Source of the DNA: Dehalococcoidia bacterium
GTDB lineage: Bacteria; Chloroflexota; Dehalococcoidia; GIF9; AB-539-J10
Direction of reading: 5' to 3'
DNA: 64,000 bases
Assembly (NCBI GenBank): GCA_030605765.1
Contig: JAUWHP010000033.1
Span: forward strand, 7,812-71,811
Shown: positions 1 to 64,000 of the stretch, one piece after another
Layout of the letters: every line of letters begins with the position of its first letter
Position numbering within the stretch: the stretch's first letter is position 1
Made by a program: the position numbers and the translations under genes
The notes under the pieces: generated by a model
What the model was told of the DNA's origin: nothing
The model's database searches: none
The model's input: the letters and a program-made list of their open reading frames with translations, nothing else

Positions 1-1
1 A

Positions 2-1651
2 GTGTTAGACGAAATTCGCCAGGCAAGTGGAGAGGTCATCTTGTTTATTGATGAGCTTCATACTGTAGTAGGAGCTGGGGCTGCTGAGGGAGCAATTGAT
101 GCCAGTAATATGCTGAAGCCGGCACTGGCTCGGGGCGAGCTCCAATGTATCTGGGCTACTACACTTGGTGAGTATCGAAAGCATATCGAGAAAGATGCGG
201 CCTTGGCCAGAAGGTTCCAACCTGTTTTCACTGGCGAACCCAGCGTGGATACAACCATAGAGATGCTCAGAGGGCTTCGTCCCCGATATGAAGCTCATCA
301 CAAGATAAAGATTGATGATTCTGCTCTGGTAGCTGCTGCCAAGCTATCCCAGCGATATATCTCGGATAGATTCTTGCCTGATAAGGCAGTGGATCTGATC
401 GATGAAGCAGCGAGCAAGTTGCGTATTGATATGGAGAGTGCTCCAGAGGAAGTTAAGAAACTGGATCGAGAAATGAAGCACCTGCGTGATGAAAGAGAGG
501 CTGCTTCGCAACGACAGGATTATCAGAAGGCGGCTGAGCTAAAAGCGGAAGCATTGAGATTGGAGCAGGAATACAATAATGCTAAACTCCAATGGCAACG
601 AGAAAGGAAAATCGATACTGTGGTGGATGAGGAGGATGTAGCTCAACTGGTGTCTCAGTGGACAGGTATTCCAACCTCTCGAATGCTTGAAGCTGAAACT
701 GAAAAATTGGTTCACATGGAGGAAAGGCTGCATGAAAGGATAGTAAATCAGATGGAGGCAGTAAAGTCTGTCTGTGAAGCTATACGGCGGGGTCGAGCTG
801 GACTTAAAGACCCCAAGCGCCCTATTGGTAGCTTCATTTTCCTTGGGCCCACTGGTGTAGGTAAGACAGAGCTGGCTCGAGCGTTAGCACAATGTCTCTT
901 TAATGATGAAGATGCTATGGTAAGGGTGGATATGTCGGAATATATGGAAAAACATACTGTATCTCGCCTTCTTGGTGCACCACCTGGCTATGTGGGGTAT
1001 GAGGAAGGCGGCCAGCTAACTGAGGCGGTGAGGCGCCGCCCTTATAGGGTTATTCTCTTCGATGAGGTAGAAAAGGCGCACCGTGATGTATTCAATATAT
1101 TACTGCAGCTACTGGAGGATGGTAGGCTTACAGATGGGCATGGCCGCACTGTAGATTTCAAGAACACAGTGGTGATTATGACCAGCAACCTGGGCACTGA
1201 GGAATTCCAGCGCCAAGCCGTCGGCTTTGGGCACAGAGATGAAACTGATGAACAAAGAATGAGGCAGACCGTAGAGAGTGCTTTGAAGCAAACTTTTCGC
1301 CCTGAGCTGCTTAACAGAATAGACGATGTCATTATATTCCATCCTTTGACTGAGGAACACTTGAAGAGTATCGTTGATCTGCTCATTCGTGGGGTGGGAA
1401 TGAAATTAGCTGAACGGAGTATCAAACTTGAAGTCGATGATAAAGCCAAAGCTTGGCTGGTAAAGAGAGGTTATGACCCGGTATATGGGGCTCGCCCCCT
1501 ACGCCGTGCTATTCAGAGGTATGTGGAAAACCCGTTATCAACCAGCATATTGCAGGGCGAATTCAAAGAAGGGGACACTGTAGCTATTGGCTTGCAAGAA
1601 GACAATCTTAACTTCACTAACCGCGAAAAACCGACTAGAAAACGCAAATGA
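2..1651 (+). CDS. clpC: ATP-dependent Clp protease ATP-binding subunit, ClpC-like (5' partial; N-terminus lies outside the window)
   Basis: 549-aa ORF with AAA+ D1 C-terminal part, a short UVR-like coiled coil ([17 protein letters not shown]...), AAA+ D2 Walker [16 protein letters not shown], sensor/ClpB_D2-small region and C-terminus. It is highly similar to the full ClpC at 10793-13246. Confidence 0.9.
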
Positions 1652-1845
1652 AGTAACTTAGCAGCTCGACTATCGTCCTGAGTATGGTGGAGAATTTCAT
1701 ATCACTCAGGATAGGCTCCACGAAGAATCTTTAGGAAGTTTTGGGTGCCTCTTTGCTCTGTTTAGAGCTTCAGCCCGGAGGTGCAGAATAAGAAATCCCG
1801 TAAATGTTGGTTTTACTCGCAGTTTTTCCTGTATAATGTGGGTTT

Positions 1846-2415
1846 GTGAAAAGATGGCTGAGTGAACGAGGAGCCATAATAAGTGGAGTTTCCTTTGCAG
1901 TCACTATAGTTCTGTGTATTTTCATTATTCAACATCGAAGCTATCTCGGGCAGATAGAGAGCTGGGGTTATATTGGTTGTTTTATCATAAACATCTTCAC
2001 TAGTGGGACTCTGGTTATGCCTGGTCTCGGCATGATTTTTACATTCACCCTGGGCGGGGTACTGAATCCTGTTATAGTTGGCATTGTAGCCGGGGTTGGT
2101 GAAGCGATAGGTGCCGTTGGTGCCTATTTTACTGGCTACGGTGGTAAAGGATTACTCCGAGACTGTAATAACTGTCTTTATACCCGGTTTACCAGTATGT
2201 TACAGCGCCATGGCTCTAAGGCTGTTTTTATCATGGCATCTGTTTTAAATCCCATCTATTATCCGTTTGCTGTGTTCATGGGCATGCTCCGTTTTGGTCT
2301 GACCAGGTTTTTCTTCCTGACGTGGGCGGGGCGGACGGTCAAAAACGTGATTCTGGCCTACCTGGGATACTTTGGCTTACGGTCTATATTACAATGGCTG
2401 GGCTTGAGTTTCTAG
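1846..2415 (+). CDS. DedA/VTT-domain (YqaA-like) integral membrane protein
   Basis: 189-aa polytopic hydrophobic ORF with GTG start, containing the Gly-rich motif VGIVAGVGEAIGAVGAYFTGYGG typical of DedA/SNARE-associated family proteins. A TATAAT at 1832-1837 sits just upstream. The family assignment is tentative. Confidence 0.5.
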   Translation: MKRWLSERGAIISGVSFAVTIVLCIFIIQHRSYLGQIESWGYIGCFIINIFTSGTLVMPGLGMIFTFTLGGVLNPVIVGIVAGVGEAIGAVGAYFTGYGGKGLLRDCNNCLYTRFTSMLQRHGSKAVFIMASVLNPIYYPFAVFMGMLRFGLTRFFFLTWAGRTVKNVILAYLGYFGLRSILQWLGLSF

Positions 2416-2457
2416 CTTGAGTTTCTCTGCCTCTTTTGCTATATTTACTAAGTTGGA

Positions 2458-2533
2458 GGGGCTGTAGCTCAATTGGGAGAGCGTTTGACTGGCAGTCAAA
2501 AGGTAGAGGGTCCGAATCCCTCCAGCTCCACCA
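2458..2533 (+). tRNA. tRNA-Ala (anticodon GGC), CCA encoded
   Basis: Cloverleaf read by eye: acceptor ggggctg/cagctcc with the G3:U70 Ala identity pair, anticodon loop ctGGCag, T-loop tccgaat, and 3' ACCA. Confidence 0.85.
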
Positions 2534-2708
2534 AGGATATCAATAGGTAGAAGCCCTACTTGTTCCGTCGGCGTATCTTGTGGCAGAGGCAAGTTATGGA
2601 GTGGCGTAACCTGGTCTTTATTCACCTGGATATTTAGCAGTCGGCCCCTTAGAACAAAGCTGCTTCATTGCGAGCCGTTCCAGTTTCTGCACCGAAGGCT
2701 CTGTGGCA

Positions 2709-4460
2709 TCAATTTACCTGCTGCTTATAGACTACTCTGCCTTCTAGCAATGTCATTACGACTTTTGTCTCTAGAATCCTTTCAACGGGGATTTCGAAAA
2801 GGTTGTTGTCAAGAACAACTAAGTCTGCCTTTTTCCCCACTTCAATAGAACCTGTTTCCTTTTCCAGGAAATTTGCATACGCGCCGTTTATGGTAAAACT
2901 CGCAATCAGATCATCAAGGCCGACTCTCTCCTCAGGCCATAAAACTCCACTTTCGCCTTCCTTAAGCACCTTACTTGGGTCAGTTGTTGCTCCAGGGGCT
3001 GACCGCACCATGCCAATGTAAATGCCTGCCATCGGGTGCATAAATGGAGTTGCTTTGTGTGTAGAAGGGTCAGTGCTGGGTACCGGGAAATCGCTTGCGG
3101 CAGCCATCACAACCCCTGCATCCATAAGGCTCTTCATTGGATATTCTTTATCCGCCCTTTCTTTTCCCAGACACGGCAGCTGGAGAGTCCAGTAATAGTC
3201 ATCTTTCATAAACCAGTATGGTTGTGGAAGACCGACAACCCCAAGTTTACCCATCCTTTTTATATCTTCGGGCGTAACAAGCTGCAGGTGAGTTATGCTA
3301 TGGCGTGAATCTCTCTTACCATTGACTCTCTGCGCATATTCAAAAGCGTCAAGTGTCATACGTGTTGCTGCATCGCCAATTGCGTGAACATGAACCTGAA
3401 ACCCAGCTTTATCAAAAGCAGCAACGGCTTCTCGATATGCTTTAGGGTCCAAACTGAATTCTTCGCCGCAGCTATCAGGCTTATTTGTATAAGGCTCAAG
3501 AAGATAGGCGGTTCCTGCTTCAATCACTCCATCAGCGAAAAACTTCACGGCATTGACCTGGAATAAATCACCTGTATATTTTTTACTTTGTTCACGAAAC
3601 GCTGCAATCTGCTGTGCTACGTCTCTTTCAGGTATCTCTATCCATGACCCCCTGTAGCGAAGCGTAAGGCGGCCTTCTTTGCGAAGTTCTTCAATCGCCT
3701 GTGCGCCATTGTCACTTGCAGGATACTGTGTGCCTCCCAGCTTGTGGGGAAGTGCAGGATCGTGCACTGTTGTCAACCCCAGGGCATTTGCCGCTTCCTG
3801 AAATAGAGTAAGTCCCTCCCTGTAGTCTTCCACTGAGAAATCGGGAAGGCGTTTAGTTACCAGGCCCATCGCGCTCTCTTTCAATACCCCCGTAGGTTCA
3901 CCTGTCTCCGAATTCCTTTCAAGAGCTCCGCCTTGAGGATCAGGCGTGTCTTTCGTTATCCCTGCCATCTCAAGCGCTTTTGAGTTGGCCCATAGTGAGT
4001 GGCCATCTTCTGAAGTTAGAACTACGGGACGTCCAGGGGCTATACTGTCCAGAAGTTCTTTTTTGGGCCCTTCCACTCCAAAGACTGTATTACTCCAGCC
4101 ATTGCCCTGGATTACGGAAAGCTCAGGGTTAGCTGCAGCAAATTCACTAACTGCTTTCTCATAGGCTTTTATTGAATCGAGGCCGACGAGATGTGCTGTT
4201 TTGGTCAGTATTACCGCACCTATTGAAGCATGACAGTGGGCGTCAAAGAATCCTGGCAGAAGCATTTTTCCCTCAAGGTCGATAACTCTAGTATCAGTGT
4301 CTATGTATGGTGCAAGGCCATCATTTTTGCCAACATATACTATCAATCCATCGCGAATGGCTACAGCCTCAGCCCAGTTCCTTGCCACATCAACTGTGTA
4401 AACAGCTCCTTTCTTGAATACTAGATCTGCTGTCGGTTCTTTTGGTTTTGCCCCTTTCAT
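2709..4460 (-). CDS. amidohydrolase-family metal-dependent hydrolase (Amidohydro_3 / YtcJ-like)
   Basis: 583-aa ORF. The N-terminal region LLPGFFDAHCHASIGAV carries the HxH metal-binding motif of amidohydrolase-3 proteins, with conserved His/Asp further on. Confidence 0.8.
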   Translation of the reverse strand: MKGAKPKEPTADLVFKKGAVYTVDVARNWAEAVAIRDGLIVYVGKNDGLAPYIDTDTRVIDLEGKMLLPGFFDAHCHASIGAVILTKTAHLVGLDSIKAYEKAVSEFAAANPELSVIQGNGWSNTVFGVEGPKKELLDSIAPGRPVVLTSEDGHSLWANSKALEMAGITKDTPDPQGGALERNSETGEPTGVLKESAMGLVTKRLPDFSVEDYREGLTLFQEAANALGLTTVHDPALPHKLGGTQYPASDNGAQAIEELRKEGRLTLRYRGSWIEIPERDVAQQIAAFREQSKKYTGDLFQVNAVKFFADGVIEAGTAYLLEPYTNKPDSCGEEFSLDPKAYREAVAAFDKAGFQVHVHAIGDAATRMTLDAFEYAQRVNGKRDSRHSITHLQLVTPEDIKRMGKLGVVGLPQPYWFMKDDYYWTLQLPCLGKERADKEYPMKSLMDAGVVMAAASDFPVPSTDPSTHKATPFMHPMAGIYIGMVRSAPGATTDPSKVLKEGESGVLWPEERVGLDDLIASFTINGAYANFLEKETGSIEVGKKADLVVLDNNLFEIPVERILETKVVMTLLEGRVVYKQQVN

Positions 4461-4665
4461 TTTCCCTCCTTGAATTTATGACGGGCTGTTATTTATTGTC
4501 CAGCTAACTTTTGAGTTTAGCAGATTTTGCAGTATCGATAAAGAGCATGAAGCCGGATTGTGCAGTAATTTTTAGAAATCTCTGACTCTGTAAGAACTCT
4601 TCTGCGAATAAAGCTAGCCAGATAGCTATAATATGGCTCTAACAGGCAAGCATCGGAAAATGGGA

Positions 4666-4760
4666 AAAAAGAAGTGGCAGGGGAGATGCGCAGACAACTG
4701 TGTTTATGAAGCCACGGGGGATAGCAGTCGCCAAAGAATTTGTGCCTTGACCGTACCCCT
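4666..4760 (+). pseudogene. degenerate duplicate of the leuS 5' end (about 75% nt identity to leuS codons 10-43); leuS-fragment remnant
   Basis: The DNA aagaagtggcagg...gatagcagtcgcc...gtgccttgac parallels leuS 5139-5235 (aagaagtggcagg...gatagcagtcgcc...atgccttgac). Translation KKWQ...YEATGDSSRQRICALT matches LeuRS KKWQ...YEVTEDSSRPKFYALT, then homology is lost. Confidence 0.45.
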
Positions 4761-5105
4761 TTGTTTTTTGCTCTCGTGCTCTCTATATACACGCTGCCCC
4801 TGTGATATAATGCATATGTTGGCTTTCAAATGCTCATCTCTTAGGGGTTTGGTTGCTGTATTTGGCAAGGCTGCCAGAGATGATGATATGCTTAGGTCCG
4901 CCGGTGAAACTGCTGCCAAATTTGCCCGTACTCTCAAGGGCAAAGCTGACTTGCTATGTGTTGCAGAGGCACCATATAGGTTAGAGTGGAACGAACAATG
5001 GCCCTGCCTCAAAGAGAAGTTCAGACAAGAGCTAAATGGAATGGGAGTTAACATTAGCTCTGTATGAGCTTTTAATTTACCGTGAGTGTGTCAAATTTTT
5101 AGCAT

Positions 5106-7550
5106 ATGGTTCTAAAATACAATCCTCAGGAAATAGAAAAGAAGTGGCAGGCCAAATGGGCAGCTGACCACATTTATGAGGTCACAGAGGATAGCAGTCG
5201 CCCAAAATTCTATGCCTTGACTATGCTTCCTTACACCTCTGGAGACCTTCATATCGGGCATTGGTATGCCATGGCTCCTTCAGATGTATATGCTAGATTC
5301 AAGAGAATGCAGGGATACAATGTGCTCCACCCTATGGGCTTTGATGCTTTTGGATTGCCCGCAGAGAATGCTGCTATCAATCATGGTATACACCCTTATG
5401 ATTGGACAATGAGAAATGTAGAGCATATGCGACATCAGCTCAAGGGCATAGGGGCGATCTATGACTGGAACCGAGAGGTGATTAGCTGTCTCCCGGAGTA
5501 TTATAGGTGGACACAATGGTTTTTCTTGAAATTTTATCACGCTGGCCTGGCTTACCGTGCTAAAGCACCAGTCAACTGGTGCCCTAGCTGCCAAACAGTG
5601 TTAGCTAATGAACAGGTGGTGAGTGAGGGATTTTGTGAGCGTTGTGGCAGCCAGGTGACCAAGAAAGACTTGGAACAGTGGTTTTTCAAAATTACCAGAT
5701 ATGCTGAGGAACTTCTTGACTTTAACGATATAGATTGGCCAGAGCGTATAAAGACAATGCAGAGGAATTGGATTGGCAGGAGCGAAGGTGCTGAGATTTC
5801 CTTCAAATTGGAACACGAGGGCATAGAATCGAAGGAGCTAAGAGCATTCACCACTCGCCCTGATACTATTTTTGGTGTGACTTTCTTCCTTCTTGCTCCA
5901 GAGCATCCTTTAGTTCTTCAATTGACTGCCCCGGGGCGCAGAGGTGAGGTGGAGGAATATATTGCCTGGTGTCGGCGGCAAAGCGAATATGAACGTGCAG
6001 CTATGGGTAGAGAGAAAACAGGGGTCTTTCTGGGAAGCTATGTCGTCAATAGGCTAAGTGGTGAGAAGATACCCATCTGGATTACTGACTATGTCTCGTT
6101 GACTTATGGCACGGGAGCAGTGATGGGCGTCCCAGCTCATGATGAACGAGATTTTGAATTTGCCAGAAAATTTAACCTTCCTGTTCGAACTGTTATTGCC
6201 CCTCCTGGTTGGGCGGGCGAGGAATTAATGGAATCATACAGTGGTACAGGCATGATGGTAAATTCTGGAGAATTTAGTGGTTTATCCAGTGAGCAAGGAT
6301 GCTGTGAGATTTGTGATTTGCTGGAGAACAAGGGATGGGGTAAACGCGCTGTCACTTATCGCATTCGCGATTGGCTTATCTCCAGGCAGAGGTATTGGGG
6401 GGCACCTATTCCTATGGTTTATTGTAACAAGTGTGGCATTGTTCCTGTGCCTGAGAAAGACTTGCCTGTCTTACTTCCTCCCAATGCGGAATTCAAGCCC
6501 ACCGGGGAATCCCCCCTTAAACATTGCCAGTCGTTTGCTAATACTACTTGCCCTAGGTGTTCTGGGCCAGCGCAACGGGAAGTTGACACAATGGATACGT
6601 TTATGTGCTCCAACTGGTATTTCTTACGTTATACGAACCCCAAAATTGACAATGCTCCCTTTGAGGCTGAAAAGCTGGGGTATTGGCTGCCTGTGGATTT
6701 ATATACTGGAGGCGCTGAACATGCTGTCATGCACCTCCTTTATGCCCGTTTTTTCATTAAGGCAATTAGAGATATGGGATTGGTTGATTTCGATGAACCG
6801 TTCACTCGCCTTTTTAATCAGGGAACGATAATCTACCTCGGTGACAAAATGAGTAAATCAAAGGGCAATGTAATTGCTCCAGATGAATATGTGGCTGAAT
6901 TGGGAGCCGATGCTGTCCGTGCGTATCTCATGTTTATCGGACCATGGGAATTGGGTGGGGAGTGGAGTGATAGTGGGCTTGTAGGCATAAGCAGGTGGCT
7001 AAATCGAACGTGGGGTTTGATAGAAAGCGACTATACTAGCGAGGTGGTTGAACAAGCGGTGGAAAAAGAACTTCTTCATGTCATTCATAAAACCATTAAA
7101 AAGGTAAGTGAGGATTTGGGAAAATTCCGCTTTAACACTATGTTAGCTAGCCTGATGGAATTTACTAATTATCTGTTAAAAATACAGCAACCAGGGCATG
7201 TGTCCGTATTGCTGTGGCAGGAAGCTATCACGTATTTACTGCTGCTTCTGGCTCCTACTGTCCCTCATCTGGCTGAAGAGCTGTGGGTTAGAACTGGTCA
7301 CTCTTATAGCATTCATAGTCAATCTTGGCCTAATTGGGATGAAGAGCTAGTTAAAGAGGAGAGAATCACTTTGATTATCGAGGTAAACGGTAAATTACGA
7401 GATAGACTGCTTGTGCCTGTTTCCATAACTGAAGCCGAGGCCAAGGAATTAGCGCTGGGCCAGGAGAAAATAATGGCTCACACTAATGGAAAGGAGATTC
7501 ATAAGATCATTTATGTTCCTGGGCGAGTGGTGAATATTGTAGCGAAGTGA
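5106..7550 (+). CDS. leuS: leucine--tRNA ligase
   Basis: 814-aa ORF. The N-terminus MVLKYNPQEIEKKWQAKW, the HIGH-type motif (TSGDLHIGH) and the KMSKS motif (DKMSKSKGN) are all present. Confidence 0.97.
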   Translation: MVLKYNPQEIEKKWQAKWAADHIYEVTEDSSRPKFYALTMLPYTSGDLHIGHWYAMAPSDVYARFKRMQGYNVLHPMGFDAFGLPAENAAINHGIHPYDWTMRNVEHMRHQLKGIGAIYDWNREVISCLPEYYRWTQWFFLKFYHAGLAYRAKAPVNWCPSCQTVLANEQVVSEGFCERCGSQVTKKDLEQWFFKITRYAEELLDFNDIDWPERIKTMQRNWIGRSEGAEISFKLEHEGIESKELRAFTTRPDTIFGVTFFLLAPEHPLVLQLTAPGRRGEVEEYIAWCRRQSEYERAAMGREKTGVFLGSYVVNRLSGEKIPIWITDYVSLTYGTGAVMGVPAHDERDFEFARKFNLPVRTVIAPPGWAGEELMESYSGTGMMVNSGEFSGLSSEQGCCEICDLLENKGWGKRAVTYRIRDWLISRQRYWGAPIPMVYCNKCGIVPVPEKDLPVLLPPNAEFKPTGESPLKHCQSFANTTCPRCSGPAQREVDTMDTFMCSNWYFLRYTNPKIDNAPFEAEKLGYWLPVDLYTGGAEHAVMHLLYARFFIKAIRDMGLVDFDEPFTRLFNQGTIIYLGDKMSKSKGNVIAPDEYVAELGADAVRAYLMFIGPWELGGEWSDSGLVGISRWLNRTWGLIESDYTSEVVEQAVEKELLHVIHKTIKKVSEDLGKFRFNTMLASLMEFTNYLLKIQQPGHVSVLLWQEAITYLLLLLAPTVPHLAEELWVRTGHSYSIHSQSWPNWDEELVKEERITLIIEVNGKLRDRLLVPVSITEAEAKELALGQEKIMAHTNGKEIHKIIYVPGRVVNIVAK

Positions 7551-7560
7551 GAAAAGGAAA

Positions 7561-8352
7561 ATGAGAATAACTTTTGTTGGTGGTGGGACTATGGGGGGAG
7601 CAATGATAAGATGCCTTCTTAGACAAAAGATTACTGCCCCTGGAGATATTATGGTTAGCGACGTGAGCCAATCGCGACGAGAGTTGCTAAAAAGAGAATA
7701 TGGTGTGAACACCTTAGCTGATAACAGAGAAGCAGTGGAAAGTGCTGACTTAATTATCTTGGCGGTAAAGCCTCAGGATTTAGCTCAAGTGATGGAGGAA
7801 ATAGAAAACCCCGCGCCACAGCAAGTTGTATTATCCATAGTAGCCGGTGCTAGCTTAGCTGCTCTATGTCGTGGCTTGAACCACCCTTGTATAATTCGGG
7901 CTATGCCCAATATGCCAGCGCAAATTGGCGAAGGAATGGTTGTATGGGTAGCAACAACCGAAGTTAACCAAAAACAGAAAGAGATGGCTCAATCTGTCCT
8001 TGGTGCTTTGGGTGAGGAAATTTATGTTGATGATGAAAAGTATTTGGACATGGCTACAGCTTTAAGTGGGAGTGGTCCAGCCTATGTGTTTCTTTTCATC
8101 GAGGCACTGATTGATGCTGGGGTTCATATTGGTTTACCACGCAATATGGCAAAGAAGCTGGTGGTACAGACGATAATTGGTTCCACTGACACTGTTCAAA
8201 AAATGGACAAACACCCTGCAGAGCTAAGAAGTATGGTTACTTCACCGGGAGGTACGACTACTGAGGCTCTTGTTCAATTAGAAAGAGGATGTTTCCGTTC
8301 GCTTCTTCTTGAAGCTGTCGTTGCCGCTTATAGTAAAGCTAAGCATCTTTAG
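7561..8352 (+). CDS. proC: pyrroline-5-carboxylate reductase
   Basis: 263-aa ORF with the N-terminal Rossmann motif ITFVGGGTMGGAM and a P5CR dimerisation domain (SGSGPAYVFLFIEAL). Confidence 0.9.
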   Translation: MRITFVGGGTMGGAMIRCLLRQKITAPGDIMVSDVSQSRRELLKREYGVNTLADNREAVESADLIILAVKPQDLAQVMEEIENPAPQQVVLSIVAGASLAALCRGLNHPCIIRAMPNMPAQIGEGMVVWVATTEVNQKQKEMAQSVLGALGEEIYVDDEKYLDMATALSGSGPAYVFLFIEALIDAGVHIGLPRNMAKKLVVQTIIGSTDTVQKMDKHPAELRSMVTSPGGTTTEALVQLERGCFRSLLLEAVVAAYSKAKHL

Positions 8353-8375
8353 ATTTAGAGAAGCTATAGATTACG

Positions 8376-9296
8376 ATGGATTCGCTTTTTGAATACCGCA
8401 ATTGCCCTAATTGTGGGTGCAACGATTTTACTGTGCTATTCGACTCTAATATGAAACAAGATGATTTCCAAGAGGGCGTAGAGAGTGTATATATGCTACC
8501 TGGCGATGAATATGGAAGGCATGTCAAATGCCGGAATTGCCAGCTTGTATATGTAAATCCCATTGAGAAGGAAACCAAAATTAACGAAGATTACTCTAAA
8601 AGAAAGAGTGCTGATGTCTCTATTATTCGCGAGAGCCGCTTGCGGGCCTCTAAAGCACAGGTAGAATTGATTAAAAGATATAAGACTGACGCAAATCTTT
8701 TAGATATAGGTTGTGGTGAGGGTTTTTTTCTGTTTAATGCTTCCAAAGCTGGCTATAGCACTAAAGGAGTTGAATTATCACGGGATGCTGCGTTATACGC
8801 AAGAAGAGAATTCAGCTTGGAAGTGGAGGCAACAGCCTTCGAGGGACTGGAATTTCCAGCAAATTGTTTCGATGTAGTTACCCTGTGGCAGGTTCTGGAA
8901 CACGTGCCACAGCCACTCATGATTCTTAAAGAAGTTCACAGAACACTTAAGCCTGGAGGGCTGTTGGCGGCATCAACCCCGGATATCAATGGAGTGCCAG
9001 CGAAGATTTTGCGTAAGAGATGGTGGAATATAAGAAGACTCCATATCAATCAATTTACCCCAGGAACTCTTAGCAGCATCCTCAGAAATGCTGGGTTCAA
9101 AAACATAACCCTTACCTCTTATAGGGAATCTATAAGCTTACTTATGCTATTCATACCAATACTAAAGCACCTGAAGGTATATAAACCGTTAGAAGTTTTG
9201 TTTTACCCCAGCTCTATTATGGGCAGAATTATGAATAGGATCGTATTAACATACCCTGCCAGGCTTGATAATTGTACGGTGGTCGGTTTCAAATAA
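8376..9296 (+). CDS. class I SAM-dependent methyltransferase with N-terminal Cys4 zinc-ribbon
   Basis: CPNCGC...KCRNCQ zinc ribbon followed by methyltransferase motif I LDIGCGEGFF and a Methyltransf_11-like core. Confidence 0.75.
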   Translation: MDSLFEYRNCPNCGCNDFTVLFDSNMKQDDFQEGVESVYMLPGDEYGRHVKCRNCQLVYVNPIEKETKINEDYSKRKSADVSIIRESRLRASKAQVELIKRYKTDANLLDIGCGEGFFLFNASKAGYSTKGVELSRDAALYARREFSLEVEATAFEGLEFPANCFDVVTLWQVLEHVPQPLMILKEVHRTLKPGGLLAASTPDINGVPAKILRKRWWNIRRLHINQFTPGTLSSILRNAGFKNITLTSYRESISLLMLFIPILKHLKVYKPLEVLFYPSSIMGRIMNRIVLTYPARLDNCTVVGFK

Positions 9297-9300
9297 GATG

Positions 9301-9567
9301 CTAAGCAGTGGTTGGGGTCTGACCAGGGTTTTGCTTGTGCCATTTTTCCAAAAGTTGCTCATGTGTTTCTTTGTGGTCGGAATCAGGGACACAGCAATCT
9401 ACAGGGCAAACTTCAGCGCACTTAGGTGATTCAAACCAGCCCACACATTCTGTGCATTTGGCTGGGTTAATAACGTAAATCTCCTCGCCTTCACTAATTG
9501 CCTCATTCTTGCACTCCGATTCACAAGCACCACAACTAATACACTCATCAGTAATTTTATATGCCAT
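9301..9567 (-). CDS. 2[4Fe-4S] ferredoxin
   Basis: 88-aa ORF with [11 protein letters not shown] and CTECVGW...CAEVCPVDC cysteine clusters. Confidence 0.8.
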
Positions 9568-9603
9568 CTTTGAATCGCCTCCTTAAATTTTATATGCCTT
9601 ATT

Positions 9604-10119
9604 TTAACAGCTAGTCTCGTTTTTCGAAACCGGGGGAGCCTTTGCTGAGAATTTCTCTTTCAAGGCAATGGCAACATGGTCAGGAATCATGTCCTTAAGA
9701 CAACCTCCTAACCTAGCTACTTCTTTAATCAAGCTAGAGCTAAGGAATTGGTATTCAGAGCTTGTCATCAAACAAATTAGCTCGATGTCAGGCGCTAGTT
9801 TTTTATTCATCAGCGCTATTTCGAATTCCCGCTCGAAATCAGAGATTGCTCTTAACCCCCGTATCATGACTGTTCCCTTTACCTCATGAATCAAGTCAGC
9901 AGTGAGCCCAGTATAGGCTCTAACATATACATCAGGCAGATCAGCCACTACTTTTTTTACCATGTCTACCCTTTCCGTGATGGAGAAAAGCAGCTGTTTA
10001 TCAGGCTTGTCATAAACGCCGATAACCAACTTCTCAAAAATGTTTGATGCTCGTTTAATAATATCAGCATGACCGCTGGTGATGGGGTCAAAGGTGCCAG
10101 GATAAACTGCGATTGTCAT
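9604..10119 (-). CDS. coaD: phosphopantetheine adenylyltransferase
   Basis: The N-terminus MTIAVYPGTFDPITSGHADII carries the T/HxGH nucleotidyltransferase motif of CoaD. The stop overlaps the rsmD start. Confidence 0.9.
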   Translation of the reverse strand: MTIAVYPGTFDPITSGHADIIKRASNIFEKLVIGVYDKPDKQLLFSITERVDMVKKVVADLPDVYVRAYTGLTADLIHEVKGTVMIRGLRAISDFEREFEIALMNKKLAPDIELICLMTSSEYQFLSSSLIKEVARLGGCLKDMIPDHVAIALKEKFSAKAPPVSKNETSC

Positions 10120-10670
10120 CGTTTAACTCCTTTTTGATAAAGAGAGATGAATGTATCACCATAGCGACGTTGTTCAATTAGGTGCAATCCATCATAGTCA
10201 GGGTTTAGAGGGAAACGATTTGCGTGGCAAACTACGATTGTCGAGTTTTCCTCTATTAATTCTGAGTTAGCTAGAGCAACCAGCAAATTACTTGCATAGG
10301 GATTGGAATAAGGCGGATCTATAAAAACGATATTGTAGTTGTTATTAAGGAAGGTAATCGACTTGCTTGCCCTGCAGCAATAAATATGGGCTTTGCTTGA
10401 CAGTCCTGTTCTGTCCAGGTTGTATTTAATGATTCCGCAGCTTTTTCTACTTCGATCAACAAAATCAGCCCATTCTGCCTTGCGGCTTAAAGCTTCTATA
10501 CCCAGGGCACCACTGCCGGCGTATAAATCGAGAACGTGATCCCAACAACTGGCGGTGTTCTCCAAGATAGAAAAAATAGCTTCCTTTGCCAGGTTGGTTA
10601 TAGGTCGGGTTCGTCGCCCTGAGGGAGCTTTCAATTGGGTTCCTTTGGCCTTACCACCAATGACTCTCAT
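10116..10670 (-). CDS. rsmD: 16S rRNA (guanine966-N2)-methyltransferase RsmD
   Basis: 184-aa ORF with DLYAGSGALGIEALSR SAM-binding motif and the DPPY catalytic motif (FIDPPYSN). It is in the conserved rsmD-coaD arrangement. Confidence 0.85.
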   Translation of the reverse strand: MRVIGGKAKGTQLKAPSGRRTRPITNLAKEAIFSILENTASCWDHVLDLYAGSGALGIEALSRKAEWADFVDRSRKSCGIIKYNLDRTGLSSKAHIYCCRASKSITFLNNNYNIVFIDPPYSNPYASNLLVALANSELIEENSTIVVCHANRFPLNPDYDGLHLIEQRRYGDTFISLYQKGVKR

Positions 10671-10792
10671 TTAATGTATTTATTGTATTATGATTTGCTA
10701 CCTGTTTCAAGCAGCCCAGATAGTTTGACTCAAAGCAGTGCATAATCTATAATTGGCCTTGAGGAGCGAATACTGGTCGTGGAGATCTGAAT

Positions 10793-13246
10793 ATGGCTAC
10801 TGGATTTGAAAGATTCTCGGAAGGAGCCCGTAAGGTGCTAGCGCGAGCTCAAGAGGAGGCTAAGCGCTTAGGTCACAGTTACATTGATACTGAGCATGTA
10901 TTGTTGGGGTTAGTAGCGGATGAATCAGGGGGGGCAGCCAAAGTCTTAATCAAACTGGGTGTCCCGTTGAATAAAGTGCAAGCAGCAGTGGAATTTGTAG
11001 TTGGGAAGGGAGAGAAAGAAACCAGTGGAGCGATTAGCCTTGCTCCTAGGGCCAAAAGAGTTATCGAACTTGCTGTTGATGAAGCGCGGCGGTTGAATTC
11101 TAACTACATCGGAACTGAGCATCTTCTGCTTGGTTTATTGCACGGAGGTGAAGGAGTAGCTGGTAATGTTTTGGAGAGTTTCGGTATTACTCTGGAGATG
11201 GCGCGTGAGGAAGTTAGTAAGATTATGAAACATGAAGCAATACATGCTCGCGCAGCTCGCAGTCCTACACGCACCCCAACTTTGGATCACCTTGGAACAG
11301 ATCTAACTGCTCTGGCTAAGGCAGATAAACTTGACCCCGTTATTGGACGTATCAAGGAGATTGAGAGAGTAGTTCAAATACTAAGCCGTCGCACTAAGAA
11401 CAATCCAGCACTTATCGGTGAACCAGGTGTTGGCAAAACAGCCATTGTTGAAGGGTTGGCTCAGCGTATCATATCTGGAGAAGTCCCTGAGGTATTACAA
11501 GGCAAGAGAATAGTCTCCTTAGATATAGGTGCCTTGGTGGCTGGAACAAAGTATCGTGGTGAATTTGAGGAGAGACTGAAGAGAGTTATTGAGGAGGAAA
11601 AAACTGCCGGGAATTGTATCCTGTTTATCGATGAAATGCAGACTATCGTGGGTGCTGGAGCGGCTGAGGGTGCTGTTGATGCCTCTAATATATTGAAACC
11701 CTCACTAGCACGTGGTGAAATACAGTGTATTGGTGCCACTACCTTGAATGATTACCGTAAATATGTGGAGAAAGACCCTGCTCTGGAGCGGAGGTTTCAG
11801 ACTGTCTTGGTGACTGAACCGACCGTGGAAGAAACTTTGGATATCTTGCGAGGCATTAAACATAGATATGAAGAATTTCATCGCTTGATTATAAGTGACG
11901 AAGCCTTGCAGGCAGCAGCTTCTTTGGCTGCCAGATACATACCTGACCGATATTTGCCTGATAAGGCTATTGATTTAGTGGATGAATCTGGTTCTAGAAA
12001 GCGTATCAAGCATAGTAGTGCTCCTATTGGTTTAACTGAGGCGAGGCAGGCTCTAGAAAGCGTGCGTAAGGAGAAGGAAACGGCCATCGCTTCTCAACAG
12101 TATGAGTACTCCGCTGAACTGCGTGACCGTGAGCTTCAACTGATAGAAAAGGTTGGGCAGACGGAGAAAGAGTGGCAGGTTAAGCAGGAACTGGGAAAAC
12201 CCACTGTTACTGCAGATGATATTGCTGAGGTAACCGGTATGTGGACGGGGATTCCAGTGGTGAAGTTGACGACTGATGAAACTAGCCGCCTTCTGCAAAT
12301 GGAGGAGGCTTTGCATCGTCGCATAATTGGCCAGGATGAAGCTATAAACACAGTAGCCAAAGCAGTGCGAAGAGCTCGAGCAGGTTTGAAAGCTCCGCGA
12401 CACCCAATTGGAGTCTTTATATTTTTGGGGCCTACAGGTGTAGGTAAAACTGAATTAGTGAGAGCATTAGCTGAATTCATGTTTGGCAGCGAGGATACTT
12501 TAGTCAGACTTGATATGTCAGAATTCATGGAGCGCCATACGGTGGCTCGCTTGGTTGGAGCACCACCTGGATACATAGGCTATGAAGAAGGTGGGCAATT
12601 AACTGAGGCGGTGAGGCGAAAGCCATATTGTTGTATTCTTCTCGATGAAATTGAAAAGGCGCATTATGACGTGTTCAATATGCTGCTTCAGATTTTTGAT
12701 GATGGCCACTTAACCGATGCTAAAGGGCGTCGTGTCGATTTTCGTAATAGCATCATAGCGATGACTAGCAACATTGGTGCTGAGCTTATTAAGCGCGATA
12801 TGAGTATTGGCTTTGCTACTCATGTTGATAGTAAAGGGAGCCAGCAAGTAGGATATGAGAAAATGAAGGGGAAGGTGCTGGGGGAAATGAAGAAGAAATT
12901 TCGCCCTGAGTTTCTCAACCGAATTGATGCTACTGTTGTCTTTCACGCTTTAAGCAAAGAAGACATTCGTCAGATTGTCGAGTTAATGCTTGGTGAAGTT
13001 GCTACTTCGCTTAAAGAGAAAAATGTAGCTTTAGAAGTTACGGATGCTGCTAAGGACCTCCTAGGCAGTAAGGGCTATGACCCTGTTTTTGGAGCCCGCC
13101 CTCTGCGTCGTGTAATCCAGAATTTAGTTGAAGACCCGCTTTCTGAGTCGTTGCTGCGAGGCGAATTTGAATCAGGAGATACCGTAGAGGCAGATGCTGA
13201 CGGCGAGAAGATTGTAATGCGGTCATTAGTTAAGGAGACCTTATAA
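10793..13246 (+). CDS. clpC: ATP-dependent Clp protease ATP-binding subunit ClpC
   Basis: 817-aa ORF with two Clp_N repeats and two AAA+ modules (GEPGVGKTAIVEGLA and [15 protein letters not shown]). Confidence 0.95.
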   Translation: MATGFERFSEGARKVLARAQEEAKRLGHSYIDTEHVLLGLVADESGGAAKVLIKLGVPLNKVQAAVEFVVGKGEKETSGAISLAPRAKRVIELAVDEARRLNSNYIGTEHLLLGLLHGGEGVAGNVLESFGITLEMAREEVSKIMKHEAIHARAARSPTRTPTLDHLGTDLTALAKADKLDPVIGRIKEIERVVQILSRRTKNNPALIGEPGVGKTAIVEGLAQRIISGEVPEVLQGKRIVSLDIGALVAGTKYRGEFEERLKRVIEEEKTAGNCILFIDEMQTIVGAGAAEGAVDASNILKPSLARGEIQCIGATTLNDYRKYVEKDPALERRFQTVLVTEPTVEETLDILRGIKHRYEEFHRLIISDEALQAAASLAARYIPDRYLPDKAIDLVDESGSRKRIKHSSAPIGLTEARQALESVRKEKETAIASQQYEYSAELRDRELQLIEKVGQTEKEWQVKQELGKPTVTADDIAEVTGMWTGIPVVKLTTDETSRLLQMEEALHRRIIGQDEAINTVAKAVRRARAGLKAPRHPIGVFIFLGPTGVGKTELVRALAEFMFGSEDTLVRLDMSEFMERHTVARLVGAPPGYIGYEEGGQLTEAVRRKPYCCILLDEIEKAHYDVFNMLLQIFDDGHLTDAKGRRVDFRNSIIAMTSNIGAELIKRDMSIGFATHVDSKGSQQVGYEKMKGKVLGEMKKKFRPEFLNRIDATVVFHALSKEDIRQIVELMLGEVATSLKEKNVALEVTDAAKDLLGSKGYDPVFGARPLRRVIQNLVEDPLSESLLRGEFESGDTVEADADGEKIVMRSLVKETL

Positions 13247-13360
13247 ATATAGTGTAAGAGCTGATCTAAGAAAGGGCTGCCAGAAAATATAAAAGGTCGC
13301 TGTAACTGATGCTAGTGGTCTTGTGGTGGGATGTTAAACGGCTTAGTTGAAATTTAATAA

Positions 13361-14749
13361 TTGGACAAATCTAAGGTCAAGCGTATTTTTGTTTGTCAGC
13401 AATGCGGCAAGGAAAGTGCCAAATGGTTAGGGCGATGCCCCAATTGCCAGGCATGGAATAGCTTTGTAGAGACCGCGGTTGGCCTATCGCATATCCCCTC
13501 TGATTGGTCTTGCTCTAGGGAAAACAAACCTCAAGAGCTTTCTCAAGTGGATATAGGCTCCTTTTCTCGCTTTCACCTCGGCTTTGCCGAACTGAATCGG
13601 GTTCTCGGAGGTGGTTTAGTTCCGGGTTCTTTGGTGCTTATCGGAGGCGAACCGGGAATAGGTAAATCCACACTTTTGCTGCAGGCTTTAGCCATGGTAG
13701 CAGAGAGTAACGGACCTGTCGCTTATGTTTCTGGAGAGGAATCTATTAATCAAGTTAAGCTCAGGGCTGAGCGCTTAAACGTGAGAGGCAAGGGGCTTTT
13801 CATCTTATCCGAAACTAGCTTATCTGCACTCTTAGGGCATTTGGAAGCACTTCTACCTCACTTGGTGGCTATAGATTCAATTCAAAGCGTGTATCTGGAA
13901 GATGCGTCTGGTGTACCCGGCAGTATTGCTCAAGTACGTGAATGCACACTGAGGTTGATGTATTGGGCAAAGCAAAATAATGTGCCTGTATTTATCATAG
14001 GGCATGTGACTAAAGACGGTGCTATTGCTGGCCCTGGAGCGTTGGAGCACATCGTTGATGTAGTGCTTTATTTCGAAGGTGAACAATTCAGTAACTATAG
14101 GATGCTGCGGAGCGTAAAAAATCGCTTTGGCTCCACTAACGAAGTGGGCGTCTTTGAGATGGGCCGTAGTGGGCTGATAGAAATAGAGAACCCGTCTCAA
14201 GTTTTCTTATCTAATTATAAGGATGCTGCTATTGGCTCTGTCGTGGTGCCGGTGCTTGAGGGGACACGCCCCTTGTTGGTGGAAATTCAAGCCTTGATTA
14301 CCCCTGCCAGTTTTGGCCCACCCCGGCGCATTGCTAATGGCATCGATTTTAATCGTCTTCTGTTGATTAGTGCCGTGCTTAGTAAACGCGCTGGGCTGAA
14401 GGTTTCTAACCAGGATATCATGGTCAACGTTACTGGTGGACTCAAGGTCAATGAACCGGCAATTGACTTAGGAATTGCCTTGGCTATAGCCTCTAGCTTT
14501 CGTGATAGTAAACCGCTCTCTGGCTTGGTTGCGCTGGGAGAAGTAGGCCTGAACGGGGAACTCAGATCTGTAGCTCAGGCTGAGCGACGGATTGCTGAGG
14601 CTATCAGATTGGGCTTTAAATCTTGCCTTATGCCTAGATCTTCATCTGAGCTTTCTCTTGGCAAGGGGGACATTGAATTAATCGAAGCTAGCTCTGTAGC
14701 TGATGCCCTGCATTTAGGTTTGAGACGGGAGCCGAAAGGAAAGCAATAA
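13361..14749 (+). CDS. radA: DNA repair protein RadA
   Basis: N-terminal C4 zinc finger (CQQCG...CPNCQ), RecA-like Walker A GEPGIGKSTLLLQ, KNRFG motif and a Lon-protease-like C-terminal domain. The start codon is TTG. Confidence 0.93.
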   Translation: MDKSKVKRIFVCQQCGKESAKWLGRCPNCQAWNSFVETAVGLSHIPSDWSCSRENKPQELSQVDIGSFSRFHLGFAELNRVLGGGLVPGSLVLIGGEPGIGKSTLLLQALAMVAESNGPVAYVSGEESINQVKLRAERLNVRGKGLFILSETSLSALLGHLEALLPHLVAIDSIQSVYLEDASGVPGSIAQVRECTLRLMYWAKQNNVPVFIIGHVTKDGAIAGPGALEHIVDVVLYFEGEQFSNYRMLRSVKNRFGSTNEVGVFEMGRSGLIEIENPSQVFLSNYKDAAIGSVVVPVLEGTRPLLVEIQALITPASFGPPRRIANGIDFNRLLLISAVLSKRAGLKVSNQDIMVNVTGGLKVNEPAIDLGIALAIASSFRDSKPLSGLVALGEVGLNGELRSVAQAERRIAEAIRLGFKSCLMPRSSSELSLGKGDIELIEASSVADALHLGLRREPKGKQ

Positions 14750-15961
14750 ATGGGCGAGACCTCTGGAGTAGGGGTTATTATAGTTGCTGCTGGCAAGGCT
14801 GAGCGGATGGGTGCTACGGACAAAATCTTTGCTCCCTTGGCGGGCAAACCTGTATTAGCTTGGCCGGTGGATACATGCCAGCGATGTAGCTTAGTTAAGC
14901 AGATAATCATTACGCTGAATAATGGCAATCTAAAGCCAGGCCAGAAGTTAAAAGAAGAAAGAGCTTGGACCAAGGCTACTATGTGTCTTGGTGGTGCACA
15001 GCGACAAGACTCGGTAAAGGAAGGGCTACTCAAGCTGAAGGACTGTGATCGAGTCATAATTCACGATGGAGCTCGCCCTTTCCTGACTTCGGATTTAATT
15101 CAAAATGGCTTGGAGGCAGCCAAAGAAACTGGTGCTGCTGTAGCTGCCGTGCCGGTTAAGGATACCATCAAATTTACCGATGATACGGGGTTAATTACGG
15201 AAACGCTTCAGCGTAATAGGTTGTGGGCAGTACAAACTCCACAAATATTCAGCTTTGATGTAATAAACCAGGCTTACCAGGAACTCACAACCGAGATTAC
15301 TGATGACGCCGCTGCTGTGGAGCGCTCAGGACACAAAGTGAAGATTTATCCTGGCGATTACAATAATATAAAGATAACCACACCTGAGGATTTGGCGCTA
15401 GCGGAGATTATTGCACGGCTTAATCCTGAACAAAGCAAGTGCCCTCCTTGTTACCCTGAGCGGCACGAAGGAGCTAAGGAAGAACTGAGAGTTGGCATTG
15501 GCTATGATAGCCATCCTTTGGTTCCGGGGCGCAAGCTGGTTTTGGGTGGTGTGGATATTCCTTATGATAAGGGCTTATTAGGGCGGAGTGATGCTGATGT
15601 GGCCACTCACGCTATTATAGATGCTTTGTGTGGTGCCGCTGATCTTGGTGATATTGGCACTCGGTTCCCTCCGGAAGATCCGAGGCACGAAGGCATCTCC
15701 AGTTTGGATTTGCTGAATGAAATTCGTAAGCTACTTGAAGGAAAAAACTTTAAGGTAACTAATATCGATACTACTATCATTGCCCAACGTCCCAAACTTT
15801 CGCCTTTTGTTCCTGAGATGAGAAAACAAATCAGCCAAGCTTTAGGTATTAAAACGACACAGGTGACGATTAAAGCTACTACCACCGATGGTTTAGGTTT
15901 TATCGGTAGAGAAGAGGGAATAGCTGCTCAATCTGTAGCTTTAGTTACCACCATTTTATAA
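14750..15961 (+). CDS. ispDF: bifunctional 2-C-methyl-D-erythritol 4-phosphate cytidylyltransferase / 2-C-methyl-D-erythritol 2,4-cyclodiphosphate synthase
   Basis: N-terminal IspD (VIIVAAGKAERMG) fused to C-terminal IspF (RVGIGYDSHPL...GRSDADV). Confidence 0.92.
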   Translation: MGETSGVGVIIVAAGKAERMGATDKIFAPLAGKPVLAWPVDTCQRCSLVKQIIITLNNGNLKPGQKLKEERAWTKATMCLGGAQRQDSVKEGLLKLKDCDRVIIHDGARPFLTSDLIQNGLEAAKETGAAVAAVPVKDTIKFTDDTGLITETLQRNRLWAVQTPQIFSFDVINQAYQELTTEITDDAAAVERSGHKVKIYPGDYNNIKITTPEDLALAEIIARLNPEQSKCPPCYPERHEGAKEELRVGIGYDSHPLVPGRKLVLGGVDIPYDKGLLGRSDADVATHAIIDALCGAADLGDIGTRFPPEDPRHEGISSLDLLNEIRKLLEGKNFKVTNIDTTIIAQRPKLSPFVPEMRKQISQALGIKTTQVTIKATTTDGLGFIGREEGIAAQSVALVTTIL

Positions 15962-16212
15962 CTTGGTTTACCTTCTTCCCAGTAGACTATAAATTTGACT
16001 GCTCTCTGTTGTGTCAAATACTCTTCACTTTCCCGGCGCAGCTTTTTGAAATCCGTTGATTCTAAAAAGGCCTTGAGAAGCTCGATATTCATTGCTGCTT
16101 CTTTGTCTTCTTGCGCACTTTCCATATACTTGTTTACCAGGCTCCAGAATTCTTCTCTGGCTACAGTTTCTATGCAATGGGAAAGGCTGGGCAAAAGGTC
16201 TATACAACCCAT
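15928..16212 (-). CDS. hypothetical small acidic protein (convergent with ispDF, overlapping its 3' end)
   Basis: 94-aa ORF with no recognisable domain and helical/acidic composition. The real start may be an internal Met. Confidence 0.3.
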   Translation of the reverse strand: MGCIDLLPSLSHCIETVAREEFWSLVNKYMESAQEDKEAAMNIELLKAFLESTDFKKLRRESEEYLTQQRAVKFIVYWEEGKPSYKMVVTKATD

Positions 16213-16251
16213 ATTCTAATTTGTATCACTAACTAACAATATTTTCAAAAT

Positions 16252-16280
16252 TTGACAGCATTAATGATGGGTGTTAGAAT
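16252..16280 (+). promoter_or_regulatory. near-consensus sigma70-type promoter (TTGACA, 17-nt spacer, TAGAAT) for the DUF134 operon
   Basis: TTGACAgcattaatgatgggtgtTAGAAT read directly from the sequence, about 50 nt upstream of the DUF134 gene start. Confidence 0.55.
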
Positions 16281-16329
16281 CATTATTGACATATGTTCAT
16301 AATGACTAATGGAGATGAGGTGATTTCTG

Positions 16330-16794
16330 TTGGCTAGGCCGGTGAAATTGCGGTGTGTTGCCCAATTACCTAGAGCGGGTTTTTTTAGGCCGGTAGGGCC
16401 TCCAGCAAGTGCTTTACAAAAGGTTTGCCTTTCTGTGGAAGAAATCGAATCTATTCGGCTTAAGGATTTTGAGGGGTTGGAGCAGGAGGAATGTGCTCAA
16501 GAGATGCGCATCTCCAGGCCAACTTTCCACCGTATATTAGGGTCAGCCAGAAAGAAATTGGCCGATGCCTTGGTTAATGGCAAAGCGATTCAAGTTGAAG
16601 GTGGTAACTTTGGATTAGCTCAAAGTTATTTTAGGTGTAACAATGATGGACATGAATGGAATGTACCTTTTGAGGCTCTGGCACGTGGATTTCCATTATC
16701 TTGCCCTATATGCTCCAGTGCGAACATCCAGCCTTTGCCTTCATTTGGCTTTGGGAAAAGATATGGCAGGCGATTCCGTGGAGGAAGAGTTTAA
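16330..16794 (+). CDS. DUF134 (UPF0251) family putative DNA-binding protein with C-terminal Cys-containing extension
   Basis: N-terminus MARPVKLRCVAQLPRAGFFRPVGPP...VEEIESIRLKDFEGLEQEECAQEMRISRPTFHRILGSARKKLADALVNGKAI matches the DUF134 signature (sigma-70 region-4-like HTH). The C-terminal extension has C-x4-H ... CPIC. Confidence 0.8.
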   Translation: MARPVKLRCVAQLPRAGFFRPVGPPASALQKVCLSVEEIESIRLKDFEGLEQEECAQEMRISRPTFHRILGSARKKLADALVNGKAIQVEGGNFGLAQSYFRCNNDGHEWNVPFEALARGFPLSCPICSSANIQPLPSFGFGKRYGRRFRGGRV

Positions 16795-16837
16795 CAATGG
16801 AATACAAGAAGAATATAAGAAAAGGAGGTGAGTAAGA

Positions 16838-17077
16838 ATGCCATTTGGAGATGGAACAGGGCCAGTAGGGTTGGGTCCAATGACGGGCAGAGCAGCGGGT
16901 TTTTGTGCCGGTTTCGGCAGGCCTGGGTTTGCCAATCCCATTCCTGGAAGTTGGTTTGGCTTTGGCAGTGGGGCACCTTATGGGCATTACTATGCTGGGC
17001 GTTATAGCCGTTTCTATCCTTGGCGAGGTCGGGGCAGACGGTGGAGATGGTGGGCGCCCTATCGGTATTCCTGGTAA
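16838..17077 (+). CDS. Gly-rich small protein, DUF5320-like N-terminal module (MPFGDGTGPVGLGPMTGRAAGFC...); C-terminal part apparently out of frame
   Basis: Strong RBS aaggaggtg, conserved N-terminal motif shared with 17298 and 18548. The C-terminus (RGRGRRWRWWAPYRYSW) looks like frame-shifted sequence. Confidence 0.6.
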   Translation: MPFGDGTGPVGLGPMTGRAAGFCAGFGRPGFANPIPGSWFGFGSGAPYGHYYAGRYSRFYPWRGRGRRWRWWAPYRYSW

Positions 17078-17103
17078 GGAAGAAATTTAGGGGGGGTGAT
17101 ATA

Positions 17104-17280
17104 ATGTGGCCTTGGTTTGGACGGAATCCTTGGGGATGGCCTGCATATAGAATGCCTTATGGTTACCCGTGGGGAGCCATACCTAAAGAGGAAGAGATAA
17201 GAATGCTTAAAGAGCAAGAGAGATGGCTGACGAACGAACTGAATGATGTAAAGAAGAGACTTGAAGAAATTCGCAAATAA
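17104..17280 (+). CDS. small Trp/Pro-rich protein with C-terminal coiled-coil (DUF5320-like C-terminal module)
   Basis: 58 aa: MWPWFGRNPWGWPAYRMPYGYPWGAIPKEEEIRMLKEQERWLTNELNDVKKRLEEIRK. A G7 tract plus ATG sits at 17090-17106. The coiled-coil motif recurs in the 17298 and 17705 products. Confidence 0.5.
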   Translation: MWPWFGRNPWGWPAYRMPYGYPWGAIPKEEEIRMLKEQERWLTNELNDVKKRLEEIRK

Positions 17281-17297
17281 AATTAAGGAGGTGAATT

Positions 17298-17690
17298 ATG
17301 CCAGGATTTGATGGAACAGGACCAGGTGGAATGGGTCCGATGACAGGAGGTGGAAGGGGTTTTTGTAGCCCCTGGGGCTCAGGCGGTTGGCACGGTTTAG
17401 GGAGAGGAGGCGGTTTTGGATTTAGGGGAAGCTCTCCTCCGTGGCCTTTTGTTGGTATAGGTAGGGGGGGATTGCCCAGAGGTGCGTATCCGGGAGCTGC
17501 TGGGATGCCTGTATCACCAGCCTACCCCTCTTATAGTAGCCCTTCGACTATGCCTTATGGGAGTAGCCCTTACGCTGCACAAATGACTCGGGAGCAGGAA
17601 ATGGATTTTCTGAAGAGCCAAACTGAAGCAATGAAGGGGCAATTGGAGCAAATTGGTGCTAGAATGAAAGAACTGGAAACAGAAGAATAA
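17298..17690 (+). CDS. DUF5320-like Gly-rich protein (full length: N-terminal GDGTGP motif plus C-terminal coiled-coil)
   Basis: RBS aaggaggtg. Sequence MPGFDGTGPGGMGPMTGGGRGFC ... REQEMDFLKSQTEAMKGQLEQIGARMKELE. Confidence 0.75.
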   Translation: MPGFDGTGPGGMGPMTGGGRGFCSPWGSGGWHGLGRGGGFGFRGSSPPWPFVGIGRGGLPRGAYPGAAGMPVSPAYPSYSSPSTMPYGSSPYAAQMTREQEMDFLKSQTEAMKGQLEQIGARMKELETEE

Positions 17691-17704
17691 GAAGGAGGAG
17701 AATC

Positions 17705-18283
17705 ATGAAGATCGGAGTGTCAGCAATAGCTCCTAGTTTAGATGCTGAAGTGGACCCCCGGTTTGGAAGATGCCAATACTTTGTCATTGTTGATCCGCAA
17801 ACCATGGAATTTGAAGCTTTACAGAATTCTAGTGCCATGGCTGCAGGTGGAGCTGGCATTAGCACGGCTCAGATGATTGCCAATAAAGGGGTACAAGTAA
17901 TACTTACCGGCAATTGTGGGCCTAATGCTTATCAGACATTATCCGCTGCTGGACTTCAGGTGATCACTGGCGCTGCCGGCAGGATAAGGGATGTTGTGCA
18001 GGCTTATAAGGATGGTAAATTTCAACCAACTGCTCAGGCTAATGTAGGTAGCCATTATGGCATGGGCAGTGGCTCTGGTATGGGTATGGGCCGCGGCATG
18101 GGCATGGGCATGGGTAGAGGAATGGGGCGTGGTATGGGGATGGCATCTATGACAGAGCCAGTACCTCAAGCCGTGGGCCCAGAACAAGAGACAGAGATGC
18201 TTAAAAGCCAGGCACAGGTATTAGGGCAGCAATTAAATGAAATACAACGGCGTATTGAGGAGTTAAGTAAAAAGAAGGAGTAA
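17705..18283 (+). CDS. NifX/NafY-like dinitrogenase FeMo-cofactor-binding family protein (Nitro_FeMo-Co, PF02579-like) with Met/Gly-repeat and coiled-coil C-terminal tail
   Basis: MKIGVSA...VDPRFGRCQYFVIVD...GAGISTAQMIANKGVQVILTGNCGPNAYQTL is a Nitro_FeMo-Co fold signature. The tail has GMGSGSGMGMGRGMGMGMGRGMGRGMGM followed by ETEMLKSQAQVLGQQLNEIQRRIEEL. Confidence 0.8.
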   Translation: MKIGVSAIAPSLDAEVDPRFGRCQYFVIVDPQTMEFEALQNSSAMAAGGAGISTAQMIANKGVQVILTGNCGPNAYQTLSAAGLQVITGAAGRIRDVVQAYKDGKFQPTAQANVGSHYGMGSGSGMGMGRGMGMGMGRGMGRGMGMASMTEPVPQAVGPEQETEMLKSQAQVLGQQLNEIQRRIEELSKKKE

Positions 18284-18292
18284 GGAGGTGCT

Positions 18293-18505
18293 ATGCCCAT
18301 CTATGAATATCAATGCACTCAGTGCGGACAAAAATTCGAGGTTCGCCAAACGATTGGTGAGGGAGGTTCTAAGCTAAGCTGCCCTAAATGCCATGCCTCA
18401 AATCCTGAAAGGCTCTTTTCTTCGTTCTTCAGCCCAGCCTCAATCACAACTGAGTCTTCAGGGACAAGCTGTCCTACTTGCAACTCTGGAATTTGTGGGC
18501 TGTAG
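18293..18505 (+). CDS. FmdB-family zinc-ribbon protein
   Basis: MPIYEYQCTQCGQKFEV...LSCPKCHAS is the hallmark FmdB CxxC...CxxC. An extra C-terminal CPTCNSGIC is present. Confidence 0.8.
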   Translation: MPIYEYQCTQCGQKFEVRQTIGEGGSKLSCPKCHASNPERLFSSFFSPASITTESSGTSCPTCNSGICGL

Positions 18506-18547
18506 CCTAGAAGCTAAAGAGAGCCGATTTCTATTGGAGGTGTTATT

Positions 18548-18772
18548 ATGTCCAGAGGAGATGGCACAGGCCCTTTGGGTCAGGGACGGGGGACAGGAAA
18601 AGGGATGGGCCGTGGTATGGGAAGTGGGAGAATGGGAGGGAACCGCCCTGGAGCGGGTCCTAGCGGAAACTGCGTTTGCCCCAGTTGTGGGACAAAAGTC
18701 TCCCACCAGGTGGGCGTTCCCTGTTACAACCTGAGTTGTCCTAAGTGCGGGACGAAAATGATTAGAGAATAG
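18548..18772 (+). CDS. Gly-rich (GDGTGP motif) small protein fused to a C-terminal zinc ribbon
   Basis: MSRGDGTGPLGQGRGTGKGMGRGMG... then CVCPSCGTK...CPKCGTK. Confidence 0.65.
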   Translation: MSRGDGTGPLGQGRGTGKGMGRGMGSGRMGGNRPGAGPSGNCVCPSCGTKVSHQVGVPCYNLSCPKCGTKMIRE

Positions 18773-18773
18773 A

Positions 18774-19634
18774 ATGATAATCTCCGTTGCCAGCGGTAAA
18801 GGAGGCACAGGGAAAACGCTGGTAGCTGTAAATCTGGCTCTTACTTTGAGTGATGTGTACAGAGTACAGCTATTAGATTGTGATGTAGAGGAGCCAGATG
18901 CGCATATTTTTCTTCATTTAGCTACTAATCGAAGCGAAGCGGTAGTGATTCCTGTGCCTAGAATAGATGAGACGAAGTGTACCTATTGTGGCAGGTGTGC
19001 TGAAGTCTGTGTCTATAATGCTATCGCTGTGCTTAAGGGAAAGGTGCTCGTTTTCCCTGAGTTATGCCATGGCTGTGGAGCGTGTTCTTACTTATGCCCC
19101 GAGTCAGCTATTTCCGAGGAGGGGAGAGAAATAGGAGTGGTGGAAACAGGGGATTCAGGAAATATGGAGTTTATTCAGGGACGACTTGCCATTGGAGAGC
19201 CAATGGCTCCACCTATAATCAGGGAGGTAAAGAAGCACATTGATCGTGTAAGAGAGGTCATTATCGATGTTCCTCCAGGAACTTCTTGCCCCGTAGTAGA
19301 GGCAGTTAAGAGTAGTGACTTCTGCCTCTTGGTGACTGAGCCTACTCCTTTTGGGTTGAATGACCTTTCGCTAGCAGTAGAGCTGGTAAGAAAATTGCAA
19401 ATCCCATGCGGGGTGATAATTAACCGAAGTGGCGTAGGAGATGAAAAAGTTGAGCAATACTGTCAGGAGCAGGGGATACCCATCTTGCTGAAGATTCCTT
19501 TAGATAGAAATATTGCCACACTCTATTCGAAAGGAATCCCCTTGATAGCAGGTATGCCTGAGTGGCGTGGGGTCTTTGTTACTCTTTTTCAAAATATAAA
19601 GCAGATAGACTCAGCTAGTCGGGTGGTGAAATGA
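18774..19634 (+). CDS. MinD/ParA-superfamily P-loop ATPase with inserted 2x[4Fe-4S] ferredoxin domain
   Basis: Deviant Walker A SGKGGTGKT, ferredoxin insert CTYCGRCAEVC...CHGCGACSYLCP, then the continued ATPase fold (DVPPGTSCP). Confidence 0.85.
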   Translation: MIISVASGKGGTGKTLVAVNLALTLSDVYRVQLLDCDVEEPDAHIFLHLATNRSEAVVIPVPRIDETKCTYCGRCAEVCVYNAIAVLKGKVLVFPELCHGCGACSYLCPESAISEEGREIGVVETGDSGNMEFIQGRLAIGEPMAPPIIREVKKHIDRVREVIIDVPPGTSCPVVEAVKSSDFCLLVTEPTPFGLNDLSLAVELVRKLQIPCGVIINRSGVGDEKVEQYCQEQGIPILLKIPLDRNIATLYSKGIPLIAGMPEWRGVFVTLFQNIKQIDSASRVVK

Positions 19635-19759
19635 CGGCTTGGCAGCAAATTGCCATAGATGGTGAAACACACGTTAAGAGAATAACGGATCAGTATGAGG
19701 AGTTTGGTTTTCAAGTTCGCCTTGAAGAAGTTAAGCCTGCGGAAGCAGGAGGTTGGTAA
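19631..19759 (+). CDS. small ORF (42 aa) translationally coupled between the two MinD-ferredoxin ATPase genes
   Basis: ATGA start/stop overlap with the upstream gene. Sequence MTAWQQIAIDGETHVKRITDQYEEFGFQVRLEEVKPAEAGGW. It is too short to appear in the ORF track and there is no homology evidence. Confidence 0.3.
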   Translation: MTAWQQIAIDGETHVKRITDQYEEFGFQVRLEEVKPAEAGGW

Positions 19760-19765
19760 ATACAA

Positions 19766-20626
19766 ATGAAAGAGGTTGTGGTTCTGAGCGGCAAGGGAGG
19801 AACCGGGAAGACAAGCTTGGTAGCTTCGTTTGCCGCTTTAGCTCAAAGTAAAGTATTGGTTGACTGCGATGTTGATGCCGCAGACCTCTACCTTCTTCTC
19901 AAACCACAAGTTACGGAGGAAAACGAATTTTGGAGTGGCCAGATTGCCTTCATTGATAAAAAAGTATGCACTGAGTGTGGACTTTGCCAGGAAATGTGCC
20001 GTTTTGGAGCTATAAAGGATTACTTTGTTGATAAGATTTCTTGTGAGGGCTGCGGGCTATGTTCTCAAATCTGCCCCGTTAATGCTATTATTATGCAATC
20101 TTGTATGGCTGGACACTGGTTTATTTCTGAGACAAGCTATGGCACTCTCATTCATGCTAAATTGGGAATTACTGAGGAAAGCTCCGGCAAGTTAGTAACC
20201 TTGGTTCGGAATAGCGCCAGGCTTGTAGCGGAGGAGGGAAAATTCGATTATATCATCAGCGATGGTCCTCCAGGTATTGGCTGCCCGGTTATCGCTTCTC
20301 TATCCGGAGCTAATTTGGCACTCCTGGTAATCGAGCCTACATTATCAGGAATCCATGACCTCGAGCGTGTAATTGGTGTCTGCCGCCACTTTGGCATTCC
20401 CATTCTGGTTTGCATAAACAAATATGACATAAACGAAGAAAACTCTTATCGCATTGAAGATTACTGTCATAACAACGATATAGAAGTGGCAGTAAAAATT
20501 CCTTTTGACAATGTAGTGACTGAGGCAATTGTTGAGGGCTTACCTGTAGTGGAGTACTCCGACGGCAAAGTAACTCAGCAGGTGAGGGAGCTATGGAAAA
20601 TTGTTTCAGTAAAGTTAAATAATTAG
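19766..20626 (+). CDS. MinD/ParA-superfamily P-loop ATPase with inserted 2x[4Fe-4S] ferredoxin domain (paralog)
   Basis: SGKGGTGKT, ferredoxin insert CTECGLCQEMC...CEGCGLCSQICP, DGPPGIGCP. Confidence 0.85.
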   Translation: MKEVVVLSGKGGTGKTSLVASFAALAQSKVLVDCDVDAADLYLLLKPQVTEENEFWSGQIAFIDKKVCTECGLCQEMCRFGAIKDYFVDKISCEGCGLCSQICPVNAIIMQSCMAGHWFISETSYGTLIHAKLGITEESSGKLVTLVRNSARLVAEEGKFDYIISDGPPGIGCPVIASLSGANLALLVIEPTLSGIHDLERVIGVCRHFGIPILVCINKYDINEENSYRIEDYCHNNDIEVAVKIPFDNVVTEAIVEGLPVVEYSDGKVTQQVRELWKIVSVKLNN

Positions 20627-20636
20627 GAGGGAAGAG

Positions 20637-20879
20637 ATGCCAATTTATGAATATAGGTGTTTGAATTGTGGGAGGATATCAGAAATCCTCCTTCGCAATC
20701 TGGACAACGAAAACATTGAGTGCCCAATATGCGGCAGCGAGAATCTGGAAAAGCTTTTGTCTGCTTCCTATGCTATAAGGATGAATGATTCTATGCCTGC
20801 TGGAACTTGCTGCGGCAGAACAGAGCGCTGCGAGACACCTCCTTGCTCTGTGAATGGCACCTGTAGGAGGAATGACTGA
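20637..20879 (+). CDS. FmdB-family zinc-ribbon protein (paralog)
   Basis: MPIYEYRCLNCGRISEI...IECPICGSE, with a Cys-rich C-terminal tail. Confidence 0.8.
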   Translation: MPIYEYRCLNCGRISEILLRNLDNENIECPICGSENLEKLLSASYAIRMNDSMPAGTCCGRTERCETPPCSVNGTCRRND

Positions 20880-20881
20880 AA

Positions 20882-21220
20882 ATGAGATACGCGGTACCTG
20901 TAGTAGATGGCAAAGTGGCTGAGCACTTTGGCCATTGTAGCCATTTTGCCTTGTTTGATATCGATGAAACGAGCAAGGTGATTGTGAAGAAGGAGGTAAT
21001 AGCTTCGCCAGGACATCAACCTGGATTTCTTCCAGAGTGGCTGGCTGCGGAAGGAGTTTCCGTTGTTATAGCTAATGGCATGGGATCCAGGGCACAAAGC
21101 CTTTTTAGAGAGAGCCGTATTGAAGTTGTTACTGGCACGCTAGGAGATGAGCCACAGGAAGCCGTTCTAGCTTACCTGAGAGGTACATTGGCTACTGGCG
21201 ATAATTTGTGTGACCATTAA
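20882..21220 (+). CDS. NifX/NafY-like (Nitro_FeMo-Co family) protein (paralog, no tail)
   Basis: MRYAVPVVDGKVAEHFGHCSHFALFDIDE...VIANGMGSRAQSLF. Confidence 0.8.
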   Translation: MRYAVPVVDGKVAEHFGHCSHFALFDIDETSKVIVKKEVIASPGHQPGFLPEWLAAEGVSVVIANGMGSRAQSLFRESRIEVVTGTLGDEPQEAVLAYLRGTLATGDNLCDH

Positions 21221-21246
21221 GTACATGAAGATAGGAGGCAGATGTT

Positions 21247-22248
21247 ATGGCAACTGAAGATTCGGTGATTGAAGCGTTAAATAAAGTGCTTGTCCCTGGA
21301 GCAATGCGTAGCTTGGTGCAGATGAATTTGTTGCGAAACGTTGAAGTTAAAGATGGAGAGGCGAAAATCACTTTGGCTTCGACTGCTATCCCTGCCCAAT
21401 CTCAGGATTGGTTAAGGGCTAAAGTGACCACAGCAGTTCGCGAACTGCCTGAAGTGAAAGGAGTTGTTGTTGACCTTGTAGAAGCCAAACCTAAGGAACT
21501 TAACCAAATTCAGAATATAATAGCTGTGATGAGTGGAAAAGGTGGAGTGGGCAAATCTTTGGTAGCTGGCTTACTGGCTGTTGCTTTTGCTCGAGATGGT
21601 AAGGAGGTTGGTATACTTGATGCTGACATTACCGGCCCTAGCATCCCTAAAATGTTTGGTTTAAATATTCACCCTAGTGGCAGCGAGACAGGTATCTTGC
21701 CGATATTATCGAGGTCTGGAATTGAAGTTATGTCTATGAACCTTCTATTGCCTAGCGAAGATGAAGCAGTTATTTGGAGAGGCCCTCTTATGTCAAAAGC
21801 CATTACGCAGTTCTGGGAGGAGGTGCTTTGGGGCAACCTTGATTATCTCGTGGTTGATTTGCCACCTGGTACTGCGGATGCCGCATTGACAGTATTGCAG
21901 ACTTTACCGCTTGCCGGTGTAATCGACGTTTTTACTCCTCAGGAGTTGACGGGAATGATAGTGAAAAAGGCAGTGAAAATGGCAAGGAAATTAAACGTTC
22001 GTGTTCTGGGGGTAATAGAGAACATGAGCTATCTGTTGTTACCCGAAACGGGCAAAAAACTGGAGGTTTTTGGCCGGAGCAAGGGAGAGGAAATGGCTAA
22101 GGCCTGTGAAGCACCACTGTTAGGGCAATTGCCTATTGACCCTCAATTGGCTAAATTGTGTGATGAAGGAAATATTGAGAGATACAATTCGGATGCCTTG
22201 TCACAAATCTTTGCCAATGTAGGTGCTGCTCTAAATGAGAGAAAGTGA
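21247..22248 (+). CDS. Mrp/NBP35/ApbC-family P-loop ATPase with N-terminal DUF59/MIP18-like domain; lacks the canonical CxxC cluster-bridging motif
   Basis: DUF59-like N-terminus (LLRNVEVKDGEAKITL), Walker A SGKGGVGKS, and the conserved ENMS segment present as VIENMSYLLLPETGKK with no cysteines. Confidence 0.8.
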   Translation: MATEDSVIEALNKVLVPGAMRSLVQMNLLRNVEVKDGEAKITLASTAIPAQSQDWLRAKVTTAVRELPEVKGVVVDLVEAKPKELNQIQNIIAVMSGKGGVGKSLVAGLLAVAFARDGKEVGILDADITGPSIPKMFGLNIHPSGSETGILPILSRSGIEVMSMNLLLPSEDEAVIWRGPLMSKAITQFWEEVLWGNLDYLVVDLPPGTADAALTVLQTLPLAGVIDVFTPQELTGMIVKKAVKMARKLNVRVLGVIENMSYLLLPETGKKLEVFGRSKGEEMAKACEAPLLGQLPIDPQLAKLCDEGNIERYNSDALSQIFANVGAALNERK

Positions 22249-22266
22249 AATCCTAAGTCAGGAGGA

Positions 22267-22728
22267 ATGACAGTGGAAGTTGGAAATTCCTTTAAAGAGT
22301 TGGAGGAATCTGTTATGCAGGATATGCTAAAAACCTATTCTGAGGAAGCAATCGACCATTTTCTTAACCCGAGAAATCTGGGGCAGATTGAATCTCCAGA
22401 TGGGTTTGGAAGGGTAACCGGCCCTTGTGGGGATACCATGGAGATATATCTCAGGGTAAATGGAGGCAGGATTACAAATGCTACCTTCCTGACTGGTGGC
22501 TGTGGCCCCAGTATCGCCTCCGGCAGCATGGCCACTGAGCTAATTAAAGGAAAGAGCATTGTTGAGGCTCAGAACATAAGCCAAGATAATATTCTAAATG
22601 CCTTAGGAGGACTTCCTGAGGAGAGCCAGCACTGTGCCCTTCTGGCGGCAAATGCACTTAAAGAAACAGTTAGAGACTATTTAGCCTTCAAAAACGAACC
22701 TTGGAAAAGGCTTTATAAAGTCCACTAG
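22267..22728 (+). CDS. IscU/NifU-N-like Fe-S cluster scaffold protein
   Basis: Three conserved Cys in their expected contexts: GPCGDTM, GGCGPS, QHCALLA. An alternative start lies at the ATG near 22309. Confidence 0.8.
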   Translation: MTVEVGNSFKELEESVMQDMLKTYSEEAIDHFLNPRNLGQIESPDGFGRVTGPCGDTMEIYLRVNGGRITNATFLTGGCGPSIASGSMATELIKGKSIVEAQNISQDNILNALGGLPEESQHCALLAANALKETVRDYLAFKNEPWKRLYKVH

Positions 22729-22871
22729 AACCTGAAGCGGATAGAATGAATTTGCCACCTGTGGTATAGCCCTGCTTTGAGAGTGTGATGGTAGTTTGAA
22801 CCTTATGCCTGAAGGTAAGCCGCTGGATTTGTAGTAGATTTTGCGGCGAAGGCAAAACTTCTAGCCACCTT

Positions 22872-23141
22872 ATGTTAAAAGTAAATGTGAATCTTTGTGT
22901 GGGTTGTGCTTTATGCGCCCAGGTATGCCCTCAAGGGGCTATCAGCCTCATTGGGGGCAAAGCAGAGGTAGATACCAGTAAATGTGACTCTTGCTATTGG
23001 TGTCTTGAAGCGTGCCCTCGAGGCGCAATTTCTGAGTTGATTATAGTCTCCCCGGAGGAACTAAGAGTTACTGTTTCTACGCTAAAGCGACAAACAGATG
23101 ATATAATAAAGAGGATTAACAGGCTGGCTACCAAGGTTTAG
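22872..23141 (+). CDS. 2[4Fe-4S] ferredoxin
   Basis: CVGCALCAQVCP and CDSCYWCLEACP clusters. Confidence 0.75.
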   Translation: MLKVNVNLCVGCALCAQVCPQGAISLIGGKAEVDTSKCDSCYWCLEACPRGAISELIIVSPEELRVTVSTLKRQTDDIIKRINRLATKV

Positions 23142-23151
23142 GGTTATCGTC

Positions 23152-23607
23152 GTGAAAGAACAGCGGATTTTAGAATTGAAGCCCATAGGGGTAATCCATT
23201 CGCCTTACCCTGATAGGGGAGAAGCACCACGTCAGGGCTGCGGGCGAGATGAAATCTGCCGGGTAGAAGTGTTCAAAGAATTTGAAGAGGGCTTGAAAGA
23301 CATAGATGGTTTTTCCCACGTTAGCTTGATATATTGGTTTCATAAATCTGGAGGATATCGTCTGCTCATTACAACCCCGTGGGATACAAAGCTGCATGGG
23401 CTTTTTACTACGAGGTCGCCAAACAGACCCTGCCCATTGGGGTTATGCTTGGTGGAGTTGGTTGCCCGGGAAGGGAATATTCTCAGTGTAAAGGGGTTGG
23501 ATGCTATAGACGGCACTCCGCTTTTGGATATCAAGCCATACATTCCCTCTATAGATGAGAAAACTAACGGCCAAGTTGGGTGGCTTAAAGACAGATTCAA
23601 AGGTTAG
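23152..23607 (+). CDS. tsaA: tRNA (N6-threonylcarbamoyladenosine(37)-N6)-methyltransferase TrmO / TsaA (YaeB family)
   Basis: 151-aa ORF with GTG start. It contains the YaeB-like beta-barrel core (IGVIHSPY...RSPNRPCPLG...LDGTPLLDIKPY). Confidence 0.75.
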   Translation: MKEQRILELKPIGVIHSPYPDRGEAPRQGCGRDEICRVEVFKEFEEGLKDIDGFSHVSLIYWFHKSGGYRLLITTPWDTKLHGLFTTRSPNRPCPLGLCLVELVAREGNILSVKGLDAIDGTPLLDIKPYIPSIDEKTNGQVGWLKDRFKG

Positions 23608-23658
23608 GGGAGAGGGCGAAAGGGAGGATAATGAATGCCAATAACCTATGTTGGCATC

Positions 23659-24489
23659 TTAGTAAATTACTTTTACTTCATCTCCTATTTCCATGCCAAG
23701 AAAGTCGCAGGCACTTCCAGCTCTTAGCGATATTTCCAGATAACCACTGCTGCCCAGGATAGCTACTAACCCCTGTTCCTCTTCATAATAACGCGATATG
23801 CCTTGAATATGTTGCCCTGCTGCTTCGATAATAATGTTTCCCTGTGGCAAATCAGTGCTCTTTATATCAGTGATCAGGTTGCCAAAATTGTCAACGTATA
23901 GGATATGGCCTACTAGGTTACCTTGTGGGTCAAAGGATGGTTTTGGAGCAGGAAAAACATAAAGAGAGGTAATCCTTTCTCCAAACTCATAAAGTGATAT
24001 ACCTAAAGAGAGGCCAGCGGCAACCGGGGCAAAGATATCTCTACCATGAAAGGTAGGGCTGACTGGGTGCCGCCAAAACCGTGGTTCAGTAATGGCCACA
24101 GCTTCAATCCCCTTTTTAAAAGTTATCCTTTCAGGGCTTTTAGAATATTGATTCGAGGGCCTTTCATTAGAGGATAACTCATTAATTACATAACTGAGAA
24201 TGCCATTATCAGGAGCAAGGAAGAGGGATGAAGGCGTTTTCAGGATTATCCCTTGTCGCTCACTTCCTACGCCAGGGTCAACGATGGCTACATGGATGCT
24301 TTGCTGGGGAAAGTAGCGATAAGCGATATTGAGGATGAAAGCAGCTTGTGCAATATTCTGTGGCTTAACGGAGTGAGTAATATCGATGATAGTAGCTCCT
24401 GGGTTAGTACTCAGAATGACACCCTTCATAACGGCAACATAGGCATCACTGAAACCGAAGTCGGTAGTCAGCGTTATTATCGGATTCAT
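23659..24489 (-). CDS. SAM hydroxide adenosyltransferase (DUF62; fluorinase/chlorinase-like family)
   Basis: N-terminus MNPIITLTTDFGFSDAYVAVMKGVIL is typical of the family. Length is 276 aa. Confidence 0.8.
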   Translation of the reverse strand: MNPIITLTTDFGFSDAYVAVMKGVILSTNPGATIIDITHSVKPQNIAQAAFILNIAYRYFPQQSIHVAIVDPGVGSERQGIILKTPSSLFLAPDNGILSYVINELSSNERPSNQYSKSPERITFKKGIEAVAITEPRFWRHPVSPTFHGRDIFAPVAAGLSLGISLYEFGERITSLYVFPAPKPSFDPQGNLVGHILYVDNFGNLITDIKSTDLPQGNIIIEAAGQHIQGISRYYEEEQGLVAILGSSGYLEISLRAGSACDFLGMEIGDEVKVIY

Positions 24490-24495
24490 TCTTGG

Positions 24496-24717
24496 TTAGG
24501 TAGCTGAGGCAACTATTAATATTGCCAGAGCAACGAAGATGACAGCTAGGACAAGAGTGAGTTTAAACAAAGTTCTTTCTACCCCTCGCCGCGTTCGATA
24601 TGTTGACTCGGCTTGTCCGAAGATGCCTCCTAGGCCTCCTCCATGGAGTTGAAATAGCACAGTGGCAATTAAAGCTACAGCCACTAATATTTGAGCGATG
24701 GCAAAATATTTAGGCAA
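24496..24717 (-). CDS. secG: preprotein translocase subunit SecG
   Basis: 73 aa with two TM helices and a central LHGGGLGGIFG motif. Confidence 0.75.
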   Translation of the reverse strand: MPKYFAIAQILVAVALIATVLFQLHGGGLGGIFGQAESTYRTRRGVERTLFKLTLVLAVIFVALAILIVASAT

Positions 24718-26155
24718 CTTGTTTCCCTCCTAGTTCCTGTATGAGAATCTCCTTTACCAATGCAGGATTGGCTCTTCCTCTCGTAGTTTTCATTACCTGT
24801 CCAGTAATGAACATTAAAGCTTGTTGCTTACCGGCCTTATAATCTGACACAGCCTTGGCGTTATTGGCTATTACCTTTTTGACTGCGCCTCTCACTTTAG
24901 CAACATCGCTAATTTGGCTAAGTTCCTTTTCTGCCGCAATAGCGTTAGCTCTTTTGCCGCTATAGAACATCTCTTCAAACACCGCTTTGCTAGCTGGGCC
25001 ACTGATAATCCCTTCATCCACTAGGTTAACCATCTCCGCTAAATGCTCAGGGCTTACTTTCGTAGTTTCAATGTTAGTGTTAGTCGCATTGAGTAGTCGG
25101 CTGAAGTCACCTAGAAGCCAATTGCTTATCAGTTTTGCCTTGCCCTTATCCATTAGTTCAAGACAGTTCTCAAAGTAACTGGCCAATGCTTTGGAACTTG
25201 TTAAGATGCTAGCATCATATAAGGGCACCCCATATTGTGCCATAAAGCGCTGCTTTCTTGCCTCGGGTAACTCAGGTAGCTTTACTCTGATTTCCTCTAT
25301 CCAGGTTTTATCAAAGATCAGTGGAGGCAAATCAGGCTCAGGGAAATAGCGATAATCATCAGCATATTCCTTGCCTCTCTGGCTTACCGTTACGCCCTTT
25401 TCATCTACCCAACCTCTGGTTTCCTGTACCAGTTCGCCACCCTCTTCAAGTACGCTCCTTTGCCTCTTAGATTCATACTTCATAGCTTGATAAACCGCTT
25501 TGAAGCTATTCATGTTCTTGACCTCTACTTTAGACAGCAGTTTCCTGCTGCCCTTGGGGCGAATGCTTAGGTTAGCATCACATCTGAAGCTACCTTCCTC
25601 CATATTGCATGTAGATACTTCCAAATAGCGAAGGATGGAGTGTAGCATGATGAGGTAATCTCGAGCCTCTTCAGGCGAGCTGATTTCTGGCTCGCTGACA
25701 ATCTCCATCAATGGCACGCCAGACCGATTGACATCTATCAAACTATAGCCCTCTTTATGCCATAGTTTAGCCACATCCTCTTCAAGGTGTACTCTGGTGA
25801 TATTAATTCTTTTTTTGGTTCTGTTGCTATCAATGGTTAGACAACCTTGTCTTCCTACAGGAGCATCATACTGAGAAATCTGGTAGCCCTTCATTAGGTC
25901 GGGGTAGGAGTAGTTTTTACGGTCAAACTTGGTAGAATCATTGATGGTGCAGTTCAGAGCCAGAGCAGTCATCGCGGTATATTCCACCGCTTTCCTGTTA
26001 ACAATGGGTAGAGTGCCGGGCATGCCCAGGCAGACTGGGCAGACGTGAGTGTTAGGTGGGGCATTGATGTAATCGGTGCTACAGGAGCAAAACATCTTGC
26101 TCTTGGTTAGTAGTTGAGCATGAACCTCCAAACCTATAACAGTTTCATAATTCAT
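24710..26155 (-). CDS. gatB: Asp-tRNA(Asn)/Glu-tRNA(Gln) amidotransferase subunit B
   Basis: The conserved GatB N-terminus MNYETVIGLEVHAQL sits at an internal ATG (26155). The track ORF extends 23 codons further to a TTG at 26224. A GatB/YqeY C-terminal domain is present. Confidence 0.9.
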   Translation of the reverse strand: MNYETVIGLEVHAQLLTKSKMFCSCSTDYINAPPNTHVCPVCLGMPGTLPIVNRKAVEYTAMTALALNCTINDSTKFDRKNYSYPDLMKGYQISQYDAPVGRQGCLTIDSNRTKKRINITRVHLEEDVAKLWHKEGYSLIDVNRSGVPLMEIVSEPEISSPEEARDYLIMLHSILRYLEVSTCNMEEGSFRCDANLSIRPKGSRKLLSKVEVKNMNSFKAVYQAMKYESKRQRSVLEEGGELVQETRGWVDEKGVTVSQRGKEYADDYRYFPEPDLPPLIFDKTWIEEIRVKLPELPEARKQRFMAQYGVPLYDASILTSSKALASYFENCLELMDKGKAKLISNWLLGDFSRLLNATNTNIETTKVSPEHLAEMVNLVDEGIISGPASKAVFEEMFYSGKRANAIAAEKELSQISDVAKVRGAVKKVIANNAKAVSDYKAGKQQALMFITGQVMKTTRGRANPALVKEILIQELGGKQVA

Positions 26156-26247
26156 GAATTTGAAAATAGTATAGCAAGCATGCCAACCTGACACAAGGAA
26201 GCGTGAGCTTGACCTAAAGTTCAAGGCGTTGCTACAATTGAGCTTGC

Positions 26248-26320
26248 GGGGATATAGCTCAGTTGGGAGAGCGCTGCGTTCGCATCGCAGAGGTTGGGGG
26301 TTCGAATCCCCCTATCTCCA
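26248..26320 (+). tRNA. tRNA-Ala (anticodon CGC), no encoded CCA
   Basis: Acceptor ggggata/tatctcc with G3:U70, anticodon loop ttCGCat, T-loop ttcgaat. Confidence 0.85.
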
Positions 26321-26324
26321 CTGC

Positions 26325-26398
26325 GCCCCTGTAGCTCAGACGGATAGAGCAGCGGTTTCCTAAACCGCGTGTCGGGCGTTCGAATCGCCCCAGGGGTA
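26325..26398 (+). tRNA. tRNA-Arg (anticodon CCT), no encoded CCA
   Basis: Anticodon stem gcggt/accgc, loop ttCCTaa, T-arm gggcg-ttcgaat-cgccc. The acceptor begins with a G1:U72 wobble. Confidence 0.75.
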
Positions 26399-26418
26399 CT
26401 TGCTGTTGTGCAAGTTTT

Positions 26419-26495
26419 AGGGGTGTAGCTCAGTTGGCTAGAGCAGCGGTCTCCAAAACCGCAGGTCGCGGGTTCGAATCCTGCCGCCCCTGCCA
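26419..26495 (+). tRNA. tRNA-Trp (anticodon CCA), CCA encoded
   Basis: Anticodon loop ctCCAaa, T-loop ttcgaat, 3' GCCA. Confidence 0.85.
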
Positions 26496-26496
26496 T

Positions 26497-26583
26497 GCCG
26501 GGGTGGTGGAACAGGTAGACACGCCATCTTGAGGGGGTGGTGGGCGTGAGCCCGTGGGAGTTCAAGTCTCCCCCTCGGCACCA
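26497..26583 (+). tRNA. tRNA-Leu (anticodon GAG), long variable arm, CCA encoded
   Basis: Anticodon loop ttGAGgg, extended variable arm tgggcgtgagcccgtg, T-loop ttcaagt. Confidence 0.8.
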
Positions 26584-26627
26584 ATTTAGTTTGCTTGAAT
26601 TGAGGGAAAGCGGTAAAATTTAGTTAA

Positions 26628-26702
26628 GCGGAAGTAGTTCAGCGGTAGAATGCTTCCTTGCCAAGGAAGAGGTCGCGAGTTCGAATCTCGTCTTCCGCTC
26701 CA
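26628..26702 (+). tRNA. tRNA-Gly (anticodon GCC), CCA encoded
   Basis: Acceptor gcggaag/cttccgc, anticodon loop ttGCCaa. Confidence 0.85.
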
Positions 26703-26722
26703 TAAAATTTGAGCCCGGTTGT

Positions 26723-26795
26723 GGCGGCGTAGCCAAGAGGTTAAGGCAGGGGTCTGCAAAACCCTTATGCAGCGGTTCGAATCCGCTCGCCGCCT
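26723..26795 (+). tRNA. tRNA-Cys (anticodon GCA), no encoded CCA
   Basis: Acceptor ggcggcg/cgccgcc, anticodon loop ctGCAaa. Confidence 0.85.
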
Positions 26796-26856
26796 TTTTA
26801 GATTAAAGATAGTGCAAAACTTGAGCAAAATCTTATTATAGGCGGGTGTTTTAAGA

Positions 26857-26939
26857 GCCGAGGTGGCGGAATGGTAGACGCGGCGGACTTAAAATCCGTT
26901 TCCCGTGAGGGAGTGTGGGTTCGAGTCCCTCCCTCGGCA
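26857..26939 (+). tRNA. tRNA-Leu (anticodon TAA), long variable arm, no encoded CCA
   Basis: Acceptor gccgagg/cctcggc, anticodon loop ctTAAaa, long variable arm. Confidence 0.8.
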
Positions 26940-27101
26940 CGAATTCTTTAGCTTCCAATTGGTTTCACACATTTCCATCTTTGATATGGTGAATGGAGCT
27001 GGTCATTGTGCTGGTTTTTATTTGGCCGTAGTAGTGTAAGTATAACAAGGGAAGCATACTGGGGAAGCGGAGGTGATTACGAAACAGCGACTTGTGTTTT
27101 G

Positions 27102-28274
27102 CTAAGGGGTATTTTGGGTTGCTTGGAAATATTTCCCTTCCGTTTTTGTGGCCGGGGCAATGACCATTGTGGCCTTATGCATTTCTTTGATAGTTTTAAG
27201 ACCACAGACTCCCATGCTGGCGCGCAGGGCACCGATCAGATTTTGAGTGCCGTCGGTAACTGAGGCGGGGCCAAAAAGGATTTGTTCTAAAGGAGCACGA
27301 TTGCTAACCTTGATGCGTGTCCCCCGAGGTAATGTCGGGTGGGGATGGGACATACCCCAGTTATAACCTCTTCCTGGAGCTTCTATGGCTTGAGCCAAAG
27401 GTGAACCAATCATCACAGCGTCGGCCCCGGCAGCAAATGCTTTACATAAATCACCACCTGTGCGGATGCCTCCATCAGTTATGATTGGTACATAGTCACC
27501 ACTTTCTTTGAAATAAGTGTCTCTGGCAGCAGCGCAGTCCATGGTAGCGGTTACTTGTGGAACTCCAACGCCAATGACCTCTCTGGTAGTGCAAGCCGCT
27601 CCAGGGCCGATTCCAACCAGAATAGCGGAGATTCCTGTTCTCATCAGCTCTAACGCAGCGCTATAGCTGCAGCAATTACCTACTATAATAGGCAAGGCTA
27701 TCATCTGAGATAGCTCGGGAAAGGTGAGCCCTCGGTGGCTCTTGGAGATGTGCTTGGCGGTAGTGACTGTTGACTGCACTACTAGAATATCCATCCCTGC
27801 CTCTTTGGCTATAGGAGCTAGGCGTTTAGTATTGGCTGGAGTTAGTGATGCAGCACACGTAACACCTCCCTCTTTTATTGTATTTATGCGATCACCGATG
27901 AGATTTTCCCTGATAGGCGCTGAGTAAATTTTTTGCAGAAGAGGTGTAGCTTCAGTCTCAGAAGCTTGAGCAATTTGATTAAGGATTTCGTCAGGGTTTT
28001 CATAGCGTGTCTGTATCCCTTCGAGATTAAGGACAGCAAGACCACCTAATTTGCCAAACTTGATAGCCGATGCAGGCTCAACAACAGCATCCATGGCTGA
28101 AGCCAAGATGGGAATGGAGAATTTAAAGCTTCTAATAGTAATGAAAATAACGAAGCTCTTAATAGTAAAATGTATGTCTGTTTGGTCAGGATTGATGCTT
28201 ATATCGCCAGGGACGATAGCTACATCATCAAATCCGTAAGCTCGCTCCATTTCTTTGAATTTAGGGTGAGGCAT
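27102..28274 (-). CDS. IMP dehydrogenase / GMP reductase-family protein lacking CBS domains (GuaB-related)
   Basis: 390 aa with TIM-barrel IMPDH signatures (SIPILASAMDAVV, catalytic-loop region GIGPGAACTTREVIGVGVPQ). An atypical 14-aa insertion is present near the N-terminus. Confidence 0.8.
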   Translation of the reverse strand: MPHPKFKEMERAYGFDDVAIVPGDISINPDQTDIHFTIKSFVIFITIRSFKFSIPILASAMDAVVEPASAIKFGKLGGLAVLNLEGIQTRYENPDEILNQIAQASETEATPLLQKIYSAPIRENLIGDRINTIKEGGVTCAASLTPANTKRLAPIAKEAGMDILVVQSTVTTAKHISKSHRGLTFPELSQMIALPIIVGNCCSYSAALELMRTGISAILVGIGPGAACTTREVIGVGVPQVTATMDCAAARDTYFKESGDYVPIITDGGIRTGGDLCKAFAAGADAVMIGSPLAQAIEAPGRGYNWGMSHPHPTLPRGTRIKVSNRAPLEQILFGPASVTDGTQNLIGALRASMGVCGLKTIKEMHKATMVIAPATKTEGKYFQATQNTP

Positions 28275-28553
28275 TTTTCATTCGAGAGATAATTGCTATA
28301 AACTATACAAGGGTGACAATCTGGAGTCAAATTGACCACAGCCTTGTAATTGAAAATCGCCTGTTACCACAGGTTCATCTTGTATTGGAAGAGACTACCA
28401 GTGGATAAAATTGCCATTGCGTACTATAATTACCAGGCTACACTTGCTCTTCCGATTGGCGATTGGGAGAGATTGATTTCTGCGCATGTTGCAGCTTTTG
28501 TGGGGAGCTAAATTCAGGGTAAGTGCAGTTAATAATTGCTGAAGGAGGTTAAA

Positions 28554-28757
28554 GTGCGTCGTGGCTGTATTACTGTAGGTGAAGTGCAATGCGATGGGTG
28601 TCACAGATTTCTAGAATATGGTGAACGTTATTTGATAATTGATGAGGAGAAGGGAAACAGTCAGCGCTTTTGTGGTGATTGCTGTATGAAGCGTGGTTAC
28701 ACTTCATTTGGGGAGGGAAAAGGCAAGGAAATAGTTACTTTTTTCCCTCAGGATTAG
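28554..28757 (+). CDS. small Cys-rich (zinc-ribbon-like) hypothetical protein in the metG upstream region
   Basis: GGAGG RBS 7 nt upstream of GTG 28554. Sequence RGCITVGEVQCDGC...FCGDCC. No homology evidence. Confidence 0.3.
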   Translation: MRRGCITVGEVQCDGCHRFLEYGERYLIIDEEKGNSQRFCGDCCMKRGYTSFGEGKGKEIVTFFPQD

Positions 28758-28784
28758 GTATGATGACTCAAGTTTCTTTTTTAG

Positions 28785-30464
28785 GTGTATTTCTTGAGTG
28801 AGTGTATCTTTATAGGTGTTGCTTGGCCCTATGCGAATGGGCCTTTACATTTAGGGCATATTGCTGGAGCTTATCTACCAGCAGATATTTTTGCTCGCTA
28901 TCATCGCCTTAAGGGCGATGATGTGTTAATGGTTTCGGGCAGCGATCAACATGGAACACCGATTACAATTCGAGCTGAATTGGAATCCACATCACCACGG
29001 GAAATAGCGTCCAAATATCATCAACAATTTCTCGATTGCTGGCAGAAGCTGGGTATCTCCTTCGATTTATTTACCACTACTGGCACTGCAAATCATGCTC
29101 AGGTTACTCATGACATATTCACTACCTTACTCAATAAGGGCTATATTTATAAGGGTAAAATGCTTGGGGCTTACTGCCCCGGCTGCCAACGTTTTCTTCC
29201 TGATCGTTATCTTGAGGGCACATGCCCTTATTGTGGCTTTCCTAAAGCGCGAGGTGATGAATGTGATGAATGCGGTAAGCCTTTAGACCCTGCGGCCCTT
29301 GGAAATGTGCATTGTTCTCTTTGCTCTACCCCAGCGCGATTTGAGATGATGGAGCACTTTTTCTTGCGCCTCAGTGCTTTTCAGGATAGGCTAAAGGCGT
29401 GGATAAAAGAGCAATCTCAGTGGCGACGTCATGTACTTAGCACTACCTGGAAATTCCTGGACGAAGAACTAAAGGATAGAGCTATAACCCGTGATATAAA
29501 TTGGGGAGTGACTGTACCGCAACCAGGCTTTGAACAAAAACGGATTTATGTGTGGTTTGAAGCTGTCATAGGTTATTTATCAGCAAGCAAAGAGTGGGCA
29601 AAATTACGTGGCGATGATACGGGTTGGCAGGCATTTTGGCAGGGCGACTCCAAGAGTTTTTACTTTATTGGCAAAGATAACATTTTTTTTCATACTCTCA
29701 TTTGGCCAGCGATGTTGATGGGCTGCGGTGGTTTGGCTCTTCCTTATGATGTTCCAGCCAATGAATTCTTGACTATCGAGGGTAGGAGGCTTTCTACTAG
29801 CCGCAACTGGGCAGTTTGGCTCCCTGATTATCTGGAGCGATATGACCCAGACCCAGTGAGGTATGCTTTAGCAGCAAGTATGCCTGAGACTGCAGATAGC
29901 GATTTTACTTGGTATAAGTTTGTTCATCGTAATAACGATGAATTAGTGGCTACTTATGGCAACTTAGTTCATCGTGTCCTTAGTTTTACTTATCGTAATT
30001 TCACGGGAGTCGTGCCTTCACCCGGTGAACTTGATGAGCAAAGTCAAGCATTGCTTTGTAAGGCTGAAACTACATTGGTTGAAGTTGATAGAGCGCTCCA
30101 TCGTTGTAGTTTCAGGGAAGCAATTAGACATGCTATGTCTCTAGCTCAAGAAACCAATCGCTATCTTGATGTTCAATCGCCCTGGAAGGTGATTAGAGAA
30201 GCCCCTGATGCCGCAGCCAAATCTACCTACATTGCTTTATCTGTGTTGTCAGCTTTAAAGACTGTGCTTTATCCCTTTATCCCTTTCAGTTCAGAGAAAC
30301 TTCATACTCTTCTTGGCTTTACGGGAAGTGTGAGGGAAGCTGGTTGGAAATTTGAGCCACCGCGGCCTGGACAGAAGATTCGTCAACCACAGCCATTGTT
30401 CGTTAAGCTGGATGACAGCATTATTGAGCAAGAAACCAGCCGGATTGGCTGTGTATCCTATTGA
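28785..30464 (+). CDS. metG: methionine--tRNA ligase (short form without C-terminal tRNA-binding domain)
   Basis: HLGH (P..GPLHLGH), a zinc knuckle (CPGCQ...CPYCG / CDECG...CSLC) and KMSKS-equivalent RLSTSRN. The start is GTG 28785 or the in-frame TTG 28794. Confidence 0.92.
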   Translation: MYFLSECIFIGVAWPYANGPLHLGHIAGAYLPADIFARYHRLKGDDVLMVSGSDQHGTPITIRAELESTSPREIASKYHQQFLDCWQKLGISFDLFTTTGTANHAQVTHDIFTTLLNKGYIYKGKMLGAYCPGCQRFLPDRYLEGTCPYCGFPKARGDECDECGKPLDPAALGNVHCSLCSTPARFEMMEHFFLRLSAFQDRLKAWIKEQSQWRRHVLSTTWKFLDEELKDRAITRDINWGVTVPQPGFEQKRIYVWFEAVIGYLSASKEWAKLRGDDTGWQAFWQGDSKSFYFIGKDNIFFHTLIWPAMLMGCGGLALPYDVPANEFLTIEGRRLSTSRNWAVWLPDYLERYDPDPVRYALAASMPETADSDFTWYKFVHRNNDELVATYGNLVHRVLSFTYRNFTGVVPSPGELDEQSQALLCKAETTLVEVDRALHRCSFREAIRHAMSLAQETNRYLDVQSPWKVIREAPDAAAKSTYIALSVLSALKTVLYPFIPFSSEKLHTLLGFTGSVREAGWKFEPPRPGQKIRQPQPLFVKLDDSIIEQETSRIGCVSY

Positions 30465-30746
30465 TAGTGAAAAGGTCCATTGCAGAGATTCTTCGCCATA
30501 GGCGGAGAATGACGGTAGCGGGGAATTTCCAAGTACTAATGTCCAAACCAATTTGAATATCTAACTCCTGAAAGAGAGGATAACACCAAGTAGTTGGAAT
30601 TCAGAAACCAGAATCCTTTCTGTCCCTGCTGATTACTGACTTCAGGCCACTAATTGAGCCTTGCTCATTTGACCTTTAGGTAGTAAGAATATTGTTTGGA
30701 GTTTAACTCCTGCCATGGGGCTTATATGTGAACTATTGCGTCTTGT

Positions 30747-32573
30747 TTAGCTGGAAGCTGGATGTGGCGTTAATCCTTCAAATAGTTTGTTAAGGTCGTC
30801 TTCTTCCAGTGTTTCACGAATCATGAGTTGCTCAGCAATTTCTTTTAGTTTTGCTTTGTTCTTGGTGAGTATTTGTTTGGCAACGGTATAAGCCCGCTGA
30901 ATAATATTATGTACCTCTTCATCTATGTCTTGAGCGACCTTGTCGCCATAATCTCTTTGCTCGCTAATTTCACGCCCTAAGAAAACAAGTTCGTGTCTTT
31001 GTCCAAAAGTTCGTGGTCCTAACTTATCACTCATTCCATATTCAGTAACCATCTTCCTGGCTAACTTAGTTGCCTCGGCTAAATCGTCTTGTGCTCCTGT
31101 TGTTATTTCCCCAAATCTGATTTCCTCAGCAACGCGTCCGCCCAGGCTTATTGCCAATCGGTCGTCAAATTGAGAACGAGACCACAAATAGCGATCCTCA
31201 GTGGGGAGCAAGCGTGTCCAACCTCCTGTGGCTCCCCGAGCGATGATGGTGACTTTGTGCACGGGGTCGGCGTTGGGCAGCATTCTGGCGGTTAATGCGT
31301 GTCCGCTTTCGTGATAGGCTGTGATTTCCTTTTCCCTGGGGCTTATTCTTCGACTTTTCTTTTCTGGACCAGCAATCACCCGGTCTATAGACTCCTCAAG
31401 TTCTTGCATCTGGATATCCTTTTTGTCATGCCTGGCGGCTAAAATGGCTGCTTCATTAAGAAGGTTAGCTAAATCAGCGCCGGTGAAGCCAGGTGTCTCC
31501 TTGGCTATTGTTTCTAAGTTGGCTTCTTTGGCTAATGGCTTGTCTTTTGCATGTATCTCCAGGATGGCTTTGCGGCCATTAATGTCTGGTAAATCTACTA
31601 CAATATGACGATCAAAGCGGCCAGGGCGTAGTAACGCTGGGTCGAGAACATCAGGTCGATTGGTAGCAGCGACGACAATGATATTAGTATTGGTATCGAA
31701 ACCGTCCATCTCGGACAGAATTTGATTTAAAGTTTGCTCTCTTTCATCATGTCCTCCGCCCAAACCGGCGCCACGGTGCCGCCCTACAGCATCAATTTCG
31801 TCCATAAAGACTATGCATGGAGCGTTACGTTTAGCCTGTTCAAAAAGATCTCTTACTCTGGCTGCACCAACGCCGACAAACATCTCCACGAATTCGCTAC
31901 CACTAATGGAGTAAAAAGGCACTTCGGCTTCCCCTGCTATAGCCTTGGCCAGTAGAGTTTTGCCTGTTCCCGGCGGTCCCACCAGGAGCACGCCTCTAGG
32001 TATGCGGCCGCCTAACGTGCGGAATTTCTCAGGTGATTTGAGAAATTCTACTATTTCTTGAACTTCTTCCTTTGCTTCCTCAATCCCAGCAACATCAGCA
32101 AAAGTCATACTAGGTTTATTGCCGGAACTTAGTCTGGCGCGACTTCTACCGAAATTGAGAGCTTGCGTGCCAGCTCCACGGGCTGAACGGAATAGAAAAT
32201 AGAATAGTGCTCCAAGCAACACGATTGGTAAGATAACTTGCAGAGCTATCACTCCCCAGTTGGTGCCGATAGGCTCAACATTGATTTCCACTGTACTAAG
32301 ATCTATACCTTCCTCTTGTAGTAATTTTCGTAAGTCAGCGTAGCTGCCACCGAACCCCGACTTAAAGATTTTTTTGCTGTCTTGATAGCCAATCATGTTC
32401 CCATCATCCAATGTGATAGCATCAATTTCCCCGTCTTTGACTATTTTTATGAATTCATCGGTCGTTACAGGTTGGGGGATACTATTGCGCTGCAGAGCGA
32501 CGAATACCAAGGTTGATATAGCTACCAGAAGCAGCAAATAAACGTATCTATTGTGCCACGATTTCATATTCAT
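30747..32573 (-). CDS. ftsH: ATP-dependent zinc metalloprotease FtsH
   Basis: N-terminal TM segments, AAA Walker [12 protein letters not shown] region, and Zn-binding HESGHA. Confidence 0.95.
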
Positions 32574-32874
32574 ATCTAATTCACCCTTATTATAGCAGAG
32601 GTGCTATGAATAGAAAAATTGCAGACTGCATGGTAATTAGTGAGAAAACTCAAGGAAATCTTCAAGGAGTACTGCTTTCGCAGTTGAACGTGAAGGAGGT
32701 GCGCCAACAGAAATCTAGGTTCGCAAGGAAACAATCGTGAAGTGAGGGGATATATGGGCATACAAACATTCATAGTTTGCATAATATACAGGAGGGATGC
32801 ATTTTAGCGAGAGTATTCCGTGTAGAATGAGTTATGTGAAATGGCCGCGCTCCTCGGATTAGAATGAGAATAGG

Positions 32875-33240
32875 GTGCTAATAACAAATTTTGGTAGATA
32901 TGATGGCCATGAATGCCACCAAATTTCCACGGGAGGTTTTATTTGCCCTGATGAACTTATAGCTTTTGGGCCAGGAGCCAGTATCCAGCAATGCCTGAGG
33001 AGTACTCGATATTTAATCAACGAAACAGGTGGCGAAGAGACTCTATACGGAGCCCACACATGCTCGGAACACCCCTCCCCATTTCTTAAATGCAAGGCAC
33101 TAGCAGAGATGGATGTTGCACTGGAGAAAATGATGCGACGTAATTTAGAGTGGGAACGCGAGTTTCTTTTCCGGAGGCATCCAATAAATCCTTACATGTC
33201 AATTATTGCAGCTGGCTCTATCAATGGAAGGGGTGGTTAA
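32875..33240 (+). CDS. hypothetical protein
   Basis: 121-aa ORF in the 730-bp ftsH/rsfS divergent region with no recognisable motif. An overlapping antisense ORF (32859-33095) is equally unsupported. Confidence 0.2.
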   Translation: MLITNFGRYDGHECHQISTGGFICPDELIAFGPGASIQQCLRSTRYLINETGGEETLYGAHTCSEHPSPFLKCKALAEMDVALEKMMRRNLEWEREFLFRRHPINPYMSIIAAGSINGRGG

Positions 33241-33313
33241 AGGGAGTTTATAGTGGGTCAATTATAAAAGTGGTATAATAGATATAACATAAATGAAAGG
33301 GGGTTAGTCTTTT

Positions 33314-33658
33314 CTGGAAGCGGAAGTAATAGCGCGTTTAGCTACAAAAGTTGCTACTGAGAAGCAAGCAAGCGATATTGTGATGCTAGATCTTCGGGGG
33401 CTGTGTTCGTTTGCAGATTTTTTTGTTATTTGTAATGGAGATACCAAGCGTCATATTGAAGGTGTGTGGCGGGGTATCATTGATGAAATGAAGAAAAATG
33501 GGGTGGTATCTCATCATAATGAGGGCACTCCGGATTCAGGTTGGGTCCTTGTTGACTTCGGGTCGGTGGTTGTTCACATATTTACATCGGCAGAACGGGA
33601 TTATTACCAGCTAGATGAATTTTGGGGTAAGGCAACGCCTGTACTCAGAATCCAATAA
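33314..33658 (+). CDS. rsfS: ribosome silencing factor RsfS (Iojap family); start uncertain (possible CTG 33314, GTG 33377 or ATG 33380)
   Basis: Conserved RsfS sequence EAEVIARLATKVATEKQASDIVMLDLRGLCSFADFFVICNG extends upstream of the first ATG of the track ORF (33380). An in-frame ATG at 33293 is followed by TAG at 33305. Confidence 0.7.
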   Translation: MEAEVIARLATKVATEKQASDIVMLDLRGLCSFADFFVICNGDTKRHIEGVWRGIIDEMKKNGVVSHHNEGTPDSGWVLVDFGSVVVHIFTSAERDYYQLDEFWGKATPVLRIQ

Positions 33659-33665
33659 ATGAATT

Positions 33666-34112
33666 CTAGCCAATCCACTTGTTAATATCTTTGTGGTAAT
33701 CGATAATTTCCTCTGTTGAGAAAAAGAGCTCAATTTCCTTAGAAGCATTCTCTGCTGAATCGGAGCCGTGAATTAGATTGTGTTCGATATCGAGGCCAAA
33801 GTCGCCCCTAATTGTGCCTGCCTGGGCTTTAACTGGGTCAGTTTCGCCCATTGTTCGTCTTATTACCCCCACTGCATCTTTCCCTTGAAAAACAATAGCG
33901 ATGGTAGGGCTGGAGGTAATGAAATCCACTAACCTGTCAAAAAAAACTTTGCCTTTGTGAATAGCATAGTGGCGCTGAGCTAGGTTTTTATCCATTTGTA
34001 GCATTTTCATAGCTATAATTTTGAGCCCTTTTCTTTCAAGGCGAGTGACTATTTCCCCGGCTAACCCCCTTTGCATAGCATCGGGTTTGATAAGTACTAA
34101 GCTTTTCTCCAT
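33666..34112 (-). CDS. ndk: nucleoside-diphosphate kinase
   Basis: MEKSLVLIKPDAMQRGLAGEI...NLIHGSD with the catalytic His motif. Confidence 0.92.
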   Translation of the reverse strand: MEKSLVLIKPDAMQRGLAGEIVTRLERKGLKIIAMKMLQMDKNLAQRHYAIHKGKVFFDRLVDFITSSPTIAIVFQGKDAVGVIRRTMGETDPVKAQAGTIRGDFGLDIEHNLIHGSDSAENASKEIELFFSTEEIIDYHKDINKWIG

Positions 34113-34124
34113 CTTCCCTCCAGG

Positions 34125-35189
34125 CTAAATCCTTTGAATCAGGCTAATTAGGTCCATATCTTCTAAAGAATCAACTATTTTATCAGCTTTTCCAAGATCT
34201 TCTTTAGGATGAGTATTGGTTACCGCTAGGCATCTCATTCCGGCAGCCTTAGCTGCTTCAATACCGAAAGGGGAATCTTCAATTACAATGCAGTTTTCAG
34301 GTTGAGTTTCTAGTTTTTCCGCGGCCAAAAGATATATCTGGGGATTCGGCTTGCTTTCAGCTACTTCATGACCAGAAACAATGCAGTTGAAATATCCTCC
34401 TATGTTGAGTTCGTTACTGAGTAAATCTATGTTTTCTTTTGGTGCTGAAGAAACCAGTGCTAATTTGAAGTTTCCCCTTTTAATCGTATTCAGTAGCTTA
34501 ATTACCCCGGGGAGTGGTTTCGTATTGCCTTTAGCTTTCTCTCGAAAACTTGTCTCTTTTTCCTGTACTATAGCCTTGATATCCTCTTTAGACAATCCTT
34601 CGCCTAGGATCTTATGAATTATGAAGTCGTTTCTGGTGCCAAAGAGTTTGGTAAAATCCTGCTTGGTAAAGTTTGGCCTCCTTTTAGAAAAAGTTTCTTG
34701 CCAAGCAGCAAAGTGAAATGAGTTAGAATCAGCGATAACCCCATCCATATCCCATAGAACTGCCTTTTTTGACCATCTCCAAACGTAGAATAGGGAGCTA
34801 CCTTCAGCTATAACCGTGTTATCCTTAAGAGTAAGCATTCCCTTGGTTTCCACCAGTCTCTTTGTCAATTTGGTAACCCAAGCAGAAATTTGGATTGACT
34901 CTCCGGTGGGCGCTACGTGTCTAAACCTTATCTCACTTTTGGTAGTAACGCCAAAATCAATTCCATGGCAGAGAATAGCATAAGCGGTTACCTCATCAAG
35001 GAGGGTGTACAAAATGCCCCCATGGGTGGCATTTTCCCAGCCTTGGTGGAGTTCTCCTGGAATGAACTCTGCTGTGACCTTTCCTCCATCATAAACGGGT
35101 TCCAGTTTTAGCCCTATGGGGTTATCTTGACCACAAGCAAAGCAAAGCTTGCTTCCAGCGAGATTAAGGTCTAATTTTGGAATTTCCAC
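34125..35189 (-). CDS. fusion protein: PaaI/hotdog-fold thioesterase domain + HAD-superfamily hydrolase (beta-phosphoglucomutase-like)
   Basis: N-terminal Cys-containing hotdog fold (CFACG..., GGILYTLLDE), then HAD motif I LWDMDGVI and motif IV (EDSPFGIEAAKAAGM). Confidence 0.75.
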   Translation of the reverse strand: MEIPKLDLNLAGSKLCFACGQDNPIGLKLEPVYDGGKVTAEFIPGELHQGWENATHGGILYTLLDEVTAYAILCHGIDFGVTTKSEIRFRHVAPTGESIQISAWVTKLTKRLVETKGMLTLKDNTVIAEGSSLFYVWRWSKKAVLWDMDGVIADSNSFHFAAWQETFSKRRPNFTKQDFTKLFGTRNDFIIHKILGEGLSKEDIKAIVQEKETSFREKAKGNTKPLPGVIKLLNTIKRGNFKLALVSSAPKENIDLLSNELNIGGYFNCIVSGHEVAESKPNPQIYLLAAEKLETQPENCIVIEDSPFGIEAAKAAGMRCLAVTNTHPKEDLGKADKIVDSLEDMDLISLIQRI

Positions 35190-35874
35190 CTGTAATCCTC
35201 CTTTCCTTGGGCTTCGTTATGTGGGGAGGGCGAAGATACAGAGGTTGCAAAGTGGCTGGATTGTCCTGTTCTCCTTTGCTCAACTTTTGCCAGCCCAATA
35301 TGGCTAAGAAGCTAGCCCGAGGCAGCATACTAGTTTGTGGTATTATAGCTCGTTTGCCTAGGTTTCGTTGTATTTCATTTACCGTGTTAGGCGGGGTTTC
35401 ACCACAAAAAAGTGTTTCACGATGTACTCGCTGGCATAAAGCATCGAGGGTGGTTAAATGTTCTTTTTCCAAGCAGCGCCATTGGTCATTTTTTTGTTGA
35501 TAAAAGGCAGTGGCAATTTCCGCGCCACCAACTTTGTGAATGGGACATATGGGCAGACCAGTATGAGCAAAGGGATAAGCTTCATTTTCTAAGGTGCTTA
35601 TGCCAAGCAAAGGAATATTTAATGAGAAAGCTAGTCCTTTGGCTACGCCTATTCCTACTCGTAGCCCATTAAAACTCCCTGGGCCTTTGGCTACTATGAC
35701 CGCCTCTATGGAATTTGGCTTTACTTTAGTTTGTTGTAATAGACGAACCAAATTTGGCAACAGTTTCACAGTGTGGTTTTGAGCCGATTGCCAAGTTAGC
35801 CCGGTTAGAATCTCCCCTTTATGAGATAGGGCAATGCTAGCAGTGTTGGAGGAGGTATCTATGGTTAACTCCAT
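35164..35874 (-). CDS. tsaB: tRNA threonylcarbamoyladenosine biosynthesis protein TsaB
   Basis: MELTIDTSSNTASIAL...VAKGPGSFNGLRVGIGVAKGLA. Confidence 0.85.
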   Translation of the reverse strand: MELTIDTSSNTASIALSHKGEILTGLTWQSAQNHTVKLLPNLVRLLQQTKVKPNSIEAVIVAKGPGSFNGLRVGIGVAKGLAFSLNIPLLGISTLENEAYPFAHTGLPICPIHKVGGAEIATAFYQQKNDQWRCLEKEHLTTLDALCQRVHRETLFCGETPPNTVNEIQRNLGKRAIIPQTSMLPRASFLAILGWQKLSKGEQDNPATLQPLYLRPPHITKPKERRITGGNSKIRP

Positions 35875-36359
35875 ACCTTTTCCTTGTCTAAAACCGATTT
35901 GAGCTCTCTTATTAATCCTGAGTAGCGCTCACCTTTGGCTCTAAGATAGATAGTGCGTTCTGTCTCGCATTTAGAGACATAGTTAAGCTGTATGAGCAAA
36001 TTGTTTTGTGGTAATAGTTGTAGCCCCCTTTCTGCCCATTCAACTACGCAGACTCCCTCGTTATAGAAAAGTTCATCCAATCCCAGGTTAGCAATTTCCT
36101 CAATATTATCAAGGCGGTAGAGATCAATGTGATATAAACGAAGCCTGCCGTTATATTGCCTGACTATGACAAAAGATGGGCTGAGAGCATTCTCCTTAAT
36201 GCCCAACCCCTGTGTAATGCCCTGGACGAGGCAAGTTTTGCCTGTTCCCAAATCACCCATAAGCAGAAAAGCGTCACCTTCTTGGGCTAGCTTACCTAAG
36301 TAGCTTCCTAGAAGTTGAGTTTGCTCTGGACTATGCGAACTTAGCTTTAGGGATTTCAC
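35865..36359 (-). CDS. tsaE: tRNA threonylcarbamoyladenosine biosynthesis protein TsaE
   Basis: P-loop GDLGTGKT, 164 aa, in the tsaE-tsaB arrangement. Confidence 0.85.
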   Translation of the reverse strand: MKSLKLSSHSPEQTQLLGSYLGKLAQEGDAFLLMGDLGTGKTCLVQGITQGLGIKENALSPSFVIVRQYNGRLRLYHIDLYRLDNIEEIANLGLDELFYNEGVCVVEWAERGLQLLPQNNLLIQLNYVSKCETERTIYLRAKGERYSGLIRELKSVLDKEKVWS

Positions 36360-37359
36360 TCCTAAAGTGTTCCCAACCTCCTTTCTTAGTAGGGATGATA
36401 TTCCCTTTAGTGTCTAGCAAGGTTACTCGATCTGGAAGGGTTTCTTCCACTATGTCGCCGATTATAGCTATGGGGCAGTCTAGAGCTTGTTTGGCTTGGT
36501 CAATAATGCTTTTGTCAGCGGTGAAAAGTAGCTCATAGTCCTCTCCTCCATATAGAGCTAATTCATGATAGTTTGGGAAATTAGCTTTGACCAAGGGGTG
36601 TGTGGGGACTTGCTCCATTTCTATTTTGGCACCGACTTTGCTAGCCTCACATATGTGACCAAGGTCAGCGATTAGTCCGTCGCTTATATCTATAGCGGTC
36701 TTGACCCCATGCTGGGCTAGAATCTGTCCCTCTCTTATTCTAGGTACAGGTTGAAGGTGAGCTCTTCTTAGGATGCTGGTTGTCTGAGTGTCTAAGCTAA
36801 TGTTTTCCTTGAACATTTTCAAACCTGCCGCTGATAGCCCTAAGGGTCCTGTAACAGCTACCTGCTCGCCAGGTGTGGCTGTTGACCTTCTAAGTACGGA
36901 TTTGGTTTTTGAGTTGCCCAGGACAGTAACAGTGATAACTATATTGGGGGAAGTAGTGATGTTGCCTCCAGCTATGGCTACCCCAAATTCTGCGGCCAAG
37001 GATGCTATGCTGTGGCAGAACTGAGAGATGTTTTCCGTTTCAAGTTCACCGGGCAAAGCTAGGGAAATCAAGGCGTATTTTGGAGTGCCCCCCATAGCAG
37101 CTATGTCACTTAAGTTTACTGCTAATGCCTTCCAACCCAATTCCTCCCAAGTAGTATTGTTTAGATCAAAGTGGATACCTTGGACTAAGCTGTCTGTAGT
37201 AGCCAGTTGGATGTAGTTATCGCCTTGCCAGGCGGCAGCGTCATCACCAATACCAACTAACAATTGCTGCCATGAAGCCTGCTGAAGATCCTTGGATTTA
37301 TTGGTGATGTTGCGTACGAGGGTAATTAAAGCAAATTCACCCAACTCCGATAGTTTCAT
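36331..37359 (-). CDS. thiL: thiamine-monophosphate kinase
   Basis: AIR-synthase-related fold with N-terminal LGEFALI and GDDAA motifs. Confidence 0.85.
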   Translation of the reverse strand: MKLSELGEFALITLVRNITNKSKDLQQASWQQLLVGIGDDAAAWQGDNYIQLATTDSLVQGIHFDLNNTTWEELGWKALAVNLSDIAAMGGTPKYALISLALPGELETENISQFCHSIASLAAEFGVAIAGGNITTSPNIVITVTVLGNSKTKSVLRRSTATPGEQVAVTGPLGLSAAGLKMFKENISLDTQTTSILRRAHLQPVPRIREGQILAQHGVKTAIDISDGLIADLGHICEASKVGAKIEMEQVPTHPLVKANFPNYHELALYGGEDYELLFTADKSIIDQAKQALDCPIAIIGDIVEETLPDRVTLLDTKGNIIPTKKGGWEHFRSEIPKAKFA

Positions 37360-37435
37360 ACTCGAGAGTATAACATTGGCTTCAGCGTAGCTTCAACTTT
37401 AACAATCTAGGTTGCTAATGCTATAGTTTGCCATC

Positions 37436-38170
37436 ATGAGACATGCTATTCTTGGTGATATTCATGCTAATTTAGCTGCTTTCCAAGCTGTGCTTGAGGA
37501 TATAGAAACCAGAGGGGGATTTGGTGAGATATGGTGTTTAGGGGATATAGTAGGATATGGCCCTGACCCCCATGCTTGCATTGAGCTGTTGCAGCAATAT
37601 AAGAGCGCTTGTGTTGTTGGTAATCATGATTGGGCTGCTATTGGCAGGATTGATATTTTGGATTTCAATCCTGATGCTGCCAGGGCCTGCCGGTGGACGG
37701 CAAAACAACTAACTACCGAGGATGCAGATTACTTGCAAAGCCTTGCTGTTAAACTAACGCGAGGCGATTTTACTCTGGTTCATGGCAGCCCTCGACAGCC
37801 TATCTGGGAATATTTGCTCTCAGTGGATGGCGCCAAGGATAATTTTAGCGATTTTGATACCAGATTCTGCCTTGTAGGACATTCCCACGTGCCACTAATT
37901 TTTCGGCAGACTAAAGATGGCAATTGCTTTGTGGCAGAAATCCCTGATACAATAAACTTGGAGTATGAAAAGCACCGCTTAATTATTAACCCTGGCGGTG
38001 TAGGCCAACCTCGTGATGGCGATCCCAGGGCGAGTTATGCTATTTATGATAGCGATGCTCAAGTCATATATCATTATCGTGTTGATTATGATATTGCAGT
38101 TACCCAAAAGAAAATGGTGGAATACGGTTTACCTTTGCCACTAGCTCTTCGCTTAAATTATGGTCATTAG
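37436..38170 (+). CDS. metallophosphoesterase (calcineurin-like phosphodiesterase, YfcE-like)
   Basis: GDIHAN, GDIVGYGP and VVGNHD metallophosphatase motifs. Confidence 0.8.
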   Translation: MRHAILGDIHANLAAFQAVLEDIETRGGFGEIWCLGDIVGYGPDPHACIELLQQYKSACVVGNHDWAAIGRIDILDFNPDAARACRWTAKQLTTEDADYLQSLAVKLTRGDFTLVHGSPRQPIWEYLLSVDGAKDNFSDFDTRFCLVGHSHVPLIFRQTKDGNCFVAEIPDTINLEYEKHRLIINPGGVGQPRDGDPRASYAIYDSDAQVIYHYRVDYDIAVTQKKMVEYGLPLPLALRLNYGH

Positions 38171-38211
38171 CATGTTATAATACAGGGAAATTTGTTTTAT
38201 GGTGTCTAAAA

Positions 38212-38502
38212 ATGAGTAAGTATGAATTGGTGACGGTGATTAGTCCTGAAATTGATGAAGGAAAAGCGTCCGAAACCACGGACAAAGTGAACCGGTTTAT
38301 TAGTGAGAGAGGAGGAGTTGTGGAAGAGAGCAAGCAGTGGGGACGAAAGAAGCTAGCTTATCCGATAAAACGGTTTATGGAGGCTGATTATACCTTGACT
38401 CTTTTTAAGTTAGAGCCAAAATTGCTTAAGGAATTTGAAGCAGATCTTAGAACTTCGGGAGAGATTTTGAGACATCTTGTGGTGAAAGTAGGAGAGGAAT
38501 AA
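38212..38502 (+). CDS. rpsF: 30S ribosomal protein S6
   Basis: MSKYELVTVISPEIDE..., 96 aa, first gene of the rpsF-ssb-rpsR cluster. Confidence 0.92.
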   Translation: MSKYELVTVISPEIDEGKASETTDKVNRFISERGGVVEESKQWGRKKLAYPIKRFMEADYTLTLFKLEPKLLKEFEADLRTSGEILRHLVVKVGEE

Positions 38503-38892
38503 ATGGCAAGCTTAAACAAAGTCATTCTCATAGGCAATGTCGGTGCTGACCCTGAGATGCGATATACACCGGATGGCAACCCAGTCACTTCCTTTCGTGT
38601 GGCTACCAATTATCGTTATACTGGCGCCAATGATGAACCAAAGGAAGAGACAGAGTGGTTTAAGGTAATTGCGTGGCGTAAACTGGCTGAACAGTGCAAC
38701 CAATTCTTGGTTAAAGGACGCCAAGTTTATGTTGAGGGGAGATTACGTACCCGCAATTGGGAAGGGCAGGATGGGCAGAAGCGAGTTAGTGTTGAGGTAG
38801 TGGCAAACAGGGTAATTTTTCTTGGTAAACGGGCATTGACCTCTCTCCCCGAGGAGGGTGAACTTGAACCTGAGGATCTGCCTTTTAATTAA
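38503..38892 (+). CDS. ssb: single-stranded DNA-binding protein
   Basis: MASLNKVILIGNVGADPEMRYTPDG OB-fold, with an acidic C-terminal tail DLPF. Confidence 0.92.
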   Translation: MASLNKVILIGNVGADPEMRYTPDGNPVTSFRVATNYRYTGANDEPKEETEWFKVIAWRKLAEQCNQFLVKGRQVYVEGRLRTRNWEGQDGQKRVSVEVVANRVIFLGKRALTSLPEEGELEPEDLPFN

Positions 38893-38909
38893 TGTGAAGG
38901 AGTTGGAAA

Positions 38910-39200
38910 TTGGTTAACGCTGGAGAGATAAGGAAACCGAGAAATTTTGTTCGGAGACCAGCGGTTTGCCCTTTTTGCGCGGGGAAGGCGAGTATAGATT
39001 ATAAAAATGCCTCTGTTTTGTCGCAGTATATCTCCAGCCGCGGCAAAATCGGGTCGCGGCGGAGAACTAAGGCTTGTGCTAAACACCAACGGAAATTGGC
39101 ACAAGCCATAAAGAGAGCTCGATTTTTGGCCCTATTGCCTTATGCGCCAAGCCACATTTGGAAAACAGGTGGTGTAGGCTTGCATCGATTGATGTCTTAA
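38910..39200 (+). CDS. rpsR: 30S ribosomal protein S18
   Basis: CPFCAG...IDYKN...LSQYIS...[15 protein letters not shown] motif set. Confidence 0.9.
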
Positions 39201-39211
39201 ACTAACTGCAC

Positions 39212-39352
39212 ATGCCAAAGCGTACTTACCAGCCAAAAAAAATCCCTCGCAAGCGTAAATTGGGCTTCCGTGCTAGGCTGGCTACTCGTGGTGGCAGGAA
39301 AGTGCTTAAGGCAAGACGCCTTAAGGGGCGACGGAGGTTAACTCCAGTTTAG
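39212..39352 (+). CDS. rpmH: 50S ribosomal protein L34
   Basis: 46-aa [49 protein letters not shown]. It is absent from the track (<60 aa) but the sequence is unmistakable. It immediately precedes rnpA. Confidence 0.92.
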
Positions 39353-39362
39353 TTGTATCTTT

Positions 39363-39689
39363 ATGAAGGCACATTGGGCTTTAACCGAAAGAGCACAATA
39401 TGCGTTGGTTTACCAGAAGGGGAGCACATATATAGATAATTTAATTGTGATGAAAATATTGCCTAATGAGTTGGATTTAAGCAGGTACGGATTCTCAGTA
39501 ACTAAGAAAGTAGGCAAAGCGGTACAACGCAACCGATTGAAGCGGTTGCTTAGACAGATACTAAAGCTGCAACTGATAAAACCAGGGTGGGATATTGTCT
39601 TCATTGTTCGACGGCAAGCAGGTGCTGCTGGATACCATGAGTTAGAAAAGGCAATAACTAATTTATTAGGTCAAGCATGTTTACTATAG
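39363..39689 (+). CDS. rnpA: ribonuclease P protein component
   Basis: FSVTKKVGKAVQRNRLKRLLRQ is the RnpA RNR-motif region. Confidence 0.9.
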   Translation: MKAHWALTERAQYALVYQKGSTYIDNLIVMKILPNELDLSRYGFSVTKKVGKAVQRNRLKRLLRQILKLQLIKPGWDIVFIVRRQAGAAGYHELEKAITNLLGQACLL

Positions 39690-39696
39690 GGAAGTA

Positions 39697-39906
39697 GTGA
39701 AGCAACTAGCGCTGAAGTTAATTAAACTATATCAGGCAACAGCATCAGAGGTTACTCCTCACTCTTGCCGCTTCCAACCTACATGTTCTCACTATGCCCA
39801 GGCTGCGATTGGGAGATATGGGCTTGGTAAAGGTAGTTGGCTAACACTTAAGCGATTAGCCCGCTGTAATCCATTTTTTGAGGGTGGCTATGATCCTGTG
39901 CCTTAG
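39697..39906 (+). CDS. yidD: membrane protein insertion efficiency factor YidD
   Basis: CRFQPTCSHYAQAAIGRYG...RLARCNPF. Confidence 0.9.
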   Translation: MKQLALKLIKLYQATASEVTPHSCRFQPTCSHYAQAAIGRYGLGKGSWLTLKRLARCNPFFEGGYDPVP

Positions 39907-39928
39907 TTCGACGTTCTAGTGTATTGAA

Positions 39929-41134
39929 ATGAAGATCAAAATATTAATTGCGCTGGGCATTTTTTGCTTGCTTGTCTTAGGCGCTGGTGGTTGTATAGGA
40001 GGGCAAGCAAAACCTCAAGGGTTCTCTGGAGTTATGTCTGATGATGAGATTCTCTATTTAGGCTCTGTGGATGGCAAAATAATGGCGATAAGCCCTTCAG
40101 CACGAGATCAGGAGCTGGATTTCCCTTCCTTGTCTAATGGAGAATGGTCTTTCGCCTTTACTATGCCTTCTAAAGGTATGGCGTGTGGCAGTTCATCTGT
40201 ATCAATTGTCATATATGGCACACCTGTCATGGCAAATGGCCTGGTTTGTATTGGCATCTACAATGGAAAGGTGTTAATGATAAATCCTTCAGCTAGGAGT
40301 CAAAATTTGTCCTTCCCACAAGGAAGGAGTGGCGAGTGGTCTTACCCTAGAACGGACGATGCAATAGAGCCTATTGTGGGCAGTCCTGTGGTAGCCAATG
40401 ACACTATCTATGTGTGCAGCTCAGATAGTAGAGTCTATGCTTTGGATATGACTTATGGCGATGAAAAGTGGAGATCTGTCCCTCTGGATGGCAAGTTATG
40501 GACGACGCCACTGGTTGATGGAGATACTATATATGTGAGTACTTTTGATGGACATATCTATGCTTTGTCAATCAATGATGGTAGTTTATTACCCTGGGTT
40601 TTTGAGGCAAAGGTGGGATTTGCTTCGCCTCCAGAGATGTATAAAGGTACTATATTTGTAGGCTCCTTCGACCGCAACCTCTATGCAGTGAAAGTGGGTG
40701 ACGATAAACCGTTGTGGGAATTCACAGGTGGTAATTGGTTTTGGGCAACCCCTGTAGTTAGTGAAGATATTGTGTATGCTGGCTGCCTCGACGGTAAATT
40801 GTATGCCATCAGTAGCAAGACAGGTGAGGAATTATGGAGATTCGATGCTGGAAGCGGCATCGTTTCTTCACCGGTCATGACAGACGATTTGCTAGTGGTA
40901 ACCTGCGAATCTGGTGATGTATATCTTGTTAATGTGCAGACAGGTGAAGGCAGACGAATAAAAAATCCAGATGATCCCCAAAGTGCCGATAGACCATCCA
41001 TTGATGCTTCTATCCGAGGGCATCTTTGTGTGCTGGATGGTATAGTCTATATCGGTGCTCAAGATAATCGTCTCTACGCTGTAGATATTGACCGAGGGAA
41101 AATAGATTGGAAATTCCCCTTGGCTGTTGAATAA
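39929..41134 (+). CDS. PQQ-like beta-propeller repeat lipoprotein (BamB-like fold)
   Basis: Lipoprotein signal MKIKILIALGIFCLLVLGAGGC. Repeated YA(L/V)..DGK.LW motifs (8 blades). Confidence 0.75.
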   Translation: MKIKILIALGIFCLLVLGAGGCIGGQAKPQGFSGVMSDDEILYLGSVDGKIMAISPSARDQELDFPSLSNGEWSFAFTMPSKGMACGSSSVSIVIYGTPVMANGLVCIGIYNGKVLMINPSARSQNLSFPQGRSGEWSYPRTDDAIEPIVGSPVVANDTIYVCSSDSRVYALDMTYGDEKWRSVPLDGKLWTTPLVDGDTIYVSTFDGHIYALSINDGSLLPWVFEAKVGFASPPEMYKGTIFVGSFDRNLYAVKVGDDKPLWEFTGGNWFWATPVVSEDIVYAGCLDGKLYAISSKTGEELWRFDAGSGIVSSPVMTDDLLVVTCESGDVYLVNVQTGEGRRIKNPDDPQSADRPSIDASIRGHLCVLDGIVYIGAQDNRLYAVDIDRGKIDWKFPLAVE

Positions 41135-41146
41135 AGGTTTCTAGAT

Positions 41147-41899
41147 ATGGTGAATTTATGGAATTTGATTATTCTTGACCCAATGCTTAATGGGTTGGTC
41201 GCTTTATCCAGTCTTTTGCCTGAAGAAGTAGAGTTTGGTCTGGCTATTATTATCCTTACCGTTGTGGTTCGCTTGATACTCATGCCTCTTACCTTAAGGC
41301 AACTGAATTCTACCAAAGCCTTGCAAAGTATGCAGCCCAAGATTCAGGAGCTGCAGAAGAAATACGGTAGGGATAAGCGAAAACTTCAGCAAGAAATGGC
41401 GAAAATCTATAAAGAGGCTGGTGTTAATCCTGCAGGTTGTATATGGCCTATGTTAATCCAGTTTCCTATCTGGATTGCTCTTTATCAATCCATTATGAGA
41501 GCCCTGGCTACTGCTCCGGAGAACTTGCTTGACTTATCCAGGCACCTTTATTCCTGGCAAATAGTGAATCAAGCAATTCCGTTAAACAGCTATTTCTTGG
41601 GGCTTAATCTGGGGCAGCAAAGTAGTAGTGCAGGAATTGGCGGTCTAATTTTAGCTATTCTAGTTGGTGCTACAATGTGGGTGCAGCAGAAAATGACGAC
41701 CGCGCCATCTGCTGACCCAAAACAGCAGTCCCAAAGTGGTATGATGTTGCTAATGATGCCGCTCATGTTTGGCATGTTTGCTTTGATGTTTCCTAGTGGC
41801 TTAGCCCTTTATTGGCTGGCTTCCAACGTGATTGGTGTCGTAACTCAGTATTTCATTGGTGGGGGTTGGGGTTATTTGGTATCTTCCTCTCACACGTAA
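41147..41899 (+). CDS. yidC: membrane protein insertase YidC (short form)
   Basis: 250 aa with the conserved PL..RQL...KA.Q.MQP....ELQKKYG region and a C-terminal TM bundle. Confidence 0.9.
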   Translation: MVNLWNLIILDPMLNGLVALSSLLPEEVEFGLAIIILTVVVRLILMPLTLRQLNSTKALQSMQPKIQELQKKYGRDKRKLQQEMAKIYKEAGVNPAGCIWPMLIQFPIWIALYQSIMRALATAPENLLDLSRHLYSWQIVNQAIPLNSYFLGLNLGQQSSSAGIGGLILAILVGATMWVQQKMTTAPSADPKQQSQSGMMLLMMPLMFGMFALMFPSGLALYWLASNVIGVVTQYFIGGGWGYLVSSSHT

Positions 41900-41986
41900 T
41901 CAATGCCGAAACAGATGGGGGGAAAGCACACTAAAAGTAATGTTGTGTTGCACTGAGGCAAATTGCTGAAAGTGAGGACTTAAAAG

Positions 41987-42616
41987 ATGGAAGAGCTGGA
42001 GATAACTGCTGAAACAGTGGAACAAGCAACCAGAGAGGCAGAAAAGCAGCTAGGGGCAAATCGTGATCAAATTGAGATAGTAGTTATACGGGAGGGCAAG
42101 TCAGGACTTTTTGGGATTGGGAGTGAAGAGGCTGTAATTAAAATAAAAGCGTTAGCTAGGCCAGACAAAGACATTGAGGTGGCCATAGACGTGTTGGAAA
42201 CCTTGCTTAGGTTAATGGGGTTAGTGGGTGTGGTTAAAACATCACGTGACGAGATGCGGCTAATTCTGAATATTGAAGGTGATGACTTGGGCATCTTGAT
42301 TGGTAGGATGGGTCAGACTTTGGCTTGCTTGCAATATATCGTTAGACTCATAGTAGCTGGGCGGCTAAAGGACTGGTTGCCATTAAATGTTGATGTTTGT
42401 GGATATAAAAAACGCCGTTGTGATTCTTTGCGAGAGCTAGCCTTGAGGCTGGCGGGACAGGTGAAATTGAGGCGCCGTTCTGTGACCCTTGAACCAATGC
42501 CGCCCGCTGAACGTCGTGTTATTCATTTAGCTTTAACCAATCATCCTGATGTCATTACTCACAGCATAGGGGAAGGTACAAGCAGAAAAATTGTCATTTC
42601 GTTGAAAAGAAGCTGA
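41987..42616 (+). CDS. khpB: RNA-binding protein Jag/KhpB (KH + R3H domains)
   Basis: Conserved position after yidC. The KH-like region, then R3H region (PMPPAERRVIHLAL). Confidence 0.85.
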   Translation: MEELEITAETVEQATREAEKQLGANRDQIEIVVIREGKSGLFGIGSEEAVIKIKALARPDKDIEVAIDVLETLLRLMGLVGVVKTSRDEMRLILNIEGDDLGILIGRMGQTLACLQYIVRLIVAGRLKDWLPLNVDVCGYKKRRCDSLRELALRLAGQVKLRRRSVTLEPMPPAERRVIHLALTNHPDVITHSIGEGTSRKIVISLKRS

Positions 42617-42619
42617 TCC

Positions 42620-45600
42620 ATGTTCCACAAGGTGAGTAGTAAACCAAATTTTCCTGGAATAGAGCAGCATATCCTTCATTTTTGGAGCGAGCATGACATT
42701 TTTAATAAAAGTGTAAAAGCGAGACAAGGAGCACCGCATTTTGCCTTCTATGAAGGCCCTCCTACAGCTAATGGTAGCCCAGGGATTCACCATGTACTGG
42801 CTCGACTGTTCAAGGATATTGTTTGCCGCTACAAGACAATGAAAGGTTACCATGTACCACGCAAGGCGGGATGGGATACCCATGGACTGCCTGTAGAGCT
42901 CGAAATAGAGAGTTCTCTTGGTTTCAGCAACAAGACTGAAATTGAGAAATATGGTGTAGCTCAATTCAATCAGAAGTGCCGGGAAAGTGTCTTTCAATAC
43001 ATCAGGGAATGGGAAGCTAACACTGAACGCATCGGTTATTGGTTAGATATGAAACATCCTTATACAACTTGGGATAATGGCTATATTGAATCTTGCTGGT
43101 GGATAGTGAAAGAACTATGGGATAAAGGTCTTGTTTATCAAGGCTATAAGGTAACGCCACATTGCCCTAGATGTGGCACTTCACTCAGTTCCCACGAGGT
43201 AGCTCTGGGCTACCGAGATGATGCTGAGGACCCTTCAGTTTACATAAAGTTTAGACTGCATATTCCTTCGTTGTTGAAGCGGGACTCGGCTCTTTGCTCT
43301 ATTCTTGAACCTTCGTCTTTGCTTGAGAAACCTGCTTATTTTCTTGTCTGGACAACTACTCCTTGGACTTTGCCTGGCAATACTGCTTTGGCAATAGCCC
43401 CTAATGCTGAATACAGTGTAATGGAAGGGGAGCAGGATTACCTCATTCTAGCTAAAGAACTTACGGGGCAAATTGAACTTGTGGACTATAAGGAATTGGC
43501 TATTATATCAGGAAAAGCTCTTCTCTATCTTGAATACGAACCTTTGTTTAATCCGCATGATTTTGTTGTAGACCGTAAAACCTTGCCTTCTCTAAATATG
43601 CAAGTAGCAAAGGAGGATTTGACCTATCCGGTGATTGGCGCTAATTTTGTCTCCTTGAAGGAAGGTACAGGCATTGTTCATATGGCTCCTGCTTTTGGTG
43701 AGGTTGACTTCGACGTGGGAATGGACAAAGGACTTGATTTCGTTCAGCCTGTGGACTTAGAGGGGAAAATCACTGGCACGTACCCCTTTGCCGGCAAGTT
43801 TGTTAAGGATGCTGACCCTTTTGTTCTTGATAACCTTAAATCGCGTGGTTTGCTTTACCACAGTGAGAAAATTATTCACACCTATCCGTTTTGCTGGAGA
43901 TGCGGTGCGCCTGTTCTCTACTATGCCAAGAGGGCGTGGTACATCAAGACGACGGCAGTAAAGGACAAGCTTATTTCTGGAAATGAGGATATAAATTGGT
44001 ATCCAAATCACATTAAGTACGGCCGTTTTGGTGATTGGTTAGAAAGCAATGTTGATTGGGCTTTTTCCAGAGAGAGGTATTGGGGGACTCCCCTTAACAT
44101 TTGGCACTGTTCTTCCTGTGACAACTATGAATGTGTTGGCAGCATTGGCGAATTAAAGGCGAAGCCAAATCTTAGTGGCTTAGATGTGCTTTTAGATCTG
44201 CATCGCCCTTATGTAGATAAGGTTACTTTTGGTTGCCCTAAATGCGGGGGCGAGTTACAGCGTGTTCCCGAAGTAGTTGATTGTTGGCTTGATTCAGGCG
44301 CCATGCCTATAGCCCAATGGCATTACCCTTTCGAGAATAAAGATCAATTTGAGCAAAACTTTCCTGCTGATTTTATTTGTGAAGCTATTGACCAGACGCG
44401 GGGATGGTTCTATAGCTTGCACGCCATATCTATCTTGCTGTTTGAGAGGCCTTGCTTTAGAAATGTGATTTGCCTGGGACATGTTGTTGATGCGCATGGT
44501 GAGAAGATGAGTAAAAGCAAAGGCAATGTAATCGATGCTGGAGCAGTGATTAATGAATATGGTGCGGATGCTCTCCGTTGGTATTTATTGACTTGTGCGC
44601 CAGCGGAAAATATTCATCACTTCTCTATCCGAATGCTTACTGAGACCATACGGAAAGTTCTGCTCACTTTGTGGAATATTTATTCTTTTTTTACTCTCTA
44701 TGCCAACATCGATCATTTTGTTCCCCAGCCTTCAGCTTCACTATCCTTTACTGAACTGGATAATTGGATTACCTCGGAGCTTAATCTACTTATAGCTGAG
44801 GTAACTAAAGCACTAGATGCTTATGAGCCTGTATCAGCGGCGCGCCATATCCAAGGCTTTGTCGATAAACTTTCCAATTGGTATGTGAGACGTAATCGCC
44901 GGCGATTCTGGAAAAGTGAGAGCGATGCTGATAAGCTAGCAGCTTATACCACATTGTATCAGTGTTTGGTGGTCTTATCTCAACTTTTGGCTCCCTTCAC
45001 CCCATTTATTGCAGAGGAACTTTATCAAAATCTGCTTCGTTCTGTTGACACTAAAGCTAAAGAGAGCGTACACCTAACTGATTTCCCTGTAGTTGATAAG
45101 GCTAAAATAGATGATAAACTGAATCGCGAAATTGATCTAATTAGGAGAATATCGAGTTTGGGTAGGGCAGCACGGGCGAAGGCAAGAATTAAAGTACGCC
45201 AGCCCTTGGCAAAGGTTGTAGTCAAGGTGGAATCTGAAGAAGAAACAGAGGTTTTAATCAAATTGGCCGCCGAAATAAAAGAAGAGATAAATGTCAAAAA
45301 TATGGATTTTTCCCTTGAGGAATCTTTTTTGGATGCACCTGGCTACAGCGTGGCTGCTGATGGCCGGTATTGGGTAGCCATAAACACTGAATTGACCCCC
45401 GAGCTGGTTGCAGAGGGAATAAGTAGGGAAATCGTGCGGCACCTGCAGGTTATGCGCCGCTCTGCTAACTTCGACGTTGCTGAATATATCGTTGCTTATT
45501 ACCAGGCAGCAGACTCGGTTGAACAGGTTATGACTGATTTTGCAGATTATATCAAGCGGGAAACGTTATCTCGGGAACTTATTGATGGCCTTCCGCCTCA

Positions 45601-45670
45601 TGGGTCTTACACTGAAAAGCATCGTATTTCAGGCAGCGATATTTTGCTGGCGGTTAAGCAAGTGAATTAA
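42620..45670 (+). CDS. ileS: isoleucine--tRNA ligase
   Basis: 1016 aa with HIGH-type motif (PPTANGSPGIHH), CP1 editing domain, KMSKS and a C-terminal zinc-binding region. Confidence 0.97.
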   Translation: MFHKVSSKPNFPGIEQHILHFWSEHDIFNKSVKARQGAPHFAFYEGPPTANGSPGIHHVLARLFKDIVCRYKTMKGYHVPRKAGWDTHGLPVELEIESSLGFSNKTEIEKYGVAQFNQKCRESVFQYIREWEANTERIGYWLDMKHPYTTWDNGYIESCWWIVKELWDKGLVYQGYKVTPHCPRCGTSLSSHEVALGYRDDAEDPSVYIKFRLHIPSLLKRDSALCSILEPSSLLEKPAYFLVWTTTPWTLPGNTALAIAPNAEYSVMEGEQDYLILAKELTGQIELVDYKELAIISGKALLYLEYEPLFNPHDFVVDRKTLPSLNMQVAKEDLTYPVIGANFVSLKEGTGIVHMAPAFGEVDFDVGMDKGLDFVQPVDLEGKITGTYPFAGKFVKDADPFVLDNLKSRGLLYHSEKIIHTYPFCWRCGAPVLYYAKRAWYIKTTAVKDKLISGNEDINWYPNHIKYGRFGDWLESNVDWAFSRERYWGTPLNIWHCSSCDNYECVGSIGELKAKPNLSGLDVLLDLHRPYVDKVTFGCPKCGGELQRVPEVVDCWLDSGAMPIAQWHYPFENKDQFEQNFPADFICEAIDQTRGWFYSLHAISILLFERPCFRNVICLGHVVDAHGEKMSKSKGNVIDAGAVINEYGADALRWYLLTCAPAENIHHFSIRMLTETIRKVLLTLWNIYSFFTLYANIDHFVPQPSASLSFTELDNWITSELNLLIAEVTKALDAYEPVSAARHIQGFVDKLSNWYVRRNRRRFWKSESDADKLAAYTTLYQCLVVLSQLLAPFTPFIAEELYQNLLRSVDTKAKESVHLTDFPVVDKAKIDDKLNREIDLIRRISSLGRAARAKARIKVRQPLAKVVVKVESEEETEVLIKLAAEIKEEINVKNMDFSLEESFLDAPGYSVAADGRYWVAINTELTPELVAEGISREIVRHLQVMRRSANFDVAEYIVAYYQAADSVEQVMTDFADYIKRETLSRELIDGLPPHGSYTEKHRISGSDILLAVKQVN

Positions 45671-46824
45671 TCTGGAGGCGGTGGACTTTCCTGTAGTTGC
45701 GCCCAGGTTGTCTTGGTATCTGTACCTCTGACAAAGGCTATCTTTACCCGCTGGTCAGTTTGGCACGTAAGTATAGCTTGGATAAGATCTTCTTTTGTGT
45801 CTATTTTTTTCTCGTCGAAGCGGATGATGACATCTCTCTCTTTTAGTCCGGCAGCTTCGGCTGGGCTACCGCTAACCACTTCTACAATAAGCACCCCTTT
45901 CTCAACAGAAAGGTTGTTCACCGCGGCTATGAAGGAATCCACAGTATATAATGCTACGCCTAGCCATGGGCGCGTTACATAACCCTGGTGGATTAAAGCT
46001 TCAATAATGGGCTTAGCACTGTTTATACTTATGGCGTAGCCCATGCCTTCTATCCCGGTTGCAGCTATTTTAACACTGGTTATGCCTACGATTTCACCTG
46101 ATATGTTTACCAGCGGGCCACCACTGTTACCAGGATTGATAGCTGTGGTGGTTTGGATTAAACCTGAAAGGCTGTTTCCTTGAACGGTCACTGAGACATT
46201 TAAGCGGCTGACGATCCCTTCGCTAGCTGATATTCCTTGTCCCAGGGCATTGCCGATGGCCACTACCCAATCACCTATGACAAGCAGGTCTGAATCACCA
46301 AGGCGAGCATAAGGCAAATCTGCTGCCTTGATCTGGAGCACTGCTAAATCAGTTAGAGCATCGGTGCCTACTGTGTTGGCGGGGAAAGTCCTGCCGTCAG
46401 CTAGTTTCACTTGTACACTCTCAGCATTTTGCACTACATGATTATTGGTAACAATATATCCCTCATATTTTTCCTCACTGCGGATTAGGAATCCAGAGCC
46501 GGCAGCAGTTTGCTTGTGTTCTTCCTGGAAAATATCATACACTACTATCTCGGTGGTAACAGAGACTACGGAGGGCATTGCCTCCCTAACGACGCTGGCA
46601 ATATCAGGTAGTGGCTGAGCTGTCTGGCTGTTCTCTGAAGGAAATGTCCACTCAGGGTTGGTGTATTCACTCGAGTTACTGGGTGGAGGTGAAGTGGGTA
46701 GAGATGGAGTAGGTGACCACGGTAATGCTAAAGAGCAAGCGCTGGAGCCTAATGTTAGGCTTAGTAGCGCTAATGCCATAAGGATATTTTTGATTTTCTT
46801 TAGCATTTTGCCTGCACGGTTCAA
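45667..46824 (-). CDS. htrA: HtrA/DegP-family serine protease with one PDZ domain
   Basis: Signal/TM N-terminus, catalytic triad context (TNNHVV, D, GNSGGPLV), and a PDZ domain (GVLIVEVVSGSPAEAAGL). Confidence 0.9.
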   Translation of the reverse strand: MNRAGKMLKKIKNILMALALLSLTLGSSACSLALPWSPTPSLPTSPPPSNSSEYTNPEWTFPSENSQTAQPLPDIASVVREAMPSVVSVTTEIVVYDIFQEEHKQTAAGSGFLIRSEEKYEGYIVTNNHVVQNAESVQVKLADGRTFPANTVGTDALTDLAVLQIKAADLPYARLGDSDLLVIGDWVVAIGNALGQGISASEGIVSRLNVSVTVQGNSLSGLIQTTTAINPGNSGGPLVNISGEIVGITSVKIAATGIEGMGYAISINSAKPIIEALIHQGYVTRPWLGVALYTVDSFIAAVNNLSVEKGVLIVEVVSGSPAEAAGLKERDVIIRFDEKKIDTKEDLIQAILTCQTDQRVKIAFVRGTDTKTTWAQLQESPPPPD

Positions 46825-46956
46825 TTATATCACTGTTGCTGTTATCTGAGAATTGGGGTAGTTAGCGCGGCTCATAGTTCATTCATTTGCATTTCTGCCT
46901 CAAAGAGCCAATCAAGTCAATTTCAACTGCGTGTTTCGCTCTTGCTATTGCCTTAT

Positions 46957-47112
46957 TTACCTGTTGTACTTGGTTAACTCTTCCTTCAAGATTTCTATTG
47001 GCCCAACCAGTATAATTGCTGCATCTCCGTTTTGAGCAGCTATGGCTGCTCCCTTGATTATTTCATCCGGGGCATAATCACCACCCATCGTATCCTCTGC
47101 TATCCTTACCAT
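46957..47112 (-). pseudogene. plsX (phosphate acyltransferase) N-terminal remnant, 51 codons then stop
   Basis: The minus-strand translation MVRIAEDTMGGDYAPDEIIKGAAIAAQNGDAAIILVGPIEILKEEL matches the PlsX N-terminus (I..D.MGGD.AP..I..G......IILVG), then terminates. No remainder of plsX follows. Confidence 0.45.
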
Positions 47113-47418
47113 TTGCTAACACGAGTTAGGGGAACATACCTCCCTCTTGCAATTTCAGATTAATAGCTAGCCATTGAACAGTATCTCAGCTATATGAATC
47201 TTTTTCCTTCTTTAGTAATTATTATGGAATATTATATATGCTTCTCGTTTGTAAAGCGGCAAAGAAAGGATGTCTCAATAATCTATTGAATGGGAAGTGG
47301 CTGAAATTTCCGGGAGTATTTAGCAAGTAGTGAAATTATGTCTGTATGAGTGTAGGGTGGTTGTATTTAGGAATGACACCAGAGCAGTCCAGTGCTCCGG
47401 TGTCATTCCCTTTTTTCC

Positions 47419-48783
47419 TCAACCTACCTTTGGTAGTTGAGCTAGTGCTTCCTCTATCTTCTCGGTCGGATACTCGTAGTCTTGCAGCTTGCCTGAGAGA
47501 TAGGCATCATAAGCAGCCATATCGACATGTCCATGTCCGCTGTGAGCCAGCAGTATGGTTTTTGACTCGCCAGATTCTTTGCACTTGAGGGCTTCGTCAA
47601 TAACCACCTTGATGGCGTGGTTTGGCTCTGGAGCGCTGATAATGCCCTGGGTACGGGCAAAAGTTACACCAGCCTCAAAGGTAGCCAGCTGGTGCTCAGC
47701 TCTAGCTTCAACGAACCCTAATTTACAGAGATGACATATGATAGGTGCCATCCCATGGTAACGTAAACCACCAGCGTGAATTGGAGGCGGAATAAAACCA
47801 TGCCCCAGGGTAAACATCTTAATTATGGGAGCGAGGCCAGCTTCATCGCCAAAATCATAGGCATAGGGCCCCTTTGTCACGCTAGGGCAGCTTGCGGGCT
47901 CTACATTGATGATACGTAGACTTGGTTTCATTCCATCGAGTTTATCTTTGACAAAGGGCAAATATAGCCCAGCGAAGTTTGAACCACCTCCGATACAGCC
48001 CACAATAATATCTGGATAGGCATTTGCTTTCTCCATCAGTTTCTTTGCCTCCAGGCCGTTAACGGTTTGATGCAGCAGAACATGGTTAAGCACGCTACCT
48101 ATAGCATAGTGAGTGTCATCGTGAGAAACGGTATCCTCTACTGCTTCACTAATAGCAAGTCCTAAGCTACCTGGACAATCAGGGTCCTTTGCCAGCATGT
48201 CTCGTCCTGCCTTGGTATCCGAGCTGGGGCTGGGTATACATTTGGCTCCCCATGTCTCCATCATGATGCGGCGATATGGCTTCTGGTTGTAGCTAATCTT
48301 GACCATATAAACCTTAATTTCAAGGTTGAAGCAAGCACCGCCGAAGGACAAAGCGCTCCCCCACTGACCAGCGCCAGTCTCTGTGACCATACGTTTAACC
48401 CCTTCTTGCTTGTTGTAATAAGCCTGGGCTACAGCAGTGTTAGGTTTGTGGCTTCCAGGAGGGCTGGTTCCCTCGTATTTGTAGAATATCTTGGCTGGCG
48501 TATCCAAGGCTTTCTCCAATCTGTGTGCTCGATATAGAGTTGTGGGCCTCCATAGTCTGTAGATATCCCGCACCTCGTCGGGGATTTCGATCCAGCGCTC
48601 AGTGCTTACCTCTTGCTTGATTAACTCCATAGGGAATAAGGGAGCTAGATCCTCAGGCTTTAATGGTTTTCCTGTAGCTGGATGCAAAGCCGCTGGTAGT
48701 GGCTCTGGCAAATCTGCCTGAATGTTGTACCAGTATCGTGGTATTTCCTCTTCATCTAAAGTAAACTTTGTTCTCTTATCCAT
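47419..48783 (-). CDS. trpB: tryptophan synthase beta chain, TrpB2 type
   Basis: 454 aa. It has a TrpB2-style N-terminal extension ([28 protein letters not shown]), the PLP-lysine region and a GGGSNFAG loop. Confidence 0.9.
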
Positions 48784-49234
48784 TTGCGTGTCTCCTTTCT
48801 TGTTTTTTTAATTGTTTTTAATTTTCAACCTTTACGTTTTAATACTGATATTTGCCCCCGTGGGGGCCATGTTCTTAATATGTTAAACATATTTATTACC
48901 TCCAATAACAAAAATAATAAGCCTCTCGTCCAAGGGGCGAGAGGCTTAGCCTTCACGGTGCCACCCTATTTAGTCGTTCCTCAATCAATGGAGAGGATTA
49001 CAACCATCTTTTCTTCAGGTACAGAGCCAACTTATCCCTTTTGTGTCTCTATACCCTAGGTTATGATAACGCTACCCTTTGCGGCGAAACCTACTAAGTT
49101 ATGAACTTTTCAGCTTGCGGCTCCCGAGCCCATTCCAGCTTCACATAAGTATCGGCTCACACCTCACCCGACTCTCTGAACTCTGTTCTAAGCTGTACTA
49201 ATCTCGTTCTCAGCCTTTCTCTATATTCAATTCT
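48784..49234 (-). promoter_or_regulatory. T-box riboswitch leader upstream of trpB (putative tRNA-Trp sensing)
   Basis: The minus strand carries AAATAGGGTGGCACCGTG (T-box consensus AAUUAGGGUGGNACCGCG; complement of plus 48956-48971), followed by a terminator hairpin and U-tract. An upstream promoter TTGACA-18-TAGCAT lies at 49242-49271. Confidence 0.65.
48908..48947 (-). terminator. intrinsic terminator of the T-box leader (10-bp perfect stem aagcctctcg/cgagaggctt, 9-nt loop, then UUAUUAUUUUUG)
   Basis: Read directly from the sequence. The hairpin sits immediately 3' of the T-box motif and about 120 nt upstream of the trpB start. Confidence 0.7.
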
Positions 49235-49461
49235 CCAGGGAATGCTAGCATGGACAGCTTGAATTTGTCAATGTGCATGTGGCTCTATTGTTGATGTTCT
49301 ATACTGATTTGTGTAGAAAAATGGTAAGGTGGTAAGAACCCTAGAGCAAGGGAAATAAAAGAAAGGATGACTTAACCTGAGATGGCCCCCGAATTTTGGG
49401 CAGGTAGTTAAGCGAGGGTTCTGCTCATGGAATAAAATATAGGTAGAAGGAGGAGCAGGCA

Positions 49462-49668
49462 TTGAAACGCCCTGTATGCATTAAAGGGAGGCGGGCATGT
49501 CCACCTGAGGACTGCGGTGGTACAGGAGGTTACACTGACTTGCTTAGAATCATACGCAATCCACGAGATGAGCAATACGAGAGAATGATGCAATGGCTGG
49601 GAGGCAAGTTCGACCCTGAATATTTTGATCTGGATACGGTTAATCGAAAGTTGAAACGTATCAGGTGA
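49462..49668 (+). CDS. pRiA4b ORF-3-like family protein, C-terminal fragment only (likely mobile-element-associated remnant)
   Basis: CPPEDCGGTGGY...FDPEYFDLDTVN is the conserved C-terminal core of the PRiA4_ORF3 family. There is no in-frame upstream ORF (stop at 49444). Candidate TTG start with a GGAGG RBS. Confidence 0.5.
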   Translation: MKRPVCIKGRRACPPEDCGGTGGYTDLLRIIRNPRDEQYERMMQWLGGKFDPEYFDLDTVNRKLKRIR

Positions 49669-49874
49669 GGAATCTCCTGTAATTGACTATGTTGGCAGGC
49701 TCAGGGGAATATCCTCACCTTAATCCTTTCCCTCACAGGGAGAGGAACACAACCTGCTATCTCTTGTCCAAAGGTTTCCCCCTTTTTGCACCAGCCCATA
49801 TATGAATATTTGTTGAATCTCAGATTGGGCGATGCTAATATGATACTGCTAATAAGGAGCAGGCTTAAATAGGT

Positions 49875-50153
49875 ATGGTAAATTGGCAGGTAACCGCAAC
49901 TACTATTTATTGTGATGCGGTGGACGATGACGTAACGCTGTTGGTGTATAAAGATTGGTCAGTCAAATGTACTGGTTACAGTAAGTATGGTGAGCGGAGT
50001 AAGGACACAATTAGACTACTGAAGAAGGCCGGGCAGTTGAAGCGGCAACTGGGGTGTGCGGGCTTGGAATGCTACCGAGTGATTCAGTATAAGGAGAAGC
50101 TGTTTTCTGAGGAAGCGAAAAGAGGGACTCAGAGTGAACCAGTAGATGAATAA
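49875..50153 (+). CDS. hypothetical protein
   Basis: 92-aa ORF with no recognisable motif, in the accessory-looking gap between trpB and livG. Confidence 0.3.
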   Translation: MVNWQVTATTIYCDAVDDDVTLLVYKDWSVKCTGYSKYGERSKDTIRLLKKAGQLKRQLGCAGLECYRVIQYKEKLFSEEAKRGTQSEPVDE

Positions 50154-50187
50154 TTGCGCCTTCCCGAAATAGCTGAGCTGGCTAAAG

Positions 50188-51006
50188 ATGAGAAGTAGAA
50201 ATCAGGCAAAGATACGAATTGAGAACCTTTCGCTCTCCTTTCGTGGTGTGAAAGCTCTTGATGATGTCAGCCTCGACATAAGAGACAATGAGATCCTGGC
50301 GATTATAGGGCCGAATGGTGCTGGTAAGACTTGCCTGCTAAACTGTATAAACGGTTTTTACAAGCCACAAAAAGGTGAAATATATTATGAAGGCCAGAAT
50401 ATTACTCGGATTCGTCCTGATAAGGCAGCTCGTCTCGGCCTGGCCAGAACTTTCCAGAACATCGAGCTGTATACAGGGCTAAGCACCCTGGATAATATAA
50501 TGGCCGCCAGACACGTCCTTATGAGGCAGAATGTTCTTAGTGGAGCTCTGTATTTCGGCTGGGCTCGTGAGGAGGAAATTGAACATCGTAAGACAGTGGA
50601 AGACATCATCGATTTCCTGGAAATAGAGCCGATTAGAAAGAAAACCGTCGGCACCCTTCCCTATGGAATGCGTAAGAGGGTTGAGTTGGGTAGAGCCCTG
50701 GCTCTGGAACCGAAAATCCTGCTCCTTGATGAACCAATGGCAGGAATGAATCTGGAAGAGAAAGAAGATATTGCCCGATTTATCATTGATATATTTGAGG
50801 GACAGGGGGATACATACAGGGAGGCGGCAGTTCTGAGGGATGGTGTTACTTGCATTGTTCTAATCGAGCATGATATGGGAGTAGTTATGGATTTAGCCGA
50901 TAGGATTGTAGTCCTCGATTTTGGACGGAAGATTGCTGAAGGTACTCCAGATGAAATTAGAACCAATCCGCAAGTTATCTCCGCCTATCTGGGAAAGGAG
51001 GAATAG
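50188..51006 (+). CDS. livG: branched-chain amino acid ABC transporter ATP-binding protein (LivG-like)
   Basis: Walker A GPNGAGKT, signature LPYGMRKRVELGRA, Walker B LLLDEP, and the LivG-specific C-terminal extension. Confidence 0.85.
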   Translation: MRSRNQAKIRIENLSLSFRGVKALDDVSLDIRDNEILAIIGPNGAGKTCLLNCINGFYKPQKGEIYYEGQNITRIRPDKAARLGLARTFQNIELYTGLSTLDNIMAARHVLMRQNVLSGALYFGWAREEEIEHRKTVEDIIDFLEIEPIRKKTVGTLPYGMRKRVELGRALALEPKILLLDEPMAGMNLEEKEDIARFIIDIFEGQGDTYREAAVLRDGVTCIVLIEHDMGVVMDLADRIVVLDFGRKIAEGTPDEIRTNPQVISAYLGKEE

Positions 51007-51023
51007 TCGCAAATGTGTCTGGC

Positions 51024-52310
51024 TTACTTCCAGGTTCTTTCATCTATTAGCTTTTGATGCTCGTCCGGGATGCTCCCCTTCTCCACAAATTCGATCCTAT
51101 CTATCTTAACTCGACACAGGTTCTGGAATCTCTTATTCAAATCATCAGCTAGTTTTTCTCTGTCTATGGTTTCATCCTTCAACTCAATCTTAAGAGTCAT
51201 TTCGTCCCGTTGCTCCCTACGTCTGATCACTATTTGGAATTGGGAAATCGGTTTTAAGTCAAGAATTGCCTGTTCGGCTTGTTTAGCAATGACAAACATA
51301 CCTCTCACTTTGATTGCATCACCAGTTCTGCCAAGAATTGCTGTCAGCCTGTTGGCTGTCCGGCCACATGGGCAGAGTGCGGTGGTATATGATGACATAT
51401 CACCAGTGCCGAAGCGGATAATGCCCCAAGCTTTATTATGAATCGGGGTTACCACTATTTCACCTATCTCCCCGGGACCTAGCTGTTTTCCTGTCTCGGG
51501 GTCAACTATCTCTACTATGTATTCATCCATAAGGTGCATGCCCGATTTCTGGCGGCATTCGTAGGCGATGGCACCACCTGGTTCGGTAACTGCATAAGCT
51601 TGTGTGGTGGCAATCTGGTAGTCTTCTTCCAGGGTTTTCCGCAGTGAGTCCGGGAGCATCTCACCAGTAAACCAGGCACGCTCAAGAGTAAAATCCCGCT
51701 GAAAATTATGTCCCATTTCCTCTGCTCTTTTAATGATGGTCATTAGGAAAGAGGGTGTGCCCACGAATCCCGTAACTTTCAAATCACGCATAGTCCTAAT
51801 CTGAATTTCAGTATTGCCTGTGCCTGTGGCGACAACAGTAGTCCCACAATCCCTCAAGGCTTCGTGGAATAGAATACCGGCCGGAGACAAATGGTAAGTG
51901 AATGTGTTAATGACCACATCTCCCTTTCTAAACCCGGCAGCACAAAATGATTTAGCAAACCATTTGATAGCCCCGGTATGGAGTGGCTCATAAATAGGGC
52001 CTGGTGAGATGAATACACGGTCAACATCTTCAGGCGGAATGGCAAGAAAGCCTCCATAGGGTGGTTTCTCCCTTTGTAACTCTATCAAGTCGGTTTTCCT
52101 GATGATGGGTAATCTTTCCAGGTCTCTTATTGTATGGATTTCGGGTGGATTGACTTTGGCCCCATCAAATATCTCCCTGGTAGCAGGAGCGTTGCGGTAA
52201 GCATGATCAACTGCCTCACATAATCTCTGATTTAAATACCCCTCTCTTGCCTCGGGAGCCATTGTCTCCAATTCGTCAAAGAATTTATCCTGATTACCTG
52301 CTATAGCCAT
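51024..52310 (-). CDS. paaK: phenylacetate-CoA ligase family protein (PaaK-like / coenzyme F390 synthetase-like adenylate-forming enzyme)
   Basis: 428 aa with the PaaK N-terminal region (REIFDGAKVNPPEIHTIRDLERLPIIRKTDL) and an AMP-binding core. Confidence 0.8.
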   Translation of the reverse strand: MAIAGNQDKFFDELETMAPEAREGYLNQRLCEAVDHAYRNAPATREIFDGAKVNPPEIHTIRDLERLPIIRKTDLIELQREKPPYGGFLAIPPEDVDRVFISPGPIYEPLHTGAIKWFAKSFCAAGFRKGDVVINTFTYHLSPAGILFHEALRDCGTTVVATGTGNTEIQIRTMRDLKVTGFVGTPSFLMTIIKRAEEMGHNFQRDFTLERAWFTGEMLPDSLRKTLEEDYQIATTQAYAVTEPGGAIAYECRQKSGMHLMDEYIVEIVDPETGKQLGPGEIGEIVVTPIHNKAWGIIRFGTGDMSSYTTALCPCGRTANRLTAILGRTGDAIKVRGMFVIAKQAEQAILDLKPISQFQIVIRRREQRDEMTLKIELKDETIDREKLADDLNKRFQNLCRVKIDRIEFVEKGSIPDEHQKLIDERTWK

Positions 52311-53092
52311 CGTTTTCGCCTCTTATAGTGTTTTACTTCTCGGTAGCTTTTCTTCTTGCCCATGGCAGATAGCCCTATATAAAATTCCTTCACATCCTCA
52401 TTATTCTTCAGGAAATCGGCTGTACCGTCGAGCACAACCCGACCGTTTTCCATAACATAACCATATTGGGCGATACTTAGGGCAATTCTGACATTCTGCT
52501 CGACAAGGAGAACTGACGTTTTGTGTTCAATATTAAACCGCTCGATAATATGGTATATTTCTTCAACTAGCCGCGGTGCCAGGCCCAGTGATGGTTCGTC
52601 AAGCATCATTAGCTTGGGCGTAGCCATCATAGCCCTGCCGATGACCAGCATTTGCTGCTCGCCTCCGGAAAGATAGCCAGCAGTATTATGCCGACGGTCC
52701 TTGAGTAGCGGGAAGTAGCCATAAACCATGTCCAGGTCTTCTTTGACAGCACGACGGTCGCTGCGCTGATAAGCCCCCACCAGCAAATTTTCCTCTGTAG
52801 TGAGATGTTCGAAGACCCTACGTCCCTCGAGTGCTTGTATAATACCTAGTTTACCTATTTCTTCGGCGCTTTTTCCATCTATTCTTTTGCCGTTCCACTC
52901 GATGTTGCCATCAGTTACCTCGCCCTCCTCAACATGGAGTAGTCCCGATATTGCCTTGAGAGTGGTGCTTTTACCGGCGCCATTGGCCCCGAGTATGGCA
53001 ACAACTGAGCCTTCCTCTACATTTAGGGAAACGCCATGGAGCACCCGTATAGCATTAAGATAGGCAACCTCTACATTATTCAGTTTGAGCAT
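52301..53092 (-). CDS. livF: branched-chain amino acid ABC transporter ATP-binding protein (LivF-like)
   Basis: Walker A GANGAGKST, signature LSGGEQQMLVIGRA, Walker B MLDEPS. Confidence 0.85.
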   Translation of the reverse strand: MLKLNNVEVAYLNAIRVLHGVSLNVEEGSVVAILGANGAGKSTTLKAISGLLHVEEGEVTDGNIEWNGKRIDGKSAEEIGKLGIIQALEGRRVFEHLTTEENLLVGAYQRSDRRAVKEDLDMVYGYFPLLKDRRHNTAGYLSGGEQQMLVIGRAMMATPKLMMLDEPSLGLAPRLVEEIYHIIERFNIEHKTSVLLVEQNVRIALSIAQYGYVMENGRVVLDGTADFLKNNEDVKEFYIGLSAMGKKKSYREVKHYKRRKRWL

Positions 53093-53149
53093 AGAAAACC
53101 TTCTGTTGGCAGGAGCCTCTGCTGCCGACAGAGGCTCCCGACTGAATCA

Positions 53150-54400
53150 CTATTTGCCGAACCATTCAAAATCTTCGTATTTTATCAGTGGTGCCTCTAC
53201 CCAGTCGCTAATGGGTACGATTGCGCCACCCTGTATTTGGAAAACTCTGTTCGATTTGCTTAATCGGTTGTCACCCGGGGTATAGCTTACCGGGCCATGC
53301 AGGCCACCAACATCAAAGTTGTCTAGCTTCTTGAAGCCATATTCCTCGGCTGCTTGTGGGGTGAGGTTGTCGACACCCACATTCTCGATTGCCAGTCTTA
53401 GAATCTCAGCCACGATTAGACCCTCTGCCCACGAGGTGATATAGTCCATGTTGCCATAATCCTCGGGGTGATATTTCTGACAGTATTCGGTCATCTTGGC
53501 CATAGCCGGCACGTTATCGCCCCAATTCACGGTAGGGAAGACACCGTAGACACCTTCAGCATTAGTTCCAGCCAGGTCAACAAGAACGCTGGTGAAGCTA
53601 GCATGACCACAAGCAATAGTGATATCTGGATACATACCCAATTCGACGGCGTTCTTGATGATGATAGAAGTAGGCTGTGGGGTGCTGGATATGTACAGGA
53701 TATCAGGATTCAGTGCCTTAATCCTGGTCAGGCTTTCTATCTCAGATATAGTTGTGGCGGTATGCTCGTCAATAGACACGATCTCAATACCTAGTTCATC
53801 GGCTAAGGCCTGAGCCGCATCTCTGGCTCCATAACCGGTAGGGTTGTTCAGGAGGTGTAGTGCCATCTTGGCTTTTCCTGTGCCCTGCCAGATATTCTCC
53901 AGGTAGTATCTGGCAAAGGCGGCCCAGTCATCGCCATAATCAGGCATCTGTCCATAGATATGCTGTGGTGGATGAGTGAGTGCTGGAGCACTGAAGACGG
54001 TGAAGCCAGCAAACTCAGCGCGATTGGCGACCTCCATAGATGCCCCCATCATTTTGGAAGAGTTAGTGGTGAAGAACAAACAGCCCTTGCTTATTAGCTC
54101 GTTAATGATGGTGGTTGCCTTTGCGGCATCATATTGATTGTCACGCCATATCACCTCAATCTGATGTCCGGCGACTCCGCCTAGTTCCTCATTAATGTAT
54201 TTCATACAGTCCAGTTTAGCATTACCCATGGGACGTCCCTTTTCAGCAGCAACCCCCGTGTAACAAATACTGAAGCCCACCTTTACCTTATTGCCACTAT
54301 CAGCACCACCGGCACAACCGCCGCTCAGTAGTGGAATTATGGCTATGATTAGTGCCAGGCATATAACTACTGCTACTTTCAATGTTTTCTTGAAATTCAT
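53150..54400 (-). CDS. ABC transporter substrate-binding lipoprotein (LivK / periplasmic-binding-protein type I family)
   Basis: Lipoprotein signal ...LLSGGCAGG, 416 aa, adjacent to livHMF. Confidence 0.8.
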   Translation of the reverse strand: MNFKKTLKVAVVICLALIIAIIPLLSGGCAGGADSGNKVKVGFSICYTGVAAEKGRPMGNAKLDCMKYINEELGGVAGHQIEVIWRDNQYDAAKATTIINELISKGCLFFTTNSSKMMGASMEVANRAEFAGFTVFSAPALTHPPQHIYGQMPDYGDDWAAFARYYLENIWQGTGKAKMALHLLNNPTGYGARDAAQALADELGIEIVSIDEHTATTISEIESLTRIKALNPDILYISSTPQPTSIIIKNAVELGMYPDITIACGHASFTSVLVDLAGTNAEGVYGVFPTVNWGDNVPAMAKMTEYCQKYHPEDYGNMDYITSWAEGLIVAEILRLAIENVGVDNLTPQAAEEYGFKKLDNFDVGGLHGPVSYTPGDNRLSKSNRVFQIQGGAIVPISDWVEAPLIKYEDFEWFGK

Positions 54401-54477
54401 CTATGATTCCTCCTTCTTTTAGTCTAATCCACAAGGTCTTTGGGCGGTATTACATTCTCCTATCCTCCTTACTCAGA

Positions 54478-55536
54478 CTAATATGAGAATGGCCAAAGCC
54501 GGTAGGAAGTTCTAAACAGCGCCCACCGGTGTGCCAGCCCGCGGGGCTCCAGTATCAGGAACAGGACAATTACCAGACCAAATACCATTGGTCCGATGCC
54601 GGTGGTAAACCCGGCAGGCAAATCCAGAAAGCTGCCTTCCAGCATCGGTGAGATGAACATTACTCCCTGCTGCAGCATCCGAATAGAAATGACGCCAAAA
54701 ATGGGACCGACAGCAGTGCCTGAGCCGCCGATGATTATCATGCCAATGTACAAAATTGAGTCCATGAAGGTGAAATTCTCCGCGTTCATAAAGCCCGTCC
54801 AGTGGGCAAGTAGTGAACCGGCAATTCCGGCCAGGAAACAGCCAACGAAGAACGCCATGAATTTATAGCGAAAGAGGTTAATCCCCATCACCTCGGCGGC
54901 CAGATCATTATCCCTGATGGCAACAAAGGCTCTACCTACCCTTGTCCTTGCCAGGTTCTTGGCAAAGAAAACTGTCAGCGCCGTGATTGCCATGATTAGA
55001 TAGAACTGACTGGCCTGGCTAACGAAGGTAATGCCACCGATTGAAGCCGGTGGTACTCTTATGCCAGTAAAACCGCCGGTTACACCAGTCCAGTGATTGA
55101 TGACCCAGATGATGATAAACTGGGCAGCAATAGTGGAGATTGCCAGGTAAAAGCCCTTGACGCGCATTGAAGGAATGCCAAAGACAAGTCCGATGAGCCC
55201 GGCAACAAGCCCGGCAGCGATTAGCCCTACCAGGAAGGGCCATTCAAATCGGTTAGTTAACACGGCAGAGGTATAGGCACCCACGGCAATGAAGCCAGCA
55301 TGGCCGATGGATAACTGCCCGCAGTAACCAGTCAGAATATTCAGCCCGGTGGCAGCAACTATAGTGATGCCAATCAGGTTAGCGACACCCAACCAGTAGT
55401 TTCCCCAATATAGTGGCGCGGTGAACACGAAGACTAGTAGAGATAAGAGCAATGCCCAGTGGGCTCTGGTTCGAAAAATAGCCATATCTTTGGCGTAAGA
55501 ATAATTACGAGTGCCAGCGGGTAAATCTACATTCAC
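54478..55536 (-). CDS. livM: branched-chain amino acid ABC transporter permease (LivM-like)
   Basis: 352-aa polytopic membrane protein with LivM-like topology, adjacent to livH. Confidence 0.8.
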   Translation of the reverse strand: MNVDLPAGTRNYSYAKDMAIFRTRAHWALLLSLLVFVFTAPLYWGNYWLGVANLIGITIVAATGLNILTGYCGQLSIGHAGFIAVGAYTSAVLTNRFEWPFLVGLIAAGLVAGLIGLVFGIPSMRVKGFYLAISTIAAQFIIIWVINHWTGVTGGFTGIRVPPASIGGITFVSQASQFYLIMAITALTVFFAKNLARTRVGRAFVAIRDNDLAAEVMGINLFRYKFMAFFVGCFLAGIAGSLLAHWTGFMNAENFTFMDSILYIGMIIIGGSGTAVGPIFGVISIRMLQQGVMFISPMLEGSFLDLPAGFTTGIGPMVFGLVIVLFLILEPRGLAHRWALFRTSYRLWPFSY

Positions 55537-55540
55537 TTGG

Positions 55541-56425
55541 CTAAATCCTCTCTATACGGGGCTCTCCAAATAGCCCATAAGGCTTCACGAACATAACGAT
55601 TATGATAATAATAAATGGGATAACCTCTCTGATGCCTGGCCAGGTTAATGGGGTTAGATAGCCGCCGCCAAGGCTTTCGGCCAGGCCAATTATGGGTCCG
55701 GCCAGGATAGCGCCGAGGAAGGAATCAAGGCCACCGAGTATCACTACCGAGAAGGCCTTGAGCCCGGTTTCAGCCAGGCCAAAAGTTATGCCGCCAATGC
55801 TGGACATAAGTATGCCGCCAATGGCGGCCAGCATACAGGCAAGCATCCATGACCTGGAAAAAATTTTGGTTACTGGAATACCACAGGCCTGGATTGCTAA
55901 CTGGTCATCGGCAGTCGCCCTCATTACGACACCCATTTTGTTGTATTTGAAGTACAAGGATAGGAGAATAAATAGAACCAGGGATATAGCTGCTGCCCAG
56001 AGGTATTCTTGTGACACAACCGCTGTGCCTATGCGGACAACCTCTTGTGGGAAGATGCGAGGTAAAGCAGCTACACTTTTAGGCCAGATAAAACTCACCG
56101 CGCCTTCAATAAAATAGGCCACCCCCAGTGTAACTGTGATTAAGGACAAGATAGGCTGGGCAATAAGTGGACGCAGGATAAATCGCTCAATCATCCAGCC
56201 GAGAGCCAGGGAGAAGAGGATAACCAGTGGAAAGCCAAGCCACAGGGGAAGGCCAGCCTGAACCAGCATTCCATAGGTGAACCATGAAGAAAGCAGCACC
56301 AGTTGCCCCAATGCTAGATTGGCAACGCCGCTGGATTTCCATATCAAAACAAAGCCCAGAGCAATTAGGGAGTAGACCATGCCTACCGTTACTCCGGTAA
56401 TCGCAAATTGGAGAAGCTCATCCAT
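55541..56425 (-). CDS. livH: branched-chain amino acid ABC transporter permease (LivH-like)
   Basis: 294-aa polytopic membrane protein with N-terminus MDELLQFAITGVTVGMVYSLIALG. Confidence 0.8.
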   Translation of the reverse strand: MDELLQFAITGVTVGMVYSLIALGFVLIWKSSGVANLALGQLVLLSSWFTYGMLVQAGLPLWLGFPLVILFSLALGWMIERFILRPLIAQPILSLITVTLGVAYFIEGAVSFIWPKSVAALPRIFPQEVVRIGTAVVSQEYLWAAAISLVLFILLSLYFKYNKMGVVMRATADDQLAIQACGIPVTKIFSRSWMLACMLAAIGGILMSSIGGITFGLAETGLKAFSVVILGGLDSFLGAILAGPIIGLAESLGGGYLTPLTWPGIREVIPFIIIIIVMFVKPYGLFGEPRIERI

Positions 56426-58361
56426 TTTCTATCAGTCCTTCCTGTACCGACCTTACCTTAATGCCAGTTGTTACTATACCTTTCCTGCCATCTCTATAGG
56501 TTACCGCAGCTTCAACCTTTATCTCTTTTCCATCATTATACATGCTCTCTATTAAGTGTCCATATCGCTCTTTGATAAAATCCCTTCTTAACTTCCTGGT
56601 TCTGGTAAGTTCAGCTTCATCAGGGTCAAACTCTTTGTGCAGCAAGACAAATTTCCTCACTCTGGTTGGCTCAGGCAGATAGCTGTTTACGCGCACCACA
56701 TCCTTTTGCACCAGGTCAGCAACTTCTTTTTTCTGGGACAGGTCAGCAAAAGTGGTATAGGGCAGCCGACTATGTTCTGCCCACTTGCCTACCATGGTGA
56801 AATCGATGTTTATTATGGCTGAGACAAAATCTTTATCTTTACCGCCTATGACCATAGCATCCTTAATATACGGGCTGAATCTTAGTCTGCCCTCAATATA
56901 TTGGGGAGCGTATTTGACCCCTGAACTTAGCTCACTCATATGGTTCAGTCGGTCCAGGAATATCAGATGCCCTTTTGCATCAATATTGACTGCATCCCCA
57001 GTATGGCACCAGCCATCTATCAAGACAGCAGCAGTTTTTTCTGGGTCCTTATGATAACCAGCAAACATAGAATCACTTCTAACCAGGAGCTCTCCTTCAT
57101 CAGTTATCCTGGCCTCAGTGTCAAGTGCTGGTCGCCCTACACTTTCAAAATTGATTTCCCCTTTACTGTGTGAAGAGATGAAGCCAGCTTCCGTACTAGC
57201 GTAATTCTGTCTTAACTCAATGCCTATGGCATGAATTAGCCGGAAGGTGTCCAGGCTCAATGTAGAACTTCCGGTGACAGCAAACCTGAGTTTACTCAGT
57301 CCTAGTTTATCCTTGAGTGGTCTGAATAGAAATAAATCGGCGATGCCGTGAAGAGCTCGCCAGAACAGGTTCGGAGTTTTACCCTGGAAATCGATATCTG
57401 CAATTTTATGCCCCACCGGCAGAAATAGGTTATAGCAAAAGCGTTTTAAGGGGTTCGCATCGATCATCTTCACCTGGATTTCACTAACCAGGTTTTCCCA
57501 TTGCCGCGGACCATATATCACGAAGTTGGGGCCGGTTTCACGAGTATCCCCGATAATGGTTTCAGGCTCCTCAGGAAAGTTCAGTCTGGCGCCAGTCAAT
57601 AGATGGGGAATAGTAGCGAAAAAGCTGTCACCTACCCAGGCAATCGGGAAGTTGGACACTAAATCATCGGTTTCGTTTAAGGGATAACGACTGAGGAACC
57701 CTCGAGCCGTATTTATTAAAGCTCGATGGGTAAGTCTAGCGCCCTTAGGCAAACCAGTGGTTCCTGAGGTATAGTAAATGAAGGCGATGTCATCTTCTCG
57801 GCCTTTCTCTACATTTTGCTCAAACAAACCGGCATGTGTTTCCTCGTATTCTTTGCCCAGCTTCATTACTGTGGTCAAGCTGATAAGAATGGGTTCATCA
57901 TAGTTCTTCAGGCCCTTGGGATCCCAGTAAATGACCTTCTTAAGTAAAGGTAGTTCATCCTTGATTTCCAAAAACTTATCAGCCTGCTCCTGATCGTTAA
58001 CCAGGGCAAATTTGGCATCAGAGTGAGTAGCAATGTATTTCACCTCAGAAGGAATACAGTCAACAAAGATCCCAGTAACAATACCTCCGGCTGCCTGAGT
58101 GGCAAATTCTCCCCATAACCATTCCGGTTCATTGTCTCCAATAATGCAAACCACATCTCCTTGTTCCAATCCTAGGCTTATCAGGCCGAGCGAGATGTAT
58201 TTTACGTTTTCATAGTAATCCTTCCAGCTATACCTTTGCCAGATACCGAACTTTTTCATGCACATGGCCGTCCACTCGCCCCATTTTGCATAGTTACCTT
58301 GAATGACCTGGGGAAGTGTATTCCCATTTTCCCTCGCCATCGTTTTCATCTTGTTATCCAT
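56418..58361 (-). CDS. AMP-dependent synthetase/ligase (long-chain acyl-CoA synthetase-like)
   Basis: 647 aa with AMP-binding motifs YTSGTTGLPKG and GWCHTGD. Confidence 0.85.
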   Translation of the reverse strand: MDNKMKTMARENGNTLPQVIQGNYAKWGEWTAMCMKKFGIWQRYSWKDYYENVKYISLGLISLGLEQGDVVCIIGDNEPEWLWGEFATQAAGGIVTGIFVDCIPSEVKYIATHSDAKFALVNDQEQADKFLEIKDELPLLKKVIYWDPKGLKNYDEPILISLTTVMKLGKEYEETHAGLFEQNVEKGREDDIAFIYYTSGTTGLPKGARLTHRALINTARGFLSRYPLNETDDLVSNFPIAWVGDSFFATIPHLLTGARLNFPEEPETIIGDTRETGPNFVIYGPRQWENLVSEIQVKMIDANPLKRFCYNLFLPVGHKIADIDFQGKTPNLFWRALHGIADLFLFRPLKDKLGLSKLRFAVTGSSTLSLDTFRLIHAIGIELRQNYASTEAGFISSHSKGEINFESVGRPALDTEARITDEGELLVRSDSMFAGYHKDPEKTAAVLIDGWCHTGDAVNIDAKGHLIFLDRLNHMSELSSGVKYAPQYIEGRLRFSPYIKDAMVIGGKDKDFVSAIINIDFTMVGKWAEHSRLPYTTFADLSQKKEVADLVQKDVVRVNSYLPEPTRVRKFVLLHKEFDPDEAELTRTRKLRRDFIKERYGHLIESMYNDGKEIKVEAAVTYRDGRKGIVTTGIKVRSVQEGLIENG

Positions 58362-58683
58362 GCGTTCGTTTATGAAACGCTATTTAATAAAAGAGGGTAC
58401 CTCTCGCTTAGAGGCGCCCTTCATCAGATTACCGAATCAAAATTATTTACTTACATAAATACACGTCAAGTCCTCTAAGCGCACCCGGGTGCGCTTGGTA
58501 AAGACGAATTCAAATCCACCTCTTCTATGAAAATCAGTCAACATCGCGGTAGTATGCTCATTCACTAACTTAATAATAGATATCCTATCATAACCAAAAT
58601 CATTCTGTCAAAACAAAGAGTAACAGTAACGCTGGCTATCAGGTGACTCTTTTAGCTTTTGGCATACTATAGTTGAGCGGCAG

Positions 58684-59115
58684 TCAATGATTGAGCCTGG
58701 CCATGGGAATGGTTGTACCTGTGGCCTTGGCTATGATCTTGCCCTTCTGGTTAGTCACCGTCATTTCGGAGATACCAACCCTTCGGCCGCTCTTCAGCAC
58801 CCAGCACTCAGCGGTGAGTTCGTCACCGATGCTAGCACCGGCTAGAAAGTGAATGTTGAACTGGGAAGCTATGCTAGGATGAGTTAGAGAATTGGATGCA
58901 TAGGCAAATGCCTGATCAGCCACTGCCATAATGATACCACCGAAGATTAGCCCATTAAAATTTTGGTATTCAGGCACTAATTTCATCGTCACCTTGGCAT
59001 GGCCCTGGGATAGCTCCAGCAAGTGCATTTCAAGAAGAGAGGCAATGGGCTCTCCGTCTACTTTGGCTTTCAATTCTGCTAGAGCATGAGATGCTTCGTT
59101 TCCTTGTCCTGACAT
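58684..59115 (-). CDS. PaaI-type hotdog-fold thioesterase
   Basis: Hotdog motif GLIFGGIIMAVADQAFA. Strong RBS AAGGAG 6 nt upstream of ATG 59115. The track ORF runs further upstream without support. Confidence 0.75.
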   Translation of the reverse strand: MSGQGNEASHALAELKAKVDGEPIASLLEMHLLELSQGHAKVTMKLVPEYQNFNGLIFGGIIMAVADQAFAYASNSLTHPSIASQFNIHFLAGASIGDELTAECWVLKSGRRVGISEMTVTNQKGKIIAKATGTTIPMARLNH

Positions 59116-59167
59116 CTTAACTCCTTTCGTTTCTTTTTGAGCCTGTGATGCTTTCCACAGTGGTAGT

Positions 59168-60379
59168 TCATGAACTTGGGTTGAATTTCTGGGCAGCCTT
59201 TCGGAAACCAGCCAGGGAACCTTTGATTGTCCTGTCATCAACACAGTACGATATGCGAAAATATCCGGGTGACCCAAAGCCGCGGCCGGGCACAGTCAGC
59301 ACCTTCATCTGTTGTAGCTCTCGCACAAAAGCAGCGTCATCTTTCAGAGGGGATTTGGGAAACATGTAAAAAGCCCCTTGAGGTTTTATTACTGAATAGC
59401 CCATCTTGGTAAGGCTGCTATACAGGAAATCTCTCTTTCTCTGATACTCGGCCACAGGTATGGTAACCTGCTGCAGGTGGCGTACTATGCGCTGCATCAA
59501 AGCTGGGGCATTGACATAGCCCAGCGTTCGGTTGCAGAAGGTAAGGCCATTTACTAGCTCCTGTTGCTGGTTACAGGCAGGACTCACGGCAATGTAGCCA
59601 ATACGTTCACCGGGTAGTGACAAATCCTTGGAGTGGGAAGTGGCGATAATACTGCGTGGATGATGCTGCAGAATTGATGGATATTTCAATCCGTCGTAGA
59701 TAATTCTGCGATAGGCTTCATCACTGATGAGAGAAATTTGTGTCTCGTATTGGGCTTCCTTTTTGCGAAGCATTTCTCCCAGCTGATGTAGAGAGTCCTC
59801 ACTATAGACAATGCCCGTAGGGTTGTTGGGGGAATTTATGATTACCGCTTTGGTTTTAGCTCCAATAGTAGGTTCGAGAGCACCGAGATTGATTGTGAAC
59901 TGCTCCCCTGCGGGCAGAATCCTGGCTACTCCGCCGTGGTTGTCAACATAGTTGATGTACTCCGCAAAATAAGGTGCGAATATAATAACCTCATCTCCCG
60001 GATTGAGTATTGTTTTCAGTACTACGTTCAATGCTCCTGCAGCCCCACAGGTCATGATAATATCGTTCATGGTGAACTTGAAACCGGTCTCCAGGGATAG
60101 CTGTTTGGCAACAGCCGCCCTTGTTTCGGCATAACCGGCATTTTCCATATATCTATGCATTCCTGGCAAGGGATGCTCTGCCAGATTTCTCAGCTCCTGG
60201 TGAAACTCAGCAGGCGGTTCAATTATCGGATTGCCTAGAGAAAGATCGAAGACATTCTCCTCACCATAGCGCTGTTTCAGGATAGTCCCTTCCTCAAACA
60301 TTCGTCTGATCCAGGATCCCTCAATTATGCCTTTCTGTATTTTCTCAGAGATGGACACTGCGCATTTCCTTTCTACCAT
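59168..60379 (-). CDS. pyridoxal-phosphate-dependent aminotransferase, class I/II (aromatic/aspartate aminotransferase-like)
   Basis: Conserved N-terminus ISEKIQKGIIEGSWIRRMFE...NVFDLSLGNP and PLP-lysine region SHSKDLSLPGERIGY. Start is ATG 60379, or GTG 60358 with an AGGA RBS. Confidence 0.85.
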   Translation of the reverse strand: MVERKCAVSISEKIQKGIIEGSWIRRMFEEGTILKQRYGEENVFDLSLGNPIIEPPAEFHQELRNLAEHPLPGMHRYMENAGYAETRAAVAKQLSLETGFKFTMNDIIMTCGAAGALNVVLKTILNPGDEVIIFAPYFAEYINYVDNHGGVARILPAGEQFTINLGALEPTIGAKTKAVIINSPNNPTGIVYSEDSLHQLGEMLRKKEAQYETQISLISDEAYRRIIYDGLKYPSILQHHPRSIIATSHSKDLSLPGERIGYIAVSPACNQQQELVNGLTFCNRTLGYVNAPALMQRIVRHLQQVTIPVAEYQRKRDFLYSSLTKMGYSVIKPQGAFYMFPKSPLKDDAAFVRELQQMKVLTVPGRGFGSPGYFRISYCVDDRTIKGSLAGFRKAAQKFNPSS

Positions 60380-60941
60380 TGCGGAAGGCGGTAATGTTGA
60401 TTTCACGGATATTTGGTGATAGGCGTTGGGAGATACCATCTTCCCAGGCATGGACTTCGAGAGGTACAAAAACTGAGGCAGTCCCCAGCATGAACATGTT
60501 GAGTGTTCTGATATTGCCCAGTTCTCTGGCCCGGCGTGTGGCATCGATGAAATAAATACGGTCTGTCTGCCGCTTCAGAATATCGGTTATCTCTTTATCG
60601 CTGGGGTATCGTTCGTTGCCCATATTGACGGATAACGGCGGGAGCGCCAGGTTATTGATAATCGCTATTCCTCCATGTCGGAGGTAGTAACACCACCTGG
60701 CCGCCTCCAACTTCTCAAAGGCGACCAGTATGTCGACATCGCCTTTCTTGATTAAGGGAGAGCAGACCCGCTGGCCTATTCGCACATGGCTTACCACACT
60801 GCCGCCTCGCTGTGCCATACCTAGGGTATCCGTTTTCTTAACATCGTATCCAGCAATTAAAGCTGCCTCGGCTATTATGTCAGTGGCTAGAACAATTCCC
60901 TGGCCTCCCACCCCGGTAACAAACATATCTAATTTCTTCAC
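60345..60941 (-). CDS. iorB: indolepyruvate ferredoxin oxidoreductase subunit beta
   Basis: 198 aa with N-terminus MKKLDMFVTGVGGQGIVLATDI typical of IorB and the pyruvate/ketoisovalerate oxidoreductase gamma family. Confidence 0.85.
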   Translation of the reverse strand: MKKLDMFVTGVGGQGIVLATDIIAEAALIAGYDVKKTDTLGMAQRGGSVVSHVRIGQRVCSPLIKKGDVDILVAFEKLEAARWCYYLRHGGIAIINNLALPPLSVNMGNERYPSDKEITDILKRQTDRIYFIDATRRARELGNIRTLNMFMLGTASVFVPLEVHAWEDGISQRLSPNIREINITAFRNGRKEMRSVHL

Positions 60942-62764
60942 AGTGATTTCGCGGCCTCAATCTTGGATTGCTGATCTATTGCCTGCCGGGGGCAAATCTG
61001 CTGACAAATTGTGCAGGCGGCACCCACACACATACTGGTGTCAATGTAAACTCGTTCTTTTTCCCTTTGAATAGCTGGGCAGCCAAGCTGGAGGCAAATG
61101 CCACACAGGTTGCATTTCTCAGTATCAATGGCCCTGGGCTCAGAGCGTGTCGGCACACGCACCGAACAGGCACCACGGGCTATAATGACCGACAATTCGG
61201 GGCTCTCTAGTGCGCTCTTGACAGCATTCCTCAGTTGTTTCATATTGAAGGCATCGACCACCTTGACATCGCTGACGCCGATACCCCGAACCAGTTGCTC
61301 TAGTTCCACTGCCTTGGTCTTTTTGCCTTGTGCTGAAATACCAGTGCCCGGGTGTTCCTGATGGCCAGTCATGGCAGTGGTGCCATTATCGAGGATTATG
61401 ATTGTTATCTGTCCTTTAGTGTAAACAGCGTTGACCAATCCGGTGATACCAGAATGCATGAAGGTAGAATCACCGATGATGGCTACCAATTTCTTTGCTA
61501 TACCAGCTTTCTCCATGCCCAGGGCGTTGCCAATGCTGGCACCCATACAGGCACAGGTGTCCATGGCATTGAGGGGGGGATAGGTGCCCAGGGTGTAGCA
61601 GCCAATATCTCCGGTTATGACCAGGCTCGATTCCTTCGGTGTCTTAACCCGGGATTTCATTGGTTTGGAACGCTGCCCGATACTGCTGAGCGTAAAGAAT
61701 ATGCCAGTATGTGGGCAGCCGGGGCATAAGAGGGGAGGGCGTTTGGGCAAATTCAGTGCTGTATCTTCCACATGCCGTGGTGAAGTTTCAGACAGTAACC
61801 CTGTGCGCTGGCCTCCTTTCTCAATAATATCCACGTTTAACTCACCTACCGCGGGGATGAATTCTTTCCCCGTAACTTTTATCCCCATGGCCTGGATATT
61901 TTCTTGCAGAAATGGGTCGAGTTCCTCTATGACTATTACCCTGTCCACTTGAGCGGCGAAACTAAGGAGTAAATTTTGGGGAAGGGGGTAGGTCATACCC
62001 AGTTTAAGAAAGGAGGCTTGAGGGAAGGCCTCTCTGGCATACTGGTAAGCAACGCCGCTGGTCACTATGCCAAGACGGTGTTCACCCCATAATGCCTGAT
62101 TAAAAGTGAAGGTCTCGGCATAAGCGGCTAGCTTGGCCAGGCGCTCCTCTATCAATGGATGTCTGAGCCGGGCATGAATCGGCAGCATGACATATTTTTT
62201 TGCAGCGTAGTGGAAATTTGCCTGCCTGGCTGGTGCCAATCTCTTCTGGTTCACCTCCACCACTGACTTTGAGTGGGAGATGCGAGTGGTGACGCGCACC
62301 AGCACGGGCGTGTCAAATTTTTCGCTGATGTCAAAAGCGTATGCCATAAGCTTATAGGCTTCCTGGCTATCGCTGGGCTCCAGCATAGGCACTTTGGCTA
62401 ATCTGGCATAGTGGCGGTTATCCTGCTCGTTCTGTGAGCTATGTATTCCCGGGTCATCGGCGCAGATTATAACCATCCCGGCATTGACCCCGGTTGTCGA
62501 GGCTGCCATAAAAGGGTCGCTGGCCACATTCAAGCCCACCTGTTTCAAAGACACCAGTGAGCGCACGCCAGCGTAGGCTGCCCCCATCGCCACCTCCATA
62601 GCTACCTTTTCATTTGTTGACCATTCGGCGTAGATGTCGTCGTGGCGAGCCAGAGATTCAAGTATTTCGGTGCTCGGGGTTCCGGGATAAGCGGTGGCTA
62701 TCTTTACGCCAGCATGGTAGGCCCCTAAGGCTAGAGCCTCGTTCCCGGATAGGAGTTTTATCAT
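60938..62764 (-). CDS. iorA: indolepyruvate ferredoxin oxidoreductase subunit alpha
   Basis: Conserved N-terminus MIKLLSGNEALALGAYHAGVKIATAYPGTPSTEI at an internal Met (the track ORF extends 31 codons further). A TPP-binding GDIGCYTLG region and a C-terminal 2x[4Fe-4S] region (CNLCGICLQLGCP...CVGAACTICQQICP) are present. Confidence 0.9.
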   Translation of the reverse strand: MIKLLSGNEALALGAYHAGVKIATAYPGTPSTEILESLARHDDIYAEWSTNEKVAMEVAMGAAYAGVRSLVSLKQVGLNVASDPFMAASTTGVNAGMVIICADDPGIHSSQNEQDNRHYARLAKVPMLEPSDSQEAYKLMAYAFDISEKFDTPVLVRVTTRISHSKSVVEVNQKRLAPARQANFHYAAKKYVMLPIHARLRHPLIEERLAKLAAYAETFTFNQALWGEHRLGIVTSGVAYQYAREAFPQASFLKLGMTYPLPQNLLLSFAAQVDRVIVIEELDPFLQENIQAMGIKVTGKEFIPAVGELNVDIIEKGGQRTGLLSETSPRHVEDTALNLPKRPPLLCPGCPHTGIFFTLSSIGQRSKPMKSRVKTPKESSLVITGDIGCYTLGTYPPLNAMDTCACMGASIGNALGMEKAGIAKKLVAIIGDSTFMHSGITGLVNAVYTKGQITIIILDNGTTAMTGHQEHPGTGISAQGKKTKAVELEQLVRGIGVSDVKVVDAFNMKQLRNAVKSALESPELSVIIARGACSVRVPTRSEPRAIDTEKCNLCGICLQLGCPAIQREKERVYIDTSMCVGAACTICQQICPRQAIDQQSKIEAAKSL

Positions 62765-62898
62765 CTTCGCCAAATCATACCATAGCTTGCCTGTTAGAGA
62801 AACATAGATAAAAACAGAGAATAAACCCTTCGCCATATTGACAAACAGGTAAGCCATGTCCGCATAATATGGTCAAAGAATCTGGCTAGAAGGAGGTA

Positions 62899-63204
62899 GT
62901 GATGTCTGTTTATCTTATGCTTACCACTCTTACTGACAATGGCAGGGAAGCCGTTCAGGAAGACCCGGAGAGGCTCAGGGAAATTAATAAGGAGGTGGAG
63001 TATATGGGAATTAAGATACTGAGCCAGTATGCCCTTTTGGGTCAGTATGACTTCGTCAATATAGTCGAAGCTCCGAGCAATGAAGCTATGGCTAAGCTGG
63101 CAATAAGGTTGAGCGTTAAGGGAACCTTCCAAACCCTGACTCTGGCAGCAATTACTATCAAATCTCTAATTGCTGCTCTGAAGAAGCGGGAAAGTCCGTG
63201 GTAA
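62899..63204 (+). CDS. GYD-domain protein
   Basis: MMSVYLMLTTLTDNGREAVQEDPERLREINKEVEYMGIKILSQYALLGQYDFVNIVEAPSNE matches the GYD family signature. Confidence 0.75.
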   Translation: MMSVYLMLTTLTDNGREAVQEDPERLREINKEVEYMGIKILSQYALLGQYDFVNIVEAPSNEAMAKLAIRLSVKGTFQTLTLAAITIKSLIAALKKRESPW

Positions 63205-63352
63205 TTCATTTGATATCTTATGCTTTCCCGCACTGATGCCCAAAATTGATAGGGAGTAACCTGTGTTGCTCGTGACAAATTAGCCTTAAGCTCTTCACTA
63301 ATGAGGTTGACCAGAAGGTATTACCAAAGTTGCCTTGCTTTGTTGTTGATTC

Positions 63353-63429
63353 TTGGTGAGCCGTGAGGGAGTCGAACCCTCGACACCCTGATTAAAAGTC
63401 AGGTGCTCTACCAACTGAGCTAACGGCCC
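63353..63429 (-). tRNA. tRNA-Lys (anticodon TTT), CCA encoded
   Basis: Minus-strand sequence gggccgttagctcagttggtagagcacctgaCTTTTAAtcagg...gagggttcgactccctc...cacca. The D-arm and anticodon arm are near-identical to bacterial tRNA-Lys(UUU). Exact ends are +/-2 nt because of an ambiguous acceptor pairing in my hand fold. Confidence 0.8.
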
Positions 63430-63485
63430 CTGATTTACGAGCTGTAGTTAAGAAAACTGCTGTGATGATACAGAATATGATTTTT

Positions 63486-63758
63486 CTATTCTGGTGTCAA
63501 AAGAGTAGAGATATAACAAGCAAACGCAGGATGAACATCACAGATATAGCCACCGTCAACGGCTTCAACAGAAAAAGCTACTCTGTTTGGTTTTCTAATC
63601 GGGTCACCAAATTTACTCAGCCCTGTTTCATCCCAGGGCATATTATGCCCTAATATCTCCAGAAAACCCTTCACATCTCTGGGATGGTCCAACATCACTT
63701 CAAAAGGAAGTTGCTGGGCTAACCCTGTTAGTTGTTCAGTTTTCAGTTTTACTCGCAT
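63486..63758 (-). CDS. hypothetical protein
   Basis: 90-aa ORF with no recognisable motif. Confidence 0.3.
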   Translation of the reverse strand: MRVKLKTEQLTGLAQQLPFEVMLDHPRDVKGFLEILGHNMPWDETGLSKFGDPIRKPNRVAFSVEAVDGGYICDVHPAFACYISTLLTPE

Positions 63759-63819
63759 ACGTAGTGAAGATTATACTTTGGTAGATGCAGAGTGTCAACA
63801 GAAGCTCTTCCATAGATTT

Positions 63820-64000
63820 TTATGTTCTCCGCCAGCTCAGAACGGCTAGAGTGCTAAGGCCAACGCCCGCAATTATTGCTCCATGCCAGCCAAGCAGACA
63901 CAGGCTGGTGACAATTGCCCCTGCAATGATTATCCCTGTAAGAATAGATAGAAAGGCATATCTGAATCTTAAGCCGAGCAAGAAAGCGGCAATAGACCCG
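63820..64000 (-). CDS. hypothetical membrane protein, C-terminal part (gene continues beyond the window end)
   Basis: Hydrophobic minus-strand ORF ...AAFLLGLRFRYAFLSILTGIIIAGAIVTSLCLLGWHGAIIAGVGLSTLAVLSWRRT with stop at 63820-63822. Confidence 0.35.
   Translation of the reverse strand, partial: GSIAAFLLGLRFRYAFLSILTGIIIAGAIVTSLCLLGWHGAIIAGVGLSTLAVLSWRRT

Follow-up and report, generated by a model that had tools for sequence, protein, structure and literature searches.

An ORP-type Nitro_FeMo-Co protein with a Met/Gly/Arg-repeat DUF5320 tail in an orp-like iron-sulfur operon

The operon and the fusion protein

The window analyzed here is a stretch of DNA of 64 kb from an anaerobic Chloroflexi-type bacterium, and all of the features described below lie on its forward (+) strand. 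A sigma-70-like promoter, TTGACA-17-TAGAAT with a TG (16252..16280; 11/12 matches, a match to the consensus only), is located upstream of an operon in which the first gene (16330..16794) encodes a DUF134 protein with a sigma-70 region-4-like helix-turn-helix (PF02001, E 8.5e-25). This is followed by two genes that correspond to the halves of DUF5320 (PF17253): the N-half (16838..17077; profile positions 1-61, E 2.7e-12) has the MPxGDGTGP...C motif and a Gly/Arg/aromatic tail but no coil, whereas the C-half (17104..17280; profile positions 43-99) has a Trp-rich segment and a coiled-coil helix. The possibility that the first DUF5320 gene, which overlaps a long open reading frame at 17020-17280, is frameshifted or a pseudogene was considered and rejected, because relatives have two separate genes at this place (the same split is found in L001 and L003) and because the ATG at 17104 has a ribosome-binding site, GGAGG, upstream. 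A full-length standalone DUF5320 gene with an aromatic-type repeat and coil (17298..17690; profile positions 1-99, E 8e-13) precedes the gene that is the subject of this study, at 17705..18283.

The latter gene starts with ATG, has a GGAGG sequence 7-8 nucleotides 5' of the start codon, and encodes a protein of 192 amino acids. Its product is composed of an ORP-type Nitro_FeMo-Co domain in residues 1-105 (17705..18019), a disordered, cationic Met/Gly/Arg repeat in residues 117-150 (18053..18154) that begins at a conserved H-Y-G-M-G junction, and an amphipathic heptad helix in residues 159-190 (18179..18274) that is the C-terminal part of DUF5320. The Pfam match to Nitro_FeMo-Co (PF02579) covers residues 13-102 with E 7e-25 and 87.6 bits, against a gathering cut-off of 26.3. 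In the AlphaFold2 model, which is that of a single chain (monomer), residues 1-110 form a confidently predicted fold (pLDDT 94-97) in which the N-terminal MKIGVSAIAP is strand 1; residues 118-156 are disordered (pLDDT <50), and residues 159-190 form one helix (pLDDT 74-83) with hydrophobic residues at the a/d positions (L166, A170, L173, L177, I180, I184, and L187). The coil motif is common to the products of 17104-17280 and 17298-17690 and is shared more loosely with a ferredoxin encoded at 22872-23141. The anatomy given in the earlier note, a Nitro_FeMo-Co fold followed by a repeat (quoted there as GMGSGSGMGMGRGMGMGMGRGMGRGMGM, residues 119-146) and a shared coiled coil, is therefore borne out by Pfam, the AlphaFold2 model, and the coil alignment. 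The tail is 87 residues long, the protein has 2 cysteines and a pI of 7.75, and no signal peptide, membrane segment, or hydrophobic leader was found in it.

Downstream are genes for an FmdB-type zinc ribbon protein (18293..18505; PF09723, TIGR02605) and for a protein combining the DUF5320 N-motif with GKGMGRGMGSGRMGG and a 4-Cys zinc ribbon (18548..18772; a weak PF17253 match at positions 1-40, together with zinc-ribbon matches). They are followed by two MinD/CbiA ATPases resembling Orp3/Orp4, the first of which (18774..19634; Pfam CbiA, ParA, and Fer4) has an inserted 2x[4Fe-4S] domain and occupies an equivalent place in two other orp-like operons, L012 and L013; the second (19766..20626) is a CbiA-Fer4 ATPase assigned from Pfam and comparison with the same two operons. 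Next are a zinc ribbon protein (20637..20879; Zn_ribbon_8 in relatives) and a second Nitro_FeMo-Co paralogue (20882..21220) with an HFGHC motif, which corresponds to the C-terminal domain of MrpORP (NCBIfam MrpORP positions 265-365, E 9e-34); at 112 amino acids it lacks a tail, as the earlier note had stated. The gene at 21247..22248 encodes an Mrp/NBP35 ATPase that corresponds to the N-terminal portion of MrpORP (NCBIfam MrpORP positions 1-239); it matches this model with 310 bits as compared with 223 for ApbC. The two parts of the split MrpORP score 310 + 117 bits. The remaining genes are those for a NifU_N/IscU-type Fe-S scaffold (22267..22728; TIGR03419, E 1e-39) and the 2x[4Fe-4S] ferredoxin (22872..23141; Pfam Fer4), whose C-terminal helix resembles the DUF5320 coil in the coil alignment. 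Four further DUF5320-type genes are thus encoded together with the fusion protein, and relatives show conserved synteny that extends to every one of the DUF5320 genes. In L012 and L013, the order of genes is tail-less ORP orthologue, two CbiA-Fer4 ATPases, NifX, and zinc ribbon, as in the present operon; the place of ORP in this orp-like Fe-S operon is taken by the fusion gene.

The head of the protein was described in the earlier note as NifX-like, which holds for the family and the fold but not for closeness to NifX itself. Its best match in the PDB is ORP (2WFB; E 3e-21, 44% identity, TM 0.91, rmsd 0.9 Å), followed by MTH1175 (E 4e-18), and Foldseek TM values for comparisons with 2WFB, 1RDU, 2YX6, and 1O13 are 0.79-0.91, whereas its identity is only 22% with NifX (9IAN_F) and 13% with NafY. 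The NCBIfam NifX-type model gave no match, the only NCBIfam match being that to MrpORP, and no nif genes were found in the 64-kb window; NifX in the strict sense was rejected on the basis of the missing nif context, the lack of a match to the NifX model, and the 22% identity. ORP carries a [S2MoS2CuS2MoS2]3- cluster, and roles in both cell division and Fe-S maturation have been proposed for the ORP complex (PMC6345978). Most ORP orthologues have 115-124 amino acids and contain PF02579 only.

The Met/Gly/Arg repeat and DUF5320

Residues 117-150 include 10 Met and 14 Gly among 34 residues (41% Gly), which, relative to the window's own proteins as background (M 2.2%, G 7.5%), represents an excess of Met with P = 2e-9 and of Gly with P = 5e-8. 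In real genes of the window, the only strongly Met-rich stretches are this repeat and a segment of YidC. The repeat alone has a pI of 11.7 and a net charge of +3. A match of the protein to KRTAP in Pfam and matches to XpsB, fractalkine, and a multicopper-oxidase insert in the PDB were set aside as low-complexity compositional similarity.

The DNA of the repeat is organized as an imperfect tandem array of period 6/12/18 at 18076-18143, and the copy number varies among relatives that are >90% identical, giving proteins of 174-192 amino acids that differ in two-residue steps. These properties, together with the disorder predicted by AlphaFold2 and the occurrence of family members, including P0158, P0202, and P0206, in which the junction motif leads almost directly to the coil, would favor a role as a flexible spacer only, that is, neutral, slippage-prone low complexity that lies between the carrier and a docking helix and binds no ligand. 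We regard this as unlikely, however, since the Gly/Met/Arg composition is maintained across phyla with varied codons, whereas a neutral spacer would drift. Within the repeat itself, four codons are used for Gly and three for Arg, which indicates that the repeat is preserved as protein sequence and did not arise by fresh slippage.

His117, which opens the repeat, and Gly119 are invariant in alignment A2, where the junction motif is H-[YF]-G-M-G. The position that follows the first glycine of each repeat unit (x) is Met in 90% of cases in close homologues and in 48% in diverse ORP fusions (Phe, ∼2%), in which Gly and Arg also fill this position; in standalone DUF5320 proteins, x of [RK]GxG is Met in 43% and Phe in 17%. 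Repeats of the aromatic type and of the Met type are present side by side in the operon.

The tail matches Pfam DUF5320 with 44 bits (cut-off, 27) over residues 119-187 and profile positions 30-99, and the C-terminal coiled-coil helix of the family is present at 159-190 with its heptad a/d pattern. Positions 1-29 of the profile, containing the MPxGDGTGP...GxC motif, are unmatched, and the ORP domain stands in their place. The protein consequently combines, in one fusion, an ORP-type Nitro_FeMo-Co carrier with the C-terminal two thirds of DUF5320. In the earlier note, such a fusion was not recognized from characterized NifX/NafY/NifY proteins, but the tail is a known module: the DUF5320 match is above the Pfam gathering score, and PF02579 and PF17253 are both present in 120/120 of the best database homologues, some of which are named "DUF5320 family protein" and others "NifB/NifX family...". 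Clustering at 50% identity leaves 198 representatives with E ≤1e-30, and the few organism names obtained for members of the homologue clusters are WOR-3 and Anaerolineae. Among the representatives listed at this level of identity, 146 have a tail of 25 residues or more; two or more GMG/MGM motifs occur in 88 of these, most have a coil together with GMG or RGxG repeats, and 12 carry an additional 2x4Fe-4S domain. Runs of G-M-G-R of the GRGMGMGRGRGMG type are found in standalone DUF5320 proteins of Planctomycetales, Bacteroidales, Spirochaetota, and Deltaproteobacteria, and in Fer4+DUF5320 fusions (P0346, P0368, P0392, P0152, and P0157) the same stalk carries other heads. Judged from these comparisons of sequence, the (G-M-G-R)n repeat is an intrinsic part of DUF5320, and the tail is a recognized, widespread module whose fusion to an ORP-type head is common. 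The Met/Gly tail is accordingly no one-off; it is the low-complexity core by which DUF5320 is defined.

DUF5320, a catalogued but unstudied domain, comprises uncharacterized small proteins of anaerobic bacteria and archaea. A search of the literature for the family returned essentially nothing beyond two incidental mentions.

Gene context and possible alternative functions of the repeat

In other genomes, standalone DUF5320 genes are found beside DUF134, NifX, CbiA-Fer4, and NifU (L007), beside FeoA-FeoB-DUF134-ferritin (L008), beside DUF134-NifU-Mrp-CGGC (L009), and beside Mrp, two CbiA-Fer4 ATPases, and NikR (L011). The sampled DUF5320 neighborhoods are Fe/Fe-S themed, not Cu themed, and the gene neighbors of the fusion protein likewise point to iron-sulfur handling rather than copper. 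DUF134 adjoins DUF5320 genes in other taxa also and is their most constant neighbor; a literature search for DUF134 returned only unrelated DUF134x families.

These observations bear on the view, put forward in the earlier note, that the MxM/MGM repeat is a Cu(I)/Ag(I) site, which could pass its ion to the carrier domain, for example for an ORP-type Mo/Cu-sulfide cluster. The composition of the segment is in its favor: 10 of the 34 residues are Met, spaced as MGM, the invariant His117 opens the repeat, Met is preferred at position x in the ORP fusions, and the Met-rich insert of a multicopper oxidase is matched weakly, by composition (6TTD/6SYY, E 0.003); in addition, the closest solved homologue, ORP, has copper in its cluster. 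Met-only Cu(I) motifs are, however, typical of oxidizing, extracytoplasmic compartments, and cytoplasmic Cu(I) sites use Cys. The Met motifs of CusF/CusB, CopC/PcoC, the CueO insert, and Ctr1 are extracytoplasmic, rich in His/Asp, and poor in Arg, and motifs of this kind are encoded with copper-homeostasis genes. The protein studied here is cytoplasmic, having no signal peptide or membrane segment, and the regular interspersion of Arg in its repeat, with a net charge of +3, disfavors the binding of cations. The same repeat is present in standalone DUF5320 proteins and ferredoxin fusions, with Phe also found at position x in the former and Gly or Arg in diverse fusions, the neighborhoods are those of iron, and tail-less ORP binds its own cluster unaided. 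A six-frame scan of the 64-kb window for the HMA motif (GMTCxxC) gave no match, and Pfam scans of 40 window ORFs detected no copper (cop/cus/cue/copA/copZ/pco) or molybdenum families; a copper or molybdenum gene context for the window was rejected on these grounds. With composition alone on one side and location, gene context, Arg content, and substitutions at the Met position on the other, we consider a Cu(I)/Ag(I) site to be distinctly improbable. A metal-related hand-off at the tail in a more general sense is possible, because the closest solved homologue carries a Mo/Cu-sulfide cluster.

The constancy of DUF134, with its sigma-70 region-4-like helix-turn-helix, as a neighbor is relevant to a different explanation, that the Gly/Met/Arg segment is an RG/RGG-like region acting in self-association (as a condensate or matrix) or in nucleic acid binding, perhaps with DUF134. 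The RGxG repeats are regular and disordered, several co-encoded paralogues have similar segments, and a motif scan in archaea flagged both DUF134 and DUF5320 as having an RG-type quadruplex-binding motif (PMC7565180). The latter evidence is a motif match only, and the operon contains no nucleic acid-processing gene, whereas the fused heads are all metal-cluster domains; this explanation therefore seems improbable as a whole, but self-association of the repeat fits with the explanation that we prefer and may be part of it.

The density of exposed Met, in the Fe-S context of an anaerobe, could also indicate that the segment is redox-sensitive, serving by reversible Met oxidation as an oxidant scavenger or an assembly switch that guards O2-labile clusters in a strict anaerobe. 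The Desulfovibrio orp operons are described as redox-regulated via OrpR (PMC8359166). No gene for methionine sulfoxide reductase was detected, however, either in the operon or in the other ORFs of the window that were examined, and Phe shares the position of Met in standalone DUF5320 proteins, making this a very improbable function.

A proposed role and comparison with known systems

The explanation that we favor, with moderate confidence, is that a DUF5320 stalk bears an ORP-type cluster carrier; the coil would dock the protein to its paralogues, and the cationic repeat would act as a tether and possibly wrap metal-sulfide cargo. The C-terminal helix would form a bundle, and so a hub, with its counterparts in the paralogues encoded alongside, and the tether of ∼35 Gly/Met/Arg residues would keep the ORP head close to the MinD-ferredoxin ATPases, MrpORP, and NifU. 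By analogy with the tail of IssA, a thioferrate storage protein discussed below, the tether may also wrap an anionic metal-sulfide cargo, with Arg providing electrostatic interactions and Met (Phe in standalone DUF5320 proteins) a polarizable hydrophobic contact. All of the heads found on the DUF5320 stalk are metal-cluster domains, and DUF5320 may be a reusable stalk for different metallo-heads, namely the Cys motif, ORP, and the 2x[4Fe-4S] ferredoxin. It should be recognized that the preference for Met in the ORP fusions is unexplained by a purely electrostatic or tether model.

A bolder extension of the analogy, which we consider quite unlikely, is that DUF5320 is a bacterial/archaeal counterpart of the IssA tail, in which the repeat, (Gly-Met/aromatic-Gly-Arg)n, and the coil would form a matrix that templates, stores, or mobilizes anionic metal-sulfides in many anaerobes; the heads would be ORP-type carriers, ferredoxins, and the Cys motif, and the cargo thioferrate-like Fe-S or thiometallate clusters. 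Were this so, the ORP complex, long an enigma, would have a part in storing and delivering Fe/S. The operon ties the ORP complex and DUF5320, both of which are poorly understood, to IssA, the sole characterized precedent for a tailed Nitro_FeMo-Co protein; if the link is real, it offers a handle on the means by which metal-sulfide cargo is tethered or stored in anaerobic bacteria and, if not, the protein simply adds to the members of a common uncharacterized architecture.

Among known systems, the ORP of Desulfovibrio (ORP/Orp8) has the same operon position, ahead of two Orp3/4-like MinD-ferredoxin ATPases and a second Nitro_FeMo-Co gene, but is a tail-less protein of ∼120 amino acids, as compared with 192 and a tail of 87 residues here, and acts without a tail or a DUF5320 partner. 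The present operon also has an MrpORP-type Mrp, but MrpORP is here split into two genes, and the ORP operons sampled in L012 and L013 differ from it in having neither DUF5320 nor DUF134. In Desulfovibrio vulgaris, the orp operons are under sigma-54/OrpR control (PMC6345978), whereas the operon described here is headed by a sigma-70-like promoter and DUF134 and has no adjoining sigma-54 activator gene. NifX, NafY, and the C-terminal domain of NifB share the Pfam family and fold of the head, but NifX and NafY have only 13-22% identity with it, and it has no nif neighbors. The Met-motif Cu(I)/Ag(I) proteins resemble the tail in clustered MxM/MxxM spacing with a nearby His but differ in that the present protein is cytoplasmic, has interspersed Arg, and lies in an Fe-S context. 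Standalone DUF5320 proteins share with the tail the G-M-G-R repeat, the Pro-rich spacer, and the E-x-E-x-LK-x-Q...RI-x-ELE coil; the difference is that, in the present protein, the ORP domain stands in place of their N-terminal MPxGDGTGPxGxGPMTGRxxGxC motif.

IssA (PF2025) of Pyrococcus furiosus is a thioferrate iron-sulfur storage protein that consists of a Nitro_FeMo-Co domain with a Gly-rich cationic tail proposed to bind or wrap the anionic thioferrate Fe-S polymer, and MTH1175, the second-best structural match of the present head, served as its structural model (PMC5524996). Orthologues of IssA are described only in archaeal species in a 2026 review (PMC13066941). Operational criteria for the IssA clade (PMC5524996, Suppl. 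Fig. 7) include IPR003731, a pI of at least 9, <5 Cys, and a Gly content of at least 20% over the final 40 residues. The present protein has the IPR003731 domain and only 2 Cys, but its pI is 7.75 and only 2/40 (5%) of its last 40 residues are Gly, because the coil is located there. In both proteins, an IPR003731 head precedes a long tail that is disordered, cationic, and Gly-rich and has a repeating pattern; the tail of IssA is Pro-rich and then rich in Gly/Arg/aromatic residues, without a coiled coil, whereas the tail described here uses Met and ends in a helix.

Domain composition of the ORF at 17705-18283

The ORF at 17705-18283 (+) begins with an ATG that is preceded by GGAGG and lies 14 nt past the stop codon of the upstream gene, and it encodes a protein of 192 amino acids. 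Pfam assigns residues 13-102 to the Nitro_FeMo-Co family (E 7e-25), and in an AlphaFold2 model made with 66 homologues as input, residues 1-110 form an α/β domain (pLDDT 94-97), residues 118-156 are predicted to be disordered (pLDDT <50), and residues 159-190 form a lone helix (pLDDT 74-83) with a clean hydrophobic a/d heptad (L166, A170, L173, L177, I180, I184, and L187). The Met/Gly repeat quoted in an earlier note corresponds to residues 119-146; it lies in a cationic segment, residues 117-150, that has 10 Met, 14 Gly, and 3 Arg, a net charge of +3, and a pI of 11.7, and the enrichment of Met and Gly over their frequencies in the proteins of the window (2.2 and 7.5%) has P values of 2e-9 and 5e-8, respectively. 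Every detail given in that note of the ORF, Nitro_FeMo-Co domain, repeat, and shared coil is thus borne out by Pfam, AlphaFold2, and composition, as is the lack of a tail in the second Nitro_FeMo-Co gene, 20882-21220.

The head, previously described as NifX-like, is of the ORP type. Its closest solved relative by sequence is ORP from Desulfovibrio (Megalodesulfovibrio) gigas (PDB 2WFB, E 3e-21), followed by MTH1175 and 1RDU, and the comparison with the ORP structure gives a TM of 0.91, an rmsd of 0.9 Å, and 44% identity, as against 22% identity to NifX (9IAN_F) and 13% to NafY (1P90). Assignment to NifX proper was rejected on the 22% identity and the lack of any NifX-type match in NCBIfam.

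The tail, in a fusion that the earlier note did not recognise, passes the Pfam threshold for DUF5320 (PF17253): residues 119-187 match profile positions 30-99 of 99 with 44 bits, the gathering score being 27. By this profile match it is a classified module, and an unclassified appendage is ruled out. The tail starts at a junction motif, V-x-x-H-[FY]-G-M-G (residues 115-121, window 18047-18067), in which His117 and Gly119 are invariant in the alignment of homologues and which 75 of 146 diverse tailed representatives share; the N-terminal domain has RFG at the site occupied by HFG in the second paralogue. The DNA repeat underlying the tail is imperfect and uses four Gly and three Arg codons; these features and the conservation of the repeat across phyla speak for selection on composition as opposed to recent slippage alone. 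A neutral spacer is a rival reading. Repeat copy number varies even above 90% identity: five close homologues, 91-96% identical, are 174, 180, 186, 190, and 192 residues long, the variation falling at window 18053-18154. Since homologue lengths always differ by steps of two residues, GM-type units appear still to be gained and lost.

Distribution of the fusion

Among 5.8 billion proteins searched, 6246 matched, and the best 120 of these (66-96% identity) all combine PF02579 with PF17253 and all have a (G-M-G-R)-type repeat, so that the premise of a rare fusion is refuted. Names among these 120 include "predicted Fe-Mo cluster-binding NifX family protein," "DUF5320 family protein," and "NifB/NifX family...," and the named proteins come from Chloroflexi/Dehalococcoidia MAGs. 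In a library of representatives at 50% identity, 4960 proteins match at E ≤1e-3, of which 198 reach E ≤1e-30. Among the matches listed, 146 of 150 representatives have a tail of 25 residues or more; at least two GMG/MGM motifs occur in 88 of the 146, RGxG repeats in 30 more, the heptad helix in about 85, and an added C-terminal 2x[4Fe-4S] domain in 12. Judged by these database matches, the protein has a common, catalogued two-domain architecture and is an ordinary example of it.

A query with the tail only retrieved almost exclusively PF17253 proteins, either standalone or fused to PF02579 or to ferredoxin domains. Fusions of Fer4 with DUF5320 occur in both orders (P0346, P0368, and P0392; P0152, P0157, and P0208). 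In the standalone proteins, with named sources in Planctomycetales, Bacteroidales, Spirochaetota, and Deltaproteobacteria, the N-motif is followed by a GRGMGMGRGRGMG-type repeat, and the coil comes after a Pro-rich spacer; because these proteins bear the same repeat, the Met/Gly/Arg repeat is, as judged from sequence, an intrinsic feature of DUF5320. In a giant protein of 1516 residues (P0166), long PTAGM / QPATIPPMGQTTAGMPTSG repeats are combined with four or more Nitro_FeMo-Co-like domains and with several C-x2-C zinc ribbons of the kind present in 18548-18772.

Genomic context and the nature of the repeat

A near-consensus match to a sigma-70-like promoter, 16252-16280, is the apparent start of the operon, which encodes, in order, DUF134, three DUF5320 proteins, the fusion protein, an FmdB zinc ribbon, a DUF5320N-zinc ribbon protein, two MinD/CbiA ATPases that contain a 2x[4Fe-4S] insertion, a zinc ribbon, the tail-less Nitro_FeMo-Co protein (20882-21220), Mrp/NBP35 (21247-22248), NifU_N, and a ferredoxin (22872-23141). 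This order, including all of the DUF5320 genes, is kept in relatives at 75-84% identity. Upstream of DUF134 lies a divergent 94-aa gene, 15928-16212 (-), conserved in relatives and annotated there as PF27306 (AF_2379); the window copy has no Pfam match at E ≤1e-6. IspD and IspF form one in-frame fused ORF of 403 aa (14750-15961) and are two genes in the close relatives L001 and L004. The remaining window is housekeeping (ClpB, LeuRS, ProC, RadA, IspDF, GatB, MetRS, FtsH, IleRS, YidC, HtrA, a Liv-type ABC transporter, and POR).

Four neighbouring genes are of the DUF5320 type. One domain is divided over two adjoining small genes, 16838-17077 (profile positions 1-61), the N-half, with an MPxGDGTGP...C motif and a Gly/Arg/aromatic tail that includes Trp, and 17104-17280 (positions 43-99), the C-half, with a Trp-rich segment and the coil; 17298-17690 is full-length. 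A frameshift in the divided domain, suggested by the overlap of the first gene with a long ORF called from 17020, was rejected because the loci of two relatives (L001 and L003) share the two-gene arrangement. The fourth product, 18548-18772, is a small chimera in which an MSRGDGTGP N-motif and a GKGMGRGMGSGRMGG repeat are followed by a 4-Cys zinc ribbon in place of the coiled coil; the C-terminal ribbon of a Nitro_FeMo-Co fusion, P0233, resembles it. A coil motif, P-E-Q-E-x-E-M-L-K-S-Q...Q-L-x-E-I-x-R-R-I-E-E-L, is common to the fusion protein, 17104-17280, and 17298-17690, and the C-terminal helix of the 2x[4Fe-4S] ferredoxin 22872-23141, SPEELRVTVSTLKRQTDDIIKRINRLATKV, has a looser likeness to it.

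The Mrp protein matches positions 1-239 of NCBIfam MrpORP (310 bits, versus 223 bits for ApbC) and the tail-less Nitro_FeMo-Co protein matches positions 265-365 (117 bits). Together, the two genes correspond by profile to a split MrpORP, permuted in that the Nitro_FeMo-Co gene is upstream. In relatives, the Mrp/NBP35 part has an extra N-terminal FeS_assembly_P/DUF59-type domain.

Standalone DUF5320 was followed in a small sample of six loci, L006-L011, that is no census. L007 (Planctomycetales) has DUF134, Nitro_FeMo-Co, DUF5320, CbiA-Fer4, DsrE, CbiA-Fer4, Nitro_FeMo-Co, and NifU; L008 (6001-9530) has DUF5320, FeoA, FeoB, DUF134, and ferritin; L009 has DUF134, NifU_N, LGT, DUF5320, Mrp, and CGGC; in L011, DUF5320 is near NikR, Mrp, two CbiA-Fer4, and CGGC; and L010 has DUF5320 with an ARMT1-like gene. 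In L006 (1-6282; genome 3.38 Mb), DUF5320 is within a few kb of DUF134, a P-type ATPase, and a gene of the MamC (magnetosome protein) family. Iron and Fe-S handling is the theme that recurs in these loci, DUF134 being the constant partner, and the neighbours in L008 and L006 give a hint of a connection with the uptake, storage, or mineralisation of iron.

This context bears on the Cu(I)/Ag(I) site that the earlier note proposed. The MxM spacing and nearby His suit these ions chemically, the Met-rich insert of multicopper oxidase is a weak compositional match to the tail, and ORP itself carries a Mo/Cu-sulfide cluster, but the protein is cytoplasmic, Arg is spaced regularly through the repeat, the Met slot can hold Phe, Gly, or Arg, and the repeat is part of a domain found also alone and on ferredoxins. 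The contexts seen are all Fe or Fe-S: genes for nif, copper, or molybdenum functions are absent from the 64-kb window, as is an HMA motif from all of its frames, and the six standalone loci have no recognisable copper system. The copper mechanism is therefore unsupported and such a site highly improbable. Since any MxM peptide binds Cu(I) weakly, simple in vitro Cu(I) binding is non-discriminating. Among other rivals, the repeat may serve in RGG-like self-association or nucleic-acid binding, DUF134 and DUF5320 proteins having been flagged in a motif scan (PMC7565180), or as a Met-oxidation switch.

A proposed role and comparison with IssA and the ORP complex

We infer that DUF5320 may be a reusable stalk, whose helix would bundle with the helices of co-encoded paralogues and whose Gly/Met/Arg segment would tether varied metallo-heads (Cys motif, ORP, or ferredoxin), placing them around the MinD-ferredoxin ATPases, MrpORP, and NifU. 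To our knowledge, IssA of P. furiosus is the only characterised Nitro_FeMo-Co protein that bears a long tail. This tail of 70 residues is Gly/Arg/aromatic and cationic and has been proposed to wrap anionic thioferrate electrostatically, precisely placed ligands being unnecessary; an uncharacterised "IssX" clade with Gly-rich tails was also noted (PMC5524996). Compared with the published description of IssA, the present repeat follows the same logic, Met filling the hydrophobic slot: the x position of [RK]GxG holds Met in 43% and Phe in 17% of cases among standalone DUF5320 proteins, in a sample biased by the Met-rich query, and aromatic-type and Met-type repeats are both encoded in the window operon. 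It is plausible, by this analogy, that the repeat wraps a metal-sulfide cargo. However, the protein has a pI of 7.75, below the threshold of 9 used for IssA, and 5% rather than 20% Gly in its last 40 residues, because the coil is located there. A broader reading, in which DUF5320 would be a widespread module of an IssA-like matrix for metal sulfide, seems unlikely. The strong Met preference in ORP fusions (Met at 90% of x positions in close homologues and at 48% in diverse homologues, Phe at about 2%) is a point that the proposed mechanism leaves unexplained.

The ORP complex of Desulfovibrio comprises the ferredoxin-motif proteins Orp3 and Orp4, Orp5, Orp8 (ORP), and Orp9 (MrpORP) (PMC6345978). 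In Desulfobacterota, ORP orthologues are tail-less proteins of about 120 residues, and the loci sampled (L012 and L013) have the order ORP, two CbiA-Fer4, Nitro_FeMo-Co, and zinc ribbon, and by this gene order the fusion protein occupies the ORP position in an orp-like operon. Those loci are without DUF5320 and DUF134, whereas the window operon has both; the DUF5320 modules are an addition in the lineage of the fusion protein. In the literature searched, DUF5320 is mentioned in two papers, in both incidentally, and an ORP with such a stalk is not discussed; the connection between ORP, DUF5320, and IssA provides a testable lead on the function of the tail. Relative to the experimentally studied systems, the protein is an ORP bearing a DUF5320 stalk.

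Follow-up and report, generated by a model that had tools for sequence, protein, structure and literature searches.

A mirror-like gene order of local extent in a probable Dehalococcoidia version of the anaerobe-specific ORP cluster

Introduction

Among the closest known systems to the locus described here is the ORP cluster of Desulfovibrio vulgaris Hildenborough, with Orp3 (DVU2103), Orp4 (DVU2104), Orp5, Orp7, Orp8 (ORP), and Orp9 (MrpORP). Its genes form the operons orp5-orp4-orp3 and orp7-orp8-orp9 (PMC8359166), and Orp3, Orp4, Orp5, Orp8, and Orp9 make up the ORP complex (PMC6345978). Orp3 and Orp4 are 41% similar and carry two [4Fe-4S] motifs each, both Orp4 and Orp8 are recovered together with Orp3 on purification, and MrpORP passes Fe-S to these proteins (PMC6345978). 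An attribution of ORP to cell division, proposed by the D. vulgaris group, is recorded in PMC6345978 and PMC4641369. A further relevant protein is IssA, in which a NifX-like domain is combined with a Gly-rich, aromatic, cationic tail (PMC5524996).

In a 64-kb stretch of Dehalococcoidia DNA (hereinafter referred to as the window), the original prediction had described eight genes in a palindromic order of NifX-like, FmdB, and MinD-ferredoxin (MinD-Fd) types. It regarded them as an ancient duplication maintained as a pair, and suggested either a pair of NifX-FmdB-MinD sub-assemblies working in parallel or else a heterodimeric ATPase with a dedicated FmdB/NifX partner per protomer. Here, the locus was compared with the 80 loci best matching MinD-Fd A (MinA) in bacteria and archaea, which are not a random genome sample.

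Results

Gene content of the locus

The following features were identified in and around the region.

~16330-23607, + strand: co-directional operon block, from the DUF134 gene to the TrmO-like gene
16252..16280, + strand: candidate sigma-70-like promoter 5' of the operon's first gene, TTGACA-17-TAGAAT with TG; consensus match only (11/12)
16330..16794, + strand: operon gene 1, DUF134 protein with sigma-70 region-4-like HTH (PF02001, 8.5e-25; Sigma70_r4-type matches)
16838..17077, + strand: DUF5320 N-terminal half, 79 aa, Gly/Arg/aromatic-rich, pI 10.9, with a composition resembling that of the IssA tail
17104..17280, + strand: DUF5320 C-terminal half, 58 aa from ATG (also 58 aa in an independent call), aromatic-rich with coiled coil (PF17253 positions 43-99)
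17298..17690, + strand: full-length DUF5320 protein, 130 aa (PF17253, 8.1e-13)
17705..18283, + strand: NifX-like type 1 (NifX1), PF02579 domain of ORP/MTH1175 (IssA) type, (GMGR)n Gly-rich cationic segment, DUF5320-type coiled-coil tail
18293..18505, + strand: FmdB-family zinc ribbon, Fmd1 orthogroup, 70 aa (PF09723/TIGR02605)
18548..18772, + strand: GlyZn, Gly-rich (DUF5320 N-motif) with CxxC...CxxC zinc ribbon, directly 5' of MinD-Fd A
18774..19634, + strand: MinD-Fd A (MinA), SIMIBI/MinD-Mrp-class ATPase with inserted 2x[4Fe-4S] ferredoxin domain, Orp3/Orp4-like (CbiA/ParA and 2x Fer4)
19631..19759, + strand: central ORF, 42 aa, shortened remnant of a small CxxC protein gene
19766..20626, + strand: MinD-Fd B (MinB), paralog of MinD-Fd A (CbiA/ParA and 2x Fer4)
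20637..20879, + strand: FmdB-family zinc ribbon, Fmd2 orthogroup, 80 aa, conserved CCGRxERCETPPC...CRR tail (PF09723/TIGR02605)
20882..21220, + strand: NifX-like type 2 (NifX2), putative free-standing Di-Nase half of MrpORP, HFGHC ... CDH motifs (PF02579, NF041136)
21247..22248, + strand: Mrp/NBP35 Fe-S carrier ATPase with N-terminal DUF59, putative P-loop half of MrpORP (NF041136 positions 1-239, 3.2e-92)
22267..22728, + strand: IscU/NifU_N-type scaffold (PF01592, 4.1e-35)
22872..23141, + strand: 2x[4Fe-4S] ferredoxin
23152..23607, + strand: TrmO_N/TsaA-like protein, last gene of the co-directional block

All eight ORFs of the original prediction were confirmed on the + strand with their positions and families, and a separate gene prediction for an ENA contig that encodes an identical MinD-Fd protein gave the same gene set. 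Among the best 80 loci, the DUF134 gene, whose product is a probable regulator of the operon, repeatedly adjoins the cluster in many related loci, a GlyZn homologue occupies the same place 5' of MinD-Fd A in about half, and the TrmO-like gene recurs in several. The split DUF5320 form was also found in locus L002. Related loci were annotated from longest ORFs and home-made HMMs, so that some small genes were possibly missed or mislabelled.

Extent of the mirror order

The paralogs in the window are diverged as predicted, with identities of 34% for MinD-Fd, 33% for FmdB, and 23% for the NifX-like proteins, and no further copy of any of the three types was present elsewhere in the 64-kb window. 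The palindromic order holds in this genome, although the symmetry is one of gene types only. GlyZn has no mirror counterpart, a third SIMIBI ATPase (Mrp) abuts the right end, and the DUF5320 Gly-rich motif occurs five times, on the left side only. The central ORF, for which no Pfam family was found, corresponds to a 68-aa gene in locus L001 and was shortened by a 68-nt deletion between CGGAAG repeats; MinD-Fd A of the relative used for this comparison is 98% identical to that of the window. The order NifX-Fmd-(GlyZn)-MinA-MinB-Fmd-NifX was also found in L002 (73% MinA identity), but among the best 80 loci the full mirror was limited to the window and two to three close relatives. Nor is the chance of such an order small: three gene-type pairs can be arranged in 90 ways, of which 6 are palindromic (6.7%), and once the central MinD-Fd pair is fixed, as it is universally, the proportion is 2 of 6 (33%).

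The paired MinD-Fd ATPases

The two MinD-Fd ATPases are the only universally conserved pair of the cluster. MinA is followed by MinB in all 80 loci, and in a neighbor-joining tree of the 76 complete pairs from bacteria and archaea the A and B clades were reciprocally monophyletic; the duplication is thus ancient and obligately kept. The nearest neighbor was of the same class for all 152 sequences, and identity across pairs was at least 44% for A-A, at least 43% for B-B, and at most 38% for A-B. The A/B split is older than any divergence among the bacterial and archaeal lineages that were sampled. This paralog phylogeny, proposed as a check by the original prediction, supports its ancient maintained pair for MinD-Fd.

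Both classes have a deviant Walker A motif with a signature lysine and an Mrp-like DxPPG switch II, and all nucleotide-binding residues are kept in both paralogs. In each of the two classes, conservation reached 95% or more for Walker A including the signature Lys, the switch I Asp, the Walker B Asp, the eight ferredoxin Cys, and Cys172, and 13 residues were fixed within each class yet different between A and B. An invariant Cys lies seven residues after the Walker B Asp, which is also the spacing of Asp125 and Cys132 in NifH. No solved structure spanning the whole MinD-Fd protein was found.

NifX-like and FmdB genes

The two NifX genes do not appear to be equivalent on sequence grounds, the left one being of ORP/IssA type with a Gly-rich tail and the right one a probable MrpORP Di-Nase half. 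The best PDB match of NifX1 was 2WFB, the orange protein (ORP) of D. gigas (3.4e-21, residues 2-110), followed by MTH1175 (3.6e-18). Its residues 109-150 contain 15 Gly and 3 Arg and are Met-rich without Trp (pI 11.7). The MrpORP model NF041136, whose cut-off of 450 was set for one polypeptide, is split here over two adjacent, unfused genes with the Di-Nase gene first: Mrp covers positions 1-239 with 309.6 bits and NifX2 positions 265-365 with 117.3 bits (9.1e-34), and NifX1 scores only 39 bits. NifX2 has the HFGHC and C-terminal CDH motifs and can be aligned over its full length with the C-terminal domain of Mrp-NifX fusions (1e-28 to 1e-34) encoded at five Desulfobacterota loci, in which MinA/MinB orthologs are present as well. 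NifX2 thus seems to be the detached Di-Nase half of MrpORP, belonging with the downstream Mrp gene.

Both NifX types are widely retained and each was found across phyla, with variable positions. A NifX1-type gene upstream and one NifX downstream of the ATPase pair were found in 15 of 21 Chloroflexota loci, as well as in L019 and L043. Both genes lie upstream in Omnitrophota, Planctomycetota, Ignavibacteria, most Archaea, and Bacillota, and both downstream in several Desulfobacterota; in most phyla among the best 80 loci they are direct neighbors, both on the same side of the pair.

The two small FmdB proteins carry the N-terminal MPxYEYxC...CxxC zinc ribbon of the family, with scores for Fmd1 and Fmd2 of 66.2 and 56.7 bits for TIGR02605 (curated cut-off 31.3) and 61.1 and 51.8 bits for PF09723 (curated cut-off 34.4). 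Both orthogroups were found across phyla, and FmdB genes were absent from most phyla and most of the best 80 loci. Their layout was variable among 22 Chloroflexota-type loci: in most Dehalococcoidia loci FmdB was absent, single, or present as both copies on one side, and 6 loci had the Fmd1-type gene upstream compared with 8 that had it downstream. The original prediction had named, as evidence against it, relatives that retain a single copy while the remaining genes are intact; such relatives were found for FmdB and not for MinD-Fd or NifX.

Discussion

With a probability of roughly 80%, we consider this locus to be the Dehalococcoidia version of the ORP complex cluster, a member of an already known anaerobe-specific system, in which the mirror order is an incidental, lineage-restricted outcome of gene shuffling around a fixed A-B pair and no signature of two parallel sub-assemblies. 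The mirror order is real here, but it is a local layout quirk of this ORP-type cluster.

The proposal that each ATPase protomer has its own FmdB and NifX encoded on its side, whether as parallel sub-assemblies or as a heterodimer, would account for the mirrored order in the window and L002 and for the age and divergence of every paralog pair, and the class-specific fixed residues of A and B would permit paralog-specific partners. It is nevertheless improbable and already largely refuted by comparative gene order, since the NifX genes lie side by side in most phyla, FmdB is missing from most loci with the Fmd1-type gene on either side, NifX2 appears to be a MrpORP half, and GlyZn breaks the symmetry. 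What persists of this proposal is a plausible hetero-oligomeric ATPase, given the ancient pair and because the probably homologous Orp3 and Orp4 co-purify in D. vulgaris (PMC6345978); dedicated partners per protomer are unsupported. A lineage-specific segmental duplication of one NifX-FmdB-MinD module, whether inverted or tandem, as three gene types found twice each within 3.5 kb might imply, was rejected as very improbable on the A/B tree and the absence of any DNA-level repeat between the paralogs. An inverted copy would have flipped the strand and a tandem copy would have given direct order, but all genes lie on one strand, so that the locus is not an inverted duplication; moreover, the A/B split predates all sampled lineages, and two Fmd orthogroups and two NifX types each extend across phyla.

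A cell-division or positioning system of MinD type, rather than one for metal-cluster handling, is also unlikely. The ATPases do have the MinD/ParA deviant Walker A, and Fievet is said to have reported in 2011 that inactivation of the OrpR regulator in D. vulgaris causes morphological defects. MrpORP is found at the cell poles, and a MinD-like C-terminal amphipathic helix is reported for Orp3/Orp4 (PMC6345978). However, the MinD models scored far below their cut-offs (TIGR01969, 62-68 bits vs. 201.75; TIGR01968, 36-61 vs. 212.9), no minC or minE gene was present in the locus, every neighbor is an Fe-S/metal-cluster protein (NifX-like, Mrp, IscU, ferredoxin), and the sole published biochemistry concerns Fe-S binding and transfer (PMC6345978).

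In the ORP-type reading, ~16330-23607 would be a single operon, and the studied region the core of the Dehalococcoidia ORP system. The obligate paralogous MinD/Mrp-class ATPases A and B would most likely act as a hetero-oligomer, for which we infer an ATP-coupled role in Fe-S or metal-sulfide handling, together with NifX-like (PF02579) proteins that would hold metal-sulfide clusters non-covalently. The left NifX would be the ORP/IssA type with a Gly-rich cationic tail, of which the DUF5320 proteins resemble free-standing copies, and the right NifX (Di-Nase) would be functionally paired with the adjacent Mrp gene. Mrp may serve as the Fe-S carrier that matures the clusters of the ATPases as in D. 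vulgaris, with IscU and ferredoxin genes following, and the three zinc-ribbon proteins (Fmd1, Fmd2, and GlyZn) may be small accessory proteins. The physical Orp3-Orp4-Orp8 association, known for D. vulgaris alone (PMC6345978), and the Mrp-to-Orp Fe-S transfer are drawn from the literature.

Comparison with known systems

Both window proteins match the FmdB family (TIGR02605/PF09723), here as two orthogroups that occur sporadically as accessory members of the cluster, and the Fmd2 type differs from the family by its conserved Cys-rich C-terminal motif. With the thioferrate iron-sulfur storage protein IssA/"IssX" (Pyrococcus furiosus PF2025; MTH1175 clade), NifX1 shares IPR003731/PF02579 and a Gly-rich cationic segment, although its tail is rich in Gly, Met, and Arg instead of aromatic residues and terminates in an acidic coiled coil. 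In the 79-aa DUF5320 protein, the Gly/Arg/Trp/Tyr-rich composition and the pI of 10.9 resemble those of the IssA tail.

The Walker A lysine and switch II of the MinD-Fd ATPases are common to the Mrp/NBP35/ApbC and NifH/BchL-type SIMIBI dimers, and their place alongside NifX-like cluster carriers may parallel that of NifH in FeMo-co maturation. In contrast to these proteins, they carry a complete 2x[4Fe-4S] ferredoxin domain inserted after switch I, and they lack the CxxC bridging motif of Mrp. They might conceivably act as reductases or insertases, an activity that we purely infer.

The ORP cluster of D. vulgaris and the window have several features in common. Both encode a pair of neighboring, paralogous MinD-type ATPases in which two [4Fe-4S] ferredoxin motifs occur per protein, more than one single-domain PF02579 protein, among them a homolog of ORP, and an Mrp/NBP35 carrier together with a Di-Nase domain (a putative one in the window), and both are restricted to anaerobes. 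From the published domain description and the co-occurrence with MrpORP-type fusions, MinA/MinB would be equivalent to Orp3/Orp4. The window differs in that its genes form a single co-directional operon, which includes a gene for a DUF134 HTH protein and has a candidate sigma-70-like promoter, with no enhancer-binding protein (EBP) gene in the locus, whereas D. vulgaris has sigma-54/OrpR and two divergent operons. MrpORP, fused in D. vulgaris, seems to be carried here in two genes with Di-Nase first, and the ORP homolog has a Gly-rich DUF5320 tail unlike that of D. vulgaris. DUF5320, the Gly-rich zinc ribbon, two FmdB, IscU, ferredoxin, and TrmO-like proteins are additional in the window.

Gene content and operon structure

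The mirrored gene set lay within one tight co-directional block (16330-23607). The 5' end of this block comprised DUF134 (HTH, sigma-70 region-4-like) and three DUF5320 genes, its middle comprised NifX1, Fmd1, GlyZn, MinD-Fd A, a 42-aa ORF, MinD-Fd B, Fmd2, and NifX2, and its 3' end encoded Mrp/NBP35 (Mrp) with an N-terminal DUF59 domain, IscU/NifU_N, a 2x[4Fe-4S] ferredoxin, and a TrmO_N-like protein. The top promoter-like site (16252-16280), a consensus match only, was located just 5' of DUF134, with 11 of 12 matches and a TG, and no convincing terminator was found inside the block. All eight ORFs named in the original prediction were present on the + strand, as follows.

17705-18283, + strand, NifX1: PF02579 (Nitro_FeMo-Co, "NifX-like")
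18293-18505, + strand, Fmd1: FmdB-family zinc ribbon, above the curated cut-offs of PF09723 and TIGR02605
18548-18772, + strand, GlyZn: DUF5320-type Gly-rich N-terminus plus zinc ribbon
18774-19634, + strand, MinD-Fd A: CbiA/ParA-type P-loop ATPase with an inserted pair of 4Fe-4S motifs
19631-19759, + strand: 42-aa ORF
19766-20626, + strand, MinD-Fd B: CbiA/ParA-type P-loop ATPase with an inserted pair of 4Fe-4S motifs
20637-20879, + strand, Fmd2: FmdB-family zinc ribbon, above the curated cut-offs of PF09723 and TIGR02605
20882-21220, + strand, NifX2: PF02579 (Nitro_FeMo-Co, "NifX-like")

The same gene set, including the 42-aa ORF, was found in an independent gene call on an ENA metagenome contig encoding an identical MinD-Fd protein. 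Profile matches upheld the predicted families (PF02579, FmdB, MinD-type ATPase with 4Fe-4S motifs, and Gly-rich zinc ribbon). The paralogs were diverged, as had been proposed, with identities of 34% (MinD-Fd), 33% (FmdB), and 23% (NifX-like), and no third copy of any of these three types was detected across the 64-kb window. Near-identical proteins and loci carried names that point to a Dehalococcoidia MAG as host.

The first DUF5320 gene was split into ORFs of 79 aa (16838-17077; DUF5320 N-motif and a Gly/Arg/aromatic-rich region) and 58 aa (17104-17280; aromatic-rich region and coiled coil) in different frames. The split was shared with a related locus, L002 (73% MinD-Fd A identity), and single genes of ~125 aa were present in loci L004 and L006. 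A programmed frameshift was considered and rejected in favor of the simpler reading of two separate small genes, as in L002. The public gene call of the ENA contig L081 used a different, probably wrong, 61-aa frame for the first part. Nothing that bears on this cluster emerged from literature searches on DUF134/DUF5320 and on COG numbers.

At the operon borders, a 94-aa ORF on the - strand (15928-16212), annotated as PF27306 (AF_2379) on the identical ENA contig, was situated between ispDF and the operon, overlapping the end of ispDF by ~30 nt. The TrmO_N/TsaA-like gene closing the operon (23152-23607) recurred near the cluster in L034, L043, L044, L051, L075, and L077, which span several phyla; such recurrence was unexpected for a tRNA methyltransferase family.

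Conservation of the MinD-Fd A/B pair

One genome per species was scanned, and the best 80 loci with MinD-Fd A orthologs (53-98% identity), a non-random sample as they were the top matches to MinD-Fd A, were compared. They originated from Chloroflexota, Omnitrophota, Planctomycetota, Ignavibacteria, Desulfobacterota, Bacillota, Bathyarchaeia, and other archaea. Genes, small ones included, were annotated from the longest ORFs with home-made, length-filtered profiles built from the window proteins.

In each of the 80 loci, MinD-Fd B came after MinD-Fd A in the same orientation; the two genes abutted or overlapped in roughly four fifths of them, and most had no gene in between. In a neighbour-joining tree of the 76 complete pairs, A and B were reciprocally monophyletic. 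Identity was at least 44% within A, at least 43% within B, and at most 38% between them, and the nearest neighbour belonged to the same class for all 152 sequences. The predicted ancient duplication maintained as a pair was thus borne out by the monophyly and the constant order, and the A/B pair is the invariant core of the cluster across bacteria and archaea.

The deviant Walker A motif including its signature Lys, the switch I Asp residues, the Walker B Asp, the eight ferredoxin cysteines, and Cys172 were at least 95% conserved in both classes. Thirteen positions were fixed within each class but differed between A and B. Cys36, in the DCD of switch I, was retained by 99% of class A sequences and 82% of class B sequences (76 loci). 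Cys172, in the DxPPGxxCP of switch II, was invariant in both classes across these loci; it lies seven residues past the Walker B Asp, the spacing of Asp125-Cys132 in NifH, which we regard as a lead only. Cys36 and Cys172 could be ligands of an additional, possibly inter-subunit, metal site.

~18879-18881, + strand: Cys36 codon of MinD-Fd A, with an equivalent in MinD-Fd B
~19287-19289, + strand: Cys172 codon of MinD-Fd A, with an equivalent in MinD-Fd B

The whole MinD-Fd protein was covered by no solved structure, and an AlphaFold2 model of MinD-Fd A from a 6-sequence alignment was of low confidence (mean pLDDT 56.7) and unfit for fold searches. In Desulfovibrio vulgaris Hildenborough, the paralogs Orp3 and Orp4 (41% similar) each carry two [4Fe-4S] ferredoxin motifs and a MinD-like C-terminal helix; Orp4 and the NifX-like Orp8 co-purify with Orp3, and MrpORP transfers Fe-S clusters to them in vitro (PMC6345978). 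The integrity of both active sites speaks for an obligate hetero-oligomer; taken with the invariant pairing, the class-specific differences, and the Orp3/Orp4 co-purification, it argues for an obligate hetero-oligomeric SIMIBI ATPase. The heteromeric ATPase of the original prediction is probable, in agreement with the published Orp3-Orp4 biochemistry.

Directly 5' of MinD-Fd A, a gap of ~620 nt without profile match was observed in Omnitrophota and Planctomycetota loci (L025, L026, L028-L030, L032, L033, L036, L037, and L040), which is likely to contain one more conserved gene (~200 aa) with no counterpart in the window.

Two non-equivalent NifX-like proteins

The closest solved relative of NifX1 was the orange protein (ORP) of Desulfovibrio gigas (2WFB, 3.4e-21), followed by MTH1175. 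Against NF041136, the NCBIfam MrpORP model of 365 positions, NifX1 scored only 39 bits, whereas residues 1-103 of NifX2 matched positions 265-365 (117.3 bits) and residues 85-323 of Mrp (21247-22248) matched positions 1-239 (309.6 bits). NifX2 also aligned end to end with the C-terminal domain of Mrp-NifX fusions (410-439 aa; 1e-28 to 1e-34) from five Desulfobacterota loci, which carried orthologs of both ATPases as well. NifX2 and the fusions had HFGHC and C-terminal N[VL]CDH motifs in common, and HFGHC and CDH are the motifs highlighted for MrpORP (PMC6345978). Since the NifX profile was contaminated by the fusions, NifX domains of related loci were typed by phmmer scores against NifX1 and NifX2 plus motifs; HFGxC occurred in 45 of 54 NifX2-type versus 1 of 96 NifX1-type sequences. 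The model matches, fusion alignments, and motif counts thus indicate that NifX1 and NifX2 are not equivalent. On sequence grounds, NifX1 appears to be an ORP/IssA-type carrier, and NifX2 probably represents the Di-Nase half of MrpORP as a gene of its own, belonging with the downstream Mrp gene. The occurrence of MrpORP as two genes would make the Di-Nase domain a separable module.

In 15 of 21 Chloroflexota loci and in L019 and L043, the pair was flanked by NifX genes, a NifX1-type one on the upstream side and a single one on the downstream side; the downstream copy was mostly NifX2-type, with an unclassified 98-132-aa type in four loci. Both NifX genes were adjacent and upstream of the pair in Omnitrophota, Planctomycetota, Ignavibacteria, and most archaea and Bacillota. 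Several Desulfobacterota had both adjacent downstream, often with a third NifX upstream, like orp5.

FmdB genes and the mirrored order

The FmdB genes fell into two orthogroups, Fmd1 type (59-77 aa) and Fmd2 type (78-91 aa), with FmdB identity confirmed by Pfam in L007 and L027. They were missing from most non-Chloroflexota loci among the best 80; in Ignavibacteria, both were upstream of the ATPase pair. Fmd2-type proteins of several phyla (20637-20879 C-terminus, L016:3876, L054:1, and others) shared a Cys-rich tail, CCGR(T/E)ERCETPPC...G.CRR, which suggests a putative second metal site beyond the zinc ribbon. As accessories, the small proteins with Gly-rich or zinc-ribbon sequence appear to vary by lineage.

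Table. Position of FmdB genes relative to the ATPase pair in 22 Chloroflexota-type loci
Fmd1 upstream, Fmd2 downstream (mirror): 2 loci, plus 1 interrupted
Fmd1 upstream only: 3 loci
Fmd1 downstream only: 4 loci
Fmd1 and Fmd2 both downstream, in tandem: 4 loci
Fmd2 downstream only: 5 loci
Neither: 3 loci

The mirrored order held only at the level of gene types, and GlyZn had no counterpart. The third SIMIBI ATPase, Mrp, adjoined the right end of the mirrored set, and DUF5320-type Gly-rich sequence occurred five times, always left of the ATPase pair. By counting, 6 of 90 orders of three gene-type pairs (6.7%) are palindromic, and 2 of 6 when the central ATPase pair is fixed, as the comparison of related loci justifies. 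No DNA repeat linking the paralogs was found; the sole repeats were a tandem 12-nt array encoding (G-M-G-R/S)n in the NifX1 tail (18058-18138) and the common DUF5320 N-motif. A stretch related to the 12-nt repeat was also noted in the Gly-rich N-terminus of GlyZn (18589-18621).

An origin by segmental or inverted duplication was rejected: the genes are co-directional, no DNA repeat exists between the paralogs, and the A/B tree stands against it. Inverted duplication flips the strand and tandem duplication gives direct order, so neither can yield this layout. Among the window and the best 80 loci, the full mirror was confined, owing to the variable NifX and FmdB layouts, to the window, L002, and the truncated L001, and was interrupted in L011. 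Parallel sub-assemblies, or a dedicated FmdB/NifX partner per protomer, are thus unsupported, given the non-equivalent NifX proteins and the variable NifX and FmdB positions, and no new architectural principle follows from the mirrored order.

The 42-aa ORF at the center of the mirror was a remnant of a 68-aa gene with a CxxC motif in L001 (MinD-Fd A 98% identical). Relative to L001, the window lacked 68 nt between two CGGAAG direct repeats, a deletion that shifted the frame; the same shortened form was present in L081. Homologs of 84-102 aa separated A from B in L005, L011, and L018, and in L067 one was located 3' of B. The unannotated family (68-102 aa; GW...Y.E.GFEV.LE...C..C...YR[IV]) had no Pfam match in any member.

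L001:1548-1754: small-ORF family
L005:8840-9094: small-ORF family
L011:7356-7637: small-ORF family
L018:5730-6038: small-ORF family
L067:10116-10388: small-ORF family

Possible function of the cluster

The whole is most readily interpreted as an ATP-coupled Fe-S/metal-sulfide machine that stores, mobilises, or transfers clusters at low potential. The A/B hetero-oligomer would hold four [4Fe-4S] clusters per heterodimer and have the NifX-like proteins as partners; maturation or supply of the ATPases would fall to Mrp together with its Di-Nase partner, with the zinc ribbons as small accessory subunits. Mrp, IscU, and a ferredoxin are encoded downstream in the same operon. In a more novel reading, to which we assign a probability of only about 0.15, A/B would act in the manner of NifH, as an ATP-driven donor of low-potential electrons or an insertase, in which Cys36/Cys172 ligate an extra inter-subunit cluster and which mobilises or assembles metal-sulfide species held by the IssA/ORP-type NifX and the DUF5320 "tail-only" proteins; GlyZn and the two FmdB proteins would be previously unrecognised small subunits in Dehalococcoidia. 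If this NifH-like reading were true, the cluster would represent an ATP-dependent Fe-S storage/mobilisation pathway parallel to ISC/SUF in strict anaerobes. A role in cell division, as first suggested for ORP, appears unlikely, as nothing in the gene content favours it and MinD models scored far below their cut-offs. The results bear on a poorly understood anaerobe-specific system, and the invariant A/B core, separable Di-Nase domain, and variable accessories narrow the choice of proteins to co-express for reconstituting the ORP complex.

Comparison with the ORP complex and IssA

In the D. vulgaris ORP complex, Orp5 and Orp8 are the NifX-like proteins and Orp9 is MrpORP, a fusion of Mrp/NBP35 to a Di-Nase (PF02579) domain (PMC6345978); two gene sets, orp5-orp4-orp3 and orp7-orp8-orp9, surround orpR, which encodes a sigma-54 activator (PMC8359166, PMC4641369). 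The window appeared to contain the same parts list, with MinD-Fd A/B likened to Orp3/Orp4 by the published domain description; synteny with orp5-orp4-orp3 suggests that A corresponds to Orp4. In contrast to the ORP complex, the window had a single operon with DUF134 rather than sigma-54/OrpR, an MrpORP that is apparently split and permuted in gene order, an ORP homolog with an IssA-like tail, and extra DUF5320, GlyZn, and FmdB genes. The Gly/Met/Arg-rich segment of NifX1 (pI 11.7) and the 79-aa DUF5320 protein, rich in Gly/Arg/Trp/Tyr (pI 10.9), resembled the cationic Gly-rich tail of IssA, which is proposed to be wrapped around anionic thioferrate. The window cluster probably belongs to the ORP-type clusters, and the differences listed here are lineage-specific features.
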